In this document: positions 1 to 64,000 of the stretch, one piece after another | How positions within the stretch are numbered: position 1 is the stretch's first letter | How the letters are laid out: each line of letters starts with the position of its first letter | NCBI GenBank assembly: GCA_012518735.1 | Contig: JAAYRO010000060.1 | Coordinates: 23,312-87,311, forward strand | Length of the DNA stretch: 64,000 nt | Source of the DNA: Bacillota bacterium | Lineage (GTDB): Bacteria; Bacillota; Limnochordia; Darwinibacteriales; Darwinibacteriaceae | Direction: 5' to 3' | The notes under the pieces: generated by a model | Databases searched by the model: none | Seen by the model: only the letters and a program-made list of their open reading frames with translations | What the model was told of the DNA's origin: nothing | Made by a program: the position numbers and the translations under genes

Positions 1-448
1 ACCGTCTAAAGGAGGGAAAGGCAGTAAGTTAAAAGCAGCCAAGCCTAGATTGTACTGAACATTAATGAGGAAAAAAATAGATACACTGCGGGCAAGGGAC
101 AGATTGGGCATATAACCTGGTAAGAACCTTCCTAAATTGAAAAACACCCACGCCAGCAAAAAGTTGGCGAATGGACCAGCTAAGGAAACAATTAACGTTC
201 CTTTCCGTCTATCCTTAAAATAGCTGGAATTAATCATTACTGGTCGAGCCCAACCAAATCGAAATATTAAGAGCATCAAAGCCCCTATAGGATCTAAATG
301 CGCTAGTGGGTTTAGGGTTAAGCGTCCTTGATACTTAGGGGTAGGATCTCCCAATTTGTATGCAGCATATCCATGGGCAAATTCATGGAAGGAGATGGCT
401 AATAGTAATGCGGGAATTCCTAAGACGAGCTGTTCAATAGATAACATA
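1..448 (-). CDS. Peptidase M50 / site-2 protease family zinc metalloprotease, partial (3' end of gene lies beyond window start)
   Basis: Minus-strand translation from ATG at 448 (RBS ggagg 7 nt upstream) gives MLSIEQLVLGIPALLLAISFHEFAHGYAA...LNPLAHLDP...NLLPFPPLDG. The HExxH and LDG motifs are typical of the M50 family (SpoIVFB/RseP-like). The frame stays open to position 1. This ORF is below the length cutoff of the supplied track. Confidence 0.7.
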
Positions 449-534
449 AAGGCATGACTCCTCCCTGCAATCAACTCTCCGTTAATAATACCATAAAAAC
501 AACTTCCTTGCCAAATTCAACCTCTAAGTTTCTA

Positions 535-1503
535 TCATTCGCTGAATTTACCACATCTAGAACCCCAACATGCTAAGGGTGAATCATCGCGAGAAATCTG
601 CACAATCTCGCAGCGATTCGAACAGTCCGGACATTCAAAACTACTGCTCGTAAAATGACTATGGGCAATCTCTAATCCCCCAAACCGGGTAGTCTGTCCT
701 GACGATTCCAAATGTTCTTGAGCAAGCTTCGCCACTCCAACCGCACCCATTACATCAAAATAGGGCGGCACTTCAACTGGTAACTCCAGCGCTTCTTCAA
801 GAGCCCGCCGCATACCTGCATTAGCTGCTACACCGCCTTGAAACAAGACAATAGGATGAATGGCCTTACCTTTTGCAACATTACTCAAATAATTGCGGAC
901 CATAGCCAGACATAGACCGGCCAGAATGTCTGGTATGGCATGTCCCAACTGCTGTTTGTGAATCATGTCCGATTCGGCAAACACTGTGCATCGACCGGCA
1001 ATTCGCACTGGATTTTTACTCTGAAGAGCTAAAGGACCAAATTGATCAATTGGAATACTCAAACGGCTTGCCTGCTGATCGAGAAACGAGCCTGTGCCTG
1101 CTGCACAAACAGTATTCATGGCAAAATCCACAACAACACCATCACGCAAAACGATGATCTTTGAATCCTGCCCGCCGATCTCTACGACGGTTCTCACCTG
1201 AGCATTATGGAGCAGAGCAGCAATGGCATGAGCCGTAATCTCATTTTTGACAACATCTGCGCCTATAATGGTTCCAGCAAGTTCCCGCCCACTACCTGTG
1301 GCCCCCACTCCTAAGATATCCCATTGTCCTTGAGACTGTAATCGGGCCAAACCAGCCTGGAGCGTTTCAATAGGCGCCCCATTCGTCCGCAGATAGATCT
1401 TCTTAACTACTGACTCTGCCGGAAGACGTTTGGGATCAACTAAGACTAGATTTGTACTTACTGAACCTACATCAACGCCCAAATACACTTGGTGTTTAGC
1501 CAA
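535..1503 (-). CDS. CoA-substrate-specific enzyme activase (BadF/BadG/BcrA/BcrD / HgdC-type ATPase)
   Basis: 322 aa. N-terminal GVDVGSVSTNLVLVD acetate/sugar-kinase fold phosphate-1 motif, as in HgdC-type activases. C-terminal Cys-rich tail (CPDCSNRC...CWGSRCGKF). Overlaps the next gene by 8 nt. Confidence 0.7.
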   Translation of the reverse strand: MAKHQVYLGVDVGSVSTNLVLVDPKRLPAESVVKKIYLRTNGAPIETLQAGLARLQSQGQWDILGVGATGSGRELAGTIIGADVVKNEITAHAIAALLHNAQVRTVVEIGGQDSKIIVLRDGVVVDFAMNTVCAAGTGSFLDQQASRLSIPIDQFGPLALQSKNPVRIAGRCTVFAESDMIHKQQLGHAIPDILAGLCLAMVRNYLSNVAKGKAIHPIVLFQGGVAANAGMRRALEEALELPVEVPPYFDVMGAVGVAKLAQEHLESSGQTTRFGGLEIAHSHFTSSSFECPDCSNRCEIVQISRDDSPLACWGSRCGKFSE

Positions 1504-2608
1504 GAATCCTGCACCTTTCCCTTCTATGGAGGAGATCTACAAATGCCTCCAACCTCGTTTGAAACCCTGCCTCCCCTGTATGTTCATCCACCACAAGAGA
1601 CAAAACAGGAATATGTTTGTCTTCACTTATCTGGGGCAGTATGGCTTGTGCAACAATTTCTGGCATACATGTCATGGGCAAAATGTGAATTGCGCCTGCA
1701 TAATCTTTCTCCGCCAAGTCTACTGTTCTAGCTACAGTTTCTAAACCATGTCCCCCAACAAAACCCCTCAAATAACCTGCGGCCGACCGCCTTAAGGCCT
1801 GATCAATCCTCAATCCTATACCCTGCTTGAAAATATGGTTTTTTACCCAATCTACAAGGGAAATGGTGCGATAGACCTCTACCCCCAAATATCCCAATCG
1901 TTCCTCGATCTGCAAATTTACGAAAGGCTCAAGTACAGTGTAAATCTCTCCGACTAGACCTACACGGAGTACCTTTTCCTTTTCAGAAGTACTCATAAGT
2001 CCCTTTACAGCATGCACACTTTCTTCTCTAAACTTTCCCACTGCTGACAGCGATTGAGCTTTTTTGATCTGCTGAAAGGCCTGTTTTAGCAGCCTGGACG
2101 TTGAACCGAACTCCCGCTCTCGTGGGCGAACTACCAATGCAAGCAGTTCTAACTCCTCACATGCGTTGAGTTTAGCCCAAGCCAAAAGACAACCTCCTGC
2201 GAATCTCTTAAGATTAGTCTTTTCGAACAGCTTTCCTAATTGGGGCCAAAAATTAGGATTGTTACCCCTAGGCGGCTCTATAGTAATAAACTCGACCTTT
2301 TTACCAAGATCTTCAAGAATTCCCTTATGAACCTCACCGTAATAGCCCAGACGACATGGTCCTGTTCCTCCCGCCATTAAGACACAGTCAGCACCTAGAT
2401 CAATCCCCTCGATTAAGTTTCCCACAATGATCTTGAACGGTAAACACGTAGTATCGGGACTGTATTTCGTTCCTAGATCCAGTGTTCTTTTGGTATCCAT
2501 AGGAGGAACGACAACGTCGTGACCCATTCCTTGTACCAGAGACTCAATGGGTATGTATATGTTTCCCATGTGAGGAAAGGTCACTTTCATGTAATCGTCT
2601 CCTCTCAA
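1496..2608 (-). CDS. Activase-associated protein, DUF2229-like (acyl-CoA dehydratase activase-related), paralog 1
   Basis: 370 aa. The C-terminal motif VVDEHTGEAGFQTRLEAFVDLL is shared with the downstream paralog and recalls the DUF2229 C-terminus. The true start may be an internal Met (about 2590 or 2569). Confidence 0.5.
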   Translation of the reverse strand: MRGDDYMKVTFPHMGNIYIPIESLVQGMGHDVVVPPMDTKRTLDLGTKYSPDTTCLPFKIIVGNLIEGIDLGADCVLMAGGTGPCRLGYYGEVHKGILEDLGKKVEFITIEPPRGNNPNFWPQLGKLFEKTNLKRFAGGCLLAWAKLNACEELELLALVVRPREREFGSTSRLLKQAFQQIKKAQSLSAVGKFREESVHAVKGLMSTSEKEKVLRVGLVGEIYTVLEPFVNLQIEERLGYLGVEVYRTISLVDWVKNHIFKQGIGLRIDQALRRSAAGYLRGFVGGHGLETVARTVDLAEKDYAGAIHILPMTCMPEIVAQAILPQISEDKHIPVLSLVVDEHTGEAGFQTRLEAFVDLLHRRERCRILG

Positions 2609-3500
2609 GTAGATCTAGAAACGCTTCAAGACGTGTAATCATCCCTACCTCCCCTGTATGTTCATCAAGGTTAATCATAAGGTTAGGTAAATTCCCAAGC
2701 CGAGCCTTGCGGTCGATCAGTTCACCTACAAGGGAATCAGCCCCGCATGCGAAAGCAGCTAGTGTCACAATACCGTCTAAATTTTCCCATAAGTGTTCTA
2801 ATGCACCGACTGCGTTTCGTCCTGAAGTCCAAAACATTCTTTTTGGTAGTATACTGCTCGCTTTCATTATGTCCTTTTCTGAAACCTGGGCTGCAGTAAA
2901 CACATTCACGCCCGCTGATTCTAGTCTTTTTTTTATATCAATACTGATAAAAGGGTCGTCCACTAAGTAACGCTGCCCTATAAGGAGTATATTTAGCCGT
3001 TCTAAAGGTACACTATTAGGTTCTATATACAGCGATTCGTCGTAACGTCTTTGAGCTTGGAAAGCCCGTTCTAGAGCAGACTGTACCTCCCTTTTTGAAC
3101 CGAATTCTAGACCAAATCTTAGATAGCTCTGAACCAACGCCTTAGTGCCCTTCTTACCATTAATAACAGGGGACACCAAAGTTACTGATGGGGGAACTTG
3201 TTTATTTACAATATCGGGAAGACCCATGGAGTTGGGACAAAGGTATTCTAACCGGGCAACACTAATGATTTGGGGAACAAAAATCAATTGGATACCACTC
3301 TCAACCAACGCTCGCACATGTCCTAAATATGTCTTAAGAGGCAGACAGGCGCCATCGACAGAATGAGCTATTCCCCAATTGAGAATCTGCTTGTTTGTCA
3401 CAGGTGAAACCACTGTCTCAAAACCTAACTCCCTTAGGAATGTGGTCCAAAGGGGAAAGTACTGGAAATACTGGAGAGCCCTAGGAATCCCAATTCGCAT
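2544..3500 (-). CDS. Activase-associated protein, DUF2229-like, paralog 2
   Basis: 318 aa. C-terminal NLDEHTGEVGMITRLEAFLDLL motif and a TCLPFK/ACLPLK-like motif shared with paralog 1. Tandem with the activase gene. Confidence 0.5.
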   Translation of the reverse strand: MRIGIPRALQYFQYFPLWTTFLRELGFETVVSPVTNKQILNWGIAHSVDGACLPLKTYLGHVRALVESGIQLIFVPQIISVARLEYLCPNSMGLPDIVNKQVPPSVTLVSPVINGKKGTKALVQSYLRFGLEFGSKREVQSALERAFQAQRRYDESLYIEPNSVPLERLNILLIGQRYLVDDPFISIDIKKRLESAGVNVFTAAQVSEKDIMKASSILPKRMFWTSGRNAVGALEHLWENLDGIVTLAAFACGADSLVGELIDRKARLGNLPNLMINLDEHTGEVGMITRLEAFLDLLERRRLHESDLSSHGKHIHTH

Positions 3501-3518
3501 GAATTAGCACAACCTCCT

Positions 3519-4988
3519 CTACTTTTTCTCTCTTGGCATCGCGCGAATGTCTTTTGGTTTTGTCATACGAGGCCGTACTGCAACTTGAGGAATGGGGTAA
3601 CGAAAGATGATACGGAGTAGAGCCGGCCAATCAAGAGGGATAAGGGGCCATAGATACGGTACCCCAAATGATCGCGTTAAGCCAAAGATCAGCAGTGTAA
3701 TCAGTGACGTCACTCCCAATCCCAGCCAACCGAAGAGGGCAGAACCGAAAAACAGGAAAAATCGAAACAGCCTTATTGCAAGGGAAAACTCCAAACTCGG
3801 TGTGGCAAACGTCCCAATGGCAACCACCGCAGTGTATAGTATGGCTTCTCCCGTAAAAAGCCCTATTGATACAGCCAAATCCCCCAACAATGTGGCACCG
3901 ACCAGCCCTAAGGAAGTTGCTAATGCATTAGGTGTGTGAATTAAGGCCATCCGGATTATGTCCAGTCCTATTTCTAATAGGACGAACTGGAGCCATAACG
4001 GAACCCGACCTGCTTCACGCGGTCCTACAAACTCGAGCCATGATGGTAAATTAGTACTCTCAGCAAGGATGTACCAGATTGGGATGAGAACTAAAGATAG
4101 GAAAATCCCAAGGGTACGTACCCACCGAAGATATGTACCGATGGGGGGATTTTGAAAATACTCCTCAGCATGCTGTGTAAAATGCCAAGCTGTTACAGGT
4201 ACGATGAGTGCGAAAGGCGTTGTATCTACGAGAATAACCACATGACCTTCATACAGATGAGCAGCAGCCACATCCGGTCGTTCCGTATAGCGAGTAACCG
4301 GCAGAGGATTAATACTGGTACCGAGAATGTACTCCTCCAAGTTTTTTCCACCCATGGGAATAGCGTCTCGATCAATTCGTTCAATTCGCTTTTTCACTTC
4401 TTGTATCAAACTGGGATCAGCAATATCGGCAATATAACCTACCAGAACATCTGTTCTGGAACGGCGTCCAACCTGAAGAGCTTCAAAACGCAGCATAGGG
4501 TCTCGAATACGCCGCCGAATAAGGTTAACATTAAAAAGTGCAGTTTCCACAAATCCTTCTCGAGAGCCTCGCGTAACTCGTTCCAGATCTGGCTCTTCAA
4601 TCCCTCGAACAGGATATTGACGAACATCCAGTACAAATACGGTACATACTCCGTCAATTAACAGCAGCATGGTTCCAGAAAGCACTTGAACCATGGCATC
4701 CTGCAGATCATCAGCTGTACTGATTTCATAGAAAGGTAAGTAGTCGTGGAGCAGATGCTCCAGTGCATTAACTGTTAAGCCGCCTCTAGGAATACGCATC
4801 AAGCTCTTCATTATCTCAATCACGGCATAATCATTGACAAAACCATCTAGAAAAATCAAGGCCCCCTTTTTATGGGCTGCTTGAATAGTCCGGACAATCA
4901 GATCAAAGGTGGTCTTGTAGCCGAGCTTGTCCTTGAGAATCTGAAGATTTTCATCTAATCTCCTCTTTACTGAATACTGCTCCTCCAT
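3519..4988 (-). CDS. Spore germination protein, GerA family A-subunit (GerAA/SpoVAF-like)
   Basis: 489 aa. Soluble N-terminal domain and C-terminal multi-TM region typical of GerA-family A subunits. No B or C subunit genes are adjacent. Confidence 0.6.
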   Translation of the reverse strand: MEEQYSVKRRLDENLQILKDKLGYKTTFDLIVRTIQAAHKKGALIFLDGFVNDYAVIEIMKSLMRIPRGGLTVNALEHLLHDYLPFYEISTADDLQDAMVQVLSGTMLLLIDGVCTVFVLDVRQYPVRGIEEPDLERVTRGSREGFVETALFNVNLIRRRIRDPMLRFEALQVGRRSRTDVLVGYIADIADPSLIQEVKKRIERIDRDAIPMGGKNLEEYILGTSINPLPVTRYTERPDVAAAHLYEGHVVILVDTTPFALIVPVTAWHFTQHAEEYFQNPPIGTYLRWVRTLGIFLSLVLIPIWYILAESTNLPSWLEFVGPREAGRVPLWLQFVLLEIGLDIIRMALIHTPNALATSLGLVGATLLGDLAVSIGLFTGEAILYTAVVAIGTFATPSLEFSLAIRLFRFFLFFGSALFGWLGLGVTSLITLLIFGLTRSFGVPYLWPLIPLDWPALLRIIFRYPIPQVAVRPRMTKPKDIRAMPREKK

Positions 4989-5065
4989 CCTACCATCTCC
5001 TAATGGGCATAAATAAGCGCCCTCTACACAAAAAAAGAGCGCTCAGGTGAATTTGGTTACGACAA

Positions 5066-5398
5066 TCACCGAATCGTAGTAGGTACAAACATATCAATAA
5101 TCCCCACTGCAAATGCAGCCAGTAAGGCTCCCATGATCGAAACGGACATCCCTGGTACTATAAACTGTGCCACCCAGATCACAATAGCTGAAACCAGGAA
5201 TCCAACAATGCCACGACCATACGGAGATGTGTTCGTTCCAAATACACTTTCTACAACCCAACCAATTGCGGCAATAGCAATTGCAGCAAGCAGCGCGTGA
5301 AAGAAAGTCAACGCCTTAAATCCCGGTATAACATAGCCAACGAGCATTAATACAAGAGCCGAGACAACAAAACGTACTACAGCACCTAACCAATCCAT
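5066..5398 (-). CDS. YvlD-like 4-TM membrane protein (phage holin 4 superfamily, PF04020-like)
   Basis: 110 aa, four predicted TM helices, resembles YvlD/holin-4 family proteins. Confidence 0.5.
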   Translation of the reverse strand: MDWLGAVVRFVVSALVLMLVGYVIPGFKALTFFHALLAAIAIAAIGWVVESVFGTNTSPYGRGIVGFLVSAIVIWVAQFIVPGMSVSIMGALLAAFAVGIIDMFVPTTIR

Positions 5399-5440
5399 TC
5401 AGGTCACCCCACTTCGAGATTTTCATGTTTCTAGTATAGC

Positions 5441-5470
5441 CAAAAATCGGCCCGGTTATCCCGAGCCGAT
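5441..5470 (-). terminator. Rho-independent terminator downstream of dodecin gene
   Basis: Inverted repeat atcggcccgg / ccgagccgat, followed by a T-run on the minus strand. Confidence 0.4.
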
Positions 5471-5484
5471 TTCTTATAAGAAAA

Positions 5485-5691
5485 TCAATTCTCAACTTGA
5501 AAGGCAATCTGCACATCAGCCTTGTATCCTACAATGTCGCCCTGCTCATTCACATTTCCCGTCCAGTTAAGAACTTCAACTCCCGTTATCCCGCGAATAG
5601 TCTTGGCAGCTTCTTTCACAGCCATCTGAACAGCGTCTTCCCAGTTCTTGTCTGAGTGACCAACGAGCTCAATAACCTTAAATACGCCCAT
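5485..5691 (-). CDS. Dodecin family flavin-binding protein
   Basis: MGVFKVIELVGHSDKNWEDAVQ... is a dodecin-like sequence. Start chosen at the ATG with aaggagg RBS 7 nt upstream. The track ORF extends 17 codons further without an RBS. Confidence 0.6.
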   Translation of the reverse strand: MGVFKVIELVGHSDKNWEDAVQMAVKEAAKTIRGITGVEVLNWTGNVNEQGDIVGYKADVQIAFQVEN

Positions 5692-5734
5692 GGCTTCCTC
5701 CTTTTTACCCATAGCATTCCCGGAAAAACTGGTT

Positions 5735-6673
5735 CTAGCCAAGTACTTCTTTGGCGACCCTTAAGAAGTTGTGACCCATCACTTTTTCCACAACATCTTC
5801 TGATAAGCCCCGCTTCTTAAGCTCATCATACAGTACATACGTTTGAGAGCAATTCTCTAAACCTATAGGAGTTTGGCTGATGCCATCAAAATCTGACCCA
5901 AGTCCTACACATTGGACACCGCCTACGTCAATTAAGTACATTATCTGATTAATCACATCATCCACAGCTGCCTGTCGGTCCTTACTGAGAAAAGCAGAGC
6001 AGAAATTTACGCCTATCACTCCGCCCATTTCAGCCATGGCCTTAATCTGATCGTCCGTTAGATTTCGCCGATGATTACATAACTCCCGTGCATTGGAGTG
6101 GGAGGCAATAACAGGCTTAGAGGTTATACGTAAAACATCCCAAAAACTTGGTTCATTAAGATGAGACACATCCACTAACATTCCTAAGTGATTCATCTCA
6201 TTTATTACCTCGCAGCCAAAAGAACTCAACCCTCCACAGTCATCCCCTTCCATCTGACCGCTAGCAATAGCATTTCGATAGTTCCAGGTTAAGGTTATTA
6301 CTCGCACCCCTAAACGGTACAGATTCCGTAGATGGCCCAACTTGCCTTCTAAGACTTCCCCACCTTCAACTGCTAATAAACAGGCAATCCTGCCCTCTTG
6401 GTAAAGCTCGTCAATACTCGTACCAGAACCAGCGAAACCTAAGTAATCCGAATAATCTTCTATAGTATTCCAAAACAAATCAATCATCTCTAGACCTCGA
6501 TGTAGAGCCATCCCTTGGTAAAATACAGGATCAACAAATACTGCAAAAACTTGGGCAGATATATGACCATTACGAAGCCAATCAAGACAAACATGACCCG
6601 ATTGGTCCTCTAGAGTTTCTCCACTGCTGTGTAATCGAGACAGAGTATCTACATGGGCATCAAAGATGAACAT
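5735..6673 (-). CDS. Membrane dipeptidase (peptidase family M19)
   Basis: DAHVDT, HSNAR and GSDFDG motifs of renal-dipeptidase-family metallopeptidases. Confidence 0.75.
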   Translation of the reverse strand: MFIFDAHVDTLSRLHSSGETLEDQSGHVCLDWLRNGHISAQVFAVFVDPVFYQGMALHRGLEMIDLFWNTIEDYSDYLGFAGSGTSIDELYQEGRIACLLAVEGGEVLEGKLGHLRNLYRLGVRVITLTWNYRNAIASGQMEGDDCGGLSSFGCEVINEMNHLGMLVDVSHLNEPSFWDVLRITSKPVIASHSNARELCNHRRNLTDDQIKAMAEMGGVIGVNFCSAFLSKDRQAAVDDVINQIMYLIDVGGVQCVGLGSDFDGISQTPIGLENCSQTYVLYDELKKRGLSEDVVEKVMGHNFLRVAKEVLG

Positions 6674-6752
6674 ATAACAAGCCTCCTATTCAAAAAGTAC
6701 CTCAACAAATAAAAAAAGCCCACTTGGAAATCCAAGCAGGCTAGGATTCAAT

Positions 6753-7013
6753 TTACCGAGGTTCAACAATAAACTTAATCGCCGTTCGTTCTTCGTTATC
6801 AATCATTACATCAGTAAATGCCGGAATACAGATAAGGTCAACACCGCTGGGCGCCACAAATCCACGAGCGATAGCTATCGCCTTAACCGCTTGGTTAATA
6901 GCACCTGCACCAATTGCCTGGACCTCAGCCTTTCCCCGTTCTCGCAGCACCCCCGCCAGCGCCCCCGCTACTGCATTGGGAACAGATTTTGCTGAAACCT
7001 TTAATACATCCAT
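6753..7013 (-). CDS. spoVS: Stage V sporulation protein S
   Basis: 86-aa product MDVLKVSAKSVPNAVAGALAGVLRERGKAEVQAIGAGAINQAVKAIAIARGF... closely matches SpoVS. Internal Met chosen; the track ORF is N-terminally extended. Confidence 0.8.
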   Translation of the reverse strand: MDVLKVSAKSVPNAVAGALAGVLRERGKAEVQAIGAGAINQAVKAIAIARGFVAPSGVDLICIPAFTDVMIDNEERTAIKFIVEPR

Positions 7014-7102
7014 GTTAGTGACCTCCTTTGGTAAAAACATTACACCTTGTAATACTGCTGTTAATAAATACATATTAGATATCTTCTGAGAAATACCTCT
7101 TT

Positions 7103-7885
7103 TTATGTAACATTTTTGTCACGTTTTACCCTAAAAATGTCAACAGCCTTACCATTTGGGGCCAATTTAACAACTGCACCGTTTAGCTGGGCTGGTCCTT
7201 TCGCCACAGAAAACCTCGCTGGCAGTTGGGTTAAAAACTTATTAATCACCACGGTTCTCTCTACTCCCAAAATCCCATCAGTAGGACCACACATCCCCAA
7301 ATCGGTTAGATACGCTGTACCATTGGGTAGAATCCGCTCATCCGCTGTTGGAACATGGGTATGAGTGCCAACAACCGCACTAACACGCCCATCAAGATAC
7401 CAGCCTAGGGCTATTTTTTCTGATGTAGCCTCTCCGTGAAAATCAACGATAACGTGGGTAACTTCACTTGGAAGATTGGCAAGAATACGATCAGCTTCTC
7501 GGAAAGGACAATCGTAATCGCCTGTAAACACTCGGCCAATCAGGTTAACTACAGCTATGAAACCTTTGGCGGTCCCATGGATATACACGGAAGCACCAGG
7601 AACATCAGGTGGATAGTTTGCAGGGCGAAGAATACGAGGCTCTTCCCCAATATAATCGTACATTTCCTTCTGATCCCAGATGTGGTTACCACTCGTGAGA
7701 ACATCTATTCCCATCTCGAAAAGCTGGGTAGCAATCTTCCGCGTTAATCCAAAGCCTCCCGCCGCGTTTTCTCCATTAGCAATAATTAAGTCAGGCTCAA
7801 ACTCTTCTCGGAGTTCTGGAAGGTACTCAGCCACAATTCGCCGCCCAGGTCTCCCAAAAATATCGCCTAATATCAATACATTCAC
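7103..7885 (-). CDS. ymdB: YmdB-like 2',3'-cyclic-nucleotide phosphodiesterase (TIGR00282 metallophosphoesterase)
   Basis: 260 aa, GDIFGRPGRR...GNH...GTHTHV metallophosphoesterase motifs. GTG start overlaps the stop of the upstream gene (GTGA). Conserved position downstream of rny and upstream of spoVS. Confidence 0.8.
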   Translation of the reverse strand: MNVLILGDIFGRPGRRIVAEYLPELREEFEPDLIIANGENAAGGFGLTRKIATQLFEMGIDVLTSGNHIWDQKEMYDYIGEEPRILRPANYPPDVPGASVYIHGTAKGFIAVVNLIGRVFTGDYDCPFREADRILANLPSEVTHVIVDFHGEATSEKIALGWYLDGRVSAVVGTHTHVPTADERILPNGTAYLTDLGMCGPTDGILGVERTVVINKFLTQLPARFSVAKGPAQLNGAVVKLAPNGKAVDIFRVKRDKNVT

Positions 7886-8424
7886 GACTTACTCACTCCA
7901 GCTTTTGGAATGCTGAACACCAACACTCTGCCACTCTCTCGAAATCCGGTCAAACGCTCATTGCCTGTCAACGGCCCGGAGGACAGCATAGACTCTATCA
8001 CAGCATCCTGATCTTCCTTATCTTCTTCACTCACATCAGAGCCTTCCCTAACAAGAGACTCACTGAAGAAATCTGACACCAGCTGAATGATAAGGCTGAT
8101 CTCTTCCCTTGACAAGCTAAACAAATCTCGCCGTATCTCTAACATATCCAGTTCACCATTATCTACAAATTGAAGAGTGGCAGTAGATACTGGTTCTTGT
8201 TTCAGAGTATGAAATGCAGCAAGATGAGATTCGAACCATTTACCAAAGGTTTTCAGATTATCAGAACGGACCCCCTTGAGCAAAAACACGAGTCGCAGTA
8301 CTTGGTCTAGAGGATCATAATGAACTGTACCGATCTCTGGAAACCGAACCAGTAATGAAATCAGCAGACTCACTTGGTCTGTACTGTAATCTACAGTATC
8401 ATAATCAGTTGAATGGTAGTTCAC
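7882..8424 (-). CDS. Hypothetical acidic protein (no recognisable domain)
   Basis: 180 aa. GTG start with gggggg RBS 6 nt upstream. 4-nt overlap with ymdB start. Sits between rny and ymdB. Confidence 0.5.
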   Translation of the reverse strand: MNYHSTDYDTVDYSTDQVSLLISLLVRFPEIGTVHYDPLDQVLRLVFLLKGVRSDNLKTFGKWFESHLAAFHTLKQEPVSTATLQFVDNGELDMLEIRRDLFSLSREEISLIIQLVSDFFSESLVREGSDVSEEDKEDQDAVIESMLSSGPLTGNERLTGFRESGRVLVFSIPKAGVSKS

Positions 8425-8446
8425 TCATAATCCCCCCTACATCTGA

Positions 8447-8472
8447 TGAAAAAACCAGGCATAGCTGCCTGG
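8447..8472 (-). terminator. Rho-independent terminator immediately downstream of rny
   Basis: ccaggca-tagc-tgcctgg hairpin, followed by TTTTTT on the minus strand. Confidence 0.5.
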
Positions 8473-8474
8473 TT

Positions 8475-10025
8475 CTATTTTGCATACTCTACAGCTCGAG
8501 TTTCTCTAATCACAGTGACTTTGATCTGACCTGGATATTCAAGTTCAGCCTCAATTCGCTTAACAATATCTCGACTAAGCTGCACTGCTAATGCATCATC
8601 AATCTTATCAGGCTTAACCATAATTCTTACTTCGCGACCCGCTTGAATCGCATACGACTTCTCAACGCCTTCAAAAGAACTGGCAATCTCCTCTAGTTTT
8701 TGTAGACGTTTAATATAACTCTCTAAGGTCTCACGTCGAGCTCCTGGACGTGCAGCCGAAATGGAATCAGCTGCGGCAACCAGTACTGCTTCTACACTAT
8801 GCGGTTCGTAATCACCGTGATGACAAGCCACTGCGTGAATGACCTCTTCATTTTCCTTATATCTTCTAAGCTGGTCTATTCCAATTTCAATATGAGTTCC
8901 TTCGATCTCATGATCCACAGCCTTGCCAATATCATGCAGTAACCCTGCTCTGCGTGCTAACCGAGCATCTACACCAAGTTCAGCAGCCATAATTCCTGCC
9001 AAATGGGCAACTTCGATAGAGTGTCGCAATACATTCTGGCCATAACTGGTCCGGAAACGTAGTCTTCCCAACAACTTAATAAGTTCTGGGTGAAGGCCGT
9101 GAACATTCGTTTCAAATGTTGCCTGCTCACCTGCATCTCGGATTACGCCATCAACTTCTTTTCTTGCTTTTTCTACCATTTCCTCAATGCGGGCCGGATG
9201 GATGCGTCCATCAGCAATCAATTTCTCCAGAGCAATACGGGCGATCTCTCGGCGAACCGGGTCGAAACCAGAAAGAATTACTGCTTCAGGCGTATCGTCA
9301 ATAATCAGATCGATTCCTGTTAATGTCTCTAAGGCTCGAATATTCCGCCCTTCTCTTCCAATAATACGGCCTTTCATGTCGTCGTTTGGTAGAGTGACAA
9401 CAGATACTGTTGACTCAGCAACATGATCAGCAGCAGTTCTTTGAACTGCCAAAGAAATGATATCTCGGGCTCGTTTTTCCGCCTCGTCCCGTGCCTGGGC
9501 TTCTATGTCACGAATCATAATCGCTGTTTCATGTTTGATTTCACCCTCAACAGTCTTGAGGATATATTCGCGAGCTTCTTCAGTGGTCATTTGGGCAAGA
9601 CGTTCTAATTCGGACCGCTGTTTCTCTAAAATAGTACTCACTTCAGCTTGAAGCTGCTCCGTCTCACGAGTTTTTCGTTGAAGCGACTCTTCTTTACGCT
9701 CAAGTGACTCACTTTTCCTATCGAGAGTCTCTTCCCTCTGAATGACCCGTCGTTCTAGCTGTTGAAGTTCGGAACGCCGTTCTCGGGCTTCCCGATCCAA
9801 TTCACTGCGCAGTTTGTGAATTTCCTCACGTGCTTCCACAAGCGCTTCTCGCTTCTGGGATTCAGCTTCTCGTTCAGCATCTTGTACAATACGAGCTGCT
9901 TCATCTTCAGCGGACTTGATAGTAGCTTCTGCAAACACCTTACGCACAATGTAGCCAGCTATACCCGCGATTACAGCAATCACTAAATACTTTAATATTG
10001 CAGCAAAAAGTTGAATATTATTCAC
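8475..10025 (-). CDS. rny: Ribonuclease Y
   Basis: 516 aa. N-terminal TM helix, coiled-coil region, KH domain and HD domain (HDIGK). Confidence 0.9.
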
Positions 10026-10042
10026 CTCCTATTTCCCTACTA

Positions 10043-10070
10043 TGAAAAGAAAGCCGAGTAAACCACTCGG
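10043..10070 (-). terminator. Rho-independent terminator downstream of recX
   Basis: gccgagt-aaacc-actcggc hairpin, followed by a T-rich run on the minus strand. Confidence 0.5.
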
Positions 10071-10161
10071 CCCTATTTCGTTCTTTCAGACCAATTTCCA
10101 TTAACAACAACGTATTCGTTTCCGGTTTTTCCTGGTCGTCTTTTCCCGATGACAACCTTTC

Positions 10162-10665
10162 TTAATTGTAATCTTTTTGGAGATCGGTGTCAAGTGTTTC
10201 ACTTACCACCTTTTGAGCGATCTGCCATGGGAAACCCCGTCTCTGCAGGAGACTGAACAAGCGCCTCATTTGCTTAGACAAATCGAGTCCTTTCATAGAT
10301 TCTGCCCGTCCTTCTGCCAGACGAAGTGCTAGCTCAAATTCTGTATTCTCCGAGTTGAGTACCTCATCAATAATGGAGTCGTCCACCCCTTTGCCTCGAA
10401 GCTCTATTCGCAGCAGAAAGTTGCCGGTGGGTCGAAAACGATTCCGGTACTCTACGTAATTCTGGGCAAATTGACGATCATTAATGTAACCGATCTCCTT
10501 CAAGTAGCTTACTACTTCAGCCACATCCTCTTTCCGATACTTCTTTTCTAATCTCGTCTGCAGCTCATGAGCAGTTCGATCCCTAATCGTTAATAGGCGA
10601 AAAGCCTCTGACTTCAACTTATTTTTTGTCTTTTCCTGGTTTTCCGTCTGTTTCATCTGCCTCAT
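10162..10665 (-). CDS. recX: Recombination regulator RecX
   Basis: 167 aa with RecX-like repeats and the conserved recA-recX arrangement. The annotated ATG overlaps the recA 3' end by 47 nt. An in-frame TTG just after the recA stop is an alternative start. Confidence 0.8.
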
Positions 10666-11656
10666 CCTTGATTAATCCTGCAGCCTTCCTCACTTTTAGT
10701 TCAAGCTCATCAGTTAACTCTGGGTGCTCTCTAAGGAAGGTTTTCGCATTTTCTCTTCCTTGTCCAAGTCTAATATCTTGATACGAATACCATGCACCAC
10801 TTTTATCAACTATTTCAAGATCAGCGGCCATATCTAGAATATCACCATGTTTGGAGATACCTTCACCGTACATGATGTCAAACTCAGCCTCTTTAAAAGG
10901 AGGTGCCACTTTGTTTTTCAAAACTCGCACCCTAGTTCTGTTCCCAATCATTTCAGTACCTTGTTTGAGTGTTTCGATACGGCGAATATCTAGACGGACA
11001 GAAGCATAAAACTTCAAAGCACGCCCACCCGGTGTTACTTCAGGATTTCCAAACATAACTCCGACTTTTTCACGCAGTTGATTGGTGAAAATCACCGTGC
11101 TGTTTGACTTGCTGATAGCACCGGTTAGCTTACGCAGTGCCTGTGACATTAAACGGGCCTGAAGTCCAACATGGGAATCACCCATTTCCCCTTCAATTTC
11201 TGCCCGGGGAACTAGAGCTGCTACAGAGTCAATGACCACAACATCAACAGCTCCACTTCTTACAAGGTGTTCTGCAATTTCCAACGCCTGCTCCCCATGA
11301 TCAGGCTGGGAAATGAGCAGATTGTCAATATCGACCCCTAATTTTCGCGCGTACACTGGATCAAGTGCGTGCTCCGCGTCGATCATGGCCGCAATTCCAC
11401 CTCTTTTTTGGGATTCGGCCATAATGTGAAGTGTTAAGGTGGTTTTACCAGATGATTCTGGACCATAGATCTCAATGATTCGACCCTTCGGTATACCGCC
11501 CACACCTAAGGCCACATCTAAAGCTAGAGAACCTGTTGGAATAGCTTCTATATTAAGTTTGCTGCCTCTTTCTCCCAGCTTCATTATGGAACCTTTCCCA
11601 AACTGCTTCTCAATTTGTAAAATAGCCGTTTCCAAGGCTTTCTCCTTATCAGACAT
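10619..11656 (-). CDS. recA: Recombinase RecA
   Basis: 345 aa. Walker [10 protein letters not shown] and a canonical RecA sequence throughout. Confidence 0.95.
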
Positions 11657-11682
11657 TTACTCAGCCACTCCTCTCCATTCTA

Positions 11683-11696
11683 GAAACGTGTGTTCG
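11683..11696 (-). promoter_or_regulatory. Putative LexA (Cheo/DinR-type) box upstream of recA
   Basis: Minus-strand CGAACACACGTTTC. The GAAC-N4-GTTT half-sites are one mismatch from the Gram-positive consensus CGAAC-N4-GTTCG. It lies 27 nt upstream of the recA ATG, beside a TAGAAT -10-like element. Confidence 0.45.
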
Positions 11697-11713
11697 ATCT
11701 TAATCTACAGAAA

Positions 11714-11781
11714 AGGGGAAACCCGCTGAAGCATATTCCAGCAACACCTCTAGAATATGCTTCGCGACAGCGATTTCCCCC
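11714..11781 (-). terminator. Long stem-loop (terminator or attenuator) between metallophosphoesterase gene and recA
   Basis: Perfect 11-bp inner stem gaagcatattc / gaatatgcttc, with an imperfect outer stem ggggaaacccgct / agcgatttcccc. A T-rich tract follows on the minus strand. Confidence 0.4.
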
Positions 11782-11808
11782 TGGAAAACAGACCTCCTAA
11801 TGGTGTGA

Positions 11809-13260
11809 CTACCATAAGATATCGTCTACTATTTCGACATCGTCAACTTGATTCCTTCCATAGTCTATAAATGTTCTCTGTAAAGAGAAGCTGGCTCCTA
11901 ATCCAGTTACATGGACTCCGTCCACTGCAACTAAAGACAGGTTCTCTGCGTCGTCATAACTAAAGTAAAGCAGTGACAAACTGTATGGCAGTGGTTCGGC
12001 ACTCTGAAAGCCTCGTATGCCAGCTGCCCCTGTAGTACCAGCATTAATATAGACGGTCCCGTCAATCTGCTCCTGCTCTAAAACATGATTGTGACCATAG
12101 ACTACCACAGAAAATAACCCAGGGTTAATCTTCCGTGCTACTCTGTGGTTGTGGACCATGAATATGTCTGGGCGGCTCTCAATGTCTTTCCAGTATTCGT
12201 TAATTGCAGCAGCAACTGCTTCTAGCTCTGATAAAGGGGCTGATGCAGGAGAGTGACTAGCGGCTGCCTTATCGCCAATACCGACAATTCGCAAACCATT
12301 CAGAACCACCTCACCCTGTTCAACCAACACAACATTTTGAATCTCCTCCAATCGCTCCAAAACCTGAGGAGATTCGTGATTTCCTGATGTAAAAACATAA
12401 GGTACATCAATTTCTGAAATCCGTTTACAAATCTCTGCTTCGAGTGCAGTACCCCAGTCAGTCAAGTCTCCTGTATCCAGTACAAAATTGACAGGAAAAC
12501 TTCGTATAACCTGACAGGCAAAATCATATGCCACAGGATTATTATGAATATCGGACACATGCAATACTACGACATCAGCTTCAACTAACCCAACTGGACC
12601 TAAGCCCTCTAATTGATTAAACACAGAGTACAGATTGCGGGCTGCAGCTTGGATCCGTTCACCCAGTTCCTCTACACGGCCCAGGCTTTCCTGAACTACA
12701 TTAAGCATCCAAGGAGCGGCCTCAATAATCCCTTCATATTCTGGTCGTTCAAAGGCTCTTACGTTATATGTAAAATAAGTTGCACCAACGAAGAACACCA
12801 CAACTAAAGCTCCAGTTAAGCCCTGTAATGCAAGCTTTCCAGAGTTCCGCTGCCCCAAAACGAACAGCCCACCAACAGCACCCATATATCCTAAGATAAT
12901 CAAGCGAGAGATATAAAAAAGCAAAACCTTTCTCCCTTGTCCTTGAACCACTGTCAGCACCGATTGGAGTCCTTCAGGTGAGGAAAAAACCACTTTCCGC
13001 AGCACACTTAAATCTATGTTCTTCAGAGTAACCCTGATCTCGATGGGCAAGAAATGAGTTTTTGCGCTTATTTTGCCAATAGGCGGTAAGATAAAATGGG
13101 TCCCACCTGAATAGCCTAGTTTTACATCGAACCCAATAAGCAGAGAAAAAACATTATAGTCAGCTGGTGAAAATAGGTTCACAAATAGTATTGTGCCTAA
13201 TATAACAAAAAGGGCCGGTAAATACTTTTGCCGGCCTGTGATTCTCCCTTCTTTTCCCAT
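11809..13260 (-). CDS. Membrane-anchored calcineurin-like metallophosphoesterase
   Basis: 483 aa. The N-terminal roughly 170 aa hold several TM segments. The C-terminal domain has GDxxDWG and GNHE phosphoesterase motifs. Located between cinA and recA. Confidence 0.7.
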   Translation of the reverse strand: MGKEGRITGRQKYLPALFVILGTILFVNLFSPADYNVFSLLIGFDVKLGYSGGTHFILPPIGKISAKTHFLPIEIRVTLKNIDLSVLRKVVFSSPEGLQSVLTVVQGQGRKVLLFYISRLIILGYMGAVGGLFVLGQRNSGKLALQGLTGALVVVFFVGATYFTYNVRAFERPEYEGIIEAAPWMLNVVQESLGRVEELGERIQAAARNLYSVFNQLEGLGPVGLVEADVVVLHVSDIHNNPVAYDFACQVIRSFPVNFVLDTGDLTDWGTALEAEICKRISEIDVPYVFTSGNHESPQVLERLEEIQNVVLVEQGEVVLNGLRIVGIGDKAAASHSPASAPLSELEAVAAAINEYWKDIESRPDIFMVHNHRVARKINPGLFSVVVYGHNHVLEQEQIDGTVYINAGTTGAAGIRGFQSAEPLPYSLSLLYFSYDDAENLSLVAVDGVHVTGLGASFSLQRTFIDYGRNQVDDVEIVDDILW

Positions 13261-13279
13261 AGCTGTCCTCCTGATAGTA

Positions 13280-14527
13280 TCACTGCCGCCTACTTGCTAG
13301 CCAAAGCATTCTTAGAGCGGCTTGGGAAGCGCGCAGCTTAATCTGCTCGCGGGTCCCAACGAATTGGTGTTTTTCGGTTTTAGTATTACCATCCATCGCT
13401 AGGCTGATGTATACAAGCCCAACAGGTTTCTCTGGAGTCCCTCCACCTGGACCTGCAATGCCTGTGACAGCTAGCCCATAATCGGTTCCTGACACTCGGC
13501 GTACACCCTCAGACATTTCCTGGGCAGTCTCTGCACTTACGGCACCAAACTGACGCAAAGTGGCTTCCTTCACCCCAATGCAGTCCATTTTAGCCTGATT
13601 GCTGTACACCACATATCCCCGCATGAGATAATCGGAACTTCCAGGTACATTCGTTAAACGGTGACCGATTAACCCACCGGTACAGGATTCGGCTAGAGCA
13701 ACAGTCGAACCTTGTTCCGAGAGCTGTCTTCCAACAACCTCCTCCAGTGTTTCCTCGTCCAATCCGTACATAAAGTCTACGGTCCGCTGGGCAATTTGCT
13801 CTTCAACAGGATCAATCAAAGCCTGCCCTGCCTCTAAAGAATCAGCCTTTGCAGTCAAGCGAATCCGGACCTGACCTTGTGACGCATAAAGGGCCACTGT
13901 AGGATTGGTTTGGTTCGCCACCACATCGTAGACCAATTCCTCTAAATGAGACTCACCAATTCCAACGAAATTAAGATTTCTTGTGACGAGCTTGTGAGAT
14001 CCATTCCTGCCCTGAAGATATGGTATGACGGTTTCGTTAAACATGGCTTCTAACTCGGCAGGAACACCTGGCAGCCCTATCACTACTTTGGCATTTACTT
14101 CCAAGATGAATCCTGGTGCTGTACCTCGTTTATTGGGTATGATCTGAGCTCCTTTTGGAAACAAGGCCTGCTTTCGGTTGTTCAACGGTATCTCAACACG
14201 GGAACCATAGCGAAACCTAAACCAAGACTCTAACTCCTGTACCACTTGGGGATTCTCCTCTAGTGGACAGTTAGCAGCTGCAGCCACTGCTTCCCGAGTT
14301 AAGTCATCATCAGTGGGACCCATTCCTCCACTGATAATTACAATATCTGAACGTCCTAAAGCTTGAGATATTACCTCAATAATGCGCAGCCAGTTATCTC
14401 CTACTGTTGACTTCCGGTATAAATTCACTCCACACTGGGCCAAGCCCCGTCCTAAAAAGGAAGCGTTCGTGTCCACTACTTCACCTAACAACAACTCTGT
14501 ACCAATCATTACTAACTCTGCCTGCAT
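13280..14527 (-). CDS. cinA: Competence/damage-inducible protein CinA (MoeA-like plus CinA C-terminal nicotinamide-nucleotide amidohydrolase domain)
   Basis: Roughly 415 aa. N-terminal MIGTELLLGEVVDTN... and C-terminal CinA domain. Conserved cinA-recA neighbourhood. Confidence 0.85.
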   Translation of the reverse strand: MQAELVMIGTELLLGEVVDTNASFLGRGLAQCGVNLYRKSTVGDNWLRIIEVISQALGRSDIVIISGGMGPTDDDLTREAVAAAANCPLEENPQVVQELESWFRFRYGSRVEIPLNNRKQALFPKGAQIIPNKRGTAPGFILEVNAKVVIGLPGVPAELEAMFNETVIPYLQGRNGSHKLVTRNLNFVGIGESHLEELVYDVVANQTNPTVALYASQGQVRIRLTAKADSLEAGQALIDPVEEQIAQRTVDFMYGLDEETLEEVVGRQLSEQGSTVALAESCTGGLIGHRLTNVPGSSDYLMRGYVVYSNQAKMDCIGVKEATLRQFGAVSAETAQEMSEGVRRVSGTDYGLAVTGIAGPGGGTPEKPVGLVYISLAMDGNTKTEKHQFVGTREQIKLRASQAALRMLWLASRRQ

Positions 14528-14575
14528 ATTCATTCTCACCCCAAATTATGCTGTCTGAAATTTCTCCTTATTCCC

Positions 14576-14604
14576 TTTATTTATCTCAAAAAATGTGGTA
14601 TATT
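14576..14604 (+). promoter_or_regulatory. Candidate sigma-A promoter with extended -10 (TGgTATATT) for lipoprotein gene
   Basis: tg-g-tatatt at 14596-14604 with a weak -35 (tttatt) 17 nt upstream. Lies in the divergent cinA/lipoprotein intergenic region. Confidence 0.35.
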
Positions 14605-14645
14605 AAAACTGCGCCCAAGGACAAGAGGAGGACGTTTGTTTGTTT

Positions 14646-15653
14646 ATGAAACGAATACCGACTTTCCCCCGCCGCGTTATCTGCGTGTTGATAGGGTGTA
14701 TGTTCCTACTAGCTGCCTGTACCCCATTTGTACATTCCCCAGTGGATGGGCAGGGTACTATCTCTATTATGGGAAGTCTCCAAACCCCATCTGCAGTAGA
14801 GCTGGTGGAAGCTCGTCTCATCGTTACTCGTGGTAAACATACATTCGAAGAAACGGTGCCCATTCATAATGACCAATTCGCCGCCACACTAAATATTCCT
14901 ATTGGAACTTGGGATCTAACCGTGCTTCTTATTGATGAAGAAGGAATCGTCCGATTTCAAAACTCGAACCAATCAATCGAAGTCCAACCCCACAAACCCA
15001 GCACAATCGAACTATCTATGGGACCTGCCGACTGTCTGGTCACTATAGAAATCCAACTAGAAAACTATGCTTTCAAGAAGGTAACTAATCGAGCCCGAGT
15101 CTTTTTTGATGACACGATGTACGAACTAATACGCGAAGACTTCACCGAACCTTTAGTGGGCGAGTTTAAGATTTCTCCTGGCAGTTATGATTTCAAAGTA
15201 GAGCTCTATACCGAATCCTTCCGAATAGGCGACCGTATCGCTCCAGGAATATGGGAACTATTAGAGATACCGATTGCTCAAGAACTCCATCTTACCTGGA
15301 ATCCCTTGACCGAAATCATAAAGGTCACAGGTACTGTTCACATTCCAGCATCAGCCCCAACAAATGTAACTGTACAGCAAACACTTAGTCGTATCACCAT
15401 CTCATGGGAACCTCCGCAGGATCCTTATGTAACTGGATACTTTGTCTTCGTTCAGACAAACCCTTTAGAGAGGTTCAAGCTAATAAATCCAACGCCCGTT
15501 ACAGAGCCGACTCTAACTCATTTCATCGAAGAACTTGAACTAGAGGCATCTATCAGTGAGGTTCGCTATACCGTTGCAGCTGTAAGCTCCAATGGGAATG
15601 TGGGCTTTCGTTCGGAAGAGATTGTCTTACAGCTTGAGACAGTGCCGAAGTAA
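14646..15653 (+). CDS. Lipoprotein with C-terminal fibronectin type III-like domain, function unknown
   Basis: Signal peptide MKRIPTFPRRVICVLIGCMFLLAAC with a lipobox. C-terminal region (PTNVTVQQTLSRITISWEPPQDPYVTGYFVF) is FN3-like. RBS aagaggagg upstream. TTG at 14640 is an alternative start. Confidence 0.55.
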   Translation: MKRIPTFPRRVICVLIGCMFLLAACTPFVHSPVDGQGTISIMGSLQTPSAVELVEARLIVTRGKHTFEETVPIHNDQFAATLNIPIGTWDLTVLLIDEEGIVRFQNSNQSIEVQPHKPSTIELSMGPADCLVTIEIQLENYAFKKVTNRARVFFDDTMYELIREDFTEPLVGEFKISPGSYDFKVELYTESFRIGDRIAPGIWELLEIPIAQELHLTWNPLTEIIKVTGTVHIPASAPTNVTVQQTLSRITISWEPPQDPYVTGYFVFVQTNPLERFKLINPTPVTEPTLTHFIEELELEASISEVRYTVAAVSSNGNVGFRSEEIVLQLETVPK

Positions 15654-15660
15654 CCTATAA

Positions 15661-15694
15661 GAAAGCACAGGAGCAGATTGTCTCCTGTGCTTTT
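15661..15694. terminator. Bidirectional rho-independent terminator between convergent genes
   Basis: gcacaggag-cagattg-ctcctgtgc perfect hairpin flanked by an A-run and a T-run. Confidence 0.55.
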
Positions 15695-16118
15695 ACGCTA
15701 GACGCCAAACGGCAATCACTATTCCCAACAGGGCCCCCATTAGAACCTCAAATGGAGTGTGACCCAGCAATTCCCTAAGCCGTTCAGGATGTAATTCGCG
15801 TATTCTCAAGTCTTCAATGATGGCATTCAACACTTTAGCCTGTTTACCAGCAGCCCTACGCACACCAGCAGCATCGTACATAACAATGAGGGCAAACGCA
15901 GCTGACAAGGCGAACAAGGTGGAATGAAACCCTTCCGTCAATCCAATCCCTGTTCCCAATGAGGTGACAAAAGCACTGTGAGAGCTGGGCATTCCCCCTG
16001 GTTCTACAAGCCGCTTAAAGTTGAGCTCACCAGCAGCAAACCACCACGTTACAATCTTCAGGAGTTGTGCAATGGCCCAAGCAATAATACAGGTGATAAG
16101 CACACTATTTTGCTGCAT
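15693..16118 (-). CDS. Divergent PAP2 family membrane protein (DUF212, YuiD-like)
   Basis: 141 aa. PSSHSA and AAGxRR motifs characteristic of DUF212 acid-phosphatase/haloperoxidase-related proteins. Confidence 0.6.
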   Translation of the reverse strand: MQQNSVLITCIIAWAIAQLLKIVTWWFAAGELNFKRLVEPGGMPSSHSAFVTSLGTGIGLTEGFHSTLFALSAAFALIVMYDAAGVRRAAGKQAKVLNAIIEDLRIRELHPERLRELLGHTPFEVLMGALLGIVIAVWRLA

Positions 16119-16207
16119 TTGCTGAACAATGGATTTAGAGTAAATCGTCTGTCAACACCTTTCATGGAAACCAAACTTAGGAATATGATGATTAAGGAGG
16201 GATGATT

Positions 16208-16654
16208 ATGCCGCACATACTTCCCTTGTTAATTATATTCCTAATTGGCATCATAACCAAGAATAATTTACTCGCAGCCGCGGGAGCCATTGTCATATTT
16301 ATGGACATAATGAGGCTCCATCGCTTCTTCCCTATGCTGGAAAGGCGCGGGATCGAAGGTGGATTACTGCTTCTGACAGTTTCACTATTAGTCCCTTTTG
16401 CCACCGGTAAAGTAAACGTAAACGCCGTAATTAAAGCTGTCATCAGTCCAGTGGGACTATTCGCCGTCATCGGTGGTCTGCTAGGAGCTTATCTCAACAG
16501 CCAAGGTATAGACCTTGTGGCAGTACAGCCTGAAATCATCCCTGGAATTCTCATTGGTGTCATTATCAGCGTATCTTTCTTCAACGGTGTTTCTGTAGGT
16601 CCTGTAATGGCCGCTGGTATCACAGCACTGCTTGTCCGTATCTTCCTTCGCTGA
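16208..16654 (+). CDS. DUF441/UPF0756 family membrane protein
   Basis: 148 aa polytopic membrane protein. RBS aggagg 7 nt upstream of the second ATG; the track ORF starts 2 codons earlier. Confidence 0.55.
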   Translation: MPHILPLLIIFLIGIITKNNLLAAAGAIVIFMDIMRLHRFFPMLERRGIEGGLLLLTVSLLVPFATGKVNVNAVIKAVISPVGLFAVIGGLLGAYLNSQGIDLVAVQPEIIPGILIGVIISVSFFNGVSVGPVMAAGITALLVRIFLR

Positions 16655-16683
16655 TCTTCAGCACTTGCTGATCTTCAGCACTT
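16650..16683. repeat. Perfect 17-bp tandem direct duplication (gctgatcttcagcactt x2) spanning the stop codon of the DUF441 gene
   Basis: Read directly from the sequence: 16650-16666 is identical to 16667-16683. Confidence 0.9.
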
Positions 16684-16712
16684 ATTATACCAGTTCAGCA
16701 GTTAGGGCACAA

Positions 16713-18212
16713 CTAAGACGCTTTCTCTGTTAGAACCGAACGAAACTCTGAACCATCCATGCTTTCATTACGAAGAAGACGTTCAGTTAAGTGTTCTAGC
16801 TTTGTTTTGCATTGTGCAAGATACTCCTTCACCACATCTTCCTGCTCGCGAATAATGGTGGTGACTGTCTCGTGCAGCAGTTCTTGAGGTATATCTTTAC
16901 CTACAATCCCCAATGGCGACAATCCTGCAAACACCATTTTCTTGGCCAAATCGGTCGCTTGTTCAATGTCACCAACAGCTCCTGTCGATCTCTGTCCCAG
17001 AATTAGTTCCTCGCTCACTGCTCCGGCTACACAAACCTGAATGGCGTGCACCAACTGATCTTTCGTATACAAATACTGATCATTCAGGGGATTCTGCCGA
17101 ATATAGCCTAGAGCATTGCTGCGGGAAGTTATAGTAATAGACGCAACAGAACCGGGACGAACCTTTTCGCTGACCAAGGCATGTCCTACCTCGTGAAAGG
17201 CAACTCTTTCTTTCTCTTCTGGTTGGGGACTTCGGTCTAGTTTTTCACCTAACATGACTTTTTCTATGGCTTCCCGCATATCAACAGGCTCAATAACTGA
17301 ACGATCGGCCCGTAGAGCGTGAATTGCTGCCTCATTAAGGACACTTTCTAAATGGGCTCCAGAAAATCCGTAGGTTTCTTGAGCAATCATATCTAAATCG
17401 ATATTACTCGATAGAGGACGACCCTTGCTGTGAATTTCAAGTATCTTGCGGCGTCCTTCCTTATCTGGTAGATCAACTCGAACAACCCGATCGAATCTTC
17501 CGGGACGGAGCAGGGCTGGATCTAATAAATCGCTTCTATTAGTCGCACCCACTACTAACACTTGAACATGGTGTTCACTGTTAACTCCATCAAATTGGGT
17601 AAGTAATTCGTTAAGAGTCTGGTCATACTCCATATGACCGTGATTCTTACCCCGTTTTGCACCAAGAACGTCAATCTCATCAATGAATATAATTGCACTA
17701 CGCTTGCCTGCTTGCTCTGCTAGATTGCGGGCCTGTTTAAACAGCTGCCTTACCCGCTGTGCCCCCACCCCTGCATACATCTGAACAAACTGGGAGCCTG
17801 ATGCTGCAACAAAAACAGATCCTGTATAGTTTGCTGCCGCTTTAGCCATTAGAGTCTTCCCTGTGCCTGGCGGTCCTGACAATAGGACCCCTTTAATCGG
17901 TCGAATGCCCAGCATCTTAGCCTTCTCATCTGCCCTTAGAAAAGTGAGTGCCTCTTGAAACTCTCGCTTAGCAATGTCCTGTCCACCAATATCATCAAAT
18001 GTTACTAATGGAATTCCTCCACTATCAACATTATTGGCCCCAACAACTTCAAAACTACGACCGAATGGCAGCCTGCGGGAGAGAATCATCAATCCTAGAC
18101 CAATAAGACTCATGATAAACACAAGGGATGTAATATCAACTCCCATTAACAGACACAATACTACAACAGCTGCTCCACTACCTACTGCAATTTCCCTAAT
18201 CCATTTCTTCAT
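16713..18212 (-). CDS. Short FtsH-like membrane-anchored AAA+ zinc metalloprotease (no periplasmic domain)
   Basis: 499 aa. N-terminal TM segment(s). Walker A GPPGTGKT, Walker B IIFIDEIDV, second region of homology TNRSDLLDPALLRPGRFD, and zinc-binding HEVGHAL. Confidence 0.75.
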   Translation of the reverse strand: MKKWIREIAVGSGAAVVVLCLLMGVDITSLVFIMSLIGLGLMILSRRLPFGRSFEVVGANNVDSGGIPLVTFDDIGGQDIAKREFQEALTFLRADEKAKMLGIRPIKGVLLSGPPGTGKTLMAKAAANYTGSVFVAASGSQFVQMYAGVGAQRVRQLFKQARNLAEQAGKRSAIIFIDEIDVLGAKRGKNHGHMEYDQTLNELLTQFDGVNSEHHVQVLVVGATNRSDLLDPALLRPGRFDRVVRVDLPDKEGRRKILEIHSKGRPLSSNIDLDMIAQETYGFSGAHLESVLNEAAIHALRADRSVIEPVDMREAIEKVMLGEKLDRSPQPEEKERVAFHEVGHALVSEKVRPGSVASITITSRSNALGYIRQNPLNDQYLYTKDQLVHAIQVCVAGAVSEELILGQRSTGAVGDIEQATDLAKKMVFAGLSPLGIVGKDIPQELLHETVTTIIREQEDVVKEYLAQCKTKLEHLTERLLRNESMDGSEFRSVLTEKAS

Positions 18213-18763
18213 CCCCGATTCACCTCCCTTGCAGTATCTATAGTTACAATCTCACCTTCAGAAAGTCTGCTAATTACTCCATAGAGAATGTGCTCCCCAT
18301 CCTTTAGCTGAACATAGACATATTCCCGATCTATCCCAAGGTCAATTCCTATGCCTAAACCTCCTGCTATATGGTTCACTTCCGCGGCCATATCTTGAAA
18401 ATTCCCAAGCATAACGGCTTCTTCAATTACAAATCGCATTTCTTGGAAAGCGCCAAGCAGCTTTTCCGATGGGTTATCGGTAAGCCGTATCTTAAATTGG
18501 CCCGGTTTGCCGGCTGCAATATCCCTAACCGCCTTGATGGTTTCTGGTAAAGCTGTATTCTCATTTAGGGTAATCTGAATTATGGTGCCCTGCGTTGATT
18601 GGAGTATCTCCGATTCTTCTACACCTGGCAGTTCTTGGATTTGGGCTGCTAGAGGAGCTATTACCTTCGATTGTCTTAAATAGTATTGCCCAACCAAACC
18701 GCTAACCATGACGATTACGAAAACTAATAATGCCACATGAATCCTAAATCCTCGTAACTCCAC
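18209..18763 (-). CDS. Hypothetical bitopic membrane protein, translationally coupled to the FtsH-like protease gene
   Basis: 184 aa. N-terminal TM helix, then a soluble domain. Stop overlaps the FtsH-like start (ATGA). Confidence 0.5.
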   Translation of the reverse strand: MELRGFRIHVALLVFVIVMVSGLVGQYYLRQSKVIAPLAAQIQELPGVEESEILQSTQGTIIQITLNENTALPETIKAVRDIAAGKPGQFKIRLTDNPSEKLLGAFQEMRFVIEEAVMLGNFQDMAAEVNHIAGGLGIGIDLGIDREYVYVQLKDGEHILYGVISRLSEGEIVTIDTAREVNRG

Positions 18764-18810
18764 TCCATCTCTGCCTCCTTGTACTAACTTATGTTTGTTA
18801 CCTATATTTC

Positions 18811-18842
18811 AAAAAGAAAGGCCAGTACACGATCATACTGGC
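18811..18842 (-). terminator. Rho-independent terminator downstream of pgsA
   Basis: gccagta-cacgatca-tactggc hairpin, followed by a T-run on the minus strand. Confidence 0.5.
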
Positions 18843-18860
18843 ACTAACTATTATAGCACA

Positions 18861-19382
18861 CTATTCCATTGAACTTTTCAGTATATCCTGGGCTTTTAGG
18901 AAATAATCTACTCCAGAGAAAATCGTAATCAATACGGCTGCCCAGATTAGGATGTTAGCTCCTGGCGCCTCTATTAATAGCGCCACAACAGCAATGATCT
19001 GGGTCACAGTCTTTAGTTTCCCCCATTTTGAAGCAGAAATTACCACCCCTTCAGAAGCAGCTAAGAGACGGAGACCAGAAACAGCAAACTCCCGCCCAAT
19101 TATAATTAGGGCAATCCATGCGCTGATGGCGCCCAACTGTACAAGACTGAGTAGGGCGGCTGAGATTAGCAGCTTGTCAGCTATTGGATCAATCAATTTA
19201 CCGAATCGTGTTACCTCTTTTCGAGACCGAGCTAAATAGCCATCAAGACCATCTGTAATGGAAGCTACAATAAAGACAATGGCAGCTAGATAGTTGCCAT
19301 GTGGAAGCTCCTGCAGCAGCAGAAAAGTGAAAACCGGCACCAAGAAAATACGTAAGAGAGTTAAAAAATTAGGTAAATTCAT
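18861..19382 (-). CDS. pgsA: CDP-diacylglycerol--glycerol-3-phosphate 3-phosphatidyltransferase
   Basis: 173 aa. CDP-alcohol phosphatidyltransferase motif DGxxAR...G...DPxADK. Confidence 0.85.
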   Translation of the reverse strand: MNLPNFLTLLRIFLVPVFTFLLLQELPHGNYLAAIVFIVASITDGLDGYLARSRKEVTRFGKLIDPIADKLLISAALLSLVQLGAISAWIALIIIGREFAVSGLRLLAASEGVVISASKWGKLKTVTQIIAVVALLIEAPGANILIWAAVLITIFSGVDYFLKAQDILKSSME

Positions 19383-19383
19383 G

Positions 19384-20718
19384 TTACTCCACTACCTCCC
19401 CGACTAGATCGTACGGATGAGCTTCCACAATGCGAACTCTCACAATCTGGCCGATCTCCACATCAGATTGACCCAAATATACAACGCCATCCACATCTGG
19501 AGCCTGCCCTGCGTGGCGAGCAACGAGTACTAGATCAGACTCATCCGATACCCCATCAATTATAACATCAACTTCCCTACCTACAAGTTTCTGATTCAGC
19601 TTTAAGGAAATCCTCTGCTGCAGTTCCATAGCTGCCTTATAGCGACGCTCTTTCTCCCCTTCTGGTATCTGCTGTTCTAAACTAAATGCAGTAGTGTCCT
19701 CTTCCTGCGAGTATTTAAAGATCCCCACATGATCAAGGCGCATTTCCTCAAGAAAAGACAGTAACTCCCGAAAATCCGCTTCTGTTTCCCCTGGAAATCC
19801 CACAATAAAAGAACTGCGAATAGTCACCCCTGGAATCATCTCCCTTATCTTAGTGATTAATCTCACCGTAGAATCATAATCTCCAGGCCGCTTCATTTTT
19901 CGTAGAATCTTACCAGAAACATGCTGTAGTGGCAAATCTACATATTTAACCATCTTCTCTTGAGATTGAATGAGGTGAAGTACTTCATCACTCAACGATG
20001 TGGGATAAGTGTACAGCAGCCGAATCCAGGCAAAATCCAATTGTGACAAGCTCTGGAGCAGACTAGTGAGTGATGCCTCCATTTCTTTTGGAAGATCATA
20101 CCCGTATGCTGTTGTATCCTGTGCAATCACCACAAGCTCCTTAACACTTTGACGTGCCAACGAACGGGCTTCTCTTATTACGGCCTCAGGTGTTCGACTG
20201 CGATACTTACCACGTATCTTAGGAATAACACAGAAGGCGCAGGAATGGCTGCAGCCCTCAGCTATTTTCAGATACGCAAGATGGCTGCCTGTAGTCACAA
20301 CACGGTTGTAATCTTCTTCGTAACTAAAAAAACGATTGCTGACGTCCCGAACCCGTTCCCCACGTAAAATACCGTCAATCACGTCTCCAACACGATCGAG
20401 CTCATTGGTCCCCAACAATCCGTCAATTTCCGGTATTTCCCTAAACAAATCGTCAGCATACCGCTGAGATAGACAACCCGTCACGATCAAGCCCCGACAC
20501 GATCCAGACTTCTTCATTTCAGCCATTTCAAGGATAGCGCCGATAGACTCTTCTTTAGCCGCTTCAATGAAACCGCATGTATTAACTATGATAAAGTCTG
20601 CTGACGCTGGGTCCGATACTAATTCATATCCCTGTTTAGTTAGATATCCCAGCATAATCTCAGTATCAACAAGGTTTTTTGCACATCCTAAAGAAACAAC
20701 ACCAATTTGTATACTCAT
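19384..20718 (-). CDS. rimO: Ribosomal protein S12 methylthiotransferase RimO (radical SAM MTTase)
   Basis: MSIQIGVVSLGCAKN..., radical-SAM CxxxCxxC (CSHSCAFC) and TRAM domain. Start at the ATG with aggaga RBS; the track ORF is N-terminally extended. Confidence 0.85.
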   Translation of the reverse strand: MSIQIGVVSLGCAKNLVDTEIMLGYLTKQGYELVSDPASADFIIVNTCGFIEAAKEESIGAILEMAEMKKSGSCRGLIVTGCLSQRYADDLFREIPEIDGLLGTNELDRVGDVIDGILRGERVRDVSNRFFSYEEDYNRVVTTGSHLAYLKIAEGCSHSCAFCVIPKIRGKYRSRTPEAVIREARSLARQSVKELVVIAQDTTAYGYDLPKEMEASLTSLLQSLSQLDFAWIRLLYTYPTSLSDEVLHLIQSQEKMVKYVDLPLQHVSGKILRKMKRPGDYDSTVRLITKIREMIPGVTIRSSFIVGFPGETEADFRELLSFLEEMRLDHVGIFKYSQEEDTTAFSLEQQIPEGEKERRYKAAMELQQRISLKLNQKLVGREVDVIIDGVSDESDLVLVARHAGQAPDVDGVVYLGQSDVEIGQIVRVRIVEAHPYDLVGEVVE

Positions 20719-20881
20719 CAATCTTCTCCTAGCAGAATTATGTATCAAGTGTATGATTTTCGCTACATGCCAACGCATTCCTGCCTCAAGCCGGGAAATG
20801 CTAATAATCATAGCAGGAAATCAACCTATTATGTGGAAAGCAATTATAAGACGTATCGAAAATTATGGGTAAGGAGCAGAC

Positions 20882-21100
20882 ATGAAAGGAAGCCTGAAGT
20901 TCTTAGGTTTGATTACTCAAATCGGCATAACGGTAGTAATTACAGTCTTGATAACTACTACAATTGGAGTATACTTAGATCGACGGTTTAAGACAAATGC
21001 CATATTTACTTTGGTGTTCATCGTTATCGGCAGTGTTTCCGGAATTTGGTCCGCCTATAAACTAATCCAAGAAATTTCATCAGATGATTTGGAGCGCTGA
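20882..21100 (+). CDS. AtpZ/AtpI-family small membrane protein (putative F0F1 assembly factor)
   Basis: 72 aa two-TM protein immediately upstream of atpI and atpB. Confidence 0.5.
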   Translation: MKGSLKFLGLITQIGITVVITVLITTTIGVYLDRRFKTNAIFTLVFIVIGSVSGIWSAYKLIQEISSDDLER

Positions 21101-21102
21101 CC

Positions 21103-21480
21103 ATGTTTGATGAACATCACGTTTTGCGTACAACAATTGTTTTGACTGTGGTCCTTTCTCTGGGCACTGTTTGGATTCGATTTCCGATTGCAGCTGGATT
21201 TGCCCTTGGGGGAATCATGTCAGCTCTGTGTTTTCGGCTGCTTATTTTAAACTGTACATCTTTACTGAAAAGCTGCAAAATCGGCAGCATTTCACCAGAT
21301 GATGCTCCCCGCTATGCCAGGAAAGGATATTATCGTCGCTATCTTTTGTATGCTGGTGCCTTGTCTATTTCGATACTCAGTCCTTATACAAACTTCTTTT
21401 CAACGTTGGTGGGACTGCTCATGCCCCGTATAGCAATCTACTATCTTATGATTAAAGGGAGGATTAAACGTGGAACCTAA
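21103..21480 (+). CDS. atpI: ATP synthase protein I
   Basis: 125 aa hydrophobic protein in the canonical position upstream of atpB. Confidence 0.55.
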   Translation: MFDEHHVLRTTIVLTVVLSLGTVWIRFPIAAGFALGGIMSALCFRLLILNCTSLLKSCKIGSISPDDAPRYARKGYYRRYLLYAGALSISILSPYTNFFSTLVGLLMPRIAIYYLMIKGRIKRGT

Positions 21481-22114
21481 CATTGTATTCTACATATATT
21501 CATTTCCGGTTAGTGATTCCCTTTTGTTTACTTGGATTATTATGGCTGTTCTTTCTATTGGCAGTTACCTGCTTACCCGAAATCTGGAGAAAGTACCCCG
21601 GGGAGTACAGCATATTCTCGAAGTAACAGTAGAAGGTATTGAAAAGATCGTTGTCAATGACATGGGACAAGGAGGCAAGGTCTTTGTTCCTTTGATTATG
21701 GCCATTTTTCTCTTTATCCTGTTTTCCAATGTCATTGGCGTTGTCCCGGGGGCTGTATCACCTACAGCTGACTTAAGCACCACCTTAGCCTTAGCCTTAG
21801 TTGTCTGGGTAGTGGGACATGGTGCAGAAATCTATTACAAAGGTGTCAAATCCTGGGCTAAGGGATTTTTTGAGCCTTATTGGTTCCTGTTCCCTATCAA
21901 CCTTGTTGGCGAAATATCCCAGGTTCTCTCTCACTCATTCCGTTTATATGGTAATATTTTTGGTGGGGGAATTCTTCTGGGTGTTCTATACATGGTTGTT
22001 CCCTACGTCGCGCCAGTGCCACTGCTTGCCTGGTTCGGTGTATTAATGGGTGCAATTCAAGCAGCTGTATTTACAATGTTAGCCATAGCTTATATCCAGA
22101 TGCACATGGACTAA
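21470..22114 (+). CDS. atpB: F0F1 ATP synthase subunit a
   Basis: 214 aa with conserved a-subunit features. Confidence 0.85.
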   Translation: MEPNIVFYIYSFPVSDSLLFTWIIMAVLSIGSYLLTRNLEKVPRGVQHILEVTVEGIEKIVVNDMGQGGKVFVPLIMAIFLFILFSNVIGVVPGAVSPTADLSTTLALALVVWVVGHGAEIYYKGVKSWAKGFFEPYWFLFPINLVGEISQVLSHSFRLYGNIFGGGILLGVLYMVVPYVAPVPLLAWFGVLMGAIQAAVFTMLAIAYIQMHMD

Positions 22115-22149
22115 GGCACTTGGCAGATGGCTGAAAGGAGGGATAACGA

Positions 22150-22428
22150 ATGATGGAGATCGCAATTATCATTTCTGCAATTGCAATTAGCTCTGGCATT
22201 GCACTGCTTGTTGGTGGAGCTGTTGGACTTGGCGAAGGCTATGTAGCCGGTAAAGCTGTTGAGGCCATTGGACGTCAACCAGAAGCTGAAAACGCCATTC
22301 GAACCACGATGATTCTTGGTCAGGCTATTTCCGAGTCTGGTGCTATTTACTCATTGGCTGTAGTCTTGCTCATGATCTTCACAATTGTCTTACCCCTATT
22401 GGGACGGTTTATGGACCTTCTCGGATAG
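22150..22428 (+). CDS. atpE: F0F1 ATP synthase subunit c
   Basis: 92 aa two-helix hairpin. GRQPE loop and conserved carboxylate (ISESGAIY). Confidence 0.85.
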   Translation: MMEIAIIISAIAISSGIALLVGGAVGLGEGYVAGKAVEAIGRQPEAENAIRTTMILGQAISESGAIYSLAVVLLMIFTIVLPLLGRFMDLLG

Positions 22429-22507
22429 TGGTGTACACTGTGATGTGGGTGCAGATTTTTACTGCACCCGTTATTCAAAGGAAAACTGTTGAAAAGGGTG
22501 ACACGCG

Positions 22508-23005
22508 TTGATTAATACCACTGACCTTGTAGCCCAAATCATAAACTTCATCCTTTTAGTTGGTTTGCTTTATCGCCTTCTGTACCAACCGGTAAAGGAG
22601 TTTATGGATAATCGAACAAACGAAATTGAGCAGCGCATCCAATCAGCTCAAGAAAACCAGGCCGCGGCGGAAGCCCTTAGGCAGGAGTTGGAGGCTCAAG
22701 CGAAGGACAGTCAGAAACAAGCTCGGAAATTCCTAGATGAAGCTGCACGGCGAGCAGAGCGTATGCAGGCAGACATGATTGCTGAAGCACGTAAAGAAGC
22801 AGAAGCACTAATACAGCGGGCACAAGAAGAGACTCGTCTTGAAAAAGAGAAAGCCTGGGCAGAACTTAGAGAGAGTGTTGGTGAACTATCACTCCTCCTA
22901 GCTTCGAGAGTGATTGATGAATCGTTAGATGAAGGGAAACATCAGAAACTAATCGATGAGACTCTTGACCAGCTCGAAACGCTTGAGATAGAGGGGTCAC
23001 TATGA
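22508..23005 (+). CDS. atpF: F0F1 ATP synthase subunit b
   Basis: 165 aa. N-terminal TM and a long charged helix. TTG start. Confidence 0.8.
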   Translation: MINTTDLVAQIINFILLVGLLYRLLYQPVKEFMDNRTNEIEQRIQSAQENQAAAEALRQELEAQAKDSQKQARKFLDEAARRAERMQADMIAEARKEAEALIQRAQEETRLEKEKAWAELRESVGELSLLLASRVIDESLDEGKHQKLIDETLDQLETLEIEGSL

Positions 23006-23529
23006 GTACTCAGCTTAGTAAACGTTACGCTCAGGCCTTATATGAAGTACTGCCCCCTCAAACACTGCAGAGTGCAGTTTCTGAGTTTAAGCAAGCCACT
23101 GCAGTATTACAGGACCCTCAAATAAGAGAAGTCTTTTTTCATCCTAGAACTCCTATGAATCAGAAGGCTCAACTTGTGAAGTTAATGGACTTATCTCCAA
23201 TTCTGGAGAATTTCTTTCTGCTTACGATTGAGAAGTCTCGTGATCGACTCCTGCCTTCCATGCTAGATGAGTTTGAAAAGCTGGTTCTAGCAGCACACAA
23301 AACTACAACGGCACAAGTCTTATCTGCTGTTCCCCTTCAGCCTCAAACAGTGGAGCGAATTAAGAGCCAACTTGAACGTATGTCTGGAAAGACTGTAGTG
23401 CTAGAAAGTACAGTAGACCCCAATATGGGTGGTGGACTCATCATCAAGATGGATGGATACGTTATTGACGGGAGCGTCAACAGTTCTCTTCAACTGTTAA
23501 AAAAAGAACTTCTAGAAACTAATCAGTAA
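23002..23529 (+). CDS. atpH: F0F1 ATP synthase subunit delta (OSCP)
   Basis: 175 aa. YAQALYEV... N-terminus and GG-rich C-terminus typical of delta. Confidence 0.8.
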   Translation: MSTQLSKRYAQALYEVLPPQTLQSAVSEFKQATAVLQDPQIREVFFHPRTPMNQKAQLVKLMDLSPILENFFLLTIEKSRDRLLPSMLDEFEKLVLAAHKTTTAQVLSAVPLQPQTVERIKSQLERMSGKTVVLESTVDPNMGGGLIIKMDGYVIDGSVNSSLQLLKKELLETNQ

Positions 23530-23558
23530 ATAGGATAAAGAAAATTCGCCTGCTGCCC

Positions 23559-23608
23559 AAACCATCCCTCCATCCTCCAGCAAACTGGAGTGATAAGGAT
23601 GGTTTTTT
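23559..23608 (+). terminator. Rho-independent terminator after atpH
   Basis: Imperfect long stem aaaccatcc...ggatggttt followed by TTTTTT. Confidence 0.5.
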
Positions 23609-23681
23609 GCTGTTCAAAAACAGCACCAGTTGAGTCCTCAAGTTTAACGACACTACATATCGCGAACTAAACTATACTTTC

Positions 23682-23714
23682 AAAAAAAGCACTCTCCAAA
23701 TGGAGAGTGCTTTT
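23682..23714. terminator. Bidirectional rho-independent terminator (serves the Opp SBP gene on the minus strand)
   Basis: Perfect 10-bp hairpin gcactctcca-aa-tggagagtgc flanked by A7 and T4. Confidence 0.6.
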
Positions 23715-23726
23715 CGTTTCCAGAAT

Positions 23727-25460
23727 TTATCTGTCAATCCAAATCCAGTTCCAAGCAGAAGCGACAGAACCGCCGATTGTGTCTGGATATGCGTTCCGGA
23801 GATGGTCACGTACAGCAACGTTGGTTTCAGCATTAACGGTAAAGAACAGCGGTACGTATTCAGCAACAATGTCTTGATACTCGTAGTAGTACTGTCTCCG
23901 TACTTCAGGATCCATTGCTCTCTGAGCTGCATACCAAACCTCGTCAATCTTGGCTTCCCACTCTGTATGTGGTTCCTCTTGCATTGGATGCCACATGTGC
24001 AGGCCACCACTGGACAACCAAACGTTCGACCCACCATTAGGATCAAAGGTACCGGTTAGACCAATGATAATAGCGTCCCAATCAAAGCTATCCATAAGCT
24101 TTCCAACGATAACGTTAAAGTCAATCAGGTTAAAGCTTACTTTAATGCCAAGAGCTTCCATGTCTTCCTGGAAGAGCTCGCCAACAATTTGACGAATGGG
24201 TACACCTGGATTAGTCAAAAGCTCGAACTCGATAGGATTGCCATCCTTATCCCGTCGGATGCCATCTTTGCCAAGTGTGTAACCGGCTTCTTCTAACTTC
24301 TGATGAGCTACATCTAAATCGTATGGATAGGTCTTAATATCCTTCTTCAAGAAGAATTCATTCCGCATGTTAATAGGACTATCTTGGATATACCCTCTGC
24401 CGTTCATAGCCATGTCAAGAATGGTTTCCTTGTCAATGGCATGAGCCAGAGCCTGTCGGAACTTCACATCAGTGAACCAGGATAGTTTTGGTTCTGGTAC
24501 GTGATATGGGTTCTGGTTCAATACGATAAAGCTTGTGCCTGGGTTAGGACCTGCTTCAAGAATGGTCCAGCGGCTCATAGGCTCTCTATCAACAAACTCA
24601 GGATAGTGAGATGCTGGGATGCCCATGTAGTCGAATTCACCGCTGAAGAATGCCAATACAGATGTGTCTTGGTTTGCATAGTAGCGGAAAATAATCCGGT
24701 TCAAGTATGGCAGTCGATTACCAGCGTTATCGAATTGATAGTAGTTATCGTTGCGAACAAGGATCAACTCTTGGTCCACACGATAGGACGAAATTTTCCA
24801 TGCACCAGTTCCAACAATTTCCGTCGGATCTGTGTCTAGACCCCACATCTCAGCATATCGGCCCTCTTTGTGAGCTTCGCCCAAGATGTGCACTGGGACA
24901 ATGTCTGTTCCAATACTGTACATAATTGGTGCATGTGGACGGGGCAGTGTAAATTTCACTGTGTACTTATCGATTTTCTCATATTTCATAGGCTGTCCAT
25001 CGATAAGGAGTCCACTGTAGGAGTTAGAGCCAACATTTGGATCATAAGCTACGTCAAAAGTGAAGATGACGTCATCTGCTGTAAACTCCACACCATCATG
25101 CCATTGAACACCGCGGCGCAGATAGAAAGTTACCTCTGTACCGTCTTCACTGATTTCATATGCCCGAGCAAGCTGTGGCAGTACTTCACCAGTGTTCCGA
25201 TCAAGAGTTACCAAACCTTCAAACACTTGATTTAAAACATCAGTACTGGATGTTTCTGCAGCCCGATGTGGGTTAAGTGTCTTAGGTCCAGAAGCTCCAC
25301 CACTAACAGTCATGGTTCCACCATAGCGGCCAATACTATCGCCGTATGTGTTCTCAACATCAACAACAAATGGATCGAGTAATTCTACTGCACTAACATT
25401 AGCACTAAAAGCAAGTGCTGCAACCAACGCCAATACAAATAGTAGTCTCTGTCTCTTCAT
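23727..25460 (-). CDS. ABC transporter substrate-binding protein, family 5 (oligopeptide/dipeptide-type)
   Basis: Roughly 577 aa. Signal peptide MKRQRLLFVLALVAALAFSANVSA and SBP_bac_5-like body. Confidence 0.8.
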   Translation of the reverse strand: MKRQRLLFVLALVAALAFSANVSAVELLDPFVVDVENTYGDSIGRYGGTMTVSGGASGPKTLNPHRAAETSSTDVLNQVFEGLVTLDRNTGEVLPQLARAYEISEDGTEVTFYLRRGVQWHDGVEFTADDVIFTFDVAYDPNVGSNSYSGLLIDGQPMKYEKIDKYTVKFTLPRPHAPIMYSIGTDIVPVHILGEAHKEGRYAEMWGLDTDPTEIVGTGAWKISSYRVDQELILVRNDNYYQFDNAGNRLPYLNRIIFRYYANQDTSVLAFFSGEFDYMGIPASHYPEFVDREPMSRWTILEAGPNPGTSFIVLNQNPYHVPEPKLSWFTDVKFRQALAHAIDKETILDMAMNGRGYIQDSPINMRNEFFLKKDIKTYPYDLDVAHQKLEEAGYTLGKDGIRRDKDGNPIEFELLTNPGVPIRQIVGELFQEDMEALGIKVSFNLIDFNVIVGKLMDSFDWDAIIIGLTGTFDPNGGSNVWLSSGGLHMWHPMQEEPHTEWEAKIDEVWYAAQRAMDPEVRRQYYYEYQDIVAEYVPLFFTVNAETNVAVRDHLRNAYPDTIGGSVASAWNWIWIDR

Positions 25461-25705
25461 ATTAGATATTCCCCCTTTTTTAAAATACACAGATTCGTTT
25501 TGGGTTTTCCTCCTCTCTATTGGTCATATGATTTGTCTTTTCATGCGAATCTCTGTTACGATAACCTGTTTTAGTCAGGAAATCGTAGAATCATGTTATC
25601 TATATTAATACGCCGTAGACACCGTTTGTCCTGCTGAAAATTGGTCTTTTTCTGTCGAATCTACCTTTTAACATTTTTAACCAGCAGTCAACATAGGTTC
25701 TTTGC

Positions 25706-25740
25706 AAAAATGCGAGGTCCAAATATGGGGCCTCGCATTT
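25706..25740 (-). terminator. Rho-independent terminator downstream of ABC permease genes
   Basis: gcgaggtcc...ggggcctcgc hairpin, followed by T5 on the minus strand. Confidence 0.5.
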
Positions 25741-25765
25741 CATAATCAATAGCCAACAATTGAAT

Positions 25766-26905
25766 CTAAGAGTGAGCTCGAGGATCAAGAGCGTCCCGAA
25801 TCCCATCACCAAAGAAACTATAGGAAAGTACGGTAATAAAGATCATAAAGCCTGGCACCAAAAGCCAAGGATAACGACTCAGTGAAGACAGATTCAAGGC
25901 TTCTGATAACATATTACCCCAACTTGCTAAAGGATGTTGAATTCCCACACCAATCACACTCAAGCCAGACTCTGAAAGAATAAAGCTAGGAATTGACAGT
26001 GTAGCATTAACAATCACATAGCTTAAGGTGTTAGGCAAAATATGCCGAATAATAATCCGCGGCTGAGAACATCCGATGGCCTCGGCGCCTGCCACAAATT
26101 CACTCTGTTTAATAGAAAGTACCATACCTCGAATCACTCTTGCTAGACCAGCCCAGCCAATAAAGCTCAAAATAAATACTATCATTAAAAACCGCTTGTC
26201 CGATGGCATATCCGTTGGGAGTACTGCACTTAAGGCTAAGAGCAGATAGAAACTGGGGATGGAGATAATAATCTCTGCTATACGCATCATTATATTATCA
26301 ACCCAACCGCCAAAATACCCAGATATTCCTCCGTACAACATTCCAATAGACATACTAACTACAATCCCCACTATCCCAATAAACAGTGAGCGCCTACCTC
26401 CATACGCCAGCCGGGAGAAAATGTCTCGACCGTAGCGGTCTGCACCAAGCAGAAAGATCTTTCCTGGTTTGTCCACACCAAATAAACGAATATCGGTTTC
26501 GAATAAGCCTAGAACGGAATACTTATCTCCTCGAACAAAGAAACGAATAGGATATATTTTAGATTCATCAGGTTCATACCGATTACGCAAGGAGTCCACC
26601 CGATCATATCCGTACACAAATGGTCTTGTAAGCTTACCCTCTGGACTGATAAAATGCACCCGTGTAGGTGGATGATACGTTCGTCTCCGGTCTGTAGTCA
26701 GTTCACTATAAGGAACTAAGAAATCAGCAAAAATTGCAAAGACATGAAGAAGTATCAAAACCCACATGGCGATCATCGCCAATTTATGTCTGCGCAGCTT
26801 CTGCCACGCCATTTTCATTGGTGATCGAATGGTCTCTCCGTTTTGAAAATGTTGGATATCTTCACCTTCAATAGTCTCGACCCTTGATTTAGCCATAATG
26901 TTCAT
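25766..26905 (-). CDS. ABC transporter permease (OppC/DppC-type, with N-terminal extension)
   Basis: 379 aa, BPD_transp_1-like permease. Confidence 0.8.
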   Translation of the reverse strand: MNIMAKSRVETIEGEDIQHFQNGETIRSPMKMAWQKLRRHKLAMIAMWVLILLHVFAIFADFLVPYSELTTDRRRTYHPPTRVHFISPEGKLTRPFVYGYDRVDSLRNRYEPDESKIYPIRFFVRGDKYSVLGLFETDIRLFGVDKPGKIFLLGADRYGRDIFSRLAYGGRRSLFIGIVGIVVSMSIGMLYGGISGYFGGWVDNIMMRIAEIIISIPSFYLLLALSAVLPTDMPSDKRFLMIVFILSFIGWAGLARVIRGMVLSIKQSEFVAGAEAIGCSQPRIIIRHILPNTLSYVIVNATLSIPSFILSESGLSVIGVGIQHPLASWGNMLSEALNLSSLSRYPWLLVPGFMIFITVLSYSFFGDGIRDALDPRAHS

Positions 26906-26910
26906 CCCCC

Positions 26911-27879
26911 TTACTCATACCTGATGCGCGGATCACTTACGGCTAGAAGTACGTCAGCCACTAAGTTACCTACAATCAACATGACCCCGCCGATAATTAA
27001 GTTACCCATGACCAGATAGTAATCTAAGCCCTGCACAGCATTTAGCATTAAACTTCCAATCCCTGGCCAATTCATGACAATCTCCGTTAATGCTGCACCA
27101 CCCAAAATTCCACCTAATTGAAAGCCAAAAATCGTAATCAGCGGATTAATTGCATTTCGAACGGCATGTTTATAGATAACTACGTTGCGGCTTAGTCCCT
27201 TAGCTTTAGCAGTTGTGACATAGTCTTGACGGAGCACATCTAAAAGATTTGAGCGCATATACCGCATTAGGCTTGCCATGATTCCCGTACTTAAGACAAT
27301 AACAGGGAGAACCATGTGACGGGCCAAATCAACTACCTTTTCCCAAAACGTAAAATCAGCAAAGTCGATACTGGTCATTCCGCCAATAGGCAAATTCCAA
27401 CCTCGCGACATGGTTAAATAGAGTAAAAGCAGTCCGAAAAACCAGTTAGGAATAGATACCCCTATAAATGCAAAAAAAGTAAGAACCTTATCACTCCATG
27501 AATACTGGTTCACAGCTGAATGAATACCAATAGGAATAGCCACTAACCACCCAATGAGCGTAGAAACAACTGTTAGCAGCAGGCTGTTCCAAATACGCTG
27601 CTTAATTACCCAGGTTACAGGAGCATGCCATAAGAAGGAATGTCCCATATCGCCTTTCAAAAGCTGCTGGAGCCAGCGAACATACTGCATATGAGGAGGC
27701 AGATCCAGCCAAAAACGAGCACGCATTGCCTCCAGCACCTCTGGTGCTATATCAGGGCTCATTTCTAATACTGTAAGGGCATCACCTGGTGCTAGCTGCA
27801 TAATAAAAAAACTGAGCGAAGAAATCCCTATCAGCATCGGAATGATGTAAAGAATACGCCGTACAATGTACCTAAACAT
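26911..27879 (-). CDS. ABC transporter permease (OppB/DppB-type)
   Basis: 322 aa, BPD_transp_1-like permease. Confidence 0.8.
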   Translation of the reverse strand: MFRYIVRRILYIIPMLIGISSLSFFIMQLAPGDALTVLEMSPDIAPEVLEAMRARFWLDLPPHMQYVRWLQQLLKGDMGHSFLWHAPVTWVIKQRIWNSLLLTVVSTLIGWLVAIPIGIHSAVNQYSWSDKVLTFFAFIGVSIPNWFFGLLLLYLTMSRGWNLPIGGMTSIDFADFTFWEKVVDLARHMVLPVIVLSTGIMASLMRYMRSNLLDVLRQDYVTTAKAKGLSRNVVIYKHAVRNAINPLITIFGFQLGGILGGAALTEIVMNWPGIGSLMLNAVQGLDYYLVMGNLIIGGVMLIVGNLVADVLLAVSDPRIRYE

Positions 27880-28080
27880 TACAATCTACCTCCTAATATC
27901 GGGAAAAAGGGTAACCAATCCCCCTTAGTAATGCATCTTCGGGTGGAGAAGAACGCACTACAAGACTCCTGGTTAATATTCGTCCTGAAAACTTGAATTC
28001 CTGCTGTATGTTCAAAATTGCTGAGCTGGGTTTTTACTCCTAATAAGATACGTTAAATTGGGAAAGCTGACTTCTAGGAG

Positions 28081-29859
28081 GTGAACCTCGTGGATCTCAG
28101 TTATCTGCCTATTACAGGCTCCCCTGTGTCGCAGCGAGAAGCTCATCAGGAACTACAGCTGCCTCAATTTACCGTAGAGATCTCCCAATCTAGCTTTACG
28201 CAAATCGTTTCCCAGATTCGCAAAAAGCAATTTGATACATGGGACTGGTTTCTCCTAGCGGCGCAAGCTGACCATCTAAGTGCAAGCCAGCAGCATTTCT
28301 CGGAGCTAATTGCCTTGGACTACCTAGCCGATCGATGGCGACAGGTAGGCGTTATTCCCTATCCCCACCAGATAAAAACTGCCGAGCGAGTCATGTACGA
28401 AATGCATGGTCAAGCAATTTTGGCAGATGAAGTAGGTCTTGGTAAAACAATTGAAGCAGGGTTAATTCTCAAGGAATACATGCTGAGAGGCTTAGTAAGA
28501 AAAACCCTGATTCTTACTCCTGCAAGTCTTGTTTGGCAGTGGTATCAAGAGCTTTACGAGAAATTTAACATCATATCTGGGATCCAGCGCAGCAAATGGG
28601 ACTGGGAATACGCCGACACCCTTATTGCATCCCTAGATACAGCTAAAAGAGAGCCCCATGCAGCCCTCATTACTGAAATACCTTACGATATGATTATCAT
28701 TGATGAAGCTCATAAATTGAAAAACAGCTCCACCGCCAGCTTTAAGTTTGTCAATTCCCTTCAAAAAAAGTACTGTCTAATGCTGACGGCTACGCCCATT
28801 CAAAATGATCTAAAAGAACTTTATAACCTAATCAGTCTGCTCAAACCTGGCCAATTAGGCAGTTACCGCTCGTTTAAGTCTCGTTTTGTTCAGGACAAAC
28901 GAACACCTAAAAATCCACAAGAGCTCAAAGGTCTCCTCTCTAAGGTTATGATCAGAAATAAACGAGGCGAAGGAACAGTCCAATTTACGAAAAGAGTAGT
29001 CCACCCCATAATTGTATCACTAACTCCTACTGAGAAAGAATTATATCAGCGAGTTACCCACTTTGTCAAACAATCAAGTTCTAAAAAATCAAGGACCAAT
29101 ATTCTGCCACTAATCACTCTTCAGAGAGAAGTCTGCTCCAGTTTCTTAGCTACTGGCCTGACACTCCAAAAAATGATGGACAATGCTGAGGAACCAGTAC
29201 CTCCTAATATCGCTTCACTGTTAAGCGAACTTGCTCAAGTCAAGCAGAACAGCAAGTGCGACGCTCTGGAGAAATTAATGACACAACTAGATGACAAAGT
29301 CATTATTTTTACTGAATACAAGGCTTCTCAAGAATACATCCGCTATCGATTGGAACGAGCTGGTTATACAACACTAGGGTTCGACGGAACCTTGTCCAGA
29401 GGAAAAAAAGAATGGACCCGCTATATGTTCCAGCGTAGTGCTCAAGTATTGGTCAGTACAGAGTCTGGCGGCGAGGGCCTTAACTTTCAGTTCTGCAACC
29501 AGGTAATCAATTTTGATCTGCCCTGGAATCCTATGCGCCTTGAGCAGCGTATTGGACGAGTCCACCGCTTAGGTCAAACTCGTGATGTTCATATTTACAA
29601 CCTTATTACAAAAGACACAATCGAGGAACACATTATGTACCTGCTTCACCAAAAAATAAATATGTTTGAAATGATTATTGGAGAGTTGGACGCTATTCTC
29701 CTCCACCTGAAACTAAACCGTTCCTTTGAAAGTGAACTCATGGAAATTTTCCTTAAACATGACCAAGCCGAATCCATAAGGAAAGAGCTGGACCTGTTTG
29801 GAAGCAGATTTTTGCAGGGACAGAAAGAAATCAAGGCATCTACATGGGATCTCTTTTGA
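28081..29859 (+). CDS. SNF2-family helicase-like ATPase (YqhH-like)
   Basis: 592 aa. Motif I DEVGLGKT, DEAH box (IIDEAHKLKN), helicase-C motif QRIGRVHRLGQ. GTG start beside aggagg RBS. Confidence 0.8.
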   Translation: MNLVDLSYLPITGSPVSQREAHQELQLPQFTVEISQSSFTQIVSQIRKKQFDTWDWFLLAAQADHLSASQQHFSELIALDYLADRWRQVGVIPYPHQIKTAERVMYEMHGQAILADEVGLGKTIEAGLILKEYMLRGLVRKTLILTPASLVWQWYQELYEKFNIISGIQRSKWDWEYADTLIASLDTAKREPHAALITEIPYDMIIIDEAHKLKNSSTASFKFVNSLQKKYCLMLTATPIQNDLKELYNLISLLKPGQLGSYRSFKSRFVQDKRTPKNPQELKGLLSKVMIRNKRGEGTVQFTKRVVHPIIVSLTPTEKELYQRVTHFVKQSSSKKSRTNILPLITLQREVCSSFLATGLTLQKMMDNAEEPVPPNIASLLSELAQVKQNSKCDALEKLMTQLDDKVIIFTEYKASQEYIRYRLERAGYTTLGFDGTLSRGKKEWTRYMFQRSAQVLVSTESGGEGLNFQFCNQVINFDLPWNPMRLEQRIGRVHRLGQTRDVHIYNLITKDTIEEHIMYLLHQKINMFEMIIGELDAILLHLKLNRSFESELMEIFLKHDQAESIRKELDLFGSRFLQGQKEIKASTWDLF

Positions 29860-30788
29860 GGAGGGATACTTTGCGCGATATATCGATCCCAGATGTTGTT
29901 TTCGAGTTTTTTAGACTGTGCAAGCTTGAACCTTTAGAAATCCGCAAGGGTGTATGGCAAGTCCAAATCGATGATGTCTTAATGAAAGAGCTGGATGGTT
30001 GGCGCGCCAAAGGACGACTTCTCCAGTTCACCTTCGACAAGAAACTGGCTGAAACCTATGGAGCCGAACTTATCGGACCTGGAAGCTATCGAATAAACTC
30101 CATTCTAGAGCTTATCCGAAAACAAGCCACCCTTTCCCATGCCTACCTGCCCCATACAGTATTTCACGAACCAAGCATTCGCCGGAAAGTGACGCAAAGA
30201 CTTGGTGATGAAAGAGCAAGTAAAGTGTATGTCTTAACCAACTCCTTACTATACGATGAATACCTGTGGATGGTAATGTCTATTAGTTTTGTTACCCATC
30301 AAAAAGAAGAACAGATTCAGACACCCCTTGTGAACCTAGCATCAGGAAAACTGCTGAGTTTTTCCATTCCTACCCACCTTTTCTGTTCTGGCAGGCCCCC
30401 CAGTGAAAACATCAGCAGACGAAAAACCACGTATAAGCAAGCTTATACCAGCGTTTATCATCACTTAACACAAGAAGTGTCACTTATGGACAGTACTTGG
30501 GCAGCAGAAGCTTTAGATCGCCTCCAGGAGGAACGATCCAAACTAGAAGCCTATTACGAAGATCATCTGGATGAACAGAAGCGAGCTGAAAAAACAAGGG
30601 AACTCATAAAACGAGCATCTCCAAAAGTGCAGATTAGGGCCATCCGTGGCGCCGTTCTGTACATTCCTCTCTTTCAATATCGCCTAATGGAAGTATTGAA
30701 AAACGGTCAAGAAAGCATCCGAACCATCTATTACGACCCCGTAAGCAATTCTCTTGAAGAGGCCGCAACAAAAACTAGACCGGATTAG
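29844..30788 (+). CDS. YqhG-like protein of unknown function, translationally coupled to the SNF2 gene
   Basis: 314 aa. Start overlaps the SNF2 stop by 16 nt. The pairing recalls the Bacillus yqhH-yqhG arrangement. Confidence 0.5.
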   Translation: MGSLLRRDTLRDISIPDVVFEFFRLCKLEPLEIRKGVWQVQIDDVLMKELDGWRAKGRLLQFTFDKKLAETYGAELIGPGSYRINSILELIRKQATLSHAYLPHTVFHEPSIRRKVTQRLGDERASKVYVLTNSLLYDEYLWMVMSISFVTHQKEEQIQTPLVNLASGKLLSFSIPTHLFCSGRPPSENISRRKTTYKQAYTSVYHHLTQEVSLMDSTWAAEALDRLQEERSKLEAYYEDHLDEQKRAEKTRELIKRASPKVQIRAIRGAVLYIPLFQYRLMEVLKNGQESIRTIYYDPVSNSLEEAATKTRPD

Positions 30789-32148
30789 ATAGGTCAATAA
30801 GCTCATAAGCTGTTCGCCAAATTGGCCCTGCTCCCATAACTAAAATCAAATCATTAGGGGTCAAGCAGCTTTTCAAAAATTGGGCCACATCCTCTTGCTG
30901 TGGAACAAAATGGACAGTGGGACCTCCTTGACTGCGAATCTTCTCCGCTAAGAGAGCTGAGCTCACACCCGGAATTGGTTTCTCTGGTGGTGGCGAAAAA
31001 ATGTCAGTCAGGACAACTACATCGGCCTCCCGAAATGACGCGGCAAACTCATCTAGGAGAAATTTCGTTCGGGAATAGCGATGCGGTTGAAAAACTGCCA
31101 CCACTCGACGATTCCACCCTTCCCGAGCAGCTCGAATAGTGGCTGCCACTTCCGTTGGATGGTGGGCATAATCGTCTACAATAATGGCGCCTCTATTCTC
31201 TCCCAATATCTGAAAGCGGCGTCTAGCTCCAGTAAACGAAGCAAGTCCTTCTTGGAGTTGGCTTCTGGAAAGTCCAGCATAATGTCCTGCAGCAATACAG
31301 GCTAATGCATTGGATACATTATGACGCCCTGGCACCCTTAGGGTAAAGTCAGCAAAATGAGAATTACCATGAAATACCTTAAACCGAGAGGTGGTTTGAG
31401 CAAGCTCCGTTATGTCTGCTCGCCACATGGCTTGATCAGAAAAACCATATGTTGTAGTTTCAAAGTCCGCACTCACAGTTCTAACTACGGGGTCATCAAT
31501 ACCTACAATACGAACACCCTGCGGCTTACAGTTTGCGAGAAACTGACGATACCCCTGTACCAGCTCTTGAAATGTGCTGTTGTAATTCTCCAAATGATCA
31601 GGCTCAATACTGGTAACTACAGCCATTTCAGGATAATACCGCAGATAACTGCGGTCACTTTCATCAGCCTCTGCAACAACAAATTCACCCTTACCGTATT
31701 TAGCACCTGGTCCGAAGGGGGAAAAGTGAGCTCCGATCAAAACGGTTGGATCGAACCCCCCATTCTCTAAACACAAAGCCAGCATAGACGTGATCGTTGT
31801 CTTGCCATGGGCACCTGCAACGGCAATTCCTCTACCAGCGTTGAGCAGCTCTGCAAGCATTTCTGACCTATGTAACACTGCAATCCCTTTTTTGCGCGCA
31901 GCAACCACTTCAGGATTTCCGCTGGGAATGGCACTAGAATATACGACGCGAGTAGCACCATTTACGTTTGATGAAGCGTGCTGGAAATAAATAGTTGCTC
32001 CCAATTTCTGTAGATAGTCTGTGGTTTCGGAAACCTGGAGATCAGATCCGCTTACGGTATGTCCCATCTCCAAGAAGATTTTTGCAAGGGGACCCATGCC
32101 CGTCCCTCCGATACCAACTAAGTGTATGTGTTCGTTCATCTGCTTCAC
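30775..32148 (-). CDS. murC: UDP-N-acetylmuramate--L-alanine ligase
   Basis: 457 aa. N-terminal GIGGTGMG nucleotide-binding motif and Mur ligase domains. Confidence 0.9.
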   Translation of the reverse strand: MKQMNEHIHLVGIGGTGMGPLAKIFLEMGHTVSGSDLQVSETTDYLQKLGATIYFQHASSNVNGATRVVYSSAIPSGNPEVVAARKKGIAVLHRSEMLAELLNAGRGIAVAGAHGKTTITSMLALCLENGGFDPTVLIGAHFSPFGPGAKYGKGEFVVAEADESDRSYLRYYPEMAVVTSIEPDHLENYNSTFQELVQGYRQFLANCKPQGVRIVGIDDPVVRTVSADFETTTYGFSDQAMWRADITELAQTTSRFKVFHGNSHFADFTLRVPGRHNVSNALACIAAGHYAGLSRSQLQEGLASFTGARRRFQILGENRGAIIVDDYAHHPTEVAATIRAAREGWNRRVVAVFQPHRYSRTKFLLDEFAASFREADVVVLTDIFSPPPEKPIPGVSSALLAEKIRSQGGPTVHFVPQQEDVAQFLKSCLTPNDLILVMGAGPIWRTAYELIDLSNPV

Positions 32149-32171
32149 TCCTGCCTAACTAACTGCTTTTC

Positions 32172-32951
32172 TTATTTCAACATGGGTGCCACCACATCTG
32201 CCAATAATCGAGCGGCAGCCATTGATTCCTCGAGACTGTTTCCCCGCCAATCGCCAATCAAGACCATGACACTGTTGGGGTGTAGTTCACCACTATAATC
32301 AGACTTAAAAACCCGTACTCCGCGCGTTACCCCAGGGTACTTCCTTTCCAGACCATCACTAATTTGCTGTGCAAAACGCAGATTTTCATCGACCAGCGAA
32401 TTGTCCTTATCTCCAACCACAAAGAGAATTTTGGCCACACTGATCCCATTAACTCTGGTCTTAGTATAATCATCGGGCTTGTCTTGTAAGCCATCCCGAT
32501 GAATGTCTAAAACCATCTGAATCTGGGAATTTGCCGCCATTAACTCATTCACCTTTTTTTCCGAATTGATAAAAGCATCACTGTAGCGCGGCTTATCATA
32601 AATGGCTTTATCATGAATGGCTGTGACTCCCAGCGACTCGAGCTGCTTCACAAAGGCTTCCCCAACTTGAACTATGTCTCCCACACCTGCTCCCCGTTCG
32701 TGACTATCTTTTGGTTTATAGTTTTCTGAGGTATGACTGTGAAAAACTAGAACCTTCGGAATCGTATCAACGACAGGTCCAGGTGGAGGCTTGAGATCGT
32801 CTATCTGAATCTGCTCAGGTTTGGATGGTTCTTCCTCCCCATTTGGGTAAAATCCGAAAAATCTTGCTCCCACAACCGCGACCACCACTAATGTTACAAG
32901 AATGAATAATAATCCAGGACCGTTCTTCTCATTTCTTCGCATTCTGGCCAT
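32172..32951 (-). CDS. Stage II sporulation protein P-like (SpoIIP family)
   Basis: 259 aa. N-terminal TM, VLVFHSHTSENY motif and SpoIIP-like C-terminal region. Confidence 0.55.
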   Translation of the reverse strand: MARMRRNEKNGPGLLFILVTLVVVAVVGARFFGFYPNGEEEPSKPEQIQIDDLKPPPGPVVDTIPKVLVFHSHTSENYKPKDSHERGAGVGDIVQVGEAFVKQLESLGVTAIHDKAIYDKPRYSDAFINSEKKVNELMAANSQIQMVLDIHRDGLQDKPDDYTKTRVNGISVAKILFVVGDKDNSLVDENLRFAQQISDGLERKYPGVTRGVRVFKSDYSGELHPNSVMVLIGDWRGNSLEESMAAARLLADVVAPMLK

Positions 32952-32996
32952 GTGGATTCCTCCTTCCGAAACAATATATGCGGAAGGATGGCCAAT

Positions 32997-35648
32997 TTAT
33001 TCCCTATTTAATTCACGCAGCAGTTCCCCGAGAGCTTCCCATGCCTCCCCAAACCCTCCAAAGTCACCCTGCCGCAGTGATTGGGCAGCTCCTTCATAAA
33101 GAAGGTACGCTTGAGAGGACCAATCAAGAGAAGGTTCTTGTTCAACTGCTGTCTCCTCTTTCTTTTGAACAGTGTCTGGCTTAACACCTACCCGATCAAG
33201 CAGTAATTCTAAAGCCGTCTCCACATTCTCGGCCATCACTAACTCATCTTGGTCAGCCGCAATAACTCGCTGCAGCTGCGGTATACCGCTCTGCTCCGAT
33301 TGAAGATAAAGAGGTTCTACGTAAATAATGCTTGCACCGACCGGCAGTACTAAAAGATTACCCCGAATTACTTGGGATCCGCTCCTGCCCCACAACGAAA
33401 GCAGTTGGGAGATCTCAGGGTCCTGATCAATTCTGGCCTCCACTTGAGCCGGTCCTAATGTTAGTGTATCCTTCGGGAACTTGAAAACTACAACATTACC
33501 ATAATTTTCTCCGTCATTGCGTGCTCCCAGCCAAGCTACCATGTTGTTGCGGCGAGCAGGAATAAAGGGCATCATGAGAACCATTTCTTCACCTACACCG
33601 TCTGGGAATTCCATCATGACATAGTACGGCAGGACTTCCTGTTCTCGATCAGCATAAATCTCACGGGCAAAGGACCACACGTCTTCGCGGTTATAGAAAA
33701 CCCTCGTATCGGTCATATGGTATGTACCATACATCCGGGCCTGAATGACTAGTAGATCCTCAGGATAACGCATGTGTTCACGTAAACCCAATGGCATTTC
33801 CGTTATGGGCTTAATCAAATTAGGGAAAACTGCTCTATAGGTCTCTAACAACGCATCTGGTTCAACTTGGTAAAAGTCTATACTCCCATTATACGCGTCC
33901 ACAACAACCTTTACAGAATTTCGTATGTAATTTCCCCACCCTAGTGTAGGTTGGGCATAGGGGAATCGATACGAGTAAACATAGGCGTCAATCATCCAGA
34001 ACAGCCGACCATTATGAATCACAATATATGGATCGTTATCGTATCGCAGAAAGGGAGCGAGTTTCTTGGCTCGTTCGATTATATTCCGATCAAACAGCAC
34101 ACGGCTTTCCGGTGTTATATCAGAAGACAGCAAAATACGAGATTCACCAAACCGCATAGCAAACGCCAACCTATGGAGAAAAGTGGATAAGTAAACCCCA
34201 TCTGCGCCATCATATCGATTGAACGCATTCCCATCGCCTAACGGATAATCAAACTCATCTGTTTTTGTATTGACAATCACATATTGGTCCGTCTTTTCAC
34301 CAAAATAGATCCTAGGCTCTACAAGATCTATGTCAACCGTAGATTTTGGCGGAATGTCTGAAATCCAAAATACCGGCAGACCCTGTTTTGTCGCCTCATT
34401 CACAGGACTCATGACCACTCCGTAACCGTGCGTGTACTGAAGATGCTGATTGATCCAAGTTTTGTTCTGAATACGATTTACATCAAGCTCTCTAGCGGAT
34501 AAGAGTACCTGGCGGTACTCGTTATTGAGAACGTAGCGATCTACATCAGCATCAGTAAATGAATAATATAAACGCATTTCCTGAAGCTGCTGATAGGTTG
34601 GAAGAACAGGTCTAGGATCCCATAGACGAATGTTTTGGAGGGTTGATGAGACCGAACTGTTTTCTCCAGTGGTCAGGGTCTTATTTAGAGGAAATTCCCT
34701 TTCTTCAAAATCATCCATTCCATAAGCGAGGCGGGTCATATTGATATGGTTATCAAGAAACGCCCGTTCTCGTTCAAATTCATTTGGAGAAACAACCCAA
34801 TTCTGGACAGCGGTTGGCAGCAAATTACCTAGGGTGATCCCAAAAATAATCCAGACGATTAAGGTCCCAGCAACTAATCGAAAGGATCCACCATAGGCAT
34901 ACCGCAGAATGGTTAAGGCAGCCAACCAACCTACAACCATCAAGACCCGAAAAACCCATATTCGAACATTAACATCAGTAAATCCTGCTCCATACAAAGC
35001 TCCCTCAGGGGAATAAACCAATTCATAAGCATCGAATAGATAACTGAAAGAGCGGATAAAAACAAAGGAAGCTGCCAGCCAACCCATGTGTTTTCGAGCA
35101 GCACTGGAAGCCTCAAGCCCGAATGCCCCTAGATAAACCAGTCCACATACAATTATGGACAAAACTAAGAGGATTAGGACTCCAATACTGGTTAATCGCA
35201 ATACTGGCAGAGTAAAGAAGAAAAAGCTGACATCCTTATGAAATACTGGATCCAGAATATCAAATGACTGTGCCTTGATAAACTGGACAAACTCCCACCA
35301 ATATCCACTAAGACTGCTGGCTAGAAATAGACCCCCAACAAGACTAATGGCAGCGATCAAAAAATAAACAAGCTTTGGCTTTACAGCCTTGTTCAATCGT
35401 GGAATACGCCATAGAGCTTGCCTGATTGCAAAACGAGTCTGCCACAAATTCCAACCGATAAACAATGCTCCCACTAAGAACAAAAGGACAGCGAAACCCC
35501 ATCGCCATAGGATTGTGGTGATGAACACACTTCTATAACCTACTGCACCATACCACAGCAGGTCTGTAATGAAATGACTGGATACACTCAGCAGCCCAAT
35601 GGCTGCAAGCAATACAAAGATAGTACCGCCTACAATCTTCCAAATCAC
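32997..35648 (-). CDS. UPF0182 family large membrane protein
   Basis: 883 aa. Multi-TM N-terminal region and a large extracytoplasmic domain typical of UPF0182. Confidence 0.7.
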   Translation of the reverse strand: MIWKIVGGTIFVLLAAIGLLSVSSHFITDLLWYGAVGYRSVFITTILWRWGFAVLLFLVGALFIGWNLWQTRFAIRQALWRIPRLNKAVKPKLVYFLIAAISLVGGLFLASSLSGYWWEFVQFIKAQSFDILDPVFHKDVSFFFFTLPVLRLTSIGVLILLVLSIIVCGLVYLGAFGLEASSAARKHMGWLAASFVFIRSFSYLFDAYELVYSPEGALYGAGFTDVNVRIWVFRVLMVVGWLAALTILRYAYGGSFRLVAGTLIVWIIFGITLGNLLPTAVQNWVVSPNEFERERAFLDNHINMTRLAYGMDDFEEREFPLNKTLTTGENSSVSSTLQNIRLWDPRPVLPTYQQLQEMRLYYSFTDADVDRYVLNNEYRQVLLSARELDVNRIQNKTWINQHLQYTHGYGVVMSPVNEATKQGLPVFWISDIPPKSTVDIDLVEPRIYFGEKTDQYVIVNTKTDEFDYPLGDGNAFNRYDGADGVYLSTFLHRLAFAMRFGESRILLSSDITPESRVLFDRNIIERAKKLAPFLRYDNDPYIVIHNGRLFWMIDAYVYSYRFPYAQPTLGWGNYIRNSVKVVVDAYNGSIDFYQVEPDALLETYRAVFPNLIKPITEMPLGLREHMRYPEDLLVIQARMYGTYHMTDTRVFYNREDVWSFAREIYADREQEVLPYYVMMEFPDGVGEEMVLMMPFIPARRNNMVAWLGARNDGENYGNVVVFKFPKDTLTLGPAQVEARIDQDPEISQLLSLWGRSGSQVIRGNLLVLPVGASIIYVEPLYLQSEQSGIPQLQRVIAADQDELVMAENVETALELLLDRVGVKPDTVQKKEETAVEQEPSLDWSSQAYLLYEGAAQSLRQGDFGGFGEAWEALGELLRELNRE

Positions 35649-36553
35649 TGAGAATCGCTCCTATCAGACCGAATCTGTTCAATCATACTCTGGAGTTCTT
35701 CTATTGAAAAATAATATGTGCTGCGGCAAAACTGGCATTCGGTCTCTACGTTCTCACCAGCATCGAGTAATTCCTGGAGTTCATCTAGACCTAAAGTAAT
35801 CAATCCTGCTTCAAATCGTTCCCGCGAACAATCACAAGCAAATTCAACTGGCATTCGATCAATAATCTTTAGATCAAAATCAGCAAACATCTCGTCCAGT
35901 ATCATTTCAGGAGTCTTATCCATGGCAAAAAGGGAACTAATGGGTGGGCTCGAGCCTACAGCACTCTCCAATTTGGAGATAAAAACTTCATCGTCTTGTG
36001 CGCCTGGAAGTAGTTGAATAACTACTCCACCAGCCGCGTGGGGCACGTTATTAGGATCAACCAACACTCCTAACATAACTGCAGAAGGAGTCTGTTCAGA
36101 CGAAGCAAAGTAATACGCAAAATCATCACCAATCTCCCCAGTCTGTAAAGGAACAGCCCCTTGATATGTCTCTTTTAAGCCCAAATCCCGAATAACAAAC
36201 AAGGTTCCTGCACCCACTGCTTCACCTACAGCCAACTTACCTTTAGAATTAAGCGGCAGGTGAACGTGGGGATTCCCAACATACCCTCTTACCTGACCTT
36301 TGGAATTGGCCGTAGCAACAATACTTCTTAGGGGACCATCCCCTCGTATTTGGATAGTAACAGATTCTTCACCTTTCAGCATGGCTCCTAAAATGGTTCC
36401 TATTGTTAAAACCCGTCCTAAAGCTGCACTAGGAACAGGATACAATCCATGACGACGCTGAGCTTCTCTTACGATATCTGTGGTACGGACAGCAAAAACA
36501 CGGGCTCTGCCTTCCCCAACCATTCCTCGAACTAAGTAATCACGTTTTTCCAA
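35645..36553 (-). CDS. hslO: Redox-regulated chaperone Hsp33
   Basis: 302 aa. C-terminal zinc centre CDCS...CQFC. Confidence 0.85.
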   Translation of the reverse strand: MEKRDYLVRGMVGEGRARVFAVRTTDIVREAQRRHGLYPVPSAALGRVLTIGTILGAMLKGEESVTIQIRGDGPLRSIVATANSKGQVRGYVGNPHVHLPLNSKGKLAVGEAVGAGTLFVIRDLGLKETYQGAVPLQTGEIGDDFAYYFASSEQTPSAVMLGVLVDPNNVPHAAGGVVIQLLPGAQDDEVFISKLESAVGSSPPISSLFAMDKTPEMILDEMFADFDLKIIDRMPVEFACDCSRERFEAGLITLGLDELQELLDAGENVETECQFCRSTYYFSIEELQSMIEQIRSDRSDSQ

Positions 36554-36565
36554 AAAGCAATCCTC

Positions 36566-36958
36566 CTACAGTGGAAAATAACCCATCTTCCAGAGTAAAT
36601 AAACAACCAAGGCGACAGCAGCGCCTGCCAAAACTATAACAACAGCTCTAATTCTTCTCCTGCGTCGCGCCTCAGCCCGCCGTTCTCGCAGGCTGGGCTT
36701 ATCGTGCAGATCAGGGGGATTCTTTCGCAGATCATATTGGGCCATCATCTCATCTGGATCAAGACCTACCACTTTCGCATAGCTTCTTATGAAGGCACGT
36801 GCGTATGCTTCTCCCGGAATCTCATGGAGCTCCCCCTCTTCAATAGCGATCAAGAACTGAGTACGGATCCGGGTTTCTTGTTCCACATCCTCAAGAGTGA
36901 GACCCTTTTGTTTGCGAGCCTGATGTATAATTGCACCCAATTCCTTCACGCTTCTCAC
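36566..36958 (-). CDS. RodZ-like helix-turn-helix membrane protein (short form)
   Basis: 130 aa. N-terminal HTH (Cro/C1-type), poly-Arg segment and a single TM. 4-nt overlap with ftsK start. Confidence 0.45.
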
Positions 36959-39213
36959 CTTTCTTCTAGAATAGAACTATCCACTAAGACTTCACGGGGC
37001 TTACTTCCTTGATAGGATCCTACAATCCCCCGTACTTCCATAACGTCAATGAGACGAGCAGCTCGACTGTATCCAATTCGAAAGCGCCTCTGCAGCATAG
37101 ATATGGATGCTTGTCCATTCTCAACGACTAATCGAATAGCGTCTTCTAACAGCTCATCCTCATCCTCTGCTTTGTCAACTAAACCCTGAGGCTCCTGTTC
37201 AGTAACTTCTTCATACTCTGGTTCACCCTGCCGTTTCCAGAAGTTCACGACCGATTCGATTTCTTGATCAGAAACCCAAGCGCCCTGTGCTCTATTTGGC
37301 TTCTGGGCACCAATTGGATAGTAGAGCATGTCTCCCTTCCCAATTAGGCGCTCCGCTCCTCCCATATCGAGAATGGTTCTGGAATCTACCTGACTGGATA
37401 CGGCAAATGATATTCTAGACGGCACATTGGCCTTAATTAATCCCGTAATTACATCTACAGAAGGCCGTTGGGTTGCAATAATTAAGTACATTCCTGCTGC
37501 CCTTGCCATTTGAGCCAGGCGGCAAATTGAGTCTTCTACTTCAGCAGCTGCTACCATCATAAGATCAGCTAATTCGTCAACTATAATGACAATAAAAGGC
37601 AAGCGCTCTCTTTGCTCACCCTCGTCTGTCTCGAGAGGCAGCTCCTCATACATATCAATATTGCGCACACCAACCTCGGCAAACAGCTTATAGCGCCGCT
37701 CCATTTCCCCGACGGCCCAGCGAAGAGCTACGGCAGCTTTCCTAGGATCGGTAACTACTGGCGAAATAAGGTGAGGCACACCGTCATAAACTGCCAACTC
37801 AACCCGCTTAGGATCGATCATCAGCAGCTTTACTTCGTCCGGATTCGCCCTAAACAATATGCTGACAATCATAGCATTTAAGCAGACACTTTTTCCAGAA
37901 CCTGTAGCGCCAGCCACCAACACATGAAGCCATTTTTTTAAGTCTGCAACAACTGGTTTTCCCGCAATGTCTTTTCCTAAAGCCAGAGCGACAGGTGAAG
38001 GATGCTCTACGAACTCAGGACTCTCAAGTACATCTCGAAGTAATACAGGTTCTGTCTCCTTATTCGGCACCTCAATACCTACAACAGGTTTACCTGGAAC
38101 AGGCGCTTCAATTCGCACATCGGCAGCTGCTAATGCGAGAGCCAAATCATCAGCCAATGCTGTAATACGGCTTACCTTAATGCCCGGTGCTGGCTGAAGC
38201 TCATAGCGGGTCACAACTGGTCCTTGAAATACGTTAACCACCTTCGCTGATATACCAAAACTTGCAAAGGTCTCTTCCAAAAGATCTTTTTGGAGACCTT
38301 CTGTTCTGCGGCCCTTTGTACTGCCCTTTTTCAGCAGATAGGTAGGGGGAATTGTGTACTCTGTTTCCCCTTCATCGCTCTTAATGTTTAGCTCCAATTG
38401 TTCACCATTTATAATAGGTTCGTCAGCAGTAGATGCTTTCTTAGCGGTCTTTCGCTGTTTTTTTCTGGCAGAAGCTTTATCCGCCGATGAACTTTTCTCA
38501 GGGGAAGGAGTCTCAGATTTCTGCTTGGTCTTCTCCTTCTCACCAGTTTGATACTGCTTTTCCTCCAATCGTCGAACCTTCCGTTCTTCATACCAATTCT
38601 GCACTTTAGCTTTTTCCGCGTTCACACCGTCAACGATGCCTCTTGCAGAACGGGTAAAAAATCCCATTATTCGCTGCCAAGCAGCTTTCAAAATAGCAGT
38701 AACCGAAATACCAAAATAAAAAATAAGACCAATTAGTACAATCGCTCCCACCATAACATAGGAACCAGGGATCCCGAAAGCGGTTAAAATGAACACCAAA
38801 CAGACAGCCCCAACAATACCAGCCCCCTCACCTCGCCTAGCGTACTCAATTTCTTCCATAAGTGAGGGTGGAAACTGATAACCCCGATAATAGATCAAAT
38901 GATAAATCGTTGCCACAGACAGCAGTAACAGACTAAATCCAATCGTCTTCCGGAGCGGTGGTGGCCAAGCAGTTCCCCTAAATACATTTATCGATAGAAA
39001 TAGGAGGGCAGTAGTAAAAACAACTGCTGTATCACCAAATAATGTGTGGAGAAGGTCTCGAATGCGAATACCTACAATACCAGCTGTGTCTACATACAAT
39101 GAAATTATAGCGAAAATTGAAAAAGCTAGAAGAAGAATGCCTATAACCTCGCGAGAACGGACCCCCCCTTTACCACGTTTCTGTGTGGATTTTGCTGCAT
39201 TCACCATGTTCAC
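36955..39213 (-). CDS. ftsK: DNA translocase FtsK/SpoIIIE
   Basis: 752 aa. N-terminal TM domain, low-complexity linker, C-terminal AAA motor (GATGSGKS) and gamma domain. Confidence 0.85.
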
Positions 39214-39253
39214 CTCTTACCCTGCATGTTCTACATTCTGCCATAAATACCTT

Positions 39254-39964
39254 TCAATCCAGTCCTATCAACGCGGCCATTCGATTGTGTGTCTTTTCCC
39301 TTCTATATGAAAAGAACTCGTGGGAACAACACGTACACACATCAGCCAGATGAATGTTTTTCTTGGAAATTCCAGCTGAAGTCAATTGAATGAAGTTTTC
39401 ATGCCATAGATCTAGTTGATATTTAAAAGGTTCTGAACTGGAAGTTATACTCCTCGGAAAGAATTCTGCCACATCTTGGGAAACTGTGAAGCAGCAGGGG
39501 CCAATACTAGGACCGATACCGACCTCAATATGGTCAGGATTGCTGTGAAAGCTTTCTACTAAGGAACGAACCATATGTACACCGATTTGTTTTTTGGTTC
39601 CCCGCCAACCTGCATGTGCAGTCCCAACTACTCTAGCCACAGGATCTACAAATAATAAGGGGACACAGTCAGCGTAAAACGAAGCCAGCATCAAACCTTG
39701 AATAGATGTATACAAACCATCCGTTCCCTCATATCGTTCCGGATAGGTCTCATAAACCTGCACTATACGGTTACCATGAACCTGCTGCCCTGTAACCCAA
39801 GGCAGAGGAAAAGAAAATGTTTCAGAGAAATTCAGCCGCCGGTCAAAAGAATCAACTAAGTTACCAGAAGAGCACGTACTAAAACCGTGCCGCAACCAGG
39901 TCCAATCACGCCACTTTCGCACCTGCCACAGTACTTGTCCATTCTGCTGTATTTTTACCCACAT
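39254..39964 (-). CDS. pgeF: Peptidoglycan editing factor PgeF (YfiH/DUF152 laccase-domain protein)
   Basis: 236 aa with HAGWRGT motif. Confidence 0.75.
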   Translation of the reverse strand: MWVKIQQNGQVLWQVRKWRDWTWLRHGFSTCSSGNLVDSFDRRLNFSETFSFPLPWVTGQQVHGNRIVQVYETYPERYEGTDGLYTSIQGLMLASFYADCVPLLFVDPVARVVGTAHAGWRGTKKQIGVHMVRSLVESFHSNPDHIEVGIGPSIGPCCFTVSQDVAEFFPRSITSSSEPFKYQLDLWHENFIQLTSAGISKKNIHLADVCTCCSHEFFSYRREKTHNRMAALIGLD

Positions 39965-40422
39965 CAGTTATCGGCCTTCCGCATCTGTTCAAGTTCCTCC
40001 ATGAATCGCTCAATGTCCGTAAACTGCCGGTAAACAGAGGCAAACCGCACATAGGCTACTTCATCAAGCATTCGAAGCTTGTCCATTACTAACTCACCAA
40101 TCGCCTCCGACGATATTTCACGATCAAGCCCAGAACGAACATCCCGTTCAATTTCATCTACCAAACTATCGATTGTCTGCAGCGAAATGGGGCGCTTCTC
40201 ACAAGCCCTTAAAATACCATTGAGGATTTTGGTGCGAGTAAAAGGCTCCCTACGACCATCTTTCTTTATCACCATAAATGGTACTTCATCTAAACGTTCA
40301 TAAGTAGTAAATCGCTTGTGACATGCCATACACTCTCTTCTTCGCCTAATGGATGCACCCTCCTCCGTCTGTCGAGAATCTAATACTTTACTGTCCAGAT
40401 GTAAGCAAAAAGGACACCGCAT
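39964..40422 (-). CDS. nrdR: Transcriptional repressor NrdR
   Basis: 152 aa. N-terminal zinc ribbon MRCPFCLHLDSKVLDSR...C..C and ATP-cone domain. Confidence 0.9.
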   Translation of the reverse strand: MRCPFCLHLDSKVLDSRQTEEGASIRRRRECMACHKRFTTYERLDEVPFMVIKKDGRREPFTRTKILNGILRACEKRPISLQTIDSLVDEIERDVRSGLDREISSEAIGELVMDKLRMLDEVAYVRFASVYRQFTDIERFMEELEQMRKADN

Positions 40423-40459
40423 ACTCTACCCCTCCTGATGACATTATACCCCAAAACCA

Positions 40460-40708
40460 CTACCGATGCCATGTCCTGTTTTTCACTAATACTACATCTA
40501 CTCCAACAGTAATAACATCCTTCCATGGAATCTCAATATCATCCCTGCGGGTAAACCAGAAGAAGCGATTTACAGGTCGATCAACAATGAGTGCACGAAT
40601 CTTACCAGTTTGCGGATCCATGTCCACATCACATACATTTCCTAAGTAACGACCTTCGTCTATATTGATCACATCAAGATGTCTCAAGTCTGATGTCTTA
40701 ATAAACAC
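40460..40708 (-). CDS. YlmC/YmxH family sporulation protein (PRC-barrel)
   Basis: 82 aa, typical YlmC/YmxH sequence. Confidence 0.7.
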   Translation of the reverse strand: MFIKTSDLRHLDVINIDEGRYLGNVCDVDMDPQTGKIRALIVDRPVNRFFWFTRRDDIEIPWKDVITVGVDVVLVKNRTWHR

Positions 40709-40754
40709 TGGCCCATCCTCCTGACTGTCTCCTTACAAATATATGCCATTCGTT

Positions 40755-40782
40755 GAAAAAAGAAACGGCCTTGCGGCCGTTA
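40755..40782 (-). terminator. Rho-independent terminator downstream of spoIIR
   Basis: aacggcc-ttgc-ggccgtt hairpin with T-run on the minus strand. Overlaps the spoIIR stop codon. Confidence 0.5.
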
Positions 40783-41475
40783 ATTTGATGTTCGAGGATG
40801 AGTAGCTGCTGCTGATGCCTGCCACCACTTCTGAATTCGTTTAGCATATTGACTGTCTAACAGTTGATCCCACAATTTGATTCGAAAGGCTATCCCTGAA
40901 GCCTCCTTATCTGTATTGACTTTTGCTAAAGGTTCAGCTGATGTATTCCCGTCAAGTCCAGCGAAACACAAGGGTGGGAACAATACACACCACCAATTAT
41001 CACCCGCGCCTGCCCCAATTTCTACCTTTAGAGCGTCGTATCCACCCTGCGGAAGAACTAGGGTACCGTACACTCTTTCAGGGAATTGAAAGTGCCCTAC
41101 CATAAGTGTTACAGGATAGTCGTATCCCGCTTCTTCAATTACGTTTTGGGCTGCTTTTTCGATTCTGTGCCGATTATGAACAATCAGCACTTGAGCTTCT
41201 TCTTTGGTTTGAGCTTCTGCGAATATGTCCTTTGTCTCTGCCAACACTGCATCTCGAACCAGCAGTTTGAGATCTTGATCCCCTGGTGAATTACTGTTTG
41301 CTAACACATGAAGTCGAATTAAGTTCTCCTTAGCAAATGCAGTGTCAGCAGAAAACTGAGAAAGAACTCCGTAGAGGAAAAATCCAATTACTGCTCCTGC
41401 AAGTATTAGGCAAAAAACTACAATCAGACGCACACGCAAGACTCGAGTATCCACTCCTCTTCCCCCCATTCTCAA
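40780..41475 (-). CDS. spoIIR: Stage II sporulation protein R
   Basis: 231 aa. Signal/TM N-terminus and LIRLHVLANSNSP motif characteristic of SpoIIR. Confidence 0.7.
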   Translation of the reverse strand: MRMGGRGVDTRVLRVRLIVVFCLILAGAVIGFFLYGVLSQFSADTAFAKENLIRLHVLANSNSPGDQDLKLLVRDAVLAETKDIFAEAQTKEEAQVLIVHNRHRIEKAAQNVIEEAGYDYPVTLMVGHFQFPERVYGTLVLPQGGYDALKVEIGAGAGDNWWCVLFPPLCFAGLDGNTSAEPLAKVNTDKEASGIAFRIKLWDQLLDSQYAKRIQKWWQASAAATHPRTSN

Positions 41476-42245
41476 GTGGCCATGTATTTTCGCAGATGCC
41501 GTAAAGCGGCTTTCTCTAAACGAGAAACCTGTGCTTGAGAAATCCCTATCTCATCAGCCACTTCCATCTGAGTGCGCCCTTCATAAAACCGCATAGTTAA
41601 AATAAGTCGTTCCCGTTCTCCCAAATGGGTCATGCCTTCTTTAATACTAACCCCTTCTATCCAATCGCCATCTGTATTTTTGTCGTCACTAATTTGATCA
41701 AGAACGAAGATGGGGTCTCCACCATCATTGTAGATTGGCTCAAACAGTGAAATAGGATCTTGAATAGCATCAAGAGCAAAAACAATATCTTCTCTAGGGA
41801 TCTGCAGCTCTTCTGCAATTTGACTAATAGTCGGTTCCTTTGAATATCTATTCGCCAAACTGTCACGAGCCTGAAGAGCTTTGTAAGCAGTATCTCTCAG
41901 GGAACGGCTGACACGGATTGGATTATTGTCTCTCAAGTAACGCCTGATTTCACCAATAATCATAGGAACAGCGTATGTAGAGAACTTTACATTCTGACTT
42001 AGGTCAAAGTTATCTATAGCCTTCATCAGTCCGATACATCCAACTTGGAAAAGGTCATCGACTAGTTCTCCCCGATTGTTAAACCGCTGAATTACACTTA
42101 ATACTAATCGCAGATTTCCCTGTACCATTTCCTCACGGGCGCTCAAATCACCCTGTTTTGTTCTGGCCAAGAGTTCCTTCATCTTTTTATTTGGCAGCAC
42201 AGGCAGTTTAGCAGTGTTTACACCACAAATTTCAACCTTGTTCAC
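41472..42245 (-). CDS. sigG: RNA polymerase sporulation sigma factor sigma-G
   Basis: N-terminal VNKVEICGVNTAKLPVL (matches SigG), sigma-70 regions 2-4. GTG start with G-rich RBS; the track ORF is N-terminally extended. Confidence 0.85.
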   Translation of the reverse strand: MNKVEICGVNTAKLPVLPNKKMKELLARTKQGDLSAREEMVQGNLRLVLSVIQRFNNRGELVDDLFQVGCIGLMKAIDNFDLSQNVKFSTYAVPMIIGEIRRYLRDNNPIRVSRSLRDTAYKALQARDSLANRYSKEPTISQIAEELQIPREDIVFALDAIQDPISLFEPIYNDGGDPIFVLDQISDDKNTDGDWIEGVSIKEGMTHLGERERLILTMRFYEGRTQMEVADEIGISQAQVSRLEKAALRHLRKYMAT

Positions 42246-42407
42246 AACTATCCCCCCCAAGATACCAACTACAGTTCTCAGTATTGCCACCTTTGGGCAG
42301 ATCTATTCCATCCTGTGAATCATCATAATTTTCTAGAATCAAAGAAGGATTTCGACCCTTATTCCCGTAATATCATGAAATGAATGCATAAGAGAGGGAG
42401 GAAACCC

Positions 42408-43403
42408 GTGCCTGAATATACTTTGTATGTGGACGTTTGGTTACTGCGCCTCAGTGCGAATTTTGCATTCGAATACCTTCTTCTTTGGGCCACAGCTGCT
42501 GTAACACGTACTCCCACCAGTTCCAAACGCCTTGCTGCAGCCTCACTTGTTGGCACATTGCACTATCTTCTTTACTTACTGGCGAGCTTACAGATAATCC
42601 CGTTTTATGGGCTGCTGCGGTTTATTCCTGTCGTTGTTATTGTATCCATCCTTATGATTCTGATTACATTCTATCCCCTGGCGAAACAGCGTATTCTTTC
42701 TATTCTGGGACACTTCTATGTCATTGGTTTTGTGGCTGCAGGCGCTGGCATAGGTGGAGCGTATCTGCTTGGTGATTTTACCGCGCCCCGTTTTCCCTTC
42801 GGGATCCTGATCTCAATTGTCACAATTCTAATCATTGCAGAGCTTGGCTGGGGCGTGATTCACCAACGAATCATCCACAGCGTCTACCAGCTGCCCCTAG
42901 AGATCACCTGTGGCGAAAAATCAGTGATGATTCGTGCTCTAATCGACACTGGAAACAATCTCCGCGATCCACTAAGCCGACAACCTGTAATTATTGTAGA
43001 ACACGAAGCCGTTGCCTCACTGATTCCCCAGACTATTGTAAAAGCGGTTCGCTCTTTAGAAAATGGTGACCTCACATCCATCGACCGCATCGTTGAAGAG
43101 CAAGAATGGGCTGCTCGTCTGCGCATTATTCCCTTTAGCTCCATCGGAAAGGAGAATGGCCTTCTAATTGGTTTTCGCCCCGATCGAGTCCGTTTTGTCA
43201 ATGAGGCCAGTGGTGATCTAGATGTGCAGCCAATCATTGCCCTCCATCCCCGTATATTGGATCCAGAAGGTGAATACGAAGCTCTAGTACCCCCCACCGT
43301 TCTGCAAGAAGCAGTTGCTTTGCCGAAAAACGTCGACCAAGAACAGATCACCGTTTCAGAAGGAGGGCAGTCACATGCAGCGTCTTCCAATCCAAAAGTT
43401 TAA
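42408..43403 (+). CDS. spoIIGA: Sigma-E processing peptidase SpoIIGA
   Basis: Roughly 331 aa. N-terminal multi-TM domain and C-terminal aspartic protease domain with LIDTGN motif. GTG start after agggagg RBS. Confidence 0.7.
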
Positions 43404-44103
43404 AATCAAGCTTCGACTACGATTGATTGCAGTCTTTCATCGTATAGGTCTGATTCCTAAGATCCACTACGTAGGGAGCAGCGAAGTCCTGCCGCCTCCC
43501 CTTACGAGCGAAGAAGAAAGAGAGCTTCTGATTCGGCTTCAAGCCGGTGATAAATCTGTTAAGAATCCCCTCATCGAACGCAACTTGCGGCTGGTAGTTT
43601 ATATTGCCCGTAAGTTTGAAAACACAGGAATTCTCATTGAAGATTTAGTCTCCATAGGCACCATAGGTCTAATCAAAGCCGTTAATACATTTGATCCCTC
43701 TAAGAACATAAAACTGGCCACTTATGCGTCACGCTGCATTGAAAACGAGATTTTAATGTACCTCCGACGAACAAGTAAACTCAAGGCTGAAGTGTCCTTT
43801 GATGAACCCCTCAACACTGATTGGGATGGAAATGAACTTGTCCTTGCCGATGTGGTGGGCAGCGAAAGTGATGTAGTAAAGTACATTGAAGAAGAGGTGG
43901 ATAAGGCCCTGTTAGCCACGGCCCTACAGCGGCTTACAGGACGAGAGAAGAAAATAATGGAGCTGCGTTTTGGACTCAACACCGAACAGGAGAGAACTCA
44001 ACGGGAAGTAGCAGATATGCTGGGAATTTCTCAATCTTATATTTCTCGCCTAGAAAAGAAGATTCTCAAGAAACTCCGGAAAGAAATTAAAAAAATGGAA
44101 TAA
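43375..44103 (+). CDS. sigE: RNA polymerase sporulation sigma factor sigma-E (pro-sigma-E)
   Basis: Pro-sequence [17 protein letters not shown]..., conserved [12 protein letters not shown] processing region, [15 protein letters not shown] and sigma-70 regions 2-4. RBS gaaggaggg. Overlaps the spoIIGA 3' end. Confidence 0.9.
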
Positions 44104-44134
44104 AAAAAGGCCAGAACTGAACTTCTGGCCTTTC
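44102..44134. terminator. Bidirectional rho-independent terminator shared by sigE (+) and ftsZ (-)
   Basis: ggccagaa-ctgaac-ttctggcc hairpin flanked by A7 and TTTC. Confidence 0.6.
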
Positions 44135-44150
44135 ATAAATCCTTGAAAAT

Positions 44151-45200
44151 TTACTTCCGCCGCAAAAACGCTGGAATATCTAATTCATCGTCTCCAAATG
44201 GTCGAATATCTAATTCCTTACTGATCTTAAAGTCTTCACGTGGTTTCGCATCGTCAAAACCAGTGGCAATGACTGTTACGCGCAGCTCATCCTGAAGGCT
44301 GTCATCAATAACAGCTCCGAAGATAATATTTGCCTCTGGATCAGCAGCCTCTGCAACTGTTTCAGCCGCTTCATTGACCTCAAATAGACCTAGATTCGAA
44401 CTCCCGGTTAGACTCAACAGAATGCCTTTAGCCCCTTCTATAGACGCTTCCAATAATGGGCTGGAAATGGCTTGCTGAGCAGCCTTTACCGCCCGATCCT
44501 CACCAGTTGCTTGTCCAATTCCCATCAAAGCTGAACCAGCACTTGTCATAATAGTACGAACATCAGCAAAGTCGAGATTAATGAGACCTGGAACGGTAAT
44601 TAAGTCGGAAATCCCTTGGACACCCTGCCGCAGCACATCATCGGCAATCTGAAATGCTTCCAGGATAGACGTGCGTTTTTCAGCGACTTGGAGCAGGCGA
44701 TCATTAGGAATAATGATTAATGTATCGACTTTAGACTTAAGCTTCTCAATACCTTTTTCCGCCTGTGCTTGTCGTCGTCGCCCTTCAAATGAGAATGGTT
44801 TCGTAACAACTCCCACCGTTAACGCATCAACTTCTTTAGCGACTTCAGCCACAACAGGAGCAGCACCAGTTCCAGTACCTCCACCCATCCCTGCGGTGAT
44901 AAATACCATGTCCGCGCCTTCTAATGCTTGACGAATTTCTTCCTTAGATTCTTCTGCAGAACGCTGACCAATCTCAGGATTAGATCCTGCTCCTAACCCT
45001 TTCGTTAGCTTCTGACCAATTTGTATCTTCAAATTCGCTTCCGACATTTGCAGAGCTTGAGCATCTGTGTTTAAAGCAATAAACTGGACTCCCTGTAGGT
45101 CAGCTGCAATCATTCGATTTACTGCATTACTGCCGCCTCCCCCACAGCCAATCACCTTTATGTCCGCAAACTGCACATTTTCTAGATCAAATTCGAACAT
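44151..45200 (-). CDS. ftsZ: Cell division protein FtsZ
   Basis: 349 aa, GGGTGTG tubulin signature. Confidence 0.95.
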
Positions 45201-45289
45201 GGGATCCCCCTTCTTCGCACATCAAATTCCTAAAGCACAACATTCCACATTCAATCCGAATTTCCCTCTAATCTAAGGAAAAAGAAAAA

Positions 45290-46018
45290 CTATCTAGTAG
45301 TAACGACCGGACTCTTTGGAATCCGTAAGTCTATCCTGACTGGTGTAACGCCTTGTACAGTCAGATCCTCCAGGATTAATTTTAGTAAAGCAAACTTCTC
45401 ATCCAAATCGGTCTGGTCACCAATAACAATCTGAGTACCCTCTCTGCTGACAAAGGAAGCAGTTTTTACATTCCATTCAGAAACATAATCTTCCAGCCAA
45501 GATGGTATGGACCTCAACAGCCGGGCCGTGGTTTTCAACTGCTCCGCCGAGTCTATATCTATATCAGTTACTAACGGAAGGGTATAGATGGCAATCCCTC
45601 TTGGAGGAGGTAACAGATTTCCCTCTGGGTCGAGTAAAAACCATCCTCCCATTATAGGAATCATTGCCAGCGGCTTTCGCTCCAAAACAGTCACTTGTAC
45701 TCGATTAGGCCATCTCCACCGTATCTTAACCTCATCTACCCAAGGATGCTTCTTAATATGTTTTGCAAGATTGCCGGTATCCAAACGCAGCACATTAATG
45801 GGTGAGAAATCAACAAATGCATCTAACTCCTCCTCATCTAGGAAAACGAGGCCTGTCCACTCTAGATGGTCCGTTTCAAACAGTGGAGAGTTAAAAAAGA
45901 CATAGGCGGCGATCACTAATAAAAGTACAAGGAAATAAAAGGCACTTTTACTTGTGGAAACAGGTTCACTCACCACATCACCTTCCTCCCCATCTAAGAA
46001 CGGAAACTGGAAGAGCAT
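45290..46018 (-). CDS. Cell division protein FtsQ/DivIB (POTRA domain)
   Basis: 242 aa. N-terminal TM, then POTRA-like region. Sits between murA and ftsZ in the dcw cluster. Confidence 0.6.
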   Translation of the reverse strand: MLFQFPFLDGEEGDVVSEPVSTSKSAFYFLVLLLVIAAYVFFNSPLFETDHLEWTGLVFLDEEELDAFVDFSPINVLRLDTGNLAKHIKKHPWVDEVKIRWRWPNRVQVTVLERKPLAMIPIMGGWFLLDPEGNLLPPPRGIAIYTLPLVTDIDIDSAEQLKTTARLLRSIPSWLEDYVSEWNVKTASFVSREGTQIVIGDQTDLDEKFALLKLILEDLTVQGVTPVRIDLRIPKSPVVTTR

Positions 46019-47276
46019 CTTCCCTCCTCTCCTCCATTCGAGAGATCTTGGCTCCTAACTGACGTAAACGCATCTCAATACACTCATAACCACGATCTAT
46101 ATGTTCAACACCTAGAACTGTGGTTTCCCCTCTGGCAGCTAAAGCAGCAATGACCAGTGCAGCACCAGCCCTTAAGTCACCTGCTTCCACTTGGGCCGCT
46201 TTAAGAGGAGTATGACCAACGACCGCTGCTTGACGCCCATCCACTTTAATCTGAGCACCCATCTTCTTGAGCTCACTAGTATAACCAAAGCGGCGATCAT
46301 ATACTGATTCATGAATAATACTAACTCCTGCTGCCTGAGTTGCAAGAACAACAAACTGGGGCTGGAGATCTGTAGGAAATCCTGGATAGGGAGCAGTCTC
46401 AACATGCTGTGACCTCAACTTGTTAGTTGTCCAAACCGTCAAGCCATCCTCGTTTCTGTAAACCTCAACACCCATTGCCTCTAATACAGTCAGCAGTGCT
46501 TCTAGATGCTCTGGAACTACATTTTCCAAAGTTACTTGACCACCTGTGGCAGCAGCTGCCAGCAGATAGGTTCCAGCTTCGATCCGATCCGGGATAACCT
46601 TGTAATCAGCTGAGCCCAAATCAGATACACCTTCAATTCTGATTACAGGACTGCCGGCCCCTTGTACTTTAGCACCCATTGCATTGAGAAACTGTTGTAT
46701 ATCAATGATCTCTGGCTCTTGAGCAGCATTGCGAATGACTGTTTCCCCTTTAGCCAGCACTGCTGCCATCATTAAGTTCTCCGTCGCGCCAACGCTGGGA
46801 TAGCGGAGTGTAATATCTGTTCCATATAAACACTCTGCAGAAGCAGCTATTCGCTGTCCGGTCACTTCAATTCTGGCACCAAGCTTGATCAAATTATCTA
46901 GGTGAAGATCGAGGGGACGAGTACCAATAGCACATCCACCAGGTAGGGCCACCTCTACCCATCCTAATCTGGCCAGAAGAGGACCCATGACCTGAATCGA
47001 CGCCCTCATGGACTTGGCCAACTCTTCCGGAACCCGTCCCTGCAGAACGCCTACTTGAAGTCGCAGTTCATTGTCTACTAGGCAGGTCTGGACACCTAAC
47101 GCCTCTAAAACCCCACACATAGTACGAACATCAGTGATTGCCGGTACATCACTAATGGTGAATGTGCCTTGTCCCAGCATAGCCCCAACCATGAGCTTTA
47201 AAGCCGAATTCTTGGCTCCGTTAATCCGGATAGCACCTTTAAGACGATGCCCTCCCTCGACCACCAATTTCGACAT
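45978..47276 (-). CDS. murA: UDP-N-acetylglucosamine 1-carboxyvinyltransferase
   Basis: MSKLVVEGGHRLKGAIRINGAKNSALKLM... EPSP-synthase fold with the active-site Cys region. Internal Met start chosen. Confidence 0.9.
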   Translation of the reverse strand: MSKLVVEGGHRLKGAIRINGAKNSALKLMVGAMLGQGTFTISDVPAITDVRTMCGVLEALGVQTCLVDNELRLQVGVLQGRVPEELAKSMRASIQVMGPLLARLGWVEVALPGGCAIGTRPLDLHLDNLIKLGARIEVTGQRIAASAECLYGTDITLRYPSVGATENLMMAAVLAKGETVIRNAAQEPEIIDIQQFLNAMGAKVQGAGSPVIRIEGVSDLGSADYKVIPDRIEAGTYLLAAAATGGQVTLENVVPEHLEALLTVLEAMGVEVYRNEDGLTVWTTNKLRSQHVETAPYPGFPTDLQPQFVVLATQAAGVSIIHESVYDRRFGYTSELKKMGAQIKVDGRQAAVVGHTPLKAAQVEAGDLRAGAALVIAALAARGETTVLGVEHIDRGYECIEMRLRQLGAKISRMEERREDALPVSVLRWGGR

Positions 47277-47348
47277 ATGATCACCTCTACCCTGATTCAG
47301 TCCGTACATTGTATGCAGGGAGAGATGATTGGTGAAAATGGAGCCCTA

Positions 47349-48443
47349 TCAATCCTTACACTGGCGAGAAATGTTGAGCAAAACCCCAACACTCGCTAAA
47401 CTCATGAGAAGTGACGAACCTCCATGACTAATAAAGGGAAGTGGAATCCCTGTTACTGGCAGTGAACCAGTAACCACACCAATATTAAGCATAGCTTGAA
47501 AAGCGATCATAGATGTAATTCCAATAGCTAGTAAAGTCCCATAAAGATCAGGTGCCCTTAAAGCGATTCTCAACCCACGCCACGCAATAATGAAAAACAG
47601 AGTAATTACAACAAATCCGCCTAAGAAGCCTAATTCTTCGCATAAGATGGCGAATATGAAGTCGGTGTGATGCTCTGGTAAATAGGAAAACTTCTGTCTG
47701 CTTTTTCCCAGACCTACCCCGAATATTCCTCCAGACCCGATAGCCAACAGCGACTGGATAATATTCCATCCCGTATCAGTAGGATCAGCCCAAGGATCTA
47801 TAAAAGCAAAGAAACGTTTCATTCGATATTCCTTCAGCATCATAAGTTTCCAGAGTATTGGCGCAGCAGAAATACCTAAGAAAATCAATTGTCCAATATG
47901 AGCCCCACCTGCAAACAACACCACAATTACTGTAAAGGCTAAGGCGACGCCCGTACCGAAATCCGGTTCAAGCATGATTAAGACAAATTGTCCTGCCAAT
48001 AACAGTAAGACAGGTAAAAGACCAGTGAAGAATCGCCGAACCCGCTCTCGCTTTACTGAGATATATACAGCTACATAGTTTACCATAGCAATTTTTGCAA
48101 GTTCTGATGGTTGAAGATTAAAGGATCCGACTCGTATCCATCTTGTCGCGCCTCCTATATCCTGACCAACAAAGATGACTGCAGCTAACAAAGCGAACGA
48201 AATGATTAAGCCAGGCAGAGCCAGAGGCTTAAAAATATGGTAGTCGACTTTCATTAATACAAATAGAGCAATTAAACCGATCACAGCCAACAGACTTTGA
48301 CGCCGTACATAATGATAGGGATCACCATGTTCTGAAAGACCCATGACCGAGGAAGCACTGAATACCATTACTAGACCAATACTCAAGAGAATAATAACCG
48401 CACCAAACACGAAGATATCCGGTTTTCCGCTTCTAGTGAACAA
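47349..48443 (-). CDS. SEDS-family peptidoglycan glycosyltransferase FtsW/SpoVE
   Basis: 10-TM SEDS protein. TTG start with gggggcgagagg RBS chosen; the longer track ORF would overlap mraY. Confidence 0.8.
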   Translation of the reverse strand: MFTRSGKPDIFVFGAVIILLSIGLVMVFSASSVMGLSEHGDPYHYVRRQSLLAVIGLIALFVLMKVDYHIFKPLALPGLIISFALLAAVIFVGQDIGGATRWIRVGSFNLQPSELAKIAMVNYVAVYISVKRERVRRFFTGLLPVLLLLAGQFVLIMLEPDFGTGVALAFTVIVVLFAGGAHIGQLIFLGISAAPILWKLMMLKEYRMKRFFAFIDPWADPTDTGWNIIQSLLAIGSGGIFGVGLGKSRQKFSYLPEHHTDFIFAILCEELGFLGGFVVITLFFIIAWRGLRIALRAPDLYGTLLAIGITSMIAFQAMLNIGVVTGSLPVTGIPLPFISHGGSSLLMSLASVGVLLNISRQCKD

Positions 48444-48475
48444 ACCTCTCGCCCCCTTCCCTAATCTATATTCGG

Positions 48476-49447
48476 CTAGAGGATGGCTAACAACCCAACA
48501 AGAGCAAAAACCAGAGCAATCAGCCAAAACCGAATCATGACTTTCGGTTCAGCCCAACCCAATAGTTCAAAATGATGATGAATAGGCGCCATTTGAAATA
48601 ACCTTTGCCCTTTAGTCAGCCGGAAATATACCACCTGCAGAATAACAGACACAGTTTCTATTACAAACAATCCACCAATGATGGGTAAAAAGAGGGAAGT
48701 CTTTGTAAGAACTGCCAAGGAGCCTAATGCTGCTCCTAGACCTAAAGATCCAGTATCGCCCATAAACACTTGTGCGGGAGGAGCGTTGAACCATGAAAAT
48801 CCCAAACAGGCCCCTCCTACGGATCCTGCAAAAACAGCCAGATCGATATGGCCCAGCAAGAAAGCAATAATACCGTATGCTGCAGCAGCTATGGCTGTGC
48901 TGCCCGCTGCTAACCCATCGAGACCGTCTGTTAAGTTCACTGCATTAGCAGTCCCTACCATGACCAGTACTGTAAAAACAATAAAGATCAGGGGGGGCAT
49001 CGATACGGTATTGCCGGAAAAAGGAATAATCAGCTCGGTTCCAATATCTGGCCTCGTGTAAGCGTATAACGCAACGAGCAGGGAAATTCCAATCTGCCCT
49101 ACTAACTTCTCTCGAGCCCGCAGACCAAGAGGTCTTTTAGCTACAATCTTGATAAGATCGTCCACAAAACCAATGACTCCAAATCCAAGAGTAGCAAACA
49201 AAGCAAGAGCCACATGATCACTAACTTGACGAACTAGGACTACGCCAATCGTTAATCCAAGAAGAATAATGATCCCACCCATGGATGGGGTCCCCGCCTT
49301 TTTATAATGAGTCTGTGGACCATCGCTGCGAATTTGCTGTCCGAATTTTAGACGCCGCAAGTACTGAATGGTTTTTGGACCAATCAAAAGGGTTATTCCA
49401 AAAGCAATAAGGGCACTAATCAAGGGTGCAAGTTCATTAGACATCAA
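48476..49447 (-). CDS. mraY: Phospho-N-acetylmuramoyl-pentapeptide transferase
   Basis: 323 aa polytopic protein with MraY signature motifs. Confidence 0.9.
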   Translation of the reverse strand: MMSNELAPLISALIAFGITLLIGPKTIQYLRRLKFGQQIRSDGPQTHYKKAGTPSMGGIIILLGLTIGVVLVRQVSDHVALALFATLGFGVIGFVDDLIKIVAKRPLGLRAREKLVGQIGISLLVALYAYTRPDIGTELIIPFSGNTVSMPPLIFIVFTVLVMVGTANAVNLTDGLDGLAAGSTAIAAAAYGIIAFLLGHIDLAVFAGSVGGACLGFSWFNAPPAQVFMGDTGSLGLGAALGSLAVLTKTSLFLPIIGGLFVIETVSVILQVVYFRLTKGQRLFQMAPIHHHFELLGWAEPKVMIRFWLIALVFALVGLLAIL

Positions 49448-50788
49448 CTAGTTCCTGCCTTTCATCAACTGCTCAACCACCCGTTCAAATTTCAGGCCGC
49501 GGGATGCTTTGACCAATACCAGATCTCCAGAGCCAACTGAAAATCCTGATTCGATAAACTCATCTACTGTTGCAAATACTTCCCCTTCTCCTGCCCCCTC
49601 CTGCATAACCTCACTATATGTTCCAATGAAGACAACTTTGTCACAACACTCACGAGCGTAGGCCCCAACCTCAGCATGAGCTTGAGGGGACATGGTGCCT
49701 AATTCTAACATATCTCCTAGAATAGCTATTCGCTCACCTTCACACTTCATGTGGGTTATGGTGTCAAGTGCAGCTCGAACAGAGGCAGGACTAGCGTTAT
49801 AAGCGTCATTAACTATTACGGCCCCTTCTGGATTACGCTGTACCTCTAGACGCATTGCACTTAGTGCTAAGTCTTCTAGGGCCTCAGCGCATGAGTCAAA
49901 GGGAATGTCGAACTCTAGACCAACCGAAATTGCAGCACATGCGTTCCAAACGTTGTGAACTCCTGCAACGGCTAACTTGACATCTCCTTCAATATCAGGA
50001 CCCTCAACATGAAACGTAGGACGCCCATCGACGTCCACATCAATCCCGCTCGCAACCACATCATTTGTAGGATCTAGACCGTAGTAAACAGCTGTACCAG
50101 GAAAACTCCGAGCCTGCCCTCTTACAGAAGGATCGTCACCATTTAATACTGCCACACCCTCTTGACCCAGAGCTTCTAGAAGCTCTCCTTTTGCCTTGGC
50201 AATATTGCCCATACTCCCCAACAACTCGAGATGGACAGGACCGATATTGGTTATGACTCCCACTGTAGGCGGGCAGATTGACGCCAAATGACTAATTTGC
50301 CCCAATCCCCGCATTCCCATCTCAACAACGAGAACATCATGGTGATCGTCCAAACCTAAAATAGTCAAGGGCAGTCCAATCTCGTTGTTATAATTACCGC
50401 TTGTATTATGCACTGAGAACTTTGACCGAAGAATTTGAGCAATCATGTCTTTTGTCGATGTTTTTCCATTACTGCCAGTTACGGCTACAACCGGTATGGA
50501 GAACTGCTCGAGATAGGCTTTGGCCAAGTTTTGTAGTCCCTCTAGTGGACACTCTACTTCAATAATGCCTGGACCAGAATAGGTTCCTTCTCGAACTAAA
50601 GCATACCCTCCGAGTTTGAGCACATCAGGCACAAACTCATGACCATCCACATTTTCACCTTCCAGCGCTACAAAAAGACTACCAGCTTTCGCTGTTCGAC
50701 TGTCGATTGTCACATGCTGCACACATCCGGAAGAACTGGTTGTTCCTCCTGCAAACTCTGCCACTTGCCGTAGTTTCAATGCTCGCAT
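49448..50788 (-). CDS. murF: UDP-N-acetylmuramoyl-tripeptide--D-alanyl-D-alanine ligase
   Basis: 446 aa Mur ligase (GSNGKTST). Confidence 0.85.
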   Translation of the reverse strand: MRALKLRQVAEFAGGTTSSSGCVQHVTIDSRTAKAGSLFVALEGENVDGHEFVPDVLKLGGYALVREGTYSGPGIIEVECPLEGLQNLAKAYLEQFSIPVVAVTGSNGKTSTKDMIAQILRSKFSVHNTSGNYNNEIGLPLTILGLDDHHDVLVVEMGMRGLGQISHLASICPPTVGVITNIGPVHLELLGSMGNIAKAKGELLEALGQEGVAVLNGDDPSVRGQARSFPGTAVYYGLDPTNDVVASGIDVDVDGRPTFHVEGPDIEGDVKLAVAGVHNVWNACAAISVGLEFDIPFDSCAEALEDLALSAMRLEVQRNPEGAVIVNDAYNASPASVRAALDTITHMKCEGERIAILGDMLELGTMSPQAHAEVGAYARECCDKVVFIGTYSEVMQEGAGEGEVFATVDEFIESGFSVGSGDLVLVKASRGLKFERVVEQLMKGRN

Positions 50789-52297
50789 TTACAATTTCAG
50801 CTCCTTTATAGCTGCAATAACTTCCTCCCGATCATCAAAATGAACTCTTGTATCAGCAAACTCTTGATAGGTTTCATGCCCCTTACCTGCAATCAGTACG
50901 ATATCGGTATTGTCTGCATGGGCAACAGCGTGCTTGATTGCTTCACGCCGATCGGTAATAATCTTATAACTACCATTAGGTCTAGCAGCCAAAAAACCAC
51001 GCTCAATATCACGGCAAATAGAAATAGGGTCTTCCGATCGTGGGTTATCCGATGTGATAATAGTCACATCAGCCAACTCAGCAGCCACCCTGCCCATCAA
51101 AGGTCGTTTTCCCTTATCTCTATCACCACCAGCGCCAAATACCAGCACAATTCGTCCATTAGTTAACTGCCTAGCCGTTTTGAGAATATTCTCCAAACCA
51201 TCAGGGGTGTGAGCATAATCCACAATGACTCCTAATCCATATTCATTATCTATGGTTTCAAAACGCCCTGGTACACTTACAACCGCCTCTAACCCTCTCT
51301 TTATTATATCAAGACTTGCGCCTTCAACAAGGCAAGCCCCAACTGCGGCTAGAGAATTATACACATTAAAATGACCCGTTAGGTGCAGGTCTATTTCCTG
51401 TTCACCGTAGGGGCTTATAAGCAAGTATTTAACACCTGTACTGGACACACGTATATGACAAGCCCTCACTTGGGCCGGCTGCTCCACTCCATAGCTTATA
51501 ATAGGAGCACGACTTTGTGCCGCCATATCCAGACCATAGTCATCATCGAAATTAATAACAGCCATATCAGTTAATGTACTAAATAACTTTGCTTTAGCTG
51601 CAAAATAATCGGCAAATGTGGTGTGAAAATCCAAATGGTCCTGGGTAAGATTGGTAAAAACACCTATATCAAAGACCAAACCTGCTGTTCGATGCAGTTC
51701 TAGAGCATGTGATGAGACTTCCATTACCACATATTCTATACCCGCTTCTACCATCTCTGCTAACAGCCGCTGTAGATCAAGGGACTCAGGCGTGGTGCGG
51801 GTGGCCGCAAACGCTTCTTGCCCAATCACGGTCTGTATGGTTCCAATTAAGCCAACCTTGTACCCTGCTTCCTCTAAAATAGACTTAATTAAATAGGTAG
51901 TAGTGGTCTTACCATTTGTTCCAGTAACACCAATAATCCTAAGGTATTGGGCAGGATTTCCGAAAAACGCAGCCCCAATATGGCCCATACTGACGCGAGC
52001 ATCTGGCACTACAACTTGTGGAACACCCAGGTTTGGAACAACCCGTTCTACTACAACAGCTGCAGCACCCTTTGCCACAGCTTCGAAAAGGAAATCATGA
52101 CCATCAACCCTAAACCCCTTTACGGCTATGAATAAGCTTCCTTTTTTAACCAAGCGCGAATCATAAGTAATATCTTGAATTGGCACATCTTCTCCAACTA
52201 ATTCATATTCAATATTTCCTAGTAGCTCTAACAGCTGCACTACGATGCCCTCCCTACCTATCACTATTCCTGTCCTAAGGCGAGAATTCCACTTCAA
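50789..52297 (-). CDS. murE: UDP-N-acetylmuramoyl-L-alanyl-D-glutamate--2,6-diaminopimelate ligase
   Basis: 502 aa Mur ligase (GTNGKTTT). Confidence 0.85.
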   Translation of the reverse strand: MKWNSRLRTGIVIGREGIVVQLLELLGNIEYELVGEDVPIQDITYDSRLVKKGSLFIAVKGFRVDGHDFLFEAVAKGAAAVVVERVVPNLGVPQVVVPDARVSMGHIGAAFFGNPAQYLRIIGVTGTNGKTTTTYLIKSILEEAGYKVGLIGTIQTVIGQEAFAATRTTPESLDLQRLLAEMVEAGIEYVVMEVSSHALELHRTAGLVFDIGVFTNLTQDHLDFHTTFADYFAAKAKLFSTLTDMAVINFDDDYGLDMAAQSRAPIISYGVEQPAQVRACHIRVSSTGVKYLLISPYGEQEIDLHLTGHFNVYNSLAAVGACLVEGASLDIIKRGLEAVVSVPGRFETIDNEYGLGVIVDYAHTPDGLENILKTARQLTNGRIVLVFGAGGDRDKGKRPLMGRVAAELADVTIITSDNPRSEDPISICRDIERGFLAARPNGSYKIITDRREAIKHAVAHADNTDIVLIAGKGHETYQEFADTRVHFDDREEVIAAIKELKL

Positions 52298-54314
52298 TTA
52301 CAGAACCGTAGGGAACCTTCGCACCTGCAGCAGGGGTTTGTTTTCTAGCCATTCCACTACCAATAATACGAATGTAGAGACCCTCTTCTGACAATATGCT
52401 TGAGGCATCCCGCATACTCTGACCTAAAACCGATGGAACCGACACCTCTTGAGCTATTTCCTCTTCATAAAAGTACAAACGAACGGTAGTCTGTGGCGGA
52501 ACACGAGTTCCAGGGTTAGGTACTTGATCCGATACTAGAGCCCCATCTCCTTCATAAGTCCACTGAAGGTTCTCATGGGCCAGCTTGGCTTGGGCCTCCA
52601 ATAGAGAAAAATTCCGCACATTCGGTACGACTGCCATAGATGTACGCTTAGATGCTTCCTTACGTCTTTCAACACCTAAGTAACTCAGGCTCTCTTCTAC
52701 AACAGTCTGAAAGACTGGAGCTGCATGAACGCCACCATACGGGTTCTTCGTCTCAGGATGATACAAAATAACCAACCCAGCTAAGACAGGATCATCCACT
52801 GGAGCGTACCCCACAAAGGAAGCAATTCGACCCTTACCATAGCCTCCGCCTTCCGGAACCTCTGCAGTGCCAGTCTTTCCTGCTACGTAATATCCTGCAA
52901 TATCGGCCCTACTTCCACCCCCATTGACTACTACAGAGCGAAGTAGTCTAGCCACTTGGCGTGCTGTTTCCACAGATATAACCTGACTTATTTCTTCAGG
53001 CACAGTTTGATCAATAAGCTTCCCCTGCTGATCTCGAATTTCCTTCACAAAATACGGTTTCATAAGAACCCCGTCATTTGCAACAGCTCCAATAGCAGCT
53101 AACAGCTGAATAGGTGTGACAGCAATTCCTTGACCAAACCCAATGTTCGCCCACCGAATAGTCTCCCCGTGTCGTACTTCACCAGGAGCAACTACTGTTC
53201 CGCTGCTTTCTCCAGGAAAGTCTACTCCCAAACGACTTCCAAAACCAAAACCACGAATATAGGGATAAAACCGTTCGGGACCCATTTCCACAGACAGCTG
53301 GGCAAACGTGATATTATCAGAGCTTTCTATTGCTTGCAGAAAATTAATATTCCCGCTGCCCCGTCCATCCCAGTTTCGTACTCTTCCACCTCCAACCTCC
53401 CAATAGGGTCCGCTGTAAAACTCTCTGTCTTGGGAGGTGATGCCTAAATCGAGTGCAGCCGAAGCAGTAACAAACTTAAACGTTGAACCAGGTTCATACT
53501 GGTCCGTAATGGCAATGTTTCGTCTTGTCTCGAGGGAAAATTGGCTATAATTGTTAGGGTCAAACGTAGGATAGATGGCGTTAGCCAATATCTCACCTGT
53601 GCAGGGATCCATAATAAGAATTAGACCTCGCTCGCTCTCTGTAGACTCCACTGCTCGCTTTATCTCACTCTCAGCAATATGCTGGATTACCGTATCAAGG
53701 GTCAATACAAGATCATATCCATCCTGAGGTGGACTATATTGAGACATACCACCTGGAATGCTCCGTTGAGCAGCATCTCTTTCTAGAGCTAATTGACCCG
53801 GTACTCCCCGAAGAACTTCATCGTACTGATACTCTAAGCCTTCGAGACCCTGATTATCAATACCTGCAATCCCCAGAACATGGGCGGCCAGTGTCCCGTT
53901 AGGATAGTATCTCTGCGGTCGTTCTACTAATCGTATCCCAGAAAGATTCAACTGACGAATCTGCTCAGCAGCATCAGGAGAAAGTCCCCGCTCAAGCCAC
54001 ACACTTCTCTGACTGTCGGTGTTGAGAAGCATAGTAAGCTCTTCTTCAGATAAAGACAAATAAGGAGCCAATTTTTGCGCGGTTGCCGCCGGATCCGGAA
54101 TGCTTCCGGGGATAGCGTAAACTGCATCGGCTCCTATACTAATGGCAAGAGTCTTATAATTGCGGTCAAGAATACTCCCTCGTTGAGGATCAATTACTCG
54201 GGGGCGCATTCTTTGAGCTTGGGCCAATTCTGAGTAATGCTTACCTTTCCAAATCTGAAGGTACGCTAGTCGCCCTATCAAACCAAACATACATATGAAA
54301 AAAAAACACAACAA
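52275..54314 (-). CDS. Class B penicillin-binding protein (FtsI/SpoVD-like) with PASTA domains
   Basis: 679 aa. Dimerisation domain, transpeptidase motifs STFK, SSDN and KTGT, C-terminal PASTA repeats. Confidence 0.85.
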   Translation of the reverse strand: MLCFFFICMFGLIGRLAYLQIWKGKHYSELAQAQRMRPRVIDPQRGSILDRNYKTLAISIGADAVYAIPGSIPDPAATAQKLAPYLSLSEEELTMLLNTDSQRSVWLERGLSPDAAEQIRQLNLSGIRLVERPQRYYPNGTLAAHVLGIAGIDNQGLEGLEYQYDEVLRGVPGQLALERDAAQRSIPGGMSQYSPPQDGYDLVLTLDTVIQHIAESEIKRAVESTESERGLILIMDPCTGEILANAIYPTFDPNNYSQFSLETRRNIAITDQYEPGSTFKFVTASAALDLGITSQDREFYSGPYWEVGGGRVRNWDGRGSGNINFLQAIESSDNITFAQLSVEMGPERFYPYIRGFGFGSRLGVDFPGESSGTVVAPGEVRHGETIRWANIGFGQGIAVTPIQLLAAIGAVANDGVLMKPYFVKEIRDQQGKLIDQTVPEEISQVISVETARQVARLLRSVVVNGGGSRADIAGYYVAGKTGTAEVPEGGGYGKGRIASFVGYAPVDDPVLAGLVILYHPETKNPYGGVHAAPVFQTVVEESLSYLGVERRKEASKRTSMAVVPNVRNFSLLEAQAKLAHENLQWTYEGDGALVSDQVPNPGTRVPPQTTVRLYFYEEEIAQEVSVPSVLGQSMRDASSILSEEGLYIRIIGSGMARKQTPAAGAKVPYGSVIEVEFSP

Positions 54315-54342
54315 AAATACGGAACGAACTGCAACTGTTCGT

Positions 54343-54843
54343 CTAACGTCGTAACGTGCCAGCTTCTACTCCCCCTAATGGAAGAATCTTATTCAGCCAT
54401 CCGGCCAAAGCAGCAAATACTCCCCATTCATCCTCAGGTGTATCCTCGATCCACCTACCCTGTGCCTGCTGATGCGGAGACGCGCTAGGATTCACTACAA
54501 GACTCGACGATACATCAGGATCAATCATACCTAATTCGGTACGAGCAATATATTCGATCTTCTGAAGCGATCGAGCCGATTCTAAGTTTACCCTTAAGTG
54601 ATCATTTCGCTGTTGAGCCGTTTTTACCTGCTGCTCCAACTCAGCCAATTTCAGGCTTAGATACATTGTTTGAACCTGTTGGTTGAGATAAAAAATGCAC
54701 GTAACAACAAACAGGACAGCTAGGAGACAGATCTTGATCGTAGCCGGCATCCTTTTCTTGCGCGTTTTGCGCCGTGGATTCTGTACAGGAACAGCTGCCC
54801 CATCATAATAGTCTGTACTTGACAGCTTTCTTGCTGGTACCAT
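54343..54843 (-). CDS. Cell division protein FtsL-like (septum formation initiator)
   Basis: 166 aa. Basic N-terminus, single TM and coiled coil. Canonical position between rsmH and the PBP gene. Confidence 0.55.
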   Translation of the reverse strand: MVPARKLSSTDYYDGAAVPVQNPRRKTRKKRMPATIKICLLAVLFVVTCIFYLNQQVQTMYLSLKLAELEQQVKTAQQRNDHLRVNLESARSLQKIEYIARTELGMIDPDVSSSLVVNPSASPHQQAQGRWIEDTPEDEWGVFAALAGWLNKILPLGGVEAGTLRR

Positions 54844-54856
54844 TCATTTACCCTCC

Positions 54857-55798
54857 CTACAGTTTCTCCACTACTCTGAGCTTTGCGCTGCGTGCTCGAG
54901 GATTCTTCTCAAGCTCAGCGTGGGAAGCTGTTATCGGTTTTCGATTCACTAATCGAACAATCGCTTTCTGTCCACAGCCACACACTGGCAGTGATGGTGG
55001 ACAAATGCATTTCCCCAACAAATCATGAAAGTAACTCTTAACAATGCGATCTTCTAGGGAATGAAAGGAGATCACTGCCAGCCGTCCAGCTGGCTCCAAA
55101 ACGTCCACTGCCTGTTCTAGTGCATCCTGCAGCGCTCCCAATTCGTCATTCACAGCAATCCTTAACGCTTGAAATGTACGTCTCGCTGGATGAGGACCGC
55201 CTTGACGAGCACCTATCGGAATGGCATCCTTAATGACATCTACTAAATCTTGAGTGGTATTAATGGGCTCTACAGCTCGTTTTTCAACAATAAACTGACT
55301 GATCCTTGCAGCCCAATTCTCCTCTCCATATTGAGAAATAATTCGTGTTAACTCCTCTTTTGAATAAGTATTAACTATGGTCCAAGCATCTAGTGGATTC
55401 TGCGGATTCATCCGCATATCAAGTCGAGCTTCTTTATGGTAACTGAATCCCCGTTCTCCTTGATCAAGTTGTGGTGATGATACGCCAATATCCATCAAAA
55501 TTCCATCAACTCTAGAAATCTGCAGACCCGTTAGGATCTCCTTTAGGTTTCGAAAATTATCATGAACCAATATGATCTGCTCACCATAGCGCTGTAATCT
55601 ATACTTTGCCCGTTCAAGGGCCTCTGGATCCTGATCAATCCCGATTAATCGAATAGAAGGCTCCGCTGATAAGATCCCTAGGCTGTGCCCTGCTCCTCCC
55701 AGCGTACAGTCAACGTAGCATCCATTTGGAACTAAGTTGAGCGCTTCGATTGTCTCCCGTAGTAATACGGGTTCATGGGCAAATTCCAACTTAATCAC
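54857..55798 (-). CDS. rsmH: 16S rRNA (cytosine1402-N4)-methyltransferase RsmH (MraW)
   Basis: 313 aa, SAM-binding motifs. Confidence 0.9.
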   Translation of the reverse strand: MIKLEFAHEPVLLRETIEALNLVPNGCYVDCTLGGAGHSLGILSAEPSIRLIGIDQDPEALERAKYRLQRYGEQIILVHDNFRNLKEILTGLQISRVDGILMDIGVSSPQLDQGERGFSYHKEARLDMRMNPQNPLDAWTIVNTYSKEELTRIISQYGEENWAARISQFIVEKRAVEPINTTQDLVDVIKDAIPIGARQGGPHPARRTFQALRIAVNDELGALQDALEQAVDVLEPAGRLAVISFHSLEDRIVKSYFHDLLGKCICPPSLPVCGCGQKAIVRLVNRKPITASHAELEKNPRARSAKLRVVEKL

Positions 55799-55809
55799 CT
55801 CTAGTGGTA

Positions 55810-56241
55810 TTAAATTCCAAGCTCTACAATATTCTCAGCAATGTTCTCAAATGATTCCTCAGCCTGGTTCACATAGGATTCCCATTTCTCCTTGCTCCAT
55901 ATCTCCACTCGACTGGAAACCCCAATAACGACAGCGTCTTTTTCAATTTGAGCGTATTCCCGCAGATTCTGTGGAACATTGATTCTGCCCTGCTTGTCCA
56001 GTTCGCATTCTGTTGCCCCAGAAAAAAGGAATCGCACAAACTGCCGAGCATCGCTTTTGGTTAAGGGAAGAGTCTTTAATTTTCCTTCAAGAATTCCCCA
56101 TTCCTCTGCAGGAAATAAGAAGAGACAATTATCTAGGCCCCGAGTCATTACTGAACCTGTGCCCAGCTCGTCTCGGAACTTAGCAGGAATGATTAGACGC
56201 CCCTTGGCGTCCAAAGTGTGCTGATATTCGCCCATGAACAT
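55810..56241 (-). CDS. mraZ: Transcriptional regulator MraZ
   Basis: 143 aa, tandem MraZ repeats (DAKGRLIIP...DKQGRINVP). Confidence 0.9.
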
Positions 56242-56361
56242 TTTCCCACCACACCTTTCCTGCTAATTACACTCTCCCACTTTCCCCCACCTTCTACCAC
56301 TTTACTGTCCCTATTCTCCCGAAATAAAGAAACTCCTTCTTCTCAGTGTAATTTTTTCAAT

Positions 56362-56391
56362 AAAAAAACCCGGCTATTAAAAATAGCCAGG
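56362..56391 (-). terminator. Rho-independent terminator of rnpB
   Basis: cctggctatt-ttt-aatagccggg hairpin, followed by T7 on the minus strand. Confidence 0.55.
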
Positions 56392-56402
56392 CTGTTTATT
56401 TC

Positions 56403-56754
56403 GTTCTGAGTGAACCTGTAAGCCGAGTTCTGTCAAGGATGATCATCTATCTAGGGTCTTAGTTACCTAAAACCTCATGCGGTCAACCCGGAAGTAAAAC
56501 GAGACGAGCAGCCTCTGCTTCCCTATTTGACCTTGCTCCGGATGGGGTTTACCTAGCCGATTAGTCACCTAACCGCTGGTGAGCTCTTACCTCACCTTTT
56601 CAACCTTACCTATCTCTAGGCGGACTATTTCTGTGGCACTAGCCTTAGGGTTACCCCCACTGGGCGTTACCCAGCATCCTGCTCTATGGAGCTCGGACTT
56701 TCCTCAAGAAGACTCGGTAGAGTCTTCCCGCGATCACCTGGTTCACTCAGGAAC
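56403..56754 (-). ncRNA. rnpB: RNase P RNA, bacterial type A
   Basis: Minus-strand sequence contains GAGGAAAGTCCGAGCTCCATAGAGCAGG and GGGTAACGCC (P4 and surroundings). It also has GGTAAGGTTGAAAAGGTGAGGTAAGAGCTCACC, GGTAAACCCCATCCGGAGCAAGGTCAAATAGGGAAG and CCCTAGATAGATGA...GACAGAACTCGGCTTACAGG, which run parallel to the E. coli M1 RNA. The P1 stem pairs GTTCCTGAGTGAACC with GGTTCACTCAGAAC. Ends are approximate. Confidence 0.85.
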
Positions 56755-56757
56755 CTC

Positions 56758-56785
56758 ATTATAACACATTGACGTGAATTTTCAA
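56758..56785 (-). promoter_or_regulatory. Sigma-A type promoter of rnpB
   Basis: Minus strand: TTGAAA, 16-nt spacer, TATAAT, immediately upstream of the RNase P RNA 5' end. Confidence 0.5.
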
Positions 56786-57564
56786 CTACTGCAAAACGGG
56801 TCCCTACCCAAGTGTTGTATGATGGTCACTCCATCACCCAATTCATCTTGCAGATAACGGCCCACTTTACCTACCATGATTTGTTCTGTTCCGAAGTGAC
56901 CTGCATCAATTACATTTACGCCCAATTCTAAAGCGTCAAGGGCATCATGATAGGATACATCACCTGTAATAAGTACTTCTGCACCACTTGCGTATGCGTC
57001 TCTCACAAGGTTACCGCCAGATCCGCCACAGACAGCAACTTTCTTCACTTCCTGAGTTGGATTGCCTACAATACGGACGGAGTAATTCCAACGCTCCTCT
57101 ATTAATTCTGCAATGGAACGGATAGACTGAGGGGAAATGAATCCTACTCTACCTAATCCGGTACCTGTCGTTTCTGCAGGGACAAGAATCGCCACATCCT
57201 CTAATCCCAAATCCTCCGCTAACCAATGGTTTAGACCTAAGGATGCTTGATCAAGATTTGTGTGACTTACATATAAAGCAGTATCATTCTTTAGCAGACT
57301 CTCAATTATCCTTCCCTGGGGCTGATCCGTTCGTATGCTGTGCAGTGGACGAAATATTAAAGGATGATGAGAAATAACTAAGTCCACACCTTTCGAGACA
57401 GCTTTTTCAGCCACGTCCTCTGTAACAGTTAAGGTTACTAAAATCGTTTGGACATCTCGTTCTAAACTGCCAAGCTGTAAACCTACATTATCCCAATCTA
57501 ATGCCAGATCGAGGGCAGCTAATCGTTCCATAATCTCACAGCAATCTTGAACAGTATAGACCAT
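56782..57564 (-). CDS. Nif3-family dinuclear metal centre protein (YqfO-like)
   Basis: Roughly 260 aa. Start at MVYTVQDCCEIMERL...; the longer track ORF would overlap the adjacent tRNA gene. Confidence 0.75.
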   Translation of the reverse strand: MVYTVQDCCEIMERLAALDLALDWDNVGLQLGSLERDVQTILVTLTVTEDVAEKAVSKGVDLVISHHPLIFRPLHSIRTDQPQGRIIESLLKNDTALYVSHTNLDQASLGLNHWLAEDLGLEDVAILVPAETTGTGLGRVGFISPQSIRSIAELIEERWNYSVRIVGNPTQEVKKVAVCGGSGGNLVRDAYASGAEVLITGDVSYHDALDALELGVNVIDAGHFGTEQIMVGKVGRYLQDELGDGVTIIQHLGRDPFCSS

Positions 57565-57631
57565 AGTTACTCCCCCTTCCGTAAAGTCAAGAAAACCACC
57601 AGTATATCCCAGACCGGTGGCGAATTGGCAA

Positions 57632-57707
<76 letters not shown>

Positions 57708-57720
57708 CTAGGGGTCCTGA

Positions 57721-57749
57721 CTACCCATTAATTATAAGGGAGCAGTCAG
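57721..57749 (-). promoter_or_regulatory. Consensus sigma-A promoter driving the tRNA(CAU) gene
   Basis: Minus strand: TTGACA, 17-nt spacer, TATAAT (perfect consensus hexamers), 13 nt upstream of the tRNA 5' end. Confidence 0.6.
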
Positions 57750-57766
57750 GTCATGTCAAGACCTGA

Positions 57767-58897
57767 TTACTGCTCCAGGAAATCTTTTAGCTTTTTGCTG
57801 CGGCTGGGATGCCTCAATTTACGAAGCGCCTTGGCCTCAATCTGACGAATGCGCTCACGAGTTACACCGAAAACTTGTCCAACCTCTTCCAGCGTACGAG
57901 GACGTCCATCATCTAAGCCAAATCGCAGCCTTAAGACCTGCTGTTCCCTTGGAGTAAGGGACTCTAAAACGGTAGAAAGCTGTTCTCGCAGCATGGTAAA
58001 GGATGCTGCTTCTGCAGGAGCCAACGCATCTTGGTCCTCAATAAAGTCTCCTAGATGACTATCCTCTTCTTCCCCAATTGGGGTCTCTAGAGAAACAGGC
58101 TCTTGTGCAATTTTCATTATCTCCCGCACTCGCTCAACAGGCATATCCATCTCTTCAGCAATTTCCTCTGGCAAAGGTGCACGCCCCAATTCCTGAAGAA
58201 GCTGTCGAGAAATCCTAGTCAATTTATTAATTGTCTCTACCATATGAACGGGAATACGAATTGTTCTAGCCTGATCGGCAATAGCTCGAGTTATTGCCTG
58301 CCGAATCCACCATGTCGCGTAGGTGCTGAATTTGAACCCTTTACGGTAATCGAATTTTTCTACCGCCTTAATCAAGCCCAAATTCCCTTCCTGAATCAAA
58401 TCTAGGAAGTGCATACCCCGTCCAACATAACGCTTGGCTATGCTTACAACTAAACGCAGATTAGCTTCTGCTAATTCCCGTTTCGCTTCTTCATCGCCCA
58501 TTTCGATTCGCTTAGCTATTTCAACTTCCTCCTCTGCTGTAAGCAGAGGAACTCGACCAATTTCTTTGAGGTACATTCGGACCGGATCATCAAGGCCCAC
58601 TCCCTCAGGGATTGAGAGATCGTCAGTTTCTTCCTCCTCTTTTTCCTCATCATCTTCTAGATCGTCATCATCACCAGAGTCTGGAATTACGTCAATACCC
58701 ATGACCGAAAAACTCTCATAAATCTCATCTATTTGCTCAGGAAGCAGCTCTACGTCCTGCAGACTATCCATGATTTCTCGATAAGTCAGCATTCCGCGTT
58801 TCTTTCCCCGTGCGATTAACTCATTAACAGCATCTATATTAATTGTTTCTTCTTTCTTGCTCAACCCAATACCCCCTTTCACGTGGGCCTCATTCAT
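57767..58897 (-). CDS. sigA: RNA polymerase primary sigma factor sigma-A
   Basis: Near-identical conserved blocks to Bacillus SigA: [74 protein letters not shown]. Start at MNEAHVKG with RBS; the track ORF is N-terminally extended. Confidence 0.95.
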
Positions 58898-60713
58898 TTT
58901 TCCCTTCCCTGATGGAGAGAACAATAGCACTCCGAACCCTGTAGTAATCTCTCAAAAGTCGATAAAGTTCCATATGAATATCAAAACCTTTTCTTTCATT
59001 CTCCAAGGAAGAAAGTTTTTCCTCTATTTTTTCCAACCTTCGTCTCCATAAAACTATACGAAACGAACTCAAATATTCCTCCCACTTACCATTAGGTTCA
59101 CCTAAATTACATAAGTTCTCCGCTGTTGATGCTCCCTGAGCATCTGATCGATTCTGAATCATTAATGAAAAAAGGTGCCGGTACTCTCTTACCTCAAAAT
59201 CTTCGACAGAAATCCCTTCTTCCATCAATTCTTCCATCAATCCTGGCTCGTGCAATAACCACCGCAGAATTTCCCTTTCAACCAATTCGTCTCCTGAAGG
59301 TAGAGTGCTCTGTCGAGCACCCTGTAAAGTACTTGTGGGAAGATTGCTATTATTATGCCTGTTTTTGCCTCTGATATGTGGAGGTAATCCACTACCAAGG
59401 GGTTTTGCAACGCTGTGCAGCACATCACTCCGCAGCGCTTGTTCAGAGACACGGAGCTGTTGAGCTGCATAACGAATATATTCATCTCTGGCAACTGCAT
59501 TTTCAAGTTGAGAGAGTATACTAACAAGTTCTTGAGAAGCACTCAACTTTCCTTCCGTAGTCTGAATATCATATTTGGAAATTGTTTTATTTATCTGATA
59601 CTCCATTAACGGCTGGGCTGAACTGAGCCACTGCTGGACCTCATCTGCACTGTGAGTCCTAGCAAAACTATCTGGGTCTTGGCCATCCCCCAACTCAGCC
59701 ACCCGTACCTGCATCCCATGATCGCGCAGTATTTCTAATCCTCGTAAGGTTCCTTTCTCTCCAGCAGCATCGCCATCAAAAGCAATTACAGCGTTATTTG
59801 TGAATCTCATGAGGAGACGTGCATGGTGCTCTGTAAAAGCAGTCCCTAGTGAGGCTACCGTATTCTTTTGACCTTTTGCAGAAAGGGCAATGCAGTCAGT
59901 ATATCCTTCAACAATAATTACCCGGTCCTTCTCCTTAATTGATTCTTTTGACCAATTCAAACCATAAATGATTGAACCTTTATGAAATAAAAGAGTCTCT
60001 GGTGTGTTGAGATACTTTGGCTGATTGTCTCCAACAATTCGTCCTCCAAAGCCAACAAAACGTCCTAAGTGATCACATATAGGAAAAATAATGCGGTTGC
60101 GAAACCGATCTACATAACCACGACGACCCTGATAAATCAAACCAGCTTCTTCCGCGTCCTGCAAATTGATCCCTCTTGACTCAAGAAACCGACAGATCTC
60201 ATTCCAGCCCTCCCCAGCGTATCCCAGGAAAAACTCTCGAGCTAAGGCTTTGTCAATGCTGCGACCTTTCAGATACTCCCGAGCAGTCTTACCGAATGAA
60301 CCCCGGAGATTTCGGTAATAATATTGCGCGGCTAAATGGTTAATCTTACGCAAACGATCCTTCTTTTCCTCTATTTTCTGCTGCTGAGGAGATAATGAGG
60401 GGACGGGAATTCCAGATTTGCGCGCAAGATAGACGAGGGCCTCAGGAAATGAAAGATTCTCGCTTCGCATAATAAAATTAATGACATTACCACCTGTCCC
60501 GCAGCCAAAGCAGTAAAAAAACTGTTTTTCTTGGTTTACCGTAAAGGAAGGTGTCTTCTCGTCGTGGAACGGGCATAAACCAACATAGTTTCTGCCTGAG
60601 GGTTTTAGGTCCACTCGCTTTTCAATCACACTCACAATATCAACGGAGGACTTAACACGCTCAATCCATTCATCAGAAAACCGTGCTATTGCACTCACTC
60701 CCCTATTATCCAT
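58890..60713 (-). CDS. dnaG: DNA primase
   Basis: 607 aa. Zinc finger [13 protein letters not shown]...CFGCG, TOPRIM domain. Canonical dnaG-sigA arrangement. Confidence 0.9.
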
Positions 60714-61713
60714 TCCAACTTGATGGAAGAAACAATCTCTGAAACTCTGCGATTGCGAAACGGTCGCTCATCCCTGCGATATAGTCAGCCACTTCCCGCT
60801 TCAGGAACAAGTCATCAATTTCATAACCTACCCGGGTCTCTAATTCGCTCTTATTGTTCAAGAAATACTGGAAAAACAAACTCATAATCCGATAAACTTT
60901 TGCCTCTTCTTGTTTTGCAACCGAATCGATGTACACATGCTCAAAGAGAAACCGCCGGAGTAAGTTAGTAGCATAGTCCACTTCATCACTCATAGTAATT
61001 GTATTCTTACCGGCACTAGAATGAATTACATCTTTGACCATGGTATCAATTCGCTCCGAACGGCTCTTCCCCAGTATGGAAACTACGTCCTGGGGCAGGT
61101 CAGACTCGTGCAGAATCCCACCACGAACCGCATCCTCCACATCATGATTGAGATACGCTATTCGATCACATAAGCGAACTACAAGCCCTTCTAGTGTACT
61201 GGGCAAACGCTCTCCTGTATGATTGAGTATTCCATCTCGAACTTCTGCAGTCAGATTCAACCCTCGATAGGCAGGACTGTGGTTTTCAAGAAGATCGACA
61301 ACACGTAGACTCTGCTCGTTATGGCGAAAACTGCCCAACAAACGTTCAAGGGCAGACTCACCTGCATGTCCAAACGGAGTATGCCCAAGATCATGCCCCA
61401 AGGCAATCGCTTCGGTCAAGTCCTCGTTAAGTCGGAGGGCCCGAGCAACTGTCCGGCTGATTTGAGCCACTTCTAAGACATGGGTAAGACGTGTCCGATA
61501 ATGATCACCCTGTGGAGCAATAAACACCTGCGTTTTCGATTTAAGTCGTCGAAATGCTTTTGAGTGAATAATCCGATCGCGATCACGCTGATAAGGGGTA
61601 CGAATTTCACATTCTTCTTCTGGATAGAGGCGCCCTTCTGATTCAGCTGTACGCATAGCAAAAGGCGACAAGTAACGTTCTTCCCACTCTAACGTCGTGT
61701 CCCATATCCGCAT
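60706..61713 (-). CDS. dGTP triphosphohydrolase-like HD-domain protein
   Basis: HD motif ...RLTHVLEVAQ...GHDLGHTPFGH... Start at MRIWDTTLEW so the gene lies downstream of the ppdK terminator. Confidence 0.8.
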   Translation of the reverse strand: MRIWDTTLEWEERYLSPFAMRTAESEGRLYPEEECEIRTPYQRDRDRIIHSKAFRRLKSKTQVFIAPQGDHYRTRLTHVLEVAQISRTVARALRLNEDLTEAIALGHDLGHTPFGHAGESALERLLGSFRHNEQSLRVVDLLENHSPAYRGLNLTAEVRDGILNHTGERLPSTLEGLVVRLCDRIAYLNHDVEDAVRGGILHESDLPQDVVSILGKSRSERIDTMVKDVIHSSAGKNTITMSDEVDYATNLLRRFLFEHVYIDSVAKQEEAKVYRIMSLFFQYFLNNKSELETRVGYEIDDLFLKREVADYIAGMSDRFAIAEFQRLFLPSSWNG

Positions 61714-61732
61714 GAAACGATCCCCTCCAATC

Positions 61733-61767
61733 AAAAAAGAAACCCACACTATGTCTAGTATGGGTTC
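61733..61767 (-). terminator. Rho-independent terminator downstream of ppdK
   Basis: aacccacact...agtatgggtt hairpin, followed by T-run on the minus strand. A second GC-rich stem lies just upstream. Confidence 0.45.
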
Positions 61768-61815
61768 CCCAAGGGGAGGGTATTTTCCTCCTCCCCTTCA
61801 CCATTTTGTTTCGTT

Positions 61816-63999
61816 CTACCGGGGATTACGCAGATTGGCTTGAGCTGCAGCTAACCGAGCAATAGGTACCCGATAAGGTGAGCAGCTTACATAGTCGAGC
61901 CCAACACGATGGAAGAAATCAATGGATGCTGGGTCTCCACCATGTTCACCACATACACCAATTTTTAGATTGGGTTTGGTTGCTCGACCTCGTTGAACAC
62001 CCATCTCTACCAATTTACCAATTCCTTCTTGATCTAAGCTCTGGAAAGGATCTCTTCCGAGAATACCTTTGTCTACATACTCAGGTAGGAAGGTACCGGC
62101 GTCATCTCGACTAAATCCAAAACCCATTTGGGTTAAGTCGTTTGTACCGAAGGAGAAGAATTCAGCTTCCTCTGCAATAGAATCAGCAATCAAGCAGGCA
62201 CGAGGAATTTCCATCATAGTACCTACAAGGTAGCTGAACTTTACACCAGTTTCAGCCATGACTTCTTCGGCTACGTTTACACAAACTTCTTTCATCAGCT
62301 CAAGTTCTTGAACAGAACCGACAAGAGGAATCATTATCTCAGGATTTACGTCAATGCCATCGTTAATTAATTCAGCAGCAGCCTCAAAAATGGCTCGTGC
62401 CTGCATCGCGTAAATCTCTGGATAGGTAACACCTAAGCGGCACCCGCGATGGCCTAACATGGGGTTGATTTCAGCAAGCTCTTCTATGCGAGCCTTAAGC
62501 TCATCAACAGTGAGACCCATTTCTGCAGCTAGGCTCTTAATCGTGCCTTCGTCATGGGGTACAAACTCATGAAGAGGCGGATCCAGCAGACGTACAGTCA
62601 CTGGTAATCCCTTCATTGTCTTAAAGATGCCTTTGAAGTCTTCCTTTTGGTAAGGAAGGAGCTTAGCTAAGGCAGCTTCGCGACCTTCTTGGTCTTTAGC
62701 AAAAATCATTTGACGAACAGGTGTAATCCGATCGCCTTCGAAGAACATGTGCTCTGTTCGGCACAGTCCAATACCTTCGGCTCCGAAATCAAGAGCTGTC
62801 TGACTGTCATGCGGTGTATCAGCATTGGTTCGAATGCTGAGAGCGCGATACTCATCGGCCCATTCCATGAGTTTACCGAAGTTTCCAGTCATCTGTACTT
62901 CAACCATTGGAACTTGGCCAACAATAACTTCGCCAGCAGTACCGTTTAAGGTAATCCAGTCGCCTTCTTTCAACACTGTGTCGCCTACTGTCAAAGTCTT
63001 ATTAGCTTCACTGATCTTAGCAGCTCCACAGCCTGCAACACAGCATTTGCCCATACCGCGAGCAACAACAGCTGCGTGAGAGGTCATTCCACCACGGGCA
63101 GTTAAGATTCCCTCAGCAACATCCATCCCGCCAATATCTTCTGGGGAAGTCTCATTTCGAACTAGAATAACCTTTTCGCCCTTATCAGCCCATTCCTCTG
63201 CATCCTCTGCAGTAAATACGATACGGCCAGCAGCTGCACCTGGAGAAGCAGGAAGCCCTGTAGCCAGTACATCATAATCAGCATTAGGATCAATCATAGG
63301 ATGGAGAAGCTGATCGAGTTGAGCAGGGTCTACTCGTAAAACAGCAGTTTTCTTATCGATTAAGCCTTCGTCAACCATCTCTACAGCCATTCTTACAGCT
63401 GCAGTAGCAGTCCGTTTACCGCTTCTAGTTTGGAGCATATAAAGCTTGCCTTCTTGAATGGTAAACTCAATATCCTGCATATCCTTATAGTGCTGTTCTA
63501 ATTTATGATAAATCTCTTCGAGTTCAGCGTAAATCTCAGGCATTTCTTCCTTCAAGTCAGAAATGGGATGAGGTGTCCGGATACCTGCAACAACGTCTTC
63601 GCCTTGAGCATTCATTAAGTACTCACCATAGAAAACGTTCTCCCCAGTAGAAGGGTCACGAGTAAAGGCAACACCCGTTCCAGAAGTCTCACCCATATTA
63701 CCAAAGACCATGGCCTGCACGTTAACGGCAGTTCCCCATTCGCCAGGAATGTGGTTGATCTTTCGATATCGAATAGCCCGAGCAGTGTTCCAGGACAGGA
63801 ATACTGCATTAATGGCACCACGCAGCTGTTTTAAAGGATCGGTGGGGAACAATTCACCAGCAGACTCAGCCACAATATCCTTATAAGAAGCCACTACTTC
63901 CTGCAGAACCTCTGCACTAAGATCTGTATCCTGCTTAGCATTATACTTTTTCTTAAATTCCTCTAGGGTTTCTTCAAACAGAGCGTGTTCTACGCCCAT
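61816..63999 (-). CDS. ppdK: Pyruvate, phosphate dikinase, partial (N-terminus beyond window end)
   Basis: 727 aa in-window with PPDK central phospho-histidine domain ([19 protein letters not shown]) and PEP-utilising C-terminal domain. The N-terminal roughly 150 aa are expected outside the window. Confidence 0.9.
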
Positions 64000-64000
64000 T

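Follow-up and report, generated by a model that had tools for sequence, protein, structure and literature searches.

Three tightly packed ORFs on the minus strand, next to a gene of the GerA family, raise the question of what enzyme they encode and why it resides there. They lie in the window (the whole stretch of DNA analyzed, 64,000 nucleotides of a Bacillota contig) exactly where the first-pass annotation had located a split activase module (Table 1). That annotation called the activase the first gene. However, transcription runs from the 318-aa protein (RedA) through the 370-aa ORF (RedB) to the activase (Act), and therefore the supposed first gene is the last. The 370-aa ORF does exist as the longest frame for RedB (2608..1496), but the conserved start is the ATG at 2590 (MKVTFPHMGN), which is preceded by a GAGGAG Shine-Dalgarno sequence, agrees with the public annotation of a 99%-identical contig and yields 364 aa. 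From this ATG, RedB overlaps the upstream RedA by 47 nt. RedA has an AGGAGG ribosome-binding site 12 nt before its ATG and begins 18 nt past the spoVAF stop. A scan of positions 1-7200 for sigma-70 promoters and terminators, in which the number of sites was no higher than in shuffled sequence, found no terminator inside the module and one promoter-like site at 514-485, ahead of the M50 gene. In the window, spoVAF is probably the first gene of the transcription unit.

Table 1. Genes of the module and of its upstream neighborhood in the window
Feature	Position	Strand	Family match or counterpart
RedA, 318-aa DUF2229 protein, first catalytic-type subunit	2544..3500	-	PF09989 2.2e-47; PlsA Red1 counterpart
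RedB, 364-aa paralog, second catalytic-type subunit	1496..2590	-	DUF2229 3e-11; PlsA Red2/PlsR counterpart
Act, 322-aa HgdC-type ATPase activase, four-Cys C-terminal tail	535..1503	-	PF01869 1.9e-46, TIGR00241
SpoVAF-type GerA-family membrane protein	3519..4988	-	PF03323 2e-145
PF04020 membrane protein, 110 aa, between dodecin and spoVAF	5066..5398	-	PF04020 4.4e-16
Dodecin gene	5485..5742	-	PF07311

The survey covered the 80 closest species-level loci out of several hundred genomes. RedA and RedB are adjacent in 74 of 75 loci and Act comes next in 70 of the 75, an adjacent activase being absent at five. The split three-gene arrangement is genuine. It might still be argued that in the window the RedA and RedB ORFs are pieces of one frameshifted, pseudogenized fused gene, since they overlap in different frames and natural RedA-RedB fusions do occur in other genomes. 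As judged by length (671-770 aa), such fusions account for 13 of the best 150 cluster representatives, and two fusions were confirmed by alignment or sequence reading. However, the split state is widely conserved, also in most of these representatives, RedB comes with a conserved start and a Shine-Dalgarno sequence of its own, and the independent 99%-identical contig bears identical gene calls. Moreover, RedA and RedB overlap in 49 of 60 loci, and overlaps of -4, -29 and -47 nt recur, which indicates translational coupling, as had been proposed from the reading frames of the window. The pseudogene reading, whose probability is close to nil, was therefore rejected.

Act matches the BcrAD_BadFG family with 159 bits (cut-off 31.5) and TIGR00241 with 173 bits (cut-off 125). 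The ASKHA phosphate-1 motif GVDVGS is visible in its sequence, in agreement with its initial description as an HgdC-type activase. It also aligns with HgdC (1hux; E = 3.7e-36) over both cluster cysteines, the Act segments MNTVCAAGTG and GRCTVFAESD falling on the 1hux cysteine positions. C133 and C172 are kept in 69 of 70 orthologs. The C-terminal cysteine cluster noted previously is real, but the pattern given for it, CxxC...CxxxC, has to be corrected to C291-x2-C294-x3-C298...C317, which is kept in 67 of the 70 orthologs; C312 is not conserved among them. In all, Act carries six near-invariant cysteines. As members of its families do, Act is predicted to form a homodimer that binds a bridging cluster.

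RedA covers the full DUF2229 model, and RedB matches the same family significantly. The two are paralogs (23% identity, E = 1e-19) and contain the motifs quoted for them (GACLPLK and TTCLPFK; DEHTGEVGMITRLEAFLDLL and DEHTGEAGFQTRLEAFVDLL), which bears out their interpretation as tandem DUF2229-like partners. PF06050 (HGD-D) was not matched above threshold: RedB reaches E = 4.4e-5 with 23.6 bits, under the gathering cut-off of 28.4, and the Pfam profile search gave no match for RedA. Each subunit has three near-invariant cysteines (C52, C88 and C252 in RedA; C49, C79 and C308 in RedB), and conservation of putative Fe-S ligands thus extends to all three proteins of the module. The C-terminal DEHTGE..TRLEAF element had been taken as a mark of DUF2229. 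However, it is not specific to that family, since in alignments of the RedA-family profile it coincides with the C-terminal ends of DCCP (E = 1e-7) and HadC.

In the AF2 models, RedA (pLDDT 94) has its best Foldseek matches in DCCP, HadC and BzdN/O, and RedB (pLDDT 88) matches DCCP, HadB/C and BzdN/O. The significant PDB fold matches of the Red models are headed by DCCP, HadB/C, BzdN/O and MbdO/N. The RedA list also has, at lower ranks, a few weak matches to periplasmic-binding-protein folds. At the sequence level, single-sequence PDB searches with RedA and RedB gave E-values of 1.2-1.5 at best, the RedB profile gave no match to the PDB and the RedA profile reached DCCP and HadC at the C-terminus only. 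RedA and RedB are predicted to form a heterodimer and to bind clusters. The family matches and predicted folds agree with the original idea of an ATP-dependent reductase or dehydratase, and the module almost certainly belongs to the ATP-dependent [4Fe-4S] radical reductase/dehydratase superfamily (BCR/HAD/DCCP fold), within its DUF2229 branch.

The closest characterized relatives are fused activase-DUF2229 giants, which the first-pass annotation described as having unknown substrates. In fact, these are the plasmalogen synthase PlsA/PlsR (C. perfringens CPE1194/1195; single-gene forms in Listeria, Enterococcus and Bifidobacterium) and the glycerol ester reductase Ger (Thermotoga Tmari_0479). 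The former makes plasmalogens and the latter alkyl ethers, both from sn-1 acyl esters. As published, PlsA and Ger are built from two PF01869 domains, PF09989 and PF06050. The fused PlsA-type proteins used for comparison came from PLSDB entries that are chromosome fragments wrongly labelled plasmids. RedA aligns to residues 670-959 of the Listeria protein (24% identity, E = 2e-20, three cysteines matched). RedB aligns to residues 1030-1230 (28% identity, E = 2e-12; family-wide median range 1030-1235), with two of its three cysteines on PlsA cysteines. Act aligns best to Act2 and the Cys-rich linker (residues 319-632, 32% identity, E = 7e-44), its four-Cys tail (residues 286-319) matching residues 599-632 of the Act2-Red1 linker. 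Across 70-79 family members, each domain keeps its colinear counterpart in the fused PlsA-type proteins of Listeria and Collinsella. At the level of sequence, the module is a split, single-activase, gene-order-permuted (Red1-Red2-Act2) variant of the fused Act1-Act2-Red1-Red2 enzymes.

The module and the fused enzymes have in common the BcrAD_BadFG activase, DUF2229 Red1 and HGD-D-like Red2 families as well as the Cys-rich segment after Act2, and ATP-driven low-potential one-electron chemistry would be expected of both. They differ in that the module consists of three polypeptides rather than one or two, has a single activase domain, presumably acting as a homodimer, instead of a tandem pair, and resides in a spoVA/spoVAF context rather than being a TetR-regulated or stand-alone lipid gene. 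Neither a second PF01869 match (tandem Act1-Act2) nor a second PlsA-like gene was found in the window. The window family does not group with PlsA/Ger: its Red domains are 24-28% identical to those of the PlsA-type protein, and a neighbor-joining (NJ) tree, which carries no bootstrap support, separates it from PlsA-type Red1 domains. A profile search of a 5.8-billion-protein set returned stand-alone RedA orthologs only, and no fused PlsA, among the best 120 matches. With identities of no more than 24-32% and a position outside the PlsA-type domains in the NJ tree, the family offers a weak case for transferring the PlsA substrate to the module.

Genomic context provides a different kind of clue. 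The GerA-family neighbor had been regarded as an orphan, and it indeed has no gerAB/gerAC partners. However, its product is 44.8% identical to that of a Brevibacillus gene between spoVAEa and lysA, compared with ~32% for plasmid GerA-type receptors. The Brevibacillus operon has the order sigF-spoVAA..AEa-[X]-lysA, where X is the closing gene akin to the window SpoVAF. The neighbor is therefore a SpoVAF ortholog; orthologs end spoVA operons in loci L001, L002, L088 and L095, and it is the commonest upstream neighbor of the module. In 30 loci the ORF directly upstream of the module codes for a GerA-family protein, and of the 73 loci with enough sequence, 24 have such a gene no more than 500 nt upstream. 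Since the spoVAF-RedA gaps are short (median 41 nt across loci), co-transcription with spoVAF is suggested.

Overall, the neighborhood survey found that the split form prevails and that it recurs after spoVA genes or spoVAF. Of the 66 loci that extend far enough upstream, 39 have the module directly after these genes, in many cases flanked by spoVAF and lysA, and the other 27 have no spoVA genes beside it. Heliorestis, Thermosediminibacter and one complete sigF-spoVAA..AF-RedA-RedB-Act operon exemplify the linkage. In eight loci lysA comes after the module, just as it follows spoVAF in Bacilli. Related genomes hold a complete spoVA operon in the same order as the B. subtilis type (spoVAA-AB-AC-AD-AEb-AEa-AF-lysA), whereas Bacilli are without RedA-RedB-Act between spoVAF and lysA. 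Most deep branches of the NJ tree are held by spoVA-linked loci, and one derived subclade left the spoVA context. The carriers, which include syntrophs, sulfate reducers and heliobacteria, fall in endospore-forming lineages. Dodecin is a recurrent first gene of the cassette in related genomes: tblastn detected it ahead of the module in 31 loci and, in 17 of 29, no more than 500 nt before spoVAC, and it appears as PF07311 in public gene tables for L002 and L003. The strict B. subtilis sigma-G consensus occurs upstream of the dodecin cassette in 2 of 29 loci (background 0.36% per searched window); the strict sigma-G/sigma-F consensus was not found upstream of the window genes. Quite likely, the module extends the spoVA/spoVAF operon of anaerobic Bacillota at its 3' end as a conserved, sporulation-linked unit, and it is therefore predicted to be made, most likely, in the developing forespore. 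This recurrent position had been overlooked at first, and no account tying the module to sporulation or the spoVA operon was found in the searchable literature.

Hints about the substrate come from a sister clade, whose RedA is ~31-33% identical and scores ~300 bits against the window family profile. All four loci examined have the same split three-gene architecture in the same order, but within SDR-RedA-RedB-Act-ACP cassettes: a FabG-like short-chain dehydrogenase and, in three of the four, an ACP take the place of the spoVA genes. One of these cassettes lies between DegV and rnc. The clade, known from Coriobacteriia, Defluviitaleaceae and metagenomes, is separate in the NJ tree and is present in non-spore-formers. 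Because these include non-sporulating Coriobacteriia, the split architecture itself is not sporulation-specific. In addition, cardiolipin synthase is the same-strand upstream neighbor of the module in four loci, and patatin lies downstream in one. The SDR-ACP cassettes and cardiolipin synthase neighbors point to an acyl or lipid substrate, and we tentatively favor a lipid-type substrate at somewhat less than even odds. The sister cassettes also suggest additional acyl substrates for the PlsA/Ger class.

By analogy with these families, C133 and C172 would serve the Act homodimer as ligands of a bridging [4Fe-4S] cluster, and ferredoxin or flavodoxin would reduce Act. ATP hydrolysis would then drive a low-potential electron into the RedA/RedB heterodimer, in which each subunit may carry a three-cysteine-held cluster with one open iron site for the substrate carbonyl. 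Conversion of the carbonyl into a ketyl-type radical could enable reduction or dehydration. The substrate would most likely be an acyl ester or thioester, the best guess being a lipid of the inner forespore membrane. Whether the module is a sporulation-linked, single-activase split PlsA-like enzyme of the forespore, with an ester or thioester carbonyl as its probable target, is in our judgment evenly balanced. The more specific proposal, a forespore-specific synthase of ether or otherwise reduced lipids that in anaerobic spore-formers remodels the inner membrane of the spore in the vicinity of the DPA channel SpoVA and the ion channel SpoVAF, is speculative and, taken alone, unlikely.

An enzyme of the same class and with the same sporulation link might instead act on something other than a lipid. 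Its substrate could be a soluble metabolite of the forespore, such as a compound related to the DPA or lysine pathway or one bound to CoA or ACP, or the module could serve the reductive activation or maturation of another spore protein. The neighbors include DPA-channel genes, lysA and a TrpB-like PLP enzyme, as well as dapF and DAP aminotransferase in Monoglobus; dodecin, a small-ligand-binding protein, is part of the cassette, and PlsA-type identity is low. However, none of the characterized DUF2229 enzymes acts on soluble metabolites, DPA synthesis requires oxidation rather than low-potential reduction, and both the sister clade and the cardiolipin synthase neighbors point to acyl chains. 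We consider this possibility real but somewhat unlikely. The full domain-level correspondence to PlsA-type proteins would also fit a vegetative, housekeeping split plasmalogen or ether-lipid synthase whose spoVA adjacency is a historical accident, as would the 27 loci located elsewhere and the derived subclade outside the spoVA context. This is improbable, since the linkage persists over many deeply separated Bacillota lineages, the short gaps suggest co-transcription with spoVAF and the family stands apart from PlsA-type Red1 domains in the NJ tree, albeit one without bootstrap.

RefSeq names of orthologs ('2-hydroxyacyl-CoA dehydratase', 'acyl-CoA dehydratase activase') imply a conventional enzyme of amino-acid fermentation, a 2-hydroxyacyl-CoA dehydratase plus activator. 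As in HgdAB/HgdC and HadBC/HadI, a separate small activase accompanies two paralogous subunits, which in the module would likewise pair as a heterodimer and bear clusters; the predicted folds match HadBC, and the Red subunits share with the HadC type a C-terminal FCxP...D...TRxEAF element. Yet the Red subunits are of the DUF2229 type and under the HGD-D threshold, single-sequence PDB searches fail to connect them, Act has an extra four-Cys tail beyond the aligned HgdC region, and the module puts the catalytic subunits first and the activase last. Neither CoA-transferase nor 2-hydroxyacid dehydrogenase is among the annotated recurrent neighbor clusters (83 loci, part of the clusters annotated), and syntrophs, sulfate reducers and heliobacteria are among the carriers. 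This function is very improbable. Equally doubtful is a small-molecule reductase of the DCCP double-cubane type, together with its own reductase, although DCCP:DCCP-R complexes are the best Foldseek matches and the RedA profile reaches the DCCP C-terminus. Its [8Fe-9S] cluster reportedly needs about six cysteines in one subunit, compared with three near-invariant ones per Red subunit, and DCCP homodimers contain a single type of subunit, unlike the two distinct paralogs of the module.

Decades of work on the spoVA locus have dealt almost wholly with aerobic Bacilli. If the sporulation-linked reading is correct, an ATP-consuming, oxygen-sensitive radical Fe-S enzyme in the spoVA operons of many anaerobic lineages would be a new component of sporulation or germination and could help explain the strong impermeability of inner spore membranes. 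Were the module such a lipid synthase, lipids would contribute to the impermeability of the membrane or to the function of the channels, and the module might parallel the lipid-binding role proposed for FigP, a SpoVAF partner described in Bacilli. The recently defined PlsA/Ger class would be extended to a minimal split form of Red1, Red2 and one activase, whose small separate subunits may ease biochemical and structural work compared with the 1,400-aa fusions. As to the remaining gene of the window cassette, the PF04020 protein was seen only in the seven closest loci and is lineage-specific. Its gene sits where other genomes have spoVAC-AD-AEb, which are absent from the window; the window lineage has lost them from the module locus.

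The module comprises three minus-strand genes, RedA, RedB and Act. The first-pass annotation had read 535-3500 as an activase gene with two paralogous partners, and the three open reading frames and their family matches bear this out. Every motif it quoted is found in the ORFs, and the Pfam families named there as a check (PF01869, PF09989 and PF06050) match Act, RedA and RedB, the HGD-D family PF06050 reaching only a sub-threshold match at the RedB C-terminus. The observation is confirmed, and its interpretation is supported in part. Act also scores over the cut-off of the acyl-CoA dehydratase activase family TIGR00241 (NCBIfam), and RedA and RedB are paralogs according to their alignment (23% identity, E 1e-19). 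Because the conserved RedB start is the ATG at 2590 (MKVTFPHMGN, with GAGGAG just before it), RedB is 364 aa long and overlaps RedA by 47 nt; gene calls of 318, 364 and 322 aa are present on an independent public contig 99% identical to the window. An AGGAGG site precedes RedA, whose start lies 18 nt past the stop codon of the GerA-family gene upstream, and a scan found no terminator-like sites within the RedA-RedB-Act unit. The conserved C-terminal 'ExxxSxHG' tail of the RedA family is the conserved RedB N-terminus read out of frame (window 2544-2590, minus strand); overlaps of this kind, 29 or 47 nt long and with an unchanged relative frame, are found repeatedly in different genomes.

Table. 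Coordinates of the module and related features (window positions unless a locus or protein is named; L numbers denote loci of related genomes or contigs)
Feature	Position	Strand	Remarks
Dodecin gene (PF07311)	5485-5742	-	two genes upstream of spoVAF
SpoVAF ortholog, GerA-family	4988..3519	-	directly upstream of RedA
RedA	3500..2544	-	318 aa; first in transcription order; PF09989 (DUF2229) 2.2e-47, whole model (Pfam)
RedB	2608..1496 by longest ORF	-	370 aa; second; DUF2229 3e-11 (Pfam)
Act	1503..535	-	322 aa; third; PF01869 (BcrAD_BadFG) 1.9e-46 (Pfam)
Sigma-70-like site	514-485		before M50 gene
Bacterial RNase P class A RNA	56403-56749	-	308 bits
tRNA gene	57645-57717	-	
RedA match	Listeria residues 670-959		Red1; 24% identity, E 2e-20
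RedB match	Listeria residues 1030-1230		Red2, PlsR-equivalent part; 28% identity, E 2e-12
Act match	Listeria residues 319-632		Act2 and linker to Red1; 32% identity, E 7e-44
Sister cassettes	L086:6213-10428; L087:6234-10216; L092:5261-9212; L093:5260-8935		FabG-like SDR, RedA, RedB, Act, ACP (3/4)
Cardiolipin synthase neighbours	L015:6432-7934; L023:4550-6052; L035:6391-7935; L061:6199-7731		none adjoining spoVA genes
Dodecin genes upstream of spoVAC (examples)	L002:4017-4229; L039:5388-5573		
Charged-residue-rich protein	L013:4178-5656		about 490 aa
Fused activase, plasmid pHD0315_2-2	L097:3189-7037		1282 aa

The three-gene arrangement is highly conserved. In a survey of the 80 best loci of species-representative genomes, RedA is followed by RedB as a separate gene in 74/75 cases and Act comes next in 70/75. 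RedA and RedB overlap in 49 of 60 loci (recurrent lengths -4, -29 and -47 nt), and the RedB-Act distance is at most 60 nt in 63 of 71. This adjacency and overlap led us to reject the reading, raised in the first-pass annotation, that the two ORFs are pieces of a frameshifted, fused pseudogene. An exhaustive profile search returned 4636 cluster representatives with E<=1e-3, of which 1354 have E<=1e-30; the best 150 are mostly stand-alone proteins of about 300-380 aa, while 13 have 671-770 aa. Alignment confirmed that one of the latter, P0200 (747 aa), is RedA joined to RedB through a short linker, and P0204 (765 aa) has the same layout when its sequence is read by eye. The existence of such 'Rosetta-stone' fusions supports a RedA/RedB complex, and in architecture they stand midway between the split module and the complete PlsA fusion. 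Only a minority of lineages have these short-linker fusions (P0200, P0204 and 11 more of 671-770 aa). In five loci (L011, L020 and L031 from Peptococcia MAGs, L043 and L068) no activase gene lies directly downstream of RedA-RedB, and the activase must be either elsewhere in the genome or absent; L020 and L031 have an ORF of about 438 aa in its place.

Both conserved cysteines and predicted folds define the enzyme class. Act and HgdC (1hux) align at 3.7e-36, including both cysteine positions that in HgdC ligate the dimer-bridging [4Fe-4S] cluster; the corresponding C133 and C172 are kept in 69/70 orthologs, and the C-terminal C291-x2-C294-x3-C298...C317 in 67/70. Three cysteines are invariant in RedA (C52, C88 and C252) and three in RedB (C49, C79 and C308); ligation of a [4Fe-4S] cluster by three cysteines is the pattern expected of 2-hydroxyacyl-CoA dehydratase subunits. 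AlphaFold predicts both Red subunits with confidence (pLDDT 94 for RedA, 88 for RedB), and the top Foldseek matches of the models in the PDB are catalytic subunits of DCCP, HadB/C, BzdN/O and MbdO/N; RedA also has weak matches below E 0.001 to a few periplasmic-binding-protein folds. The DEHTGE..TRLEAF end had been taken as a DUF2229-like mark. Since the RedA-family profile places the FxCGxD...DEHTGE..TRLEAF stretch on the C-termini of DCCP (E 1e-7) and HadC, it is a superfamily feature rather than a DUF2229 signature.

Fused activase-DUF2229 proteins had been described as lacking known substrates, but their function is now known, PlsA/PlsR and Ger having been characterised on sn-1 acyl esters. 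In C. perfringens PlsA/PlsR, and in facultative anaerobes a single-gene PlsA, turn the phospholipid sn-1 acyl ester into a vinyl ether, and Ger, a modified PlsA of Thermotoga and Desulfatibacillum, yields alkyl ethers. Their published architecture consists of two PF01869, a PF09989 and PF06050-type segments. As fused references we used proteins of Listeria monocytogenes (1475 aa) and Collinsella (1479 aa), taken from chromosome fragments filed as plasmids and labelled 'PlsA-type' by length, domain content and literature; Listeria is stated in the literature to carry a pls ortholog. RedA, RedB and Act each align with a distinct segment of the Listeria protein, the RedA cysteines are matched, and the four-Cys tail of Act falls on a C-x2-C-x3-C...C segment of the linker. 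In other genomes, 62-78 family members map in the same way. These segment-wise alignments identify the module as a split, permuted counterpart of the fused enzymes: they are one polypeptide (Act1-Act2-Red1-Red2), whereas the module is three genes with a single activase in the order Red1-Red2-Act2. It is not a PlsA ortholog, because PlsA-type Red1 domains fall outside the RedA family in an NJ tree without support values. Overall, the module is a relative of PlsA/Ger that is split, has a single activase and is linked to sporulation. A Paraclostridium bifermentans plasmid, pHD0315_2-2 (109 kb), encodes a fused 'acyl-CoA dehydratase activase' with Act and RedA-like domains, adjoining a Crp/Fnr regulator and an ABC transporter.

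The main interest of the module lies in its widespread and previously unremarked attachment to the spoVA/spoVAF operon; we found no link between the two in the searchable literature. The GerA-family gene upstream of RedA, initially regarded as an orphan, is a spoVAF ortholog: its product is 44.8% identical to that of the Brevibacillus gene closing sigF-spoVAA-AB-AC-AD-AEb-AEa-[X]-lysA, compared with about 32% for plasmid-borne GerA-type receptor subunits. RedA-RedB-Act follows spoVAF at the end of the spoVA operon in Heliorestis convoluta and Thermosediminibacter, and a full spoIIAA-spoIIAB-sigF-spoVAA..AF operon in a metagenomic contig. Where the upstream sequence extends for 3.5 kb or more (66 loci), spoVA genes and/or a SpoVAF-type gene lie directly upstream of the module in 39; beyond those 39, L060 has spoVAEa in that place. 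The median spoVAF-RedA gap is 41 nt. In eight loci lysA follows the module, as it follows spoVAF in Bacilli, which places the module between spoVAF and lysA in these anaerobes. In the NJ tree (without support values) spoVA-linked loci make up most deep branches, and loci in other contexts (Clostridiaceae, Tissierellia, Caldicoprobacter) group in a single derived subclade, suggesting that the linkage is probably ancestral. Carriers are endospore-forming Bacillota lineages and a few MAGs labelled otherwise, which are probably misbinned; in one labelled Chitinophagales (L062), spoVAEb adjoins the module. Desulfosporosinus, Pelotomaculum, Thermincola, Alkaliphilus peptidifermentans, Caldicoprobacter and Monoglobus are among the carriers that can be cultivated.

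Several clues hint at an acyl or lipid substrate. Every DUF2229 enzyme characterised so far has glycerolipid acyl esters as its substrate. A sister clade, with RedA about 31-33% identical to that of the module, has an SDR-RedA-RedB-Act-ACP cassette in all four loci examined (ACP in three), which looks like an ATP-dependent radical enzyme with acyl-ACP as its substrate; the copy in a Coriobacteriia contig has a DegV fatty-acid-binding gene on one side and rnc on the other, as if inserted into a fatty-acid synthesis locus. Within the sporulation-type clade, cardiolipin synthase (PLDc_2) is the immediate same-strand upstream neighbour of RedA in four loci, and in one locus the module is followed by a patatin gene. 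FigP, the SpoVAF partner in Bacilli, is reported to resemble a lipid-binding INSIG-like protein (PMC10903944). A soluble-metabolite substrate stays open, given that lysA, a TrpB-like PLP enzyme and dapF are also module neighbours. Beyond what is observed directly (domain families, conserved cysteines, predicted folds, PlsA-type colinearity and synteny), the protein families suggest that an Act homodimer with a bridging cluster would be reduced by ferredoxin or flavodoxin and, upon ATP hydrolysis, would pass a low-potential electron to RedA and RedB, acting as a heterodimer whose three-cysteine clusters may bind the substrate carbonyl. The carbonyl would be reduced to a ketyl-type radical, from which reduction or dehydration would be possible. 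Judging by gene context, the module would be expressed with spoVA in the forespore, and the substrate may be an acyl compound or lipid of the inner forespore membrane.

The module lies in a conserved housekeeping and sporulation neighbourhood (window 1-7100, minus strand): spoVS, M19 dipeptidase, dodecin, PF04020 protein, spoVAF, RedA, RedB, Act and a small M50 peptidase. In L003, a syntenic contig, it goes on with scpA, scpB and ytfJ. Of 29 related loci, 17 have a dodecin gene at most 500 nt upstream of spoVAC. The genes spoVAC, spoVAD and spoVAEb are all missing from the 64-kb window, which looks like a spoVA locus after loss of spoVAC-AD-AEb. We found no mention of dodecin and spoVA together in the searchable literature. 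In seven loci, from Tissierellia and related lineages (L013, L033, L050, L056 and L064 among them), the upstream neighbour of RedA encodes a charged-residue-rich protein without a Pfam match, and in five loci Act is followed by a pair of small PF07670 'Gate' membrane proteins.
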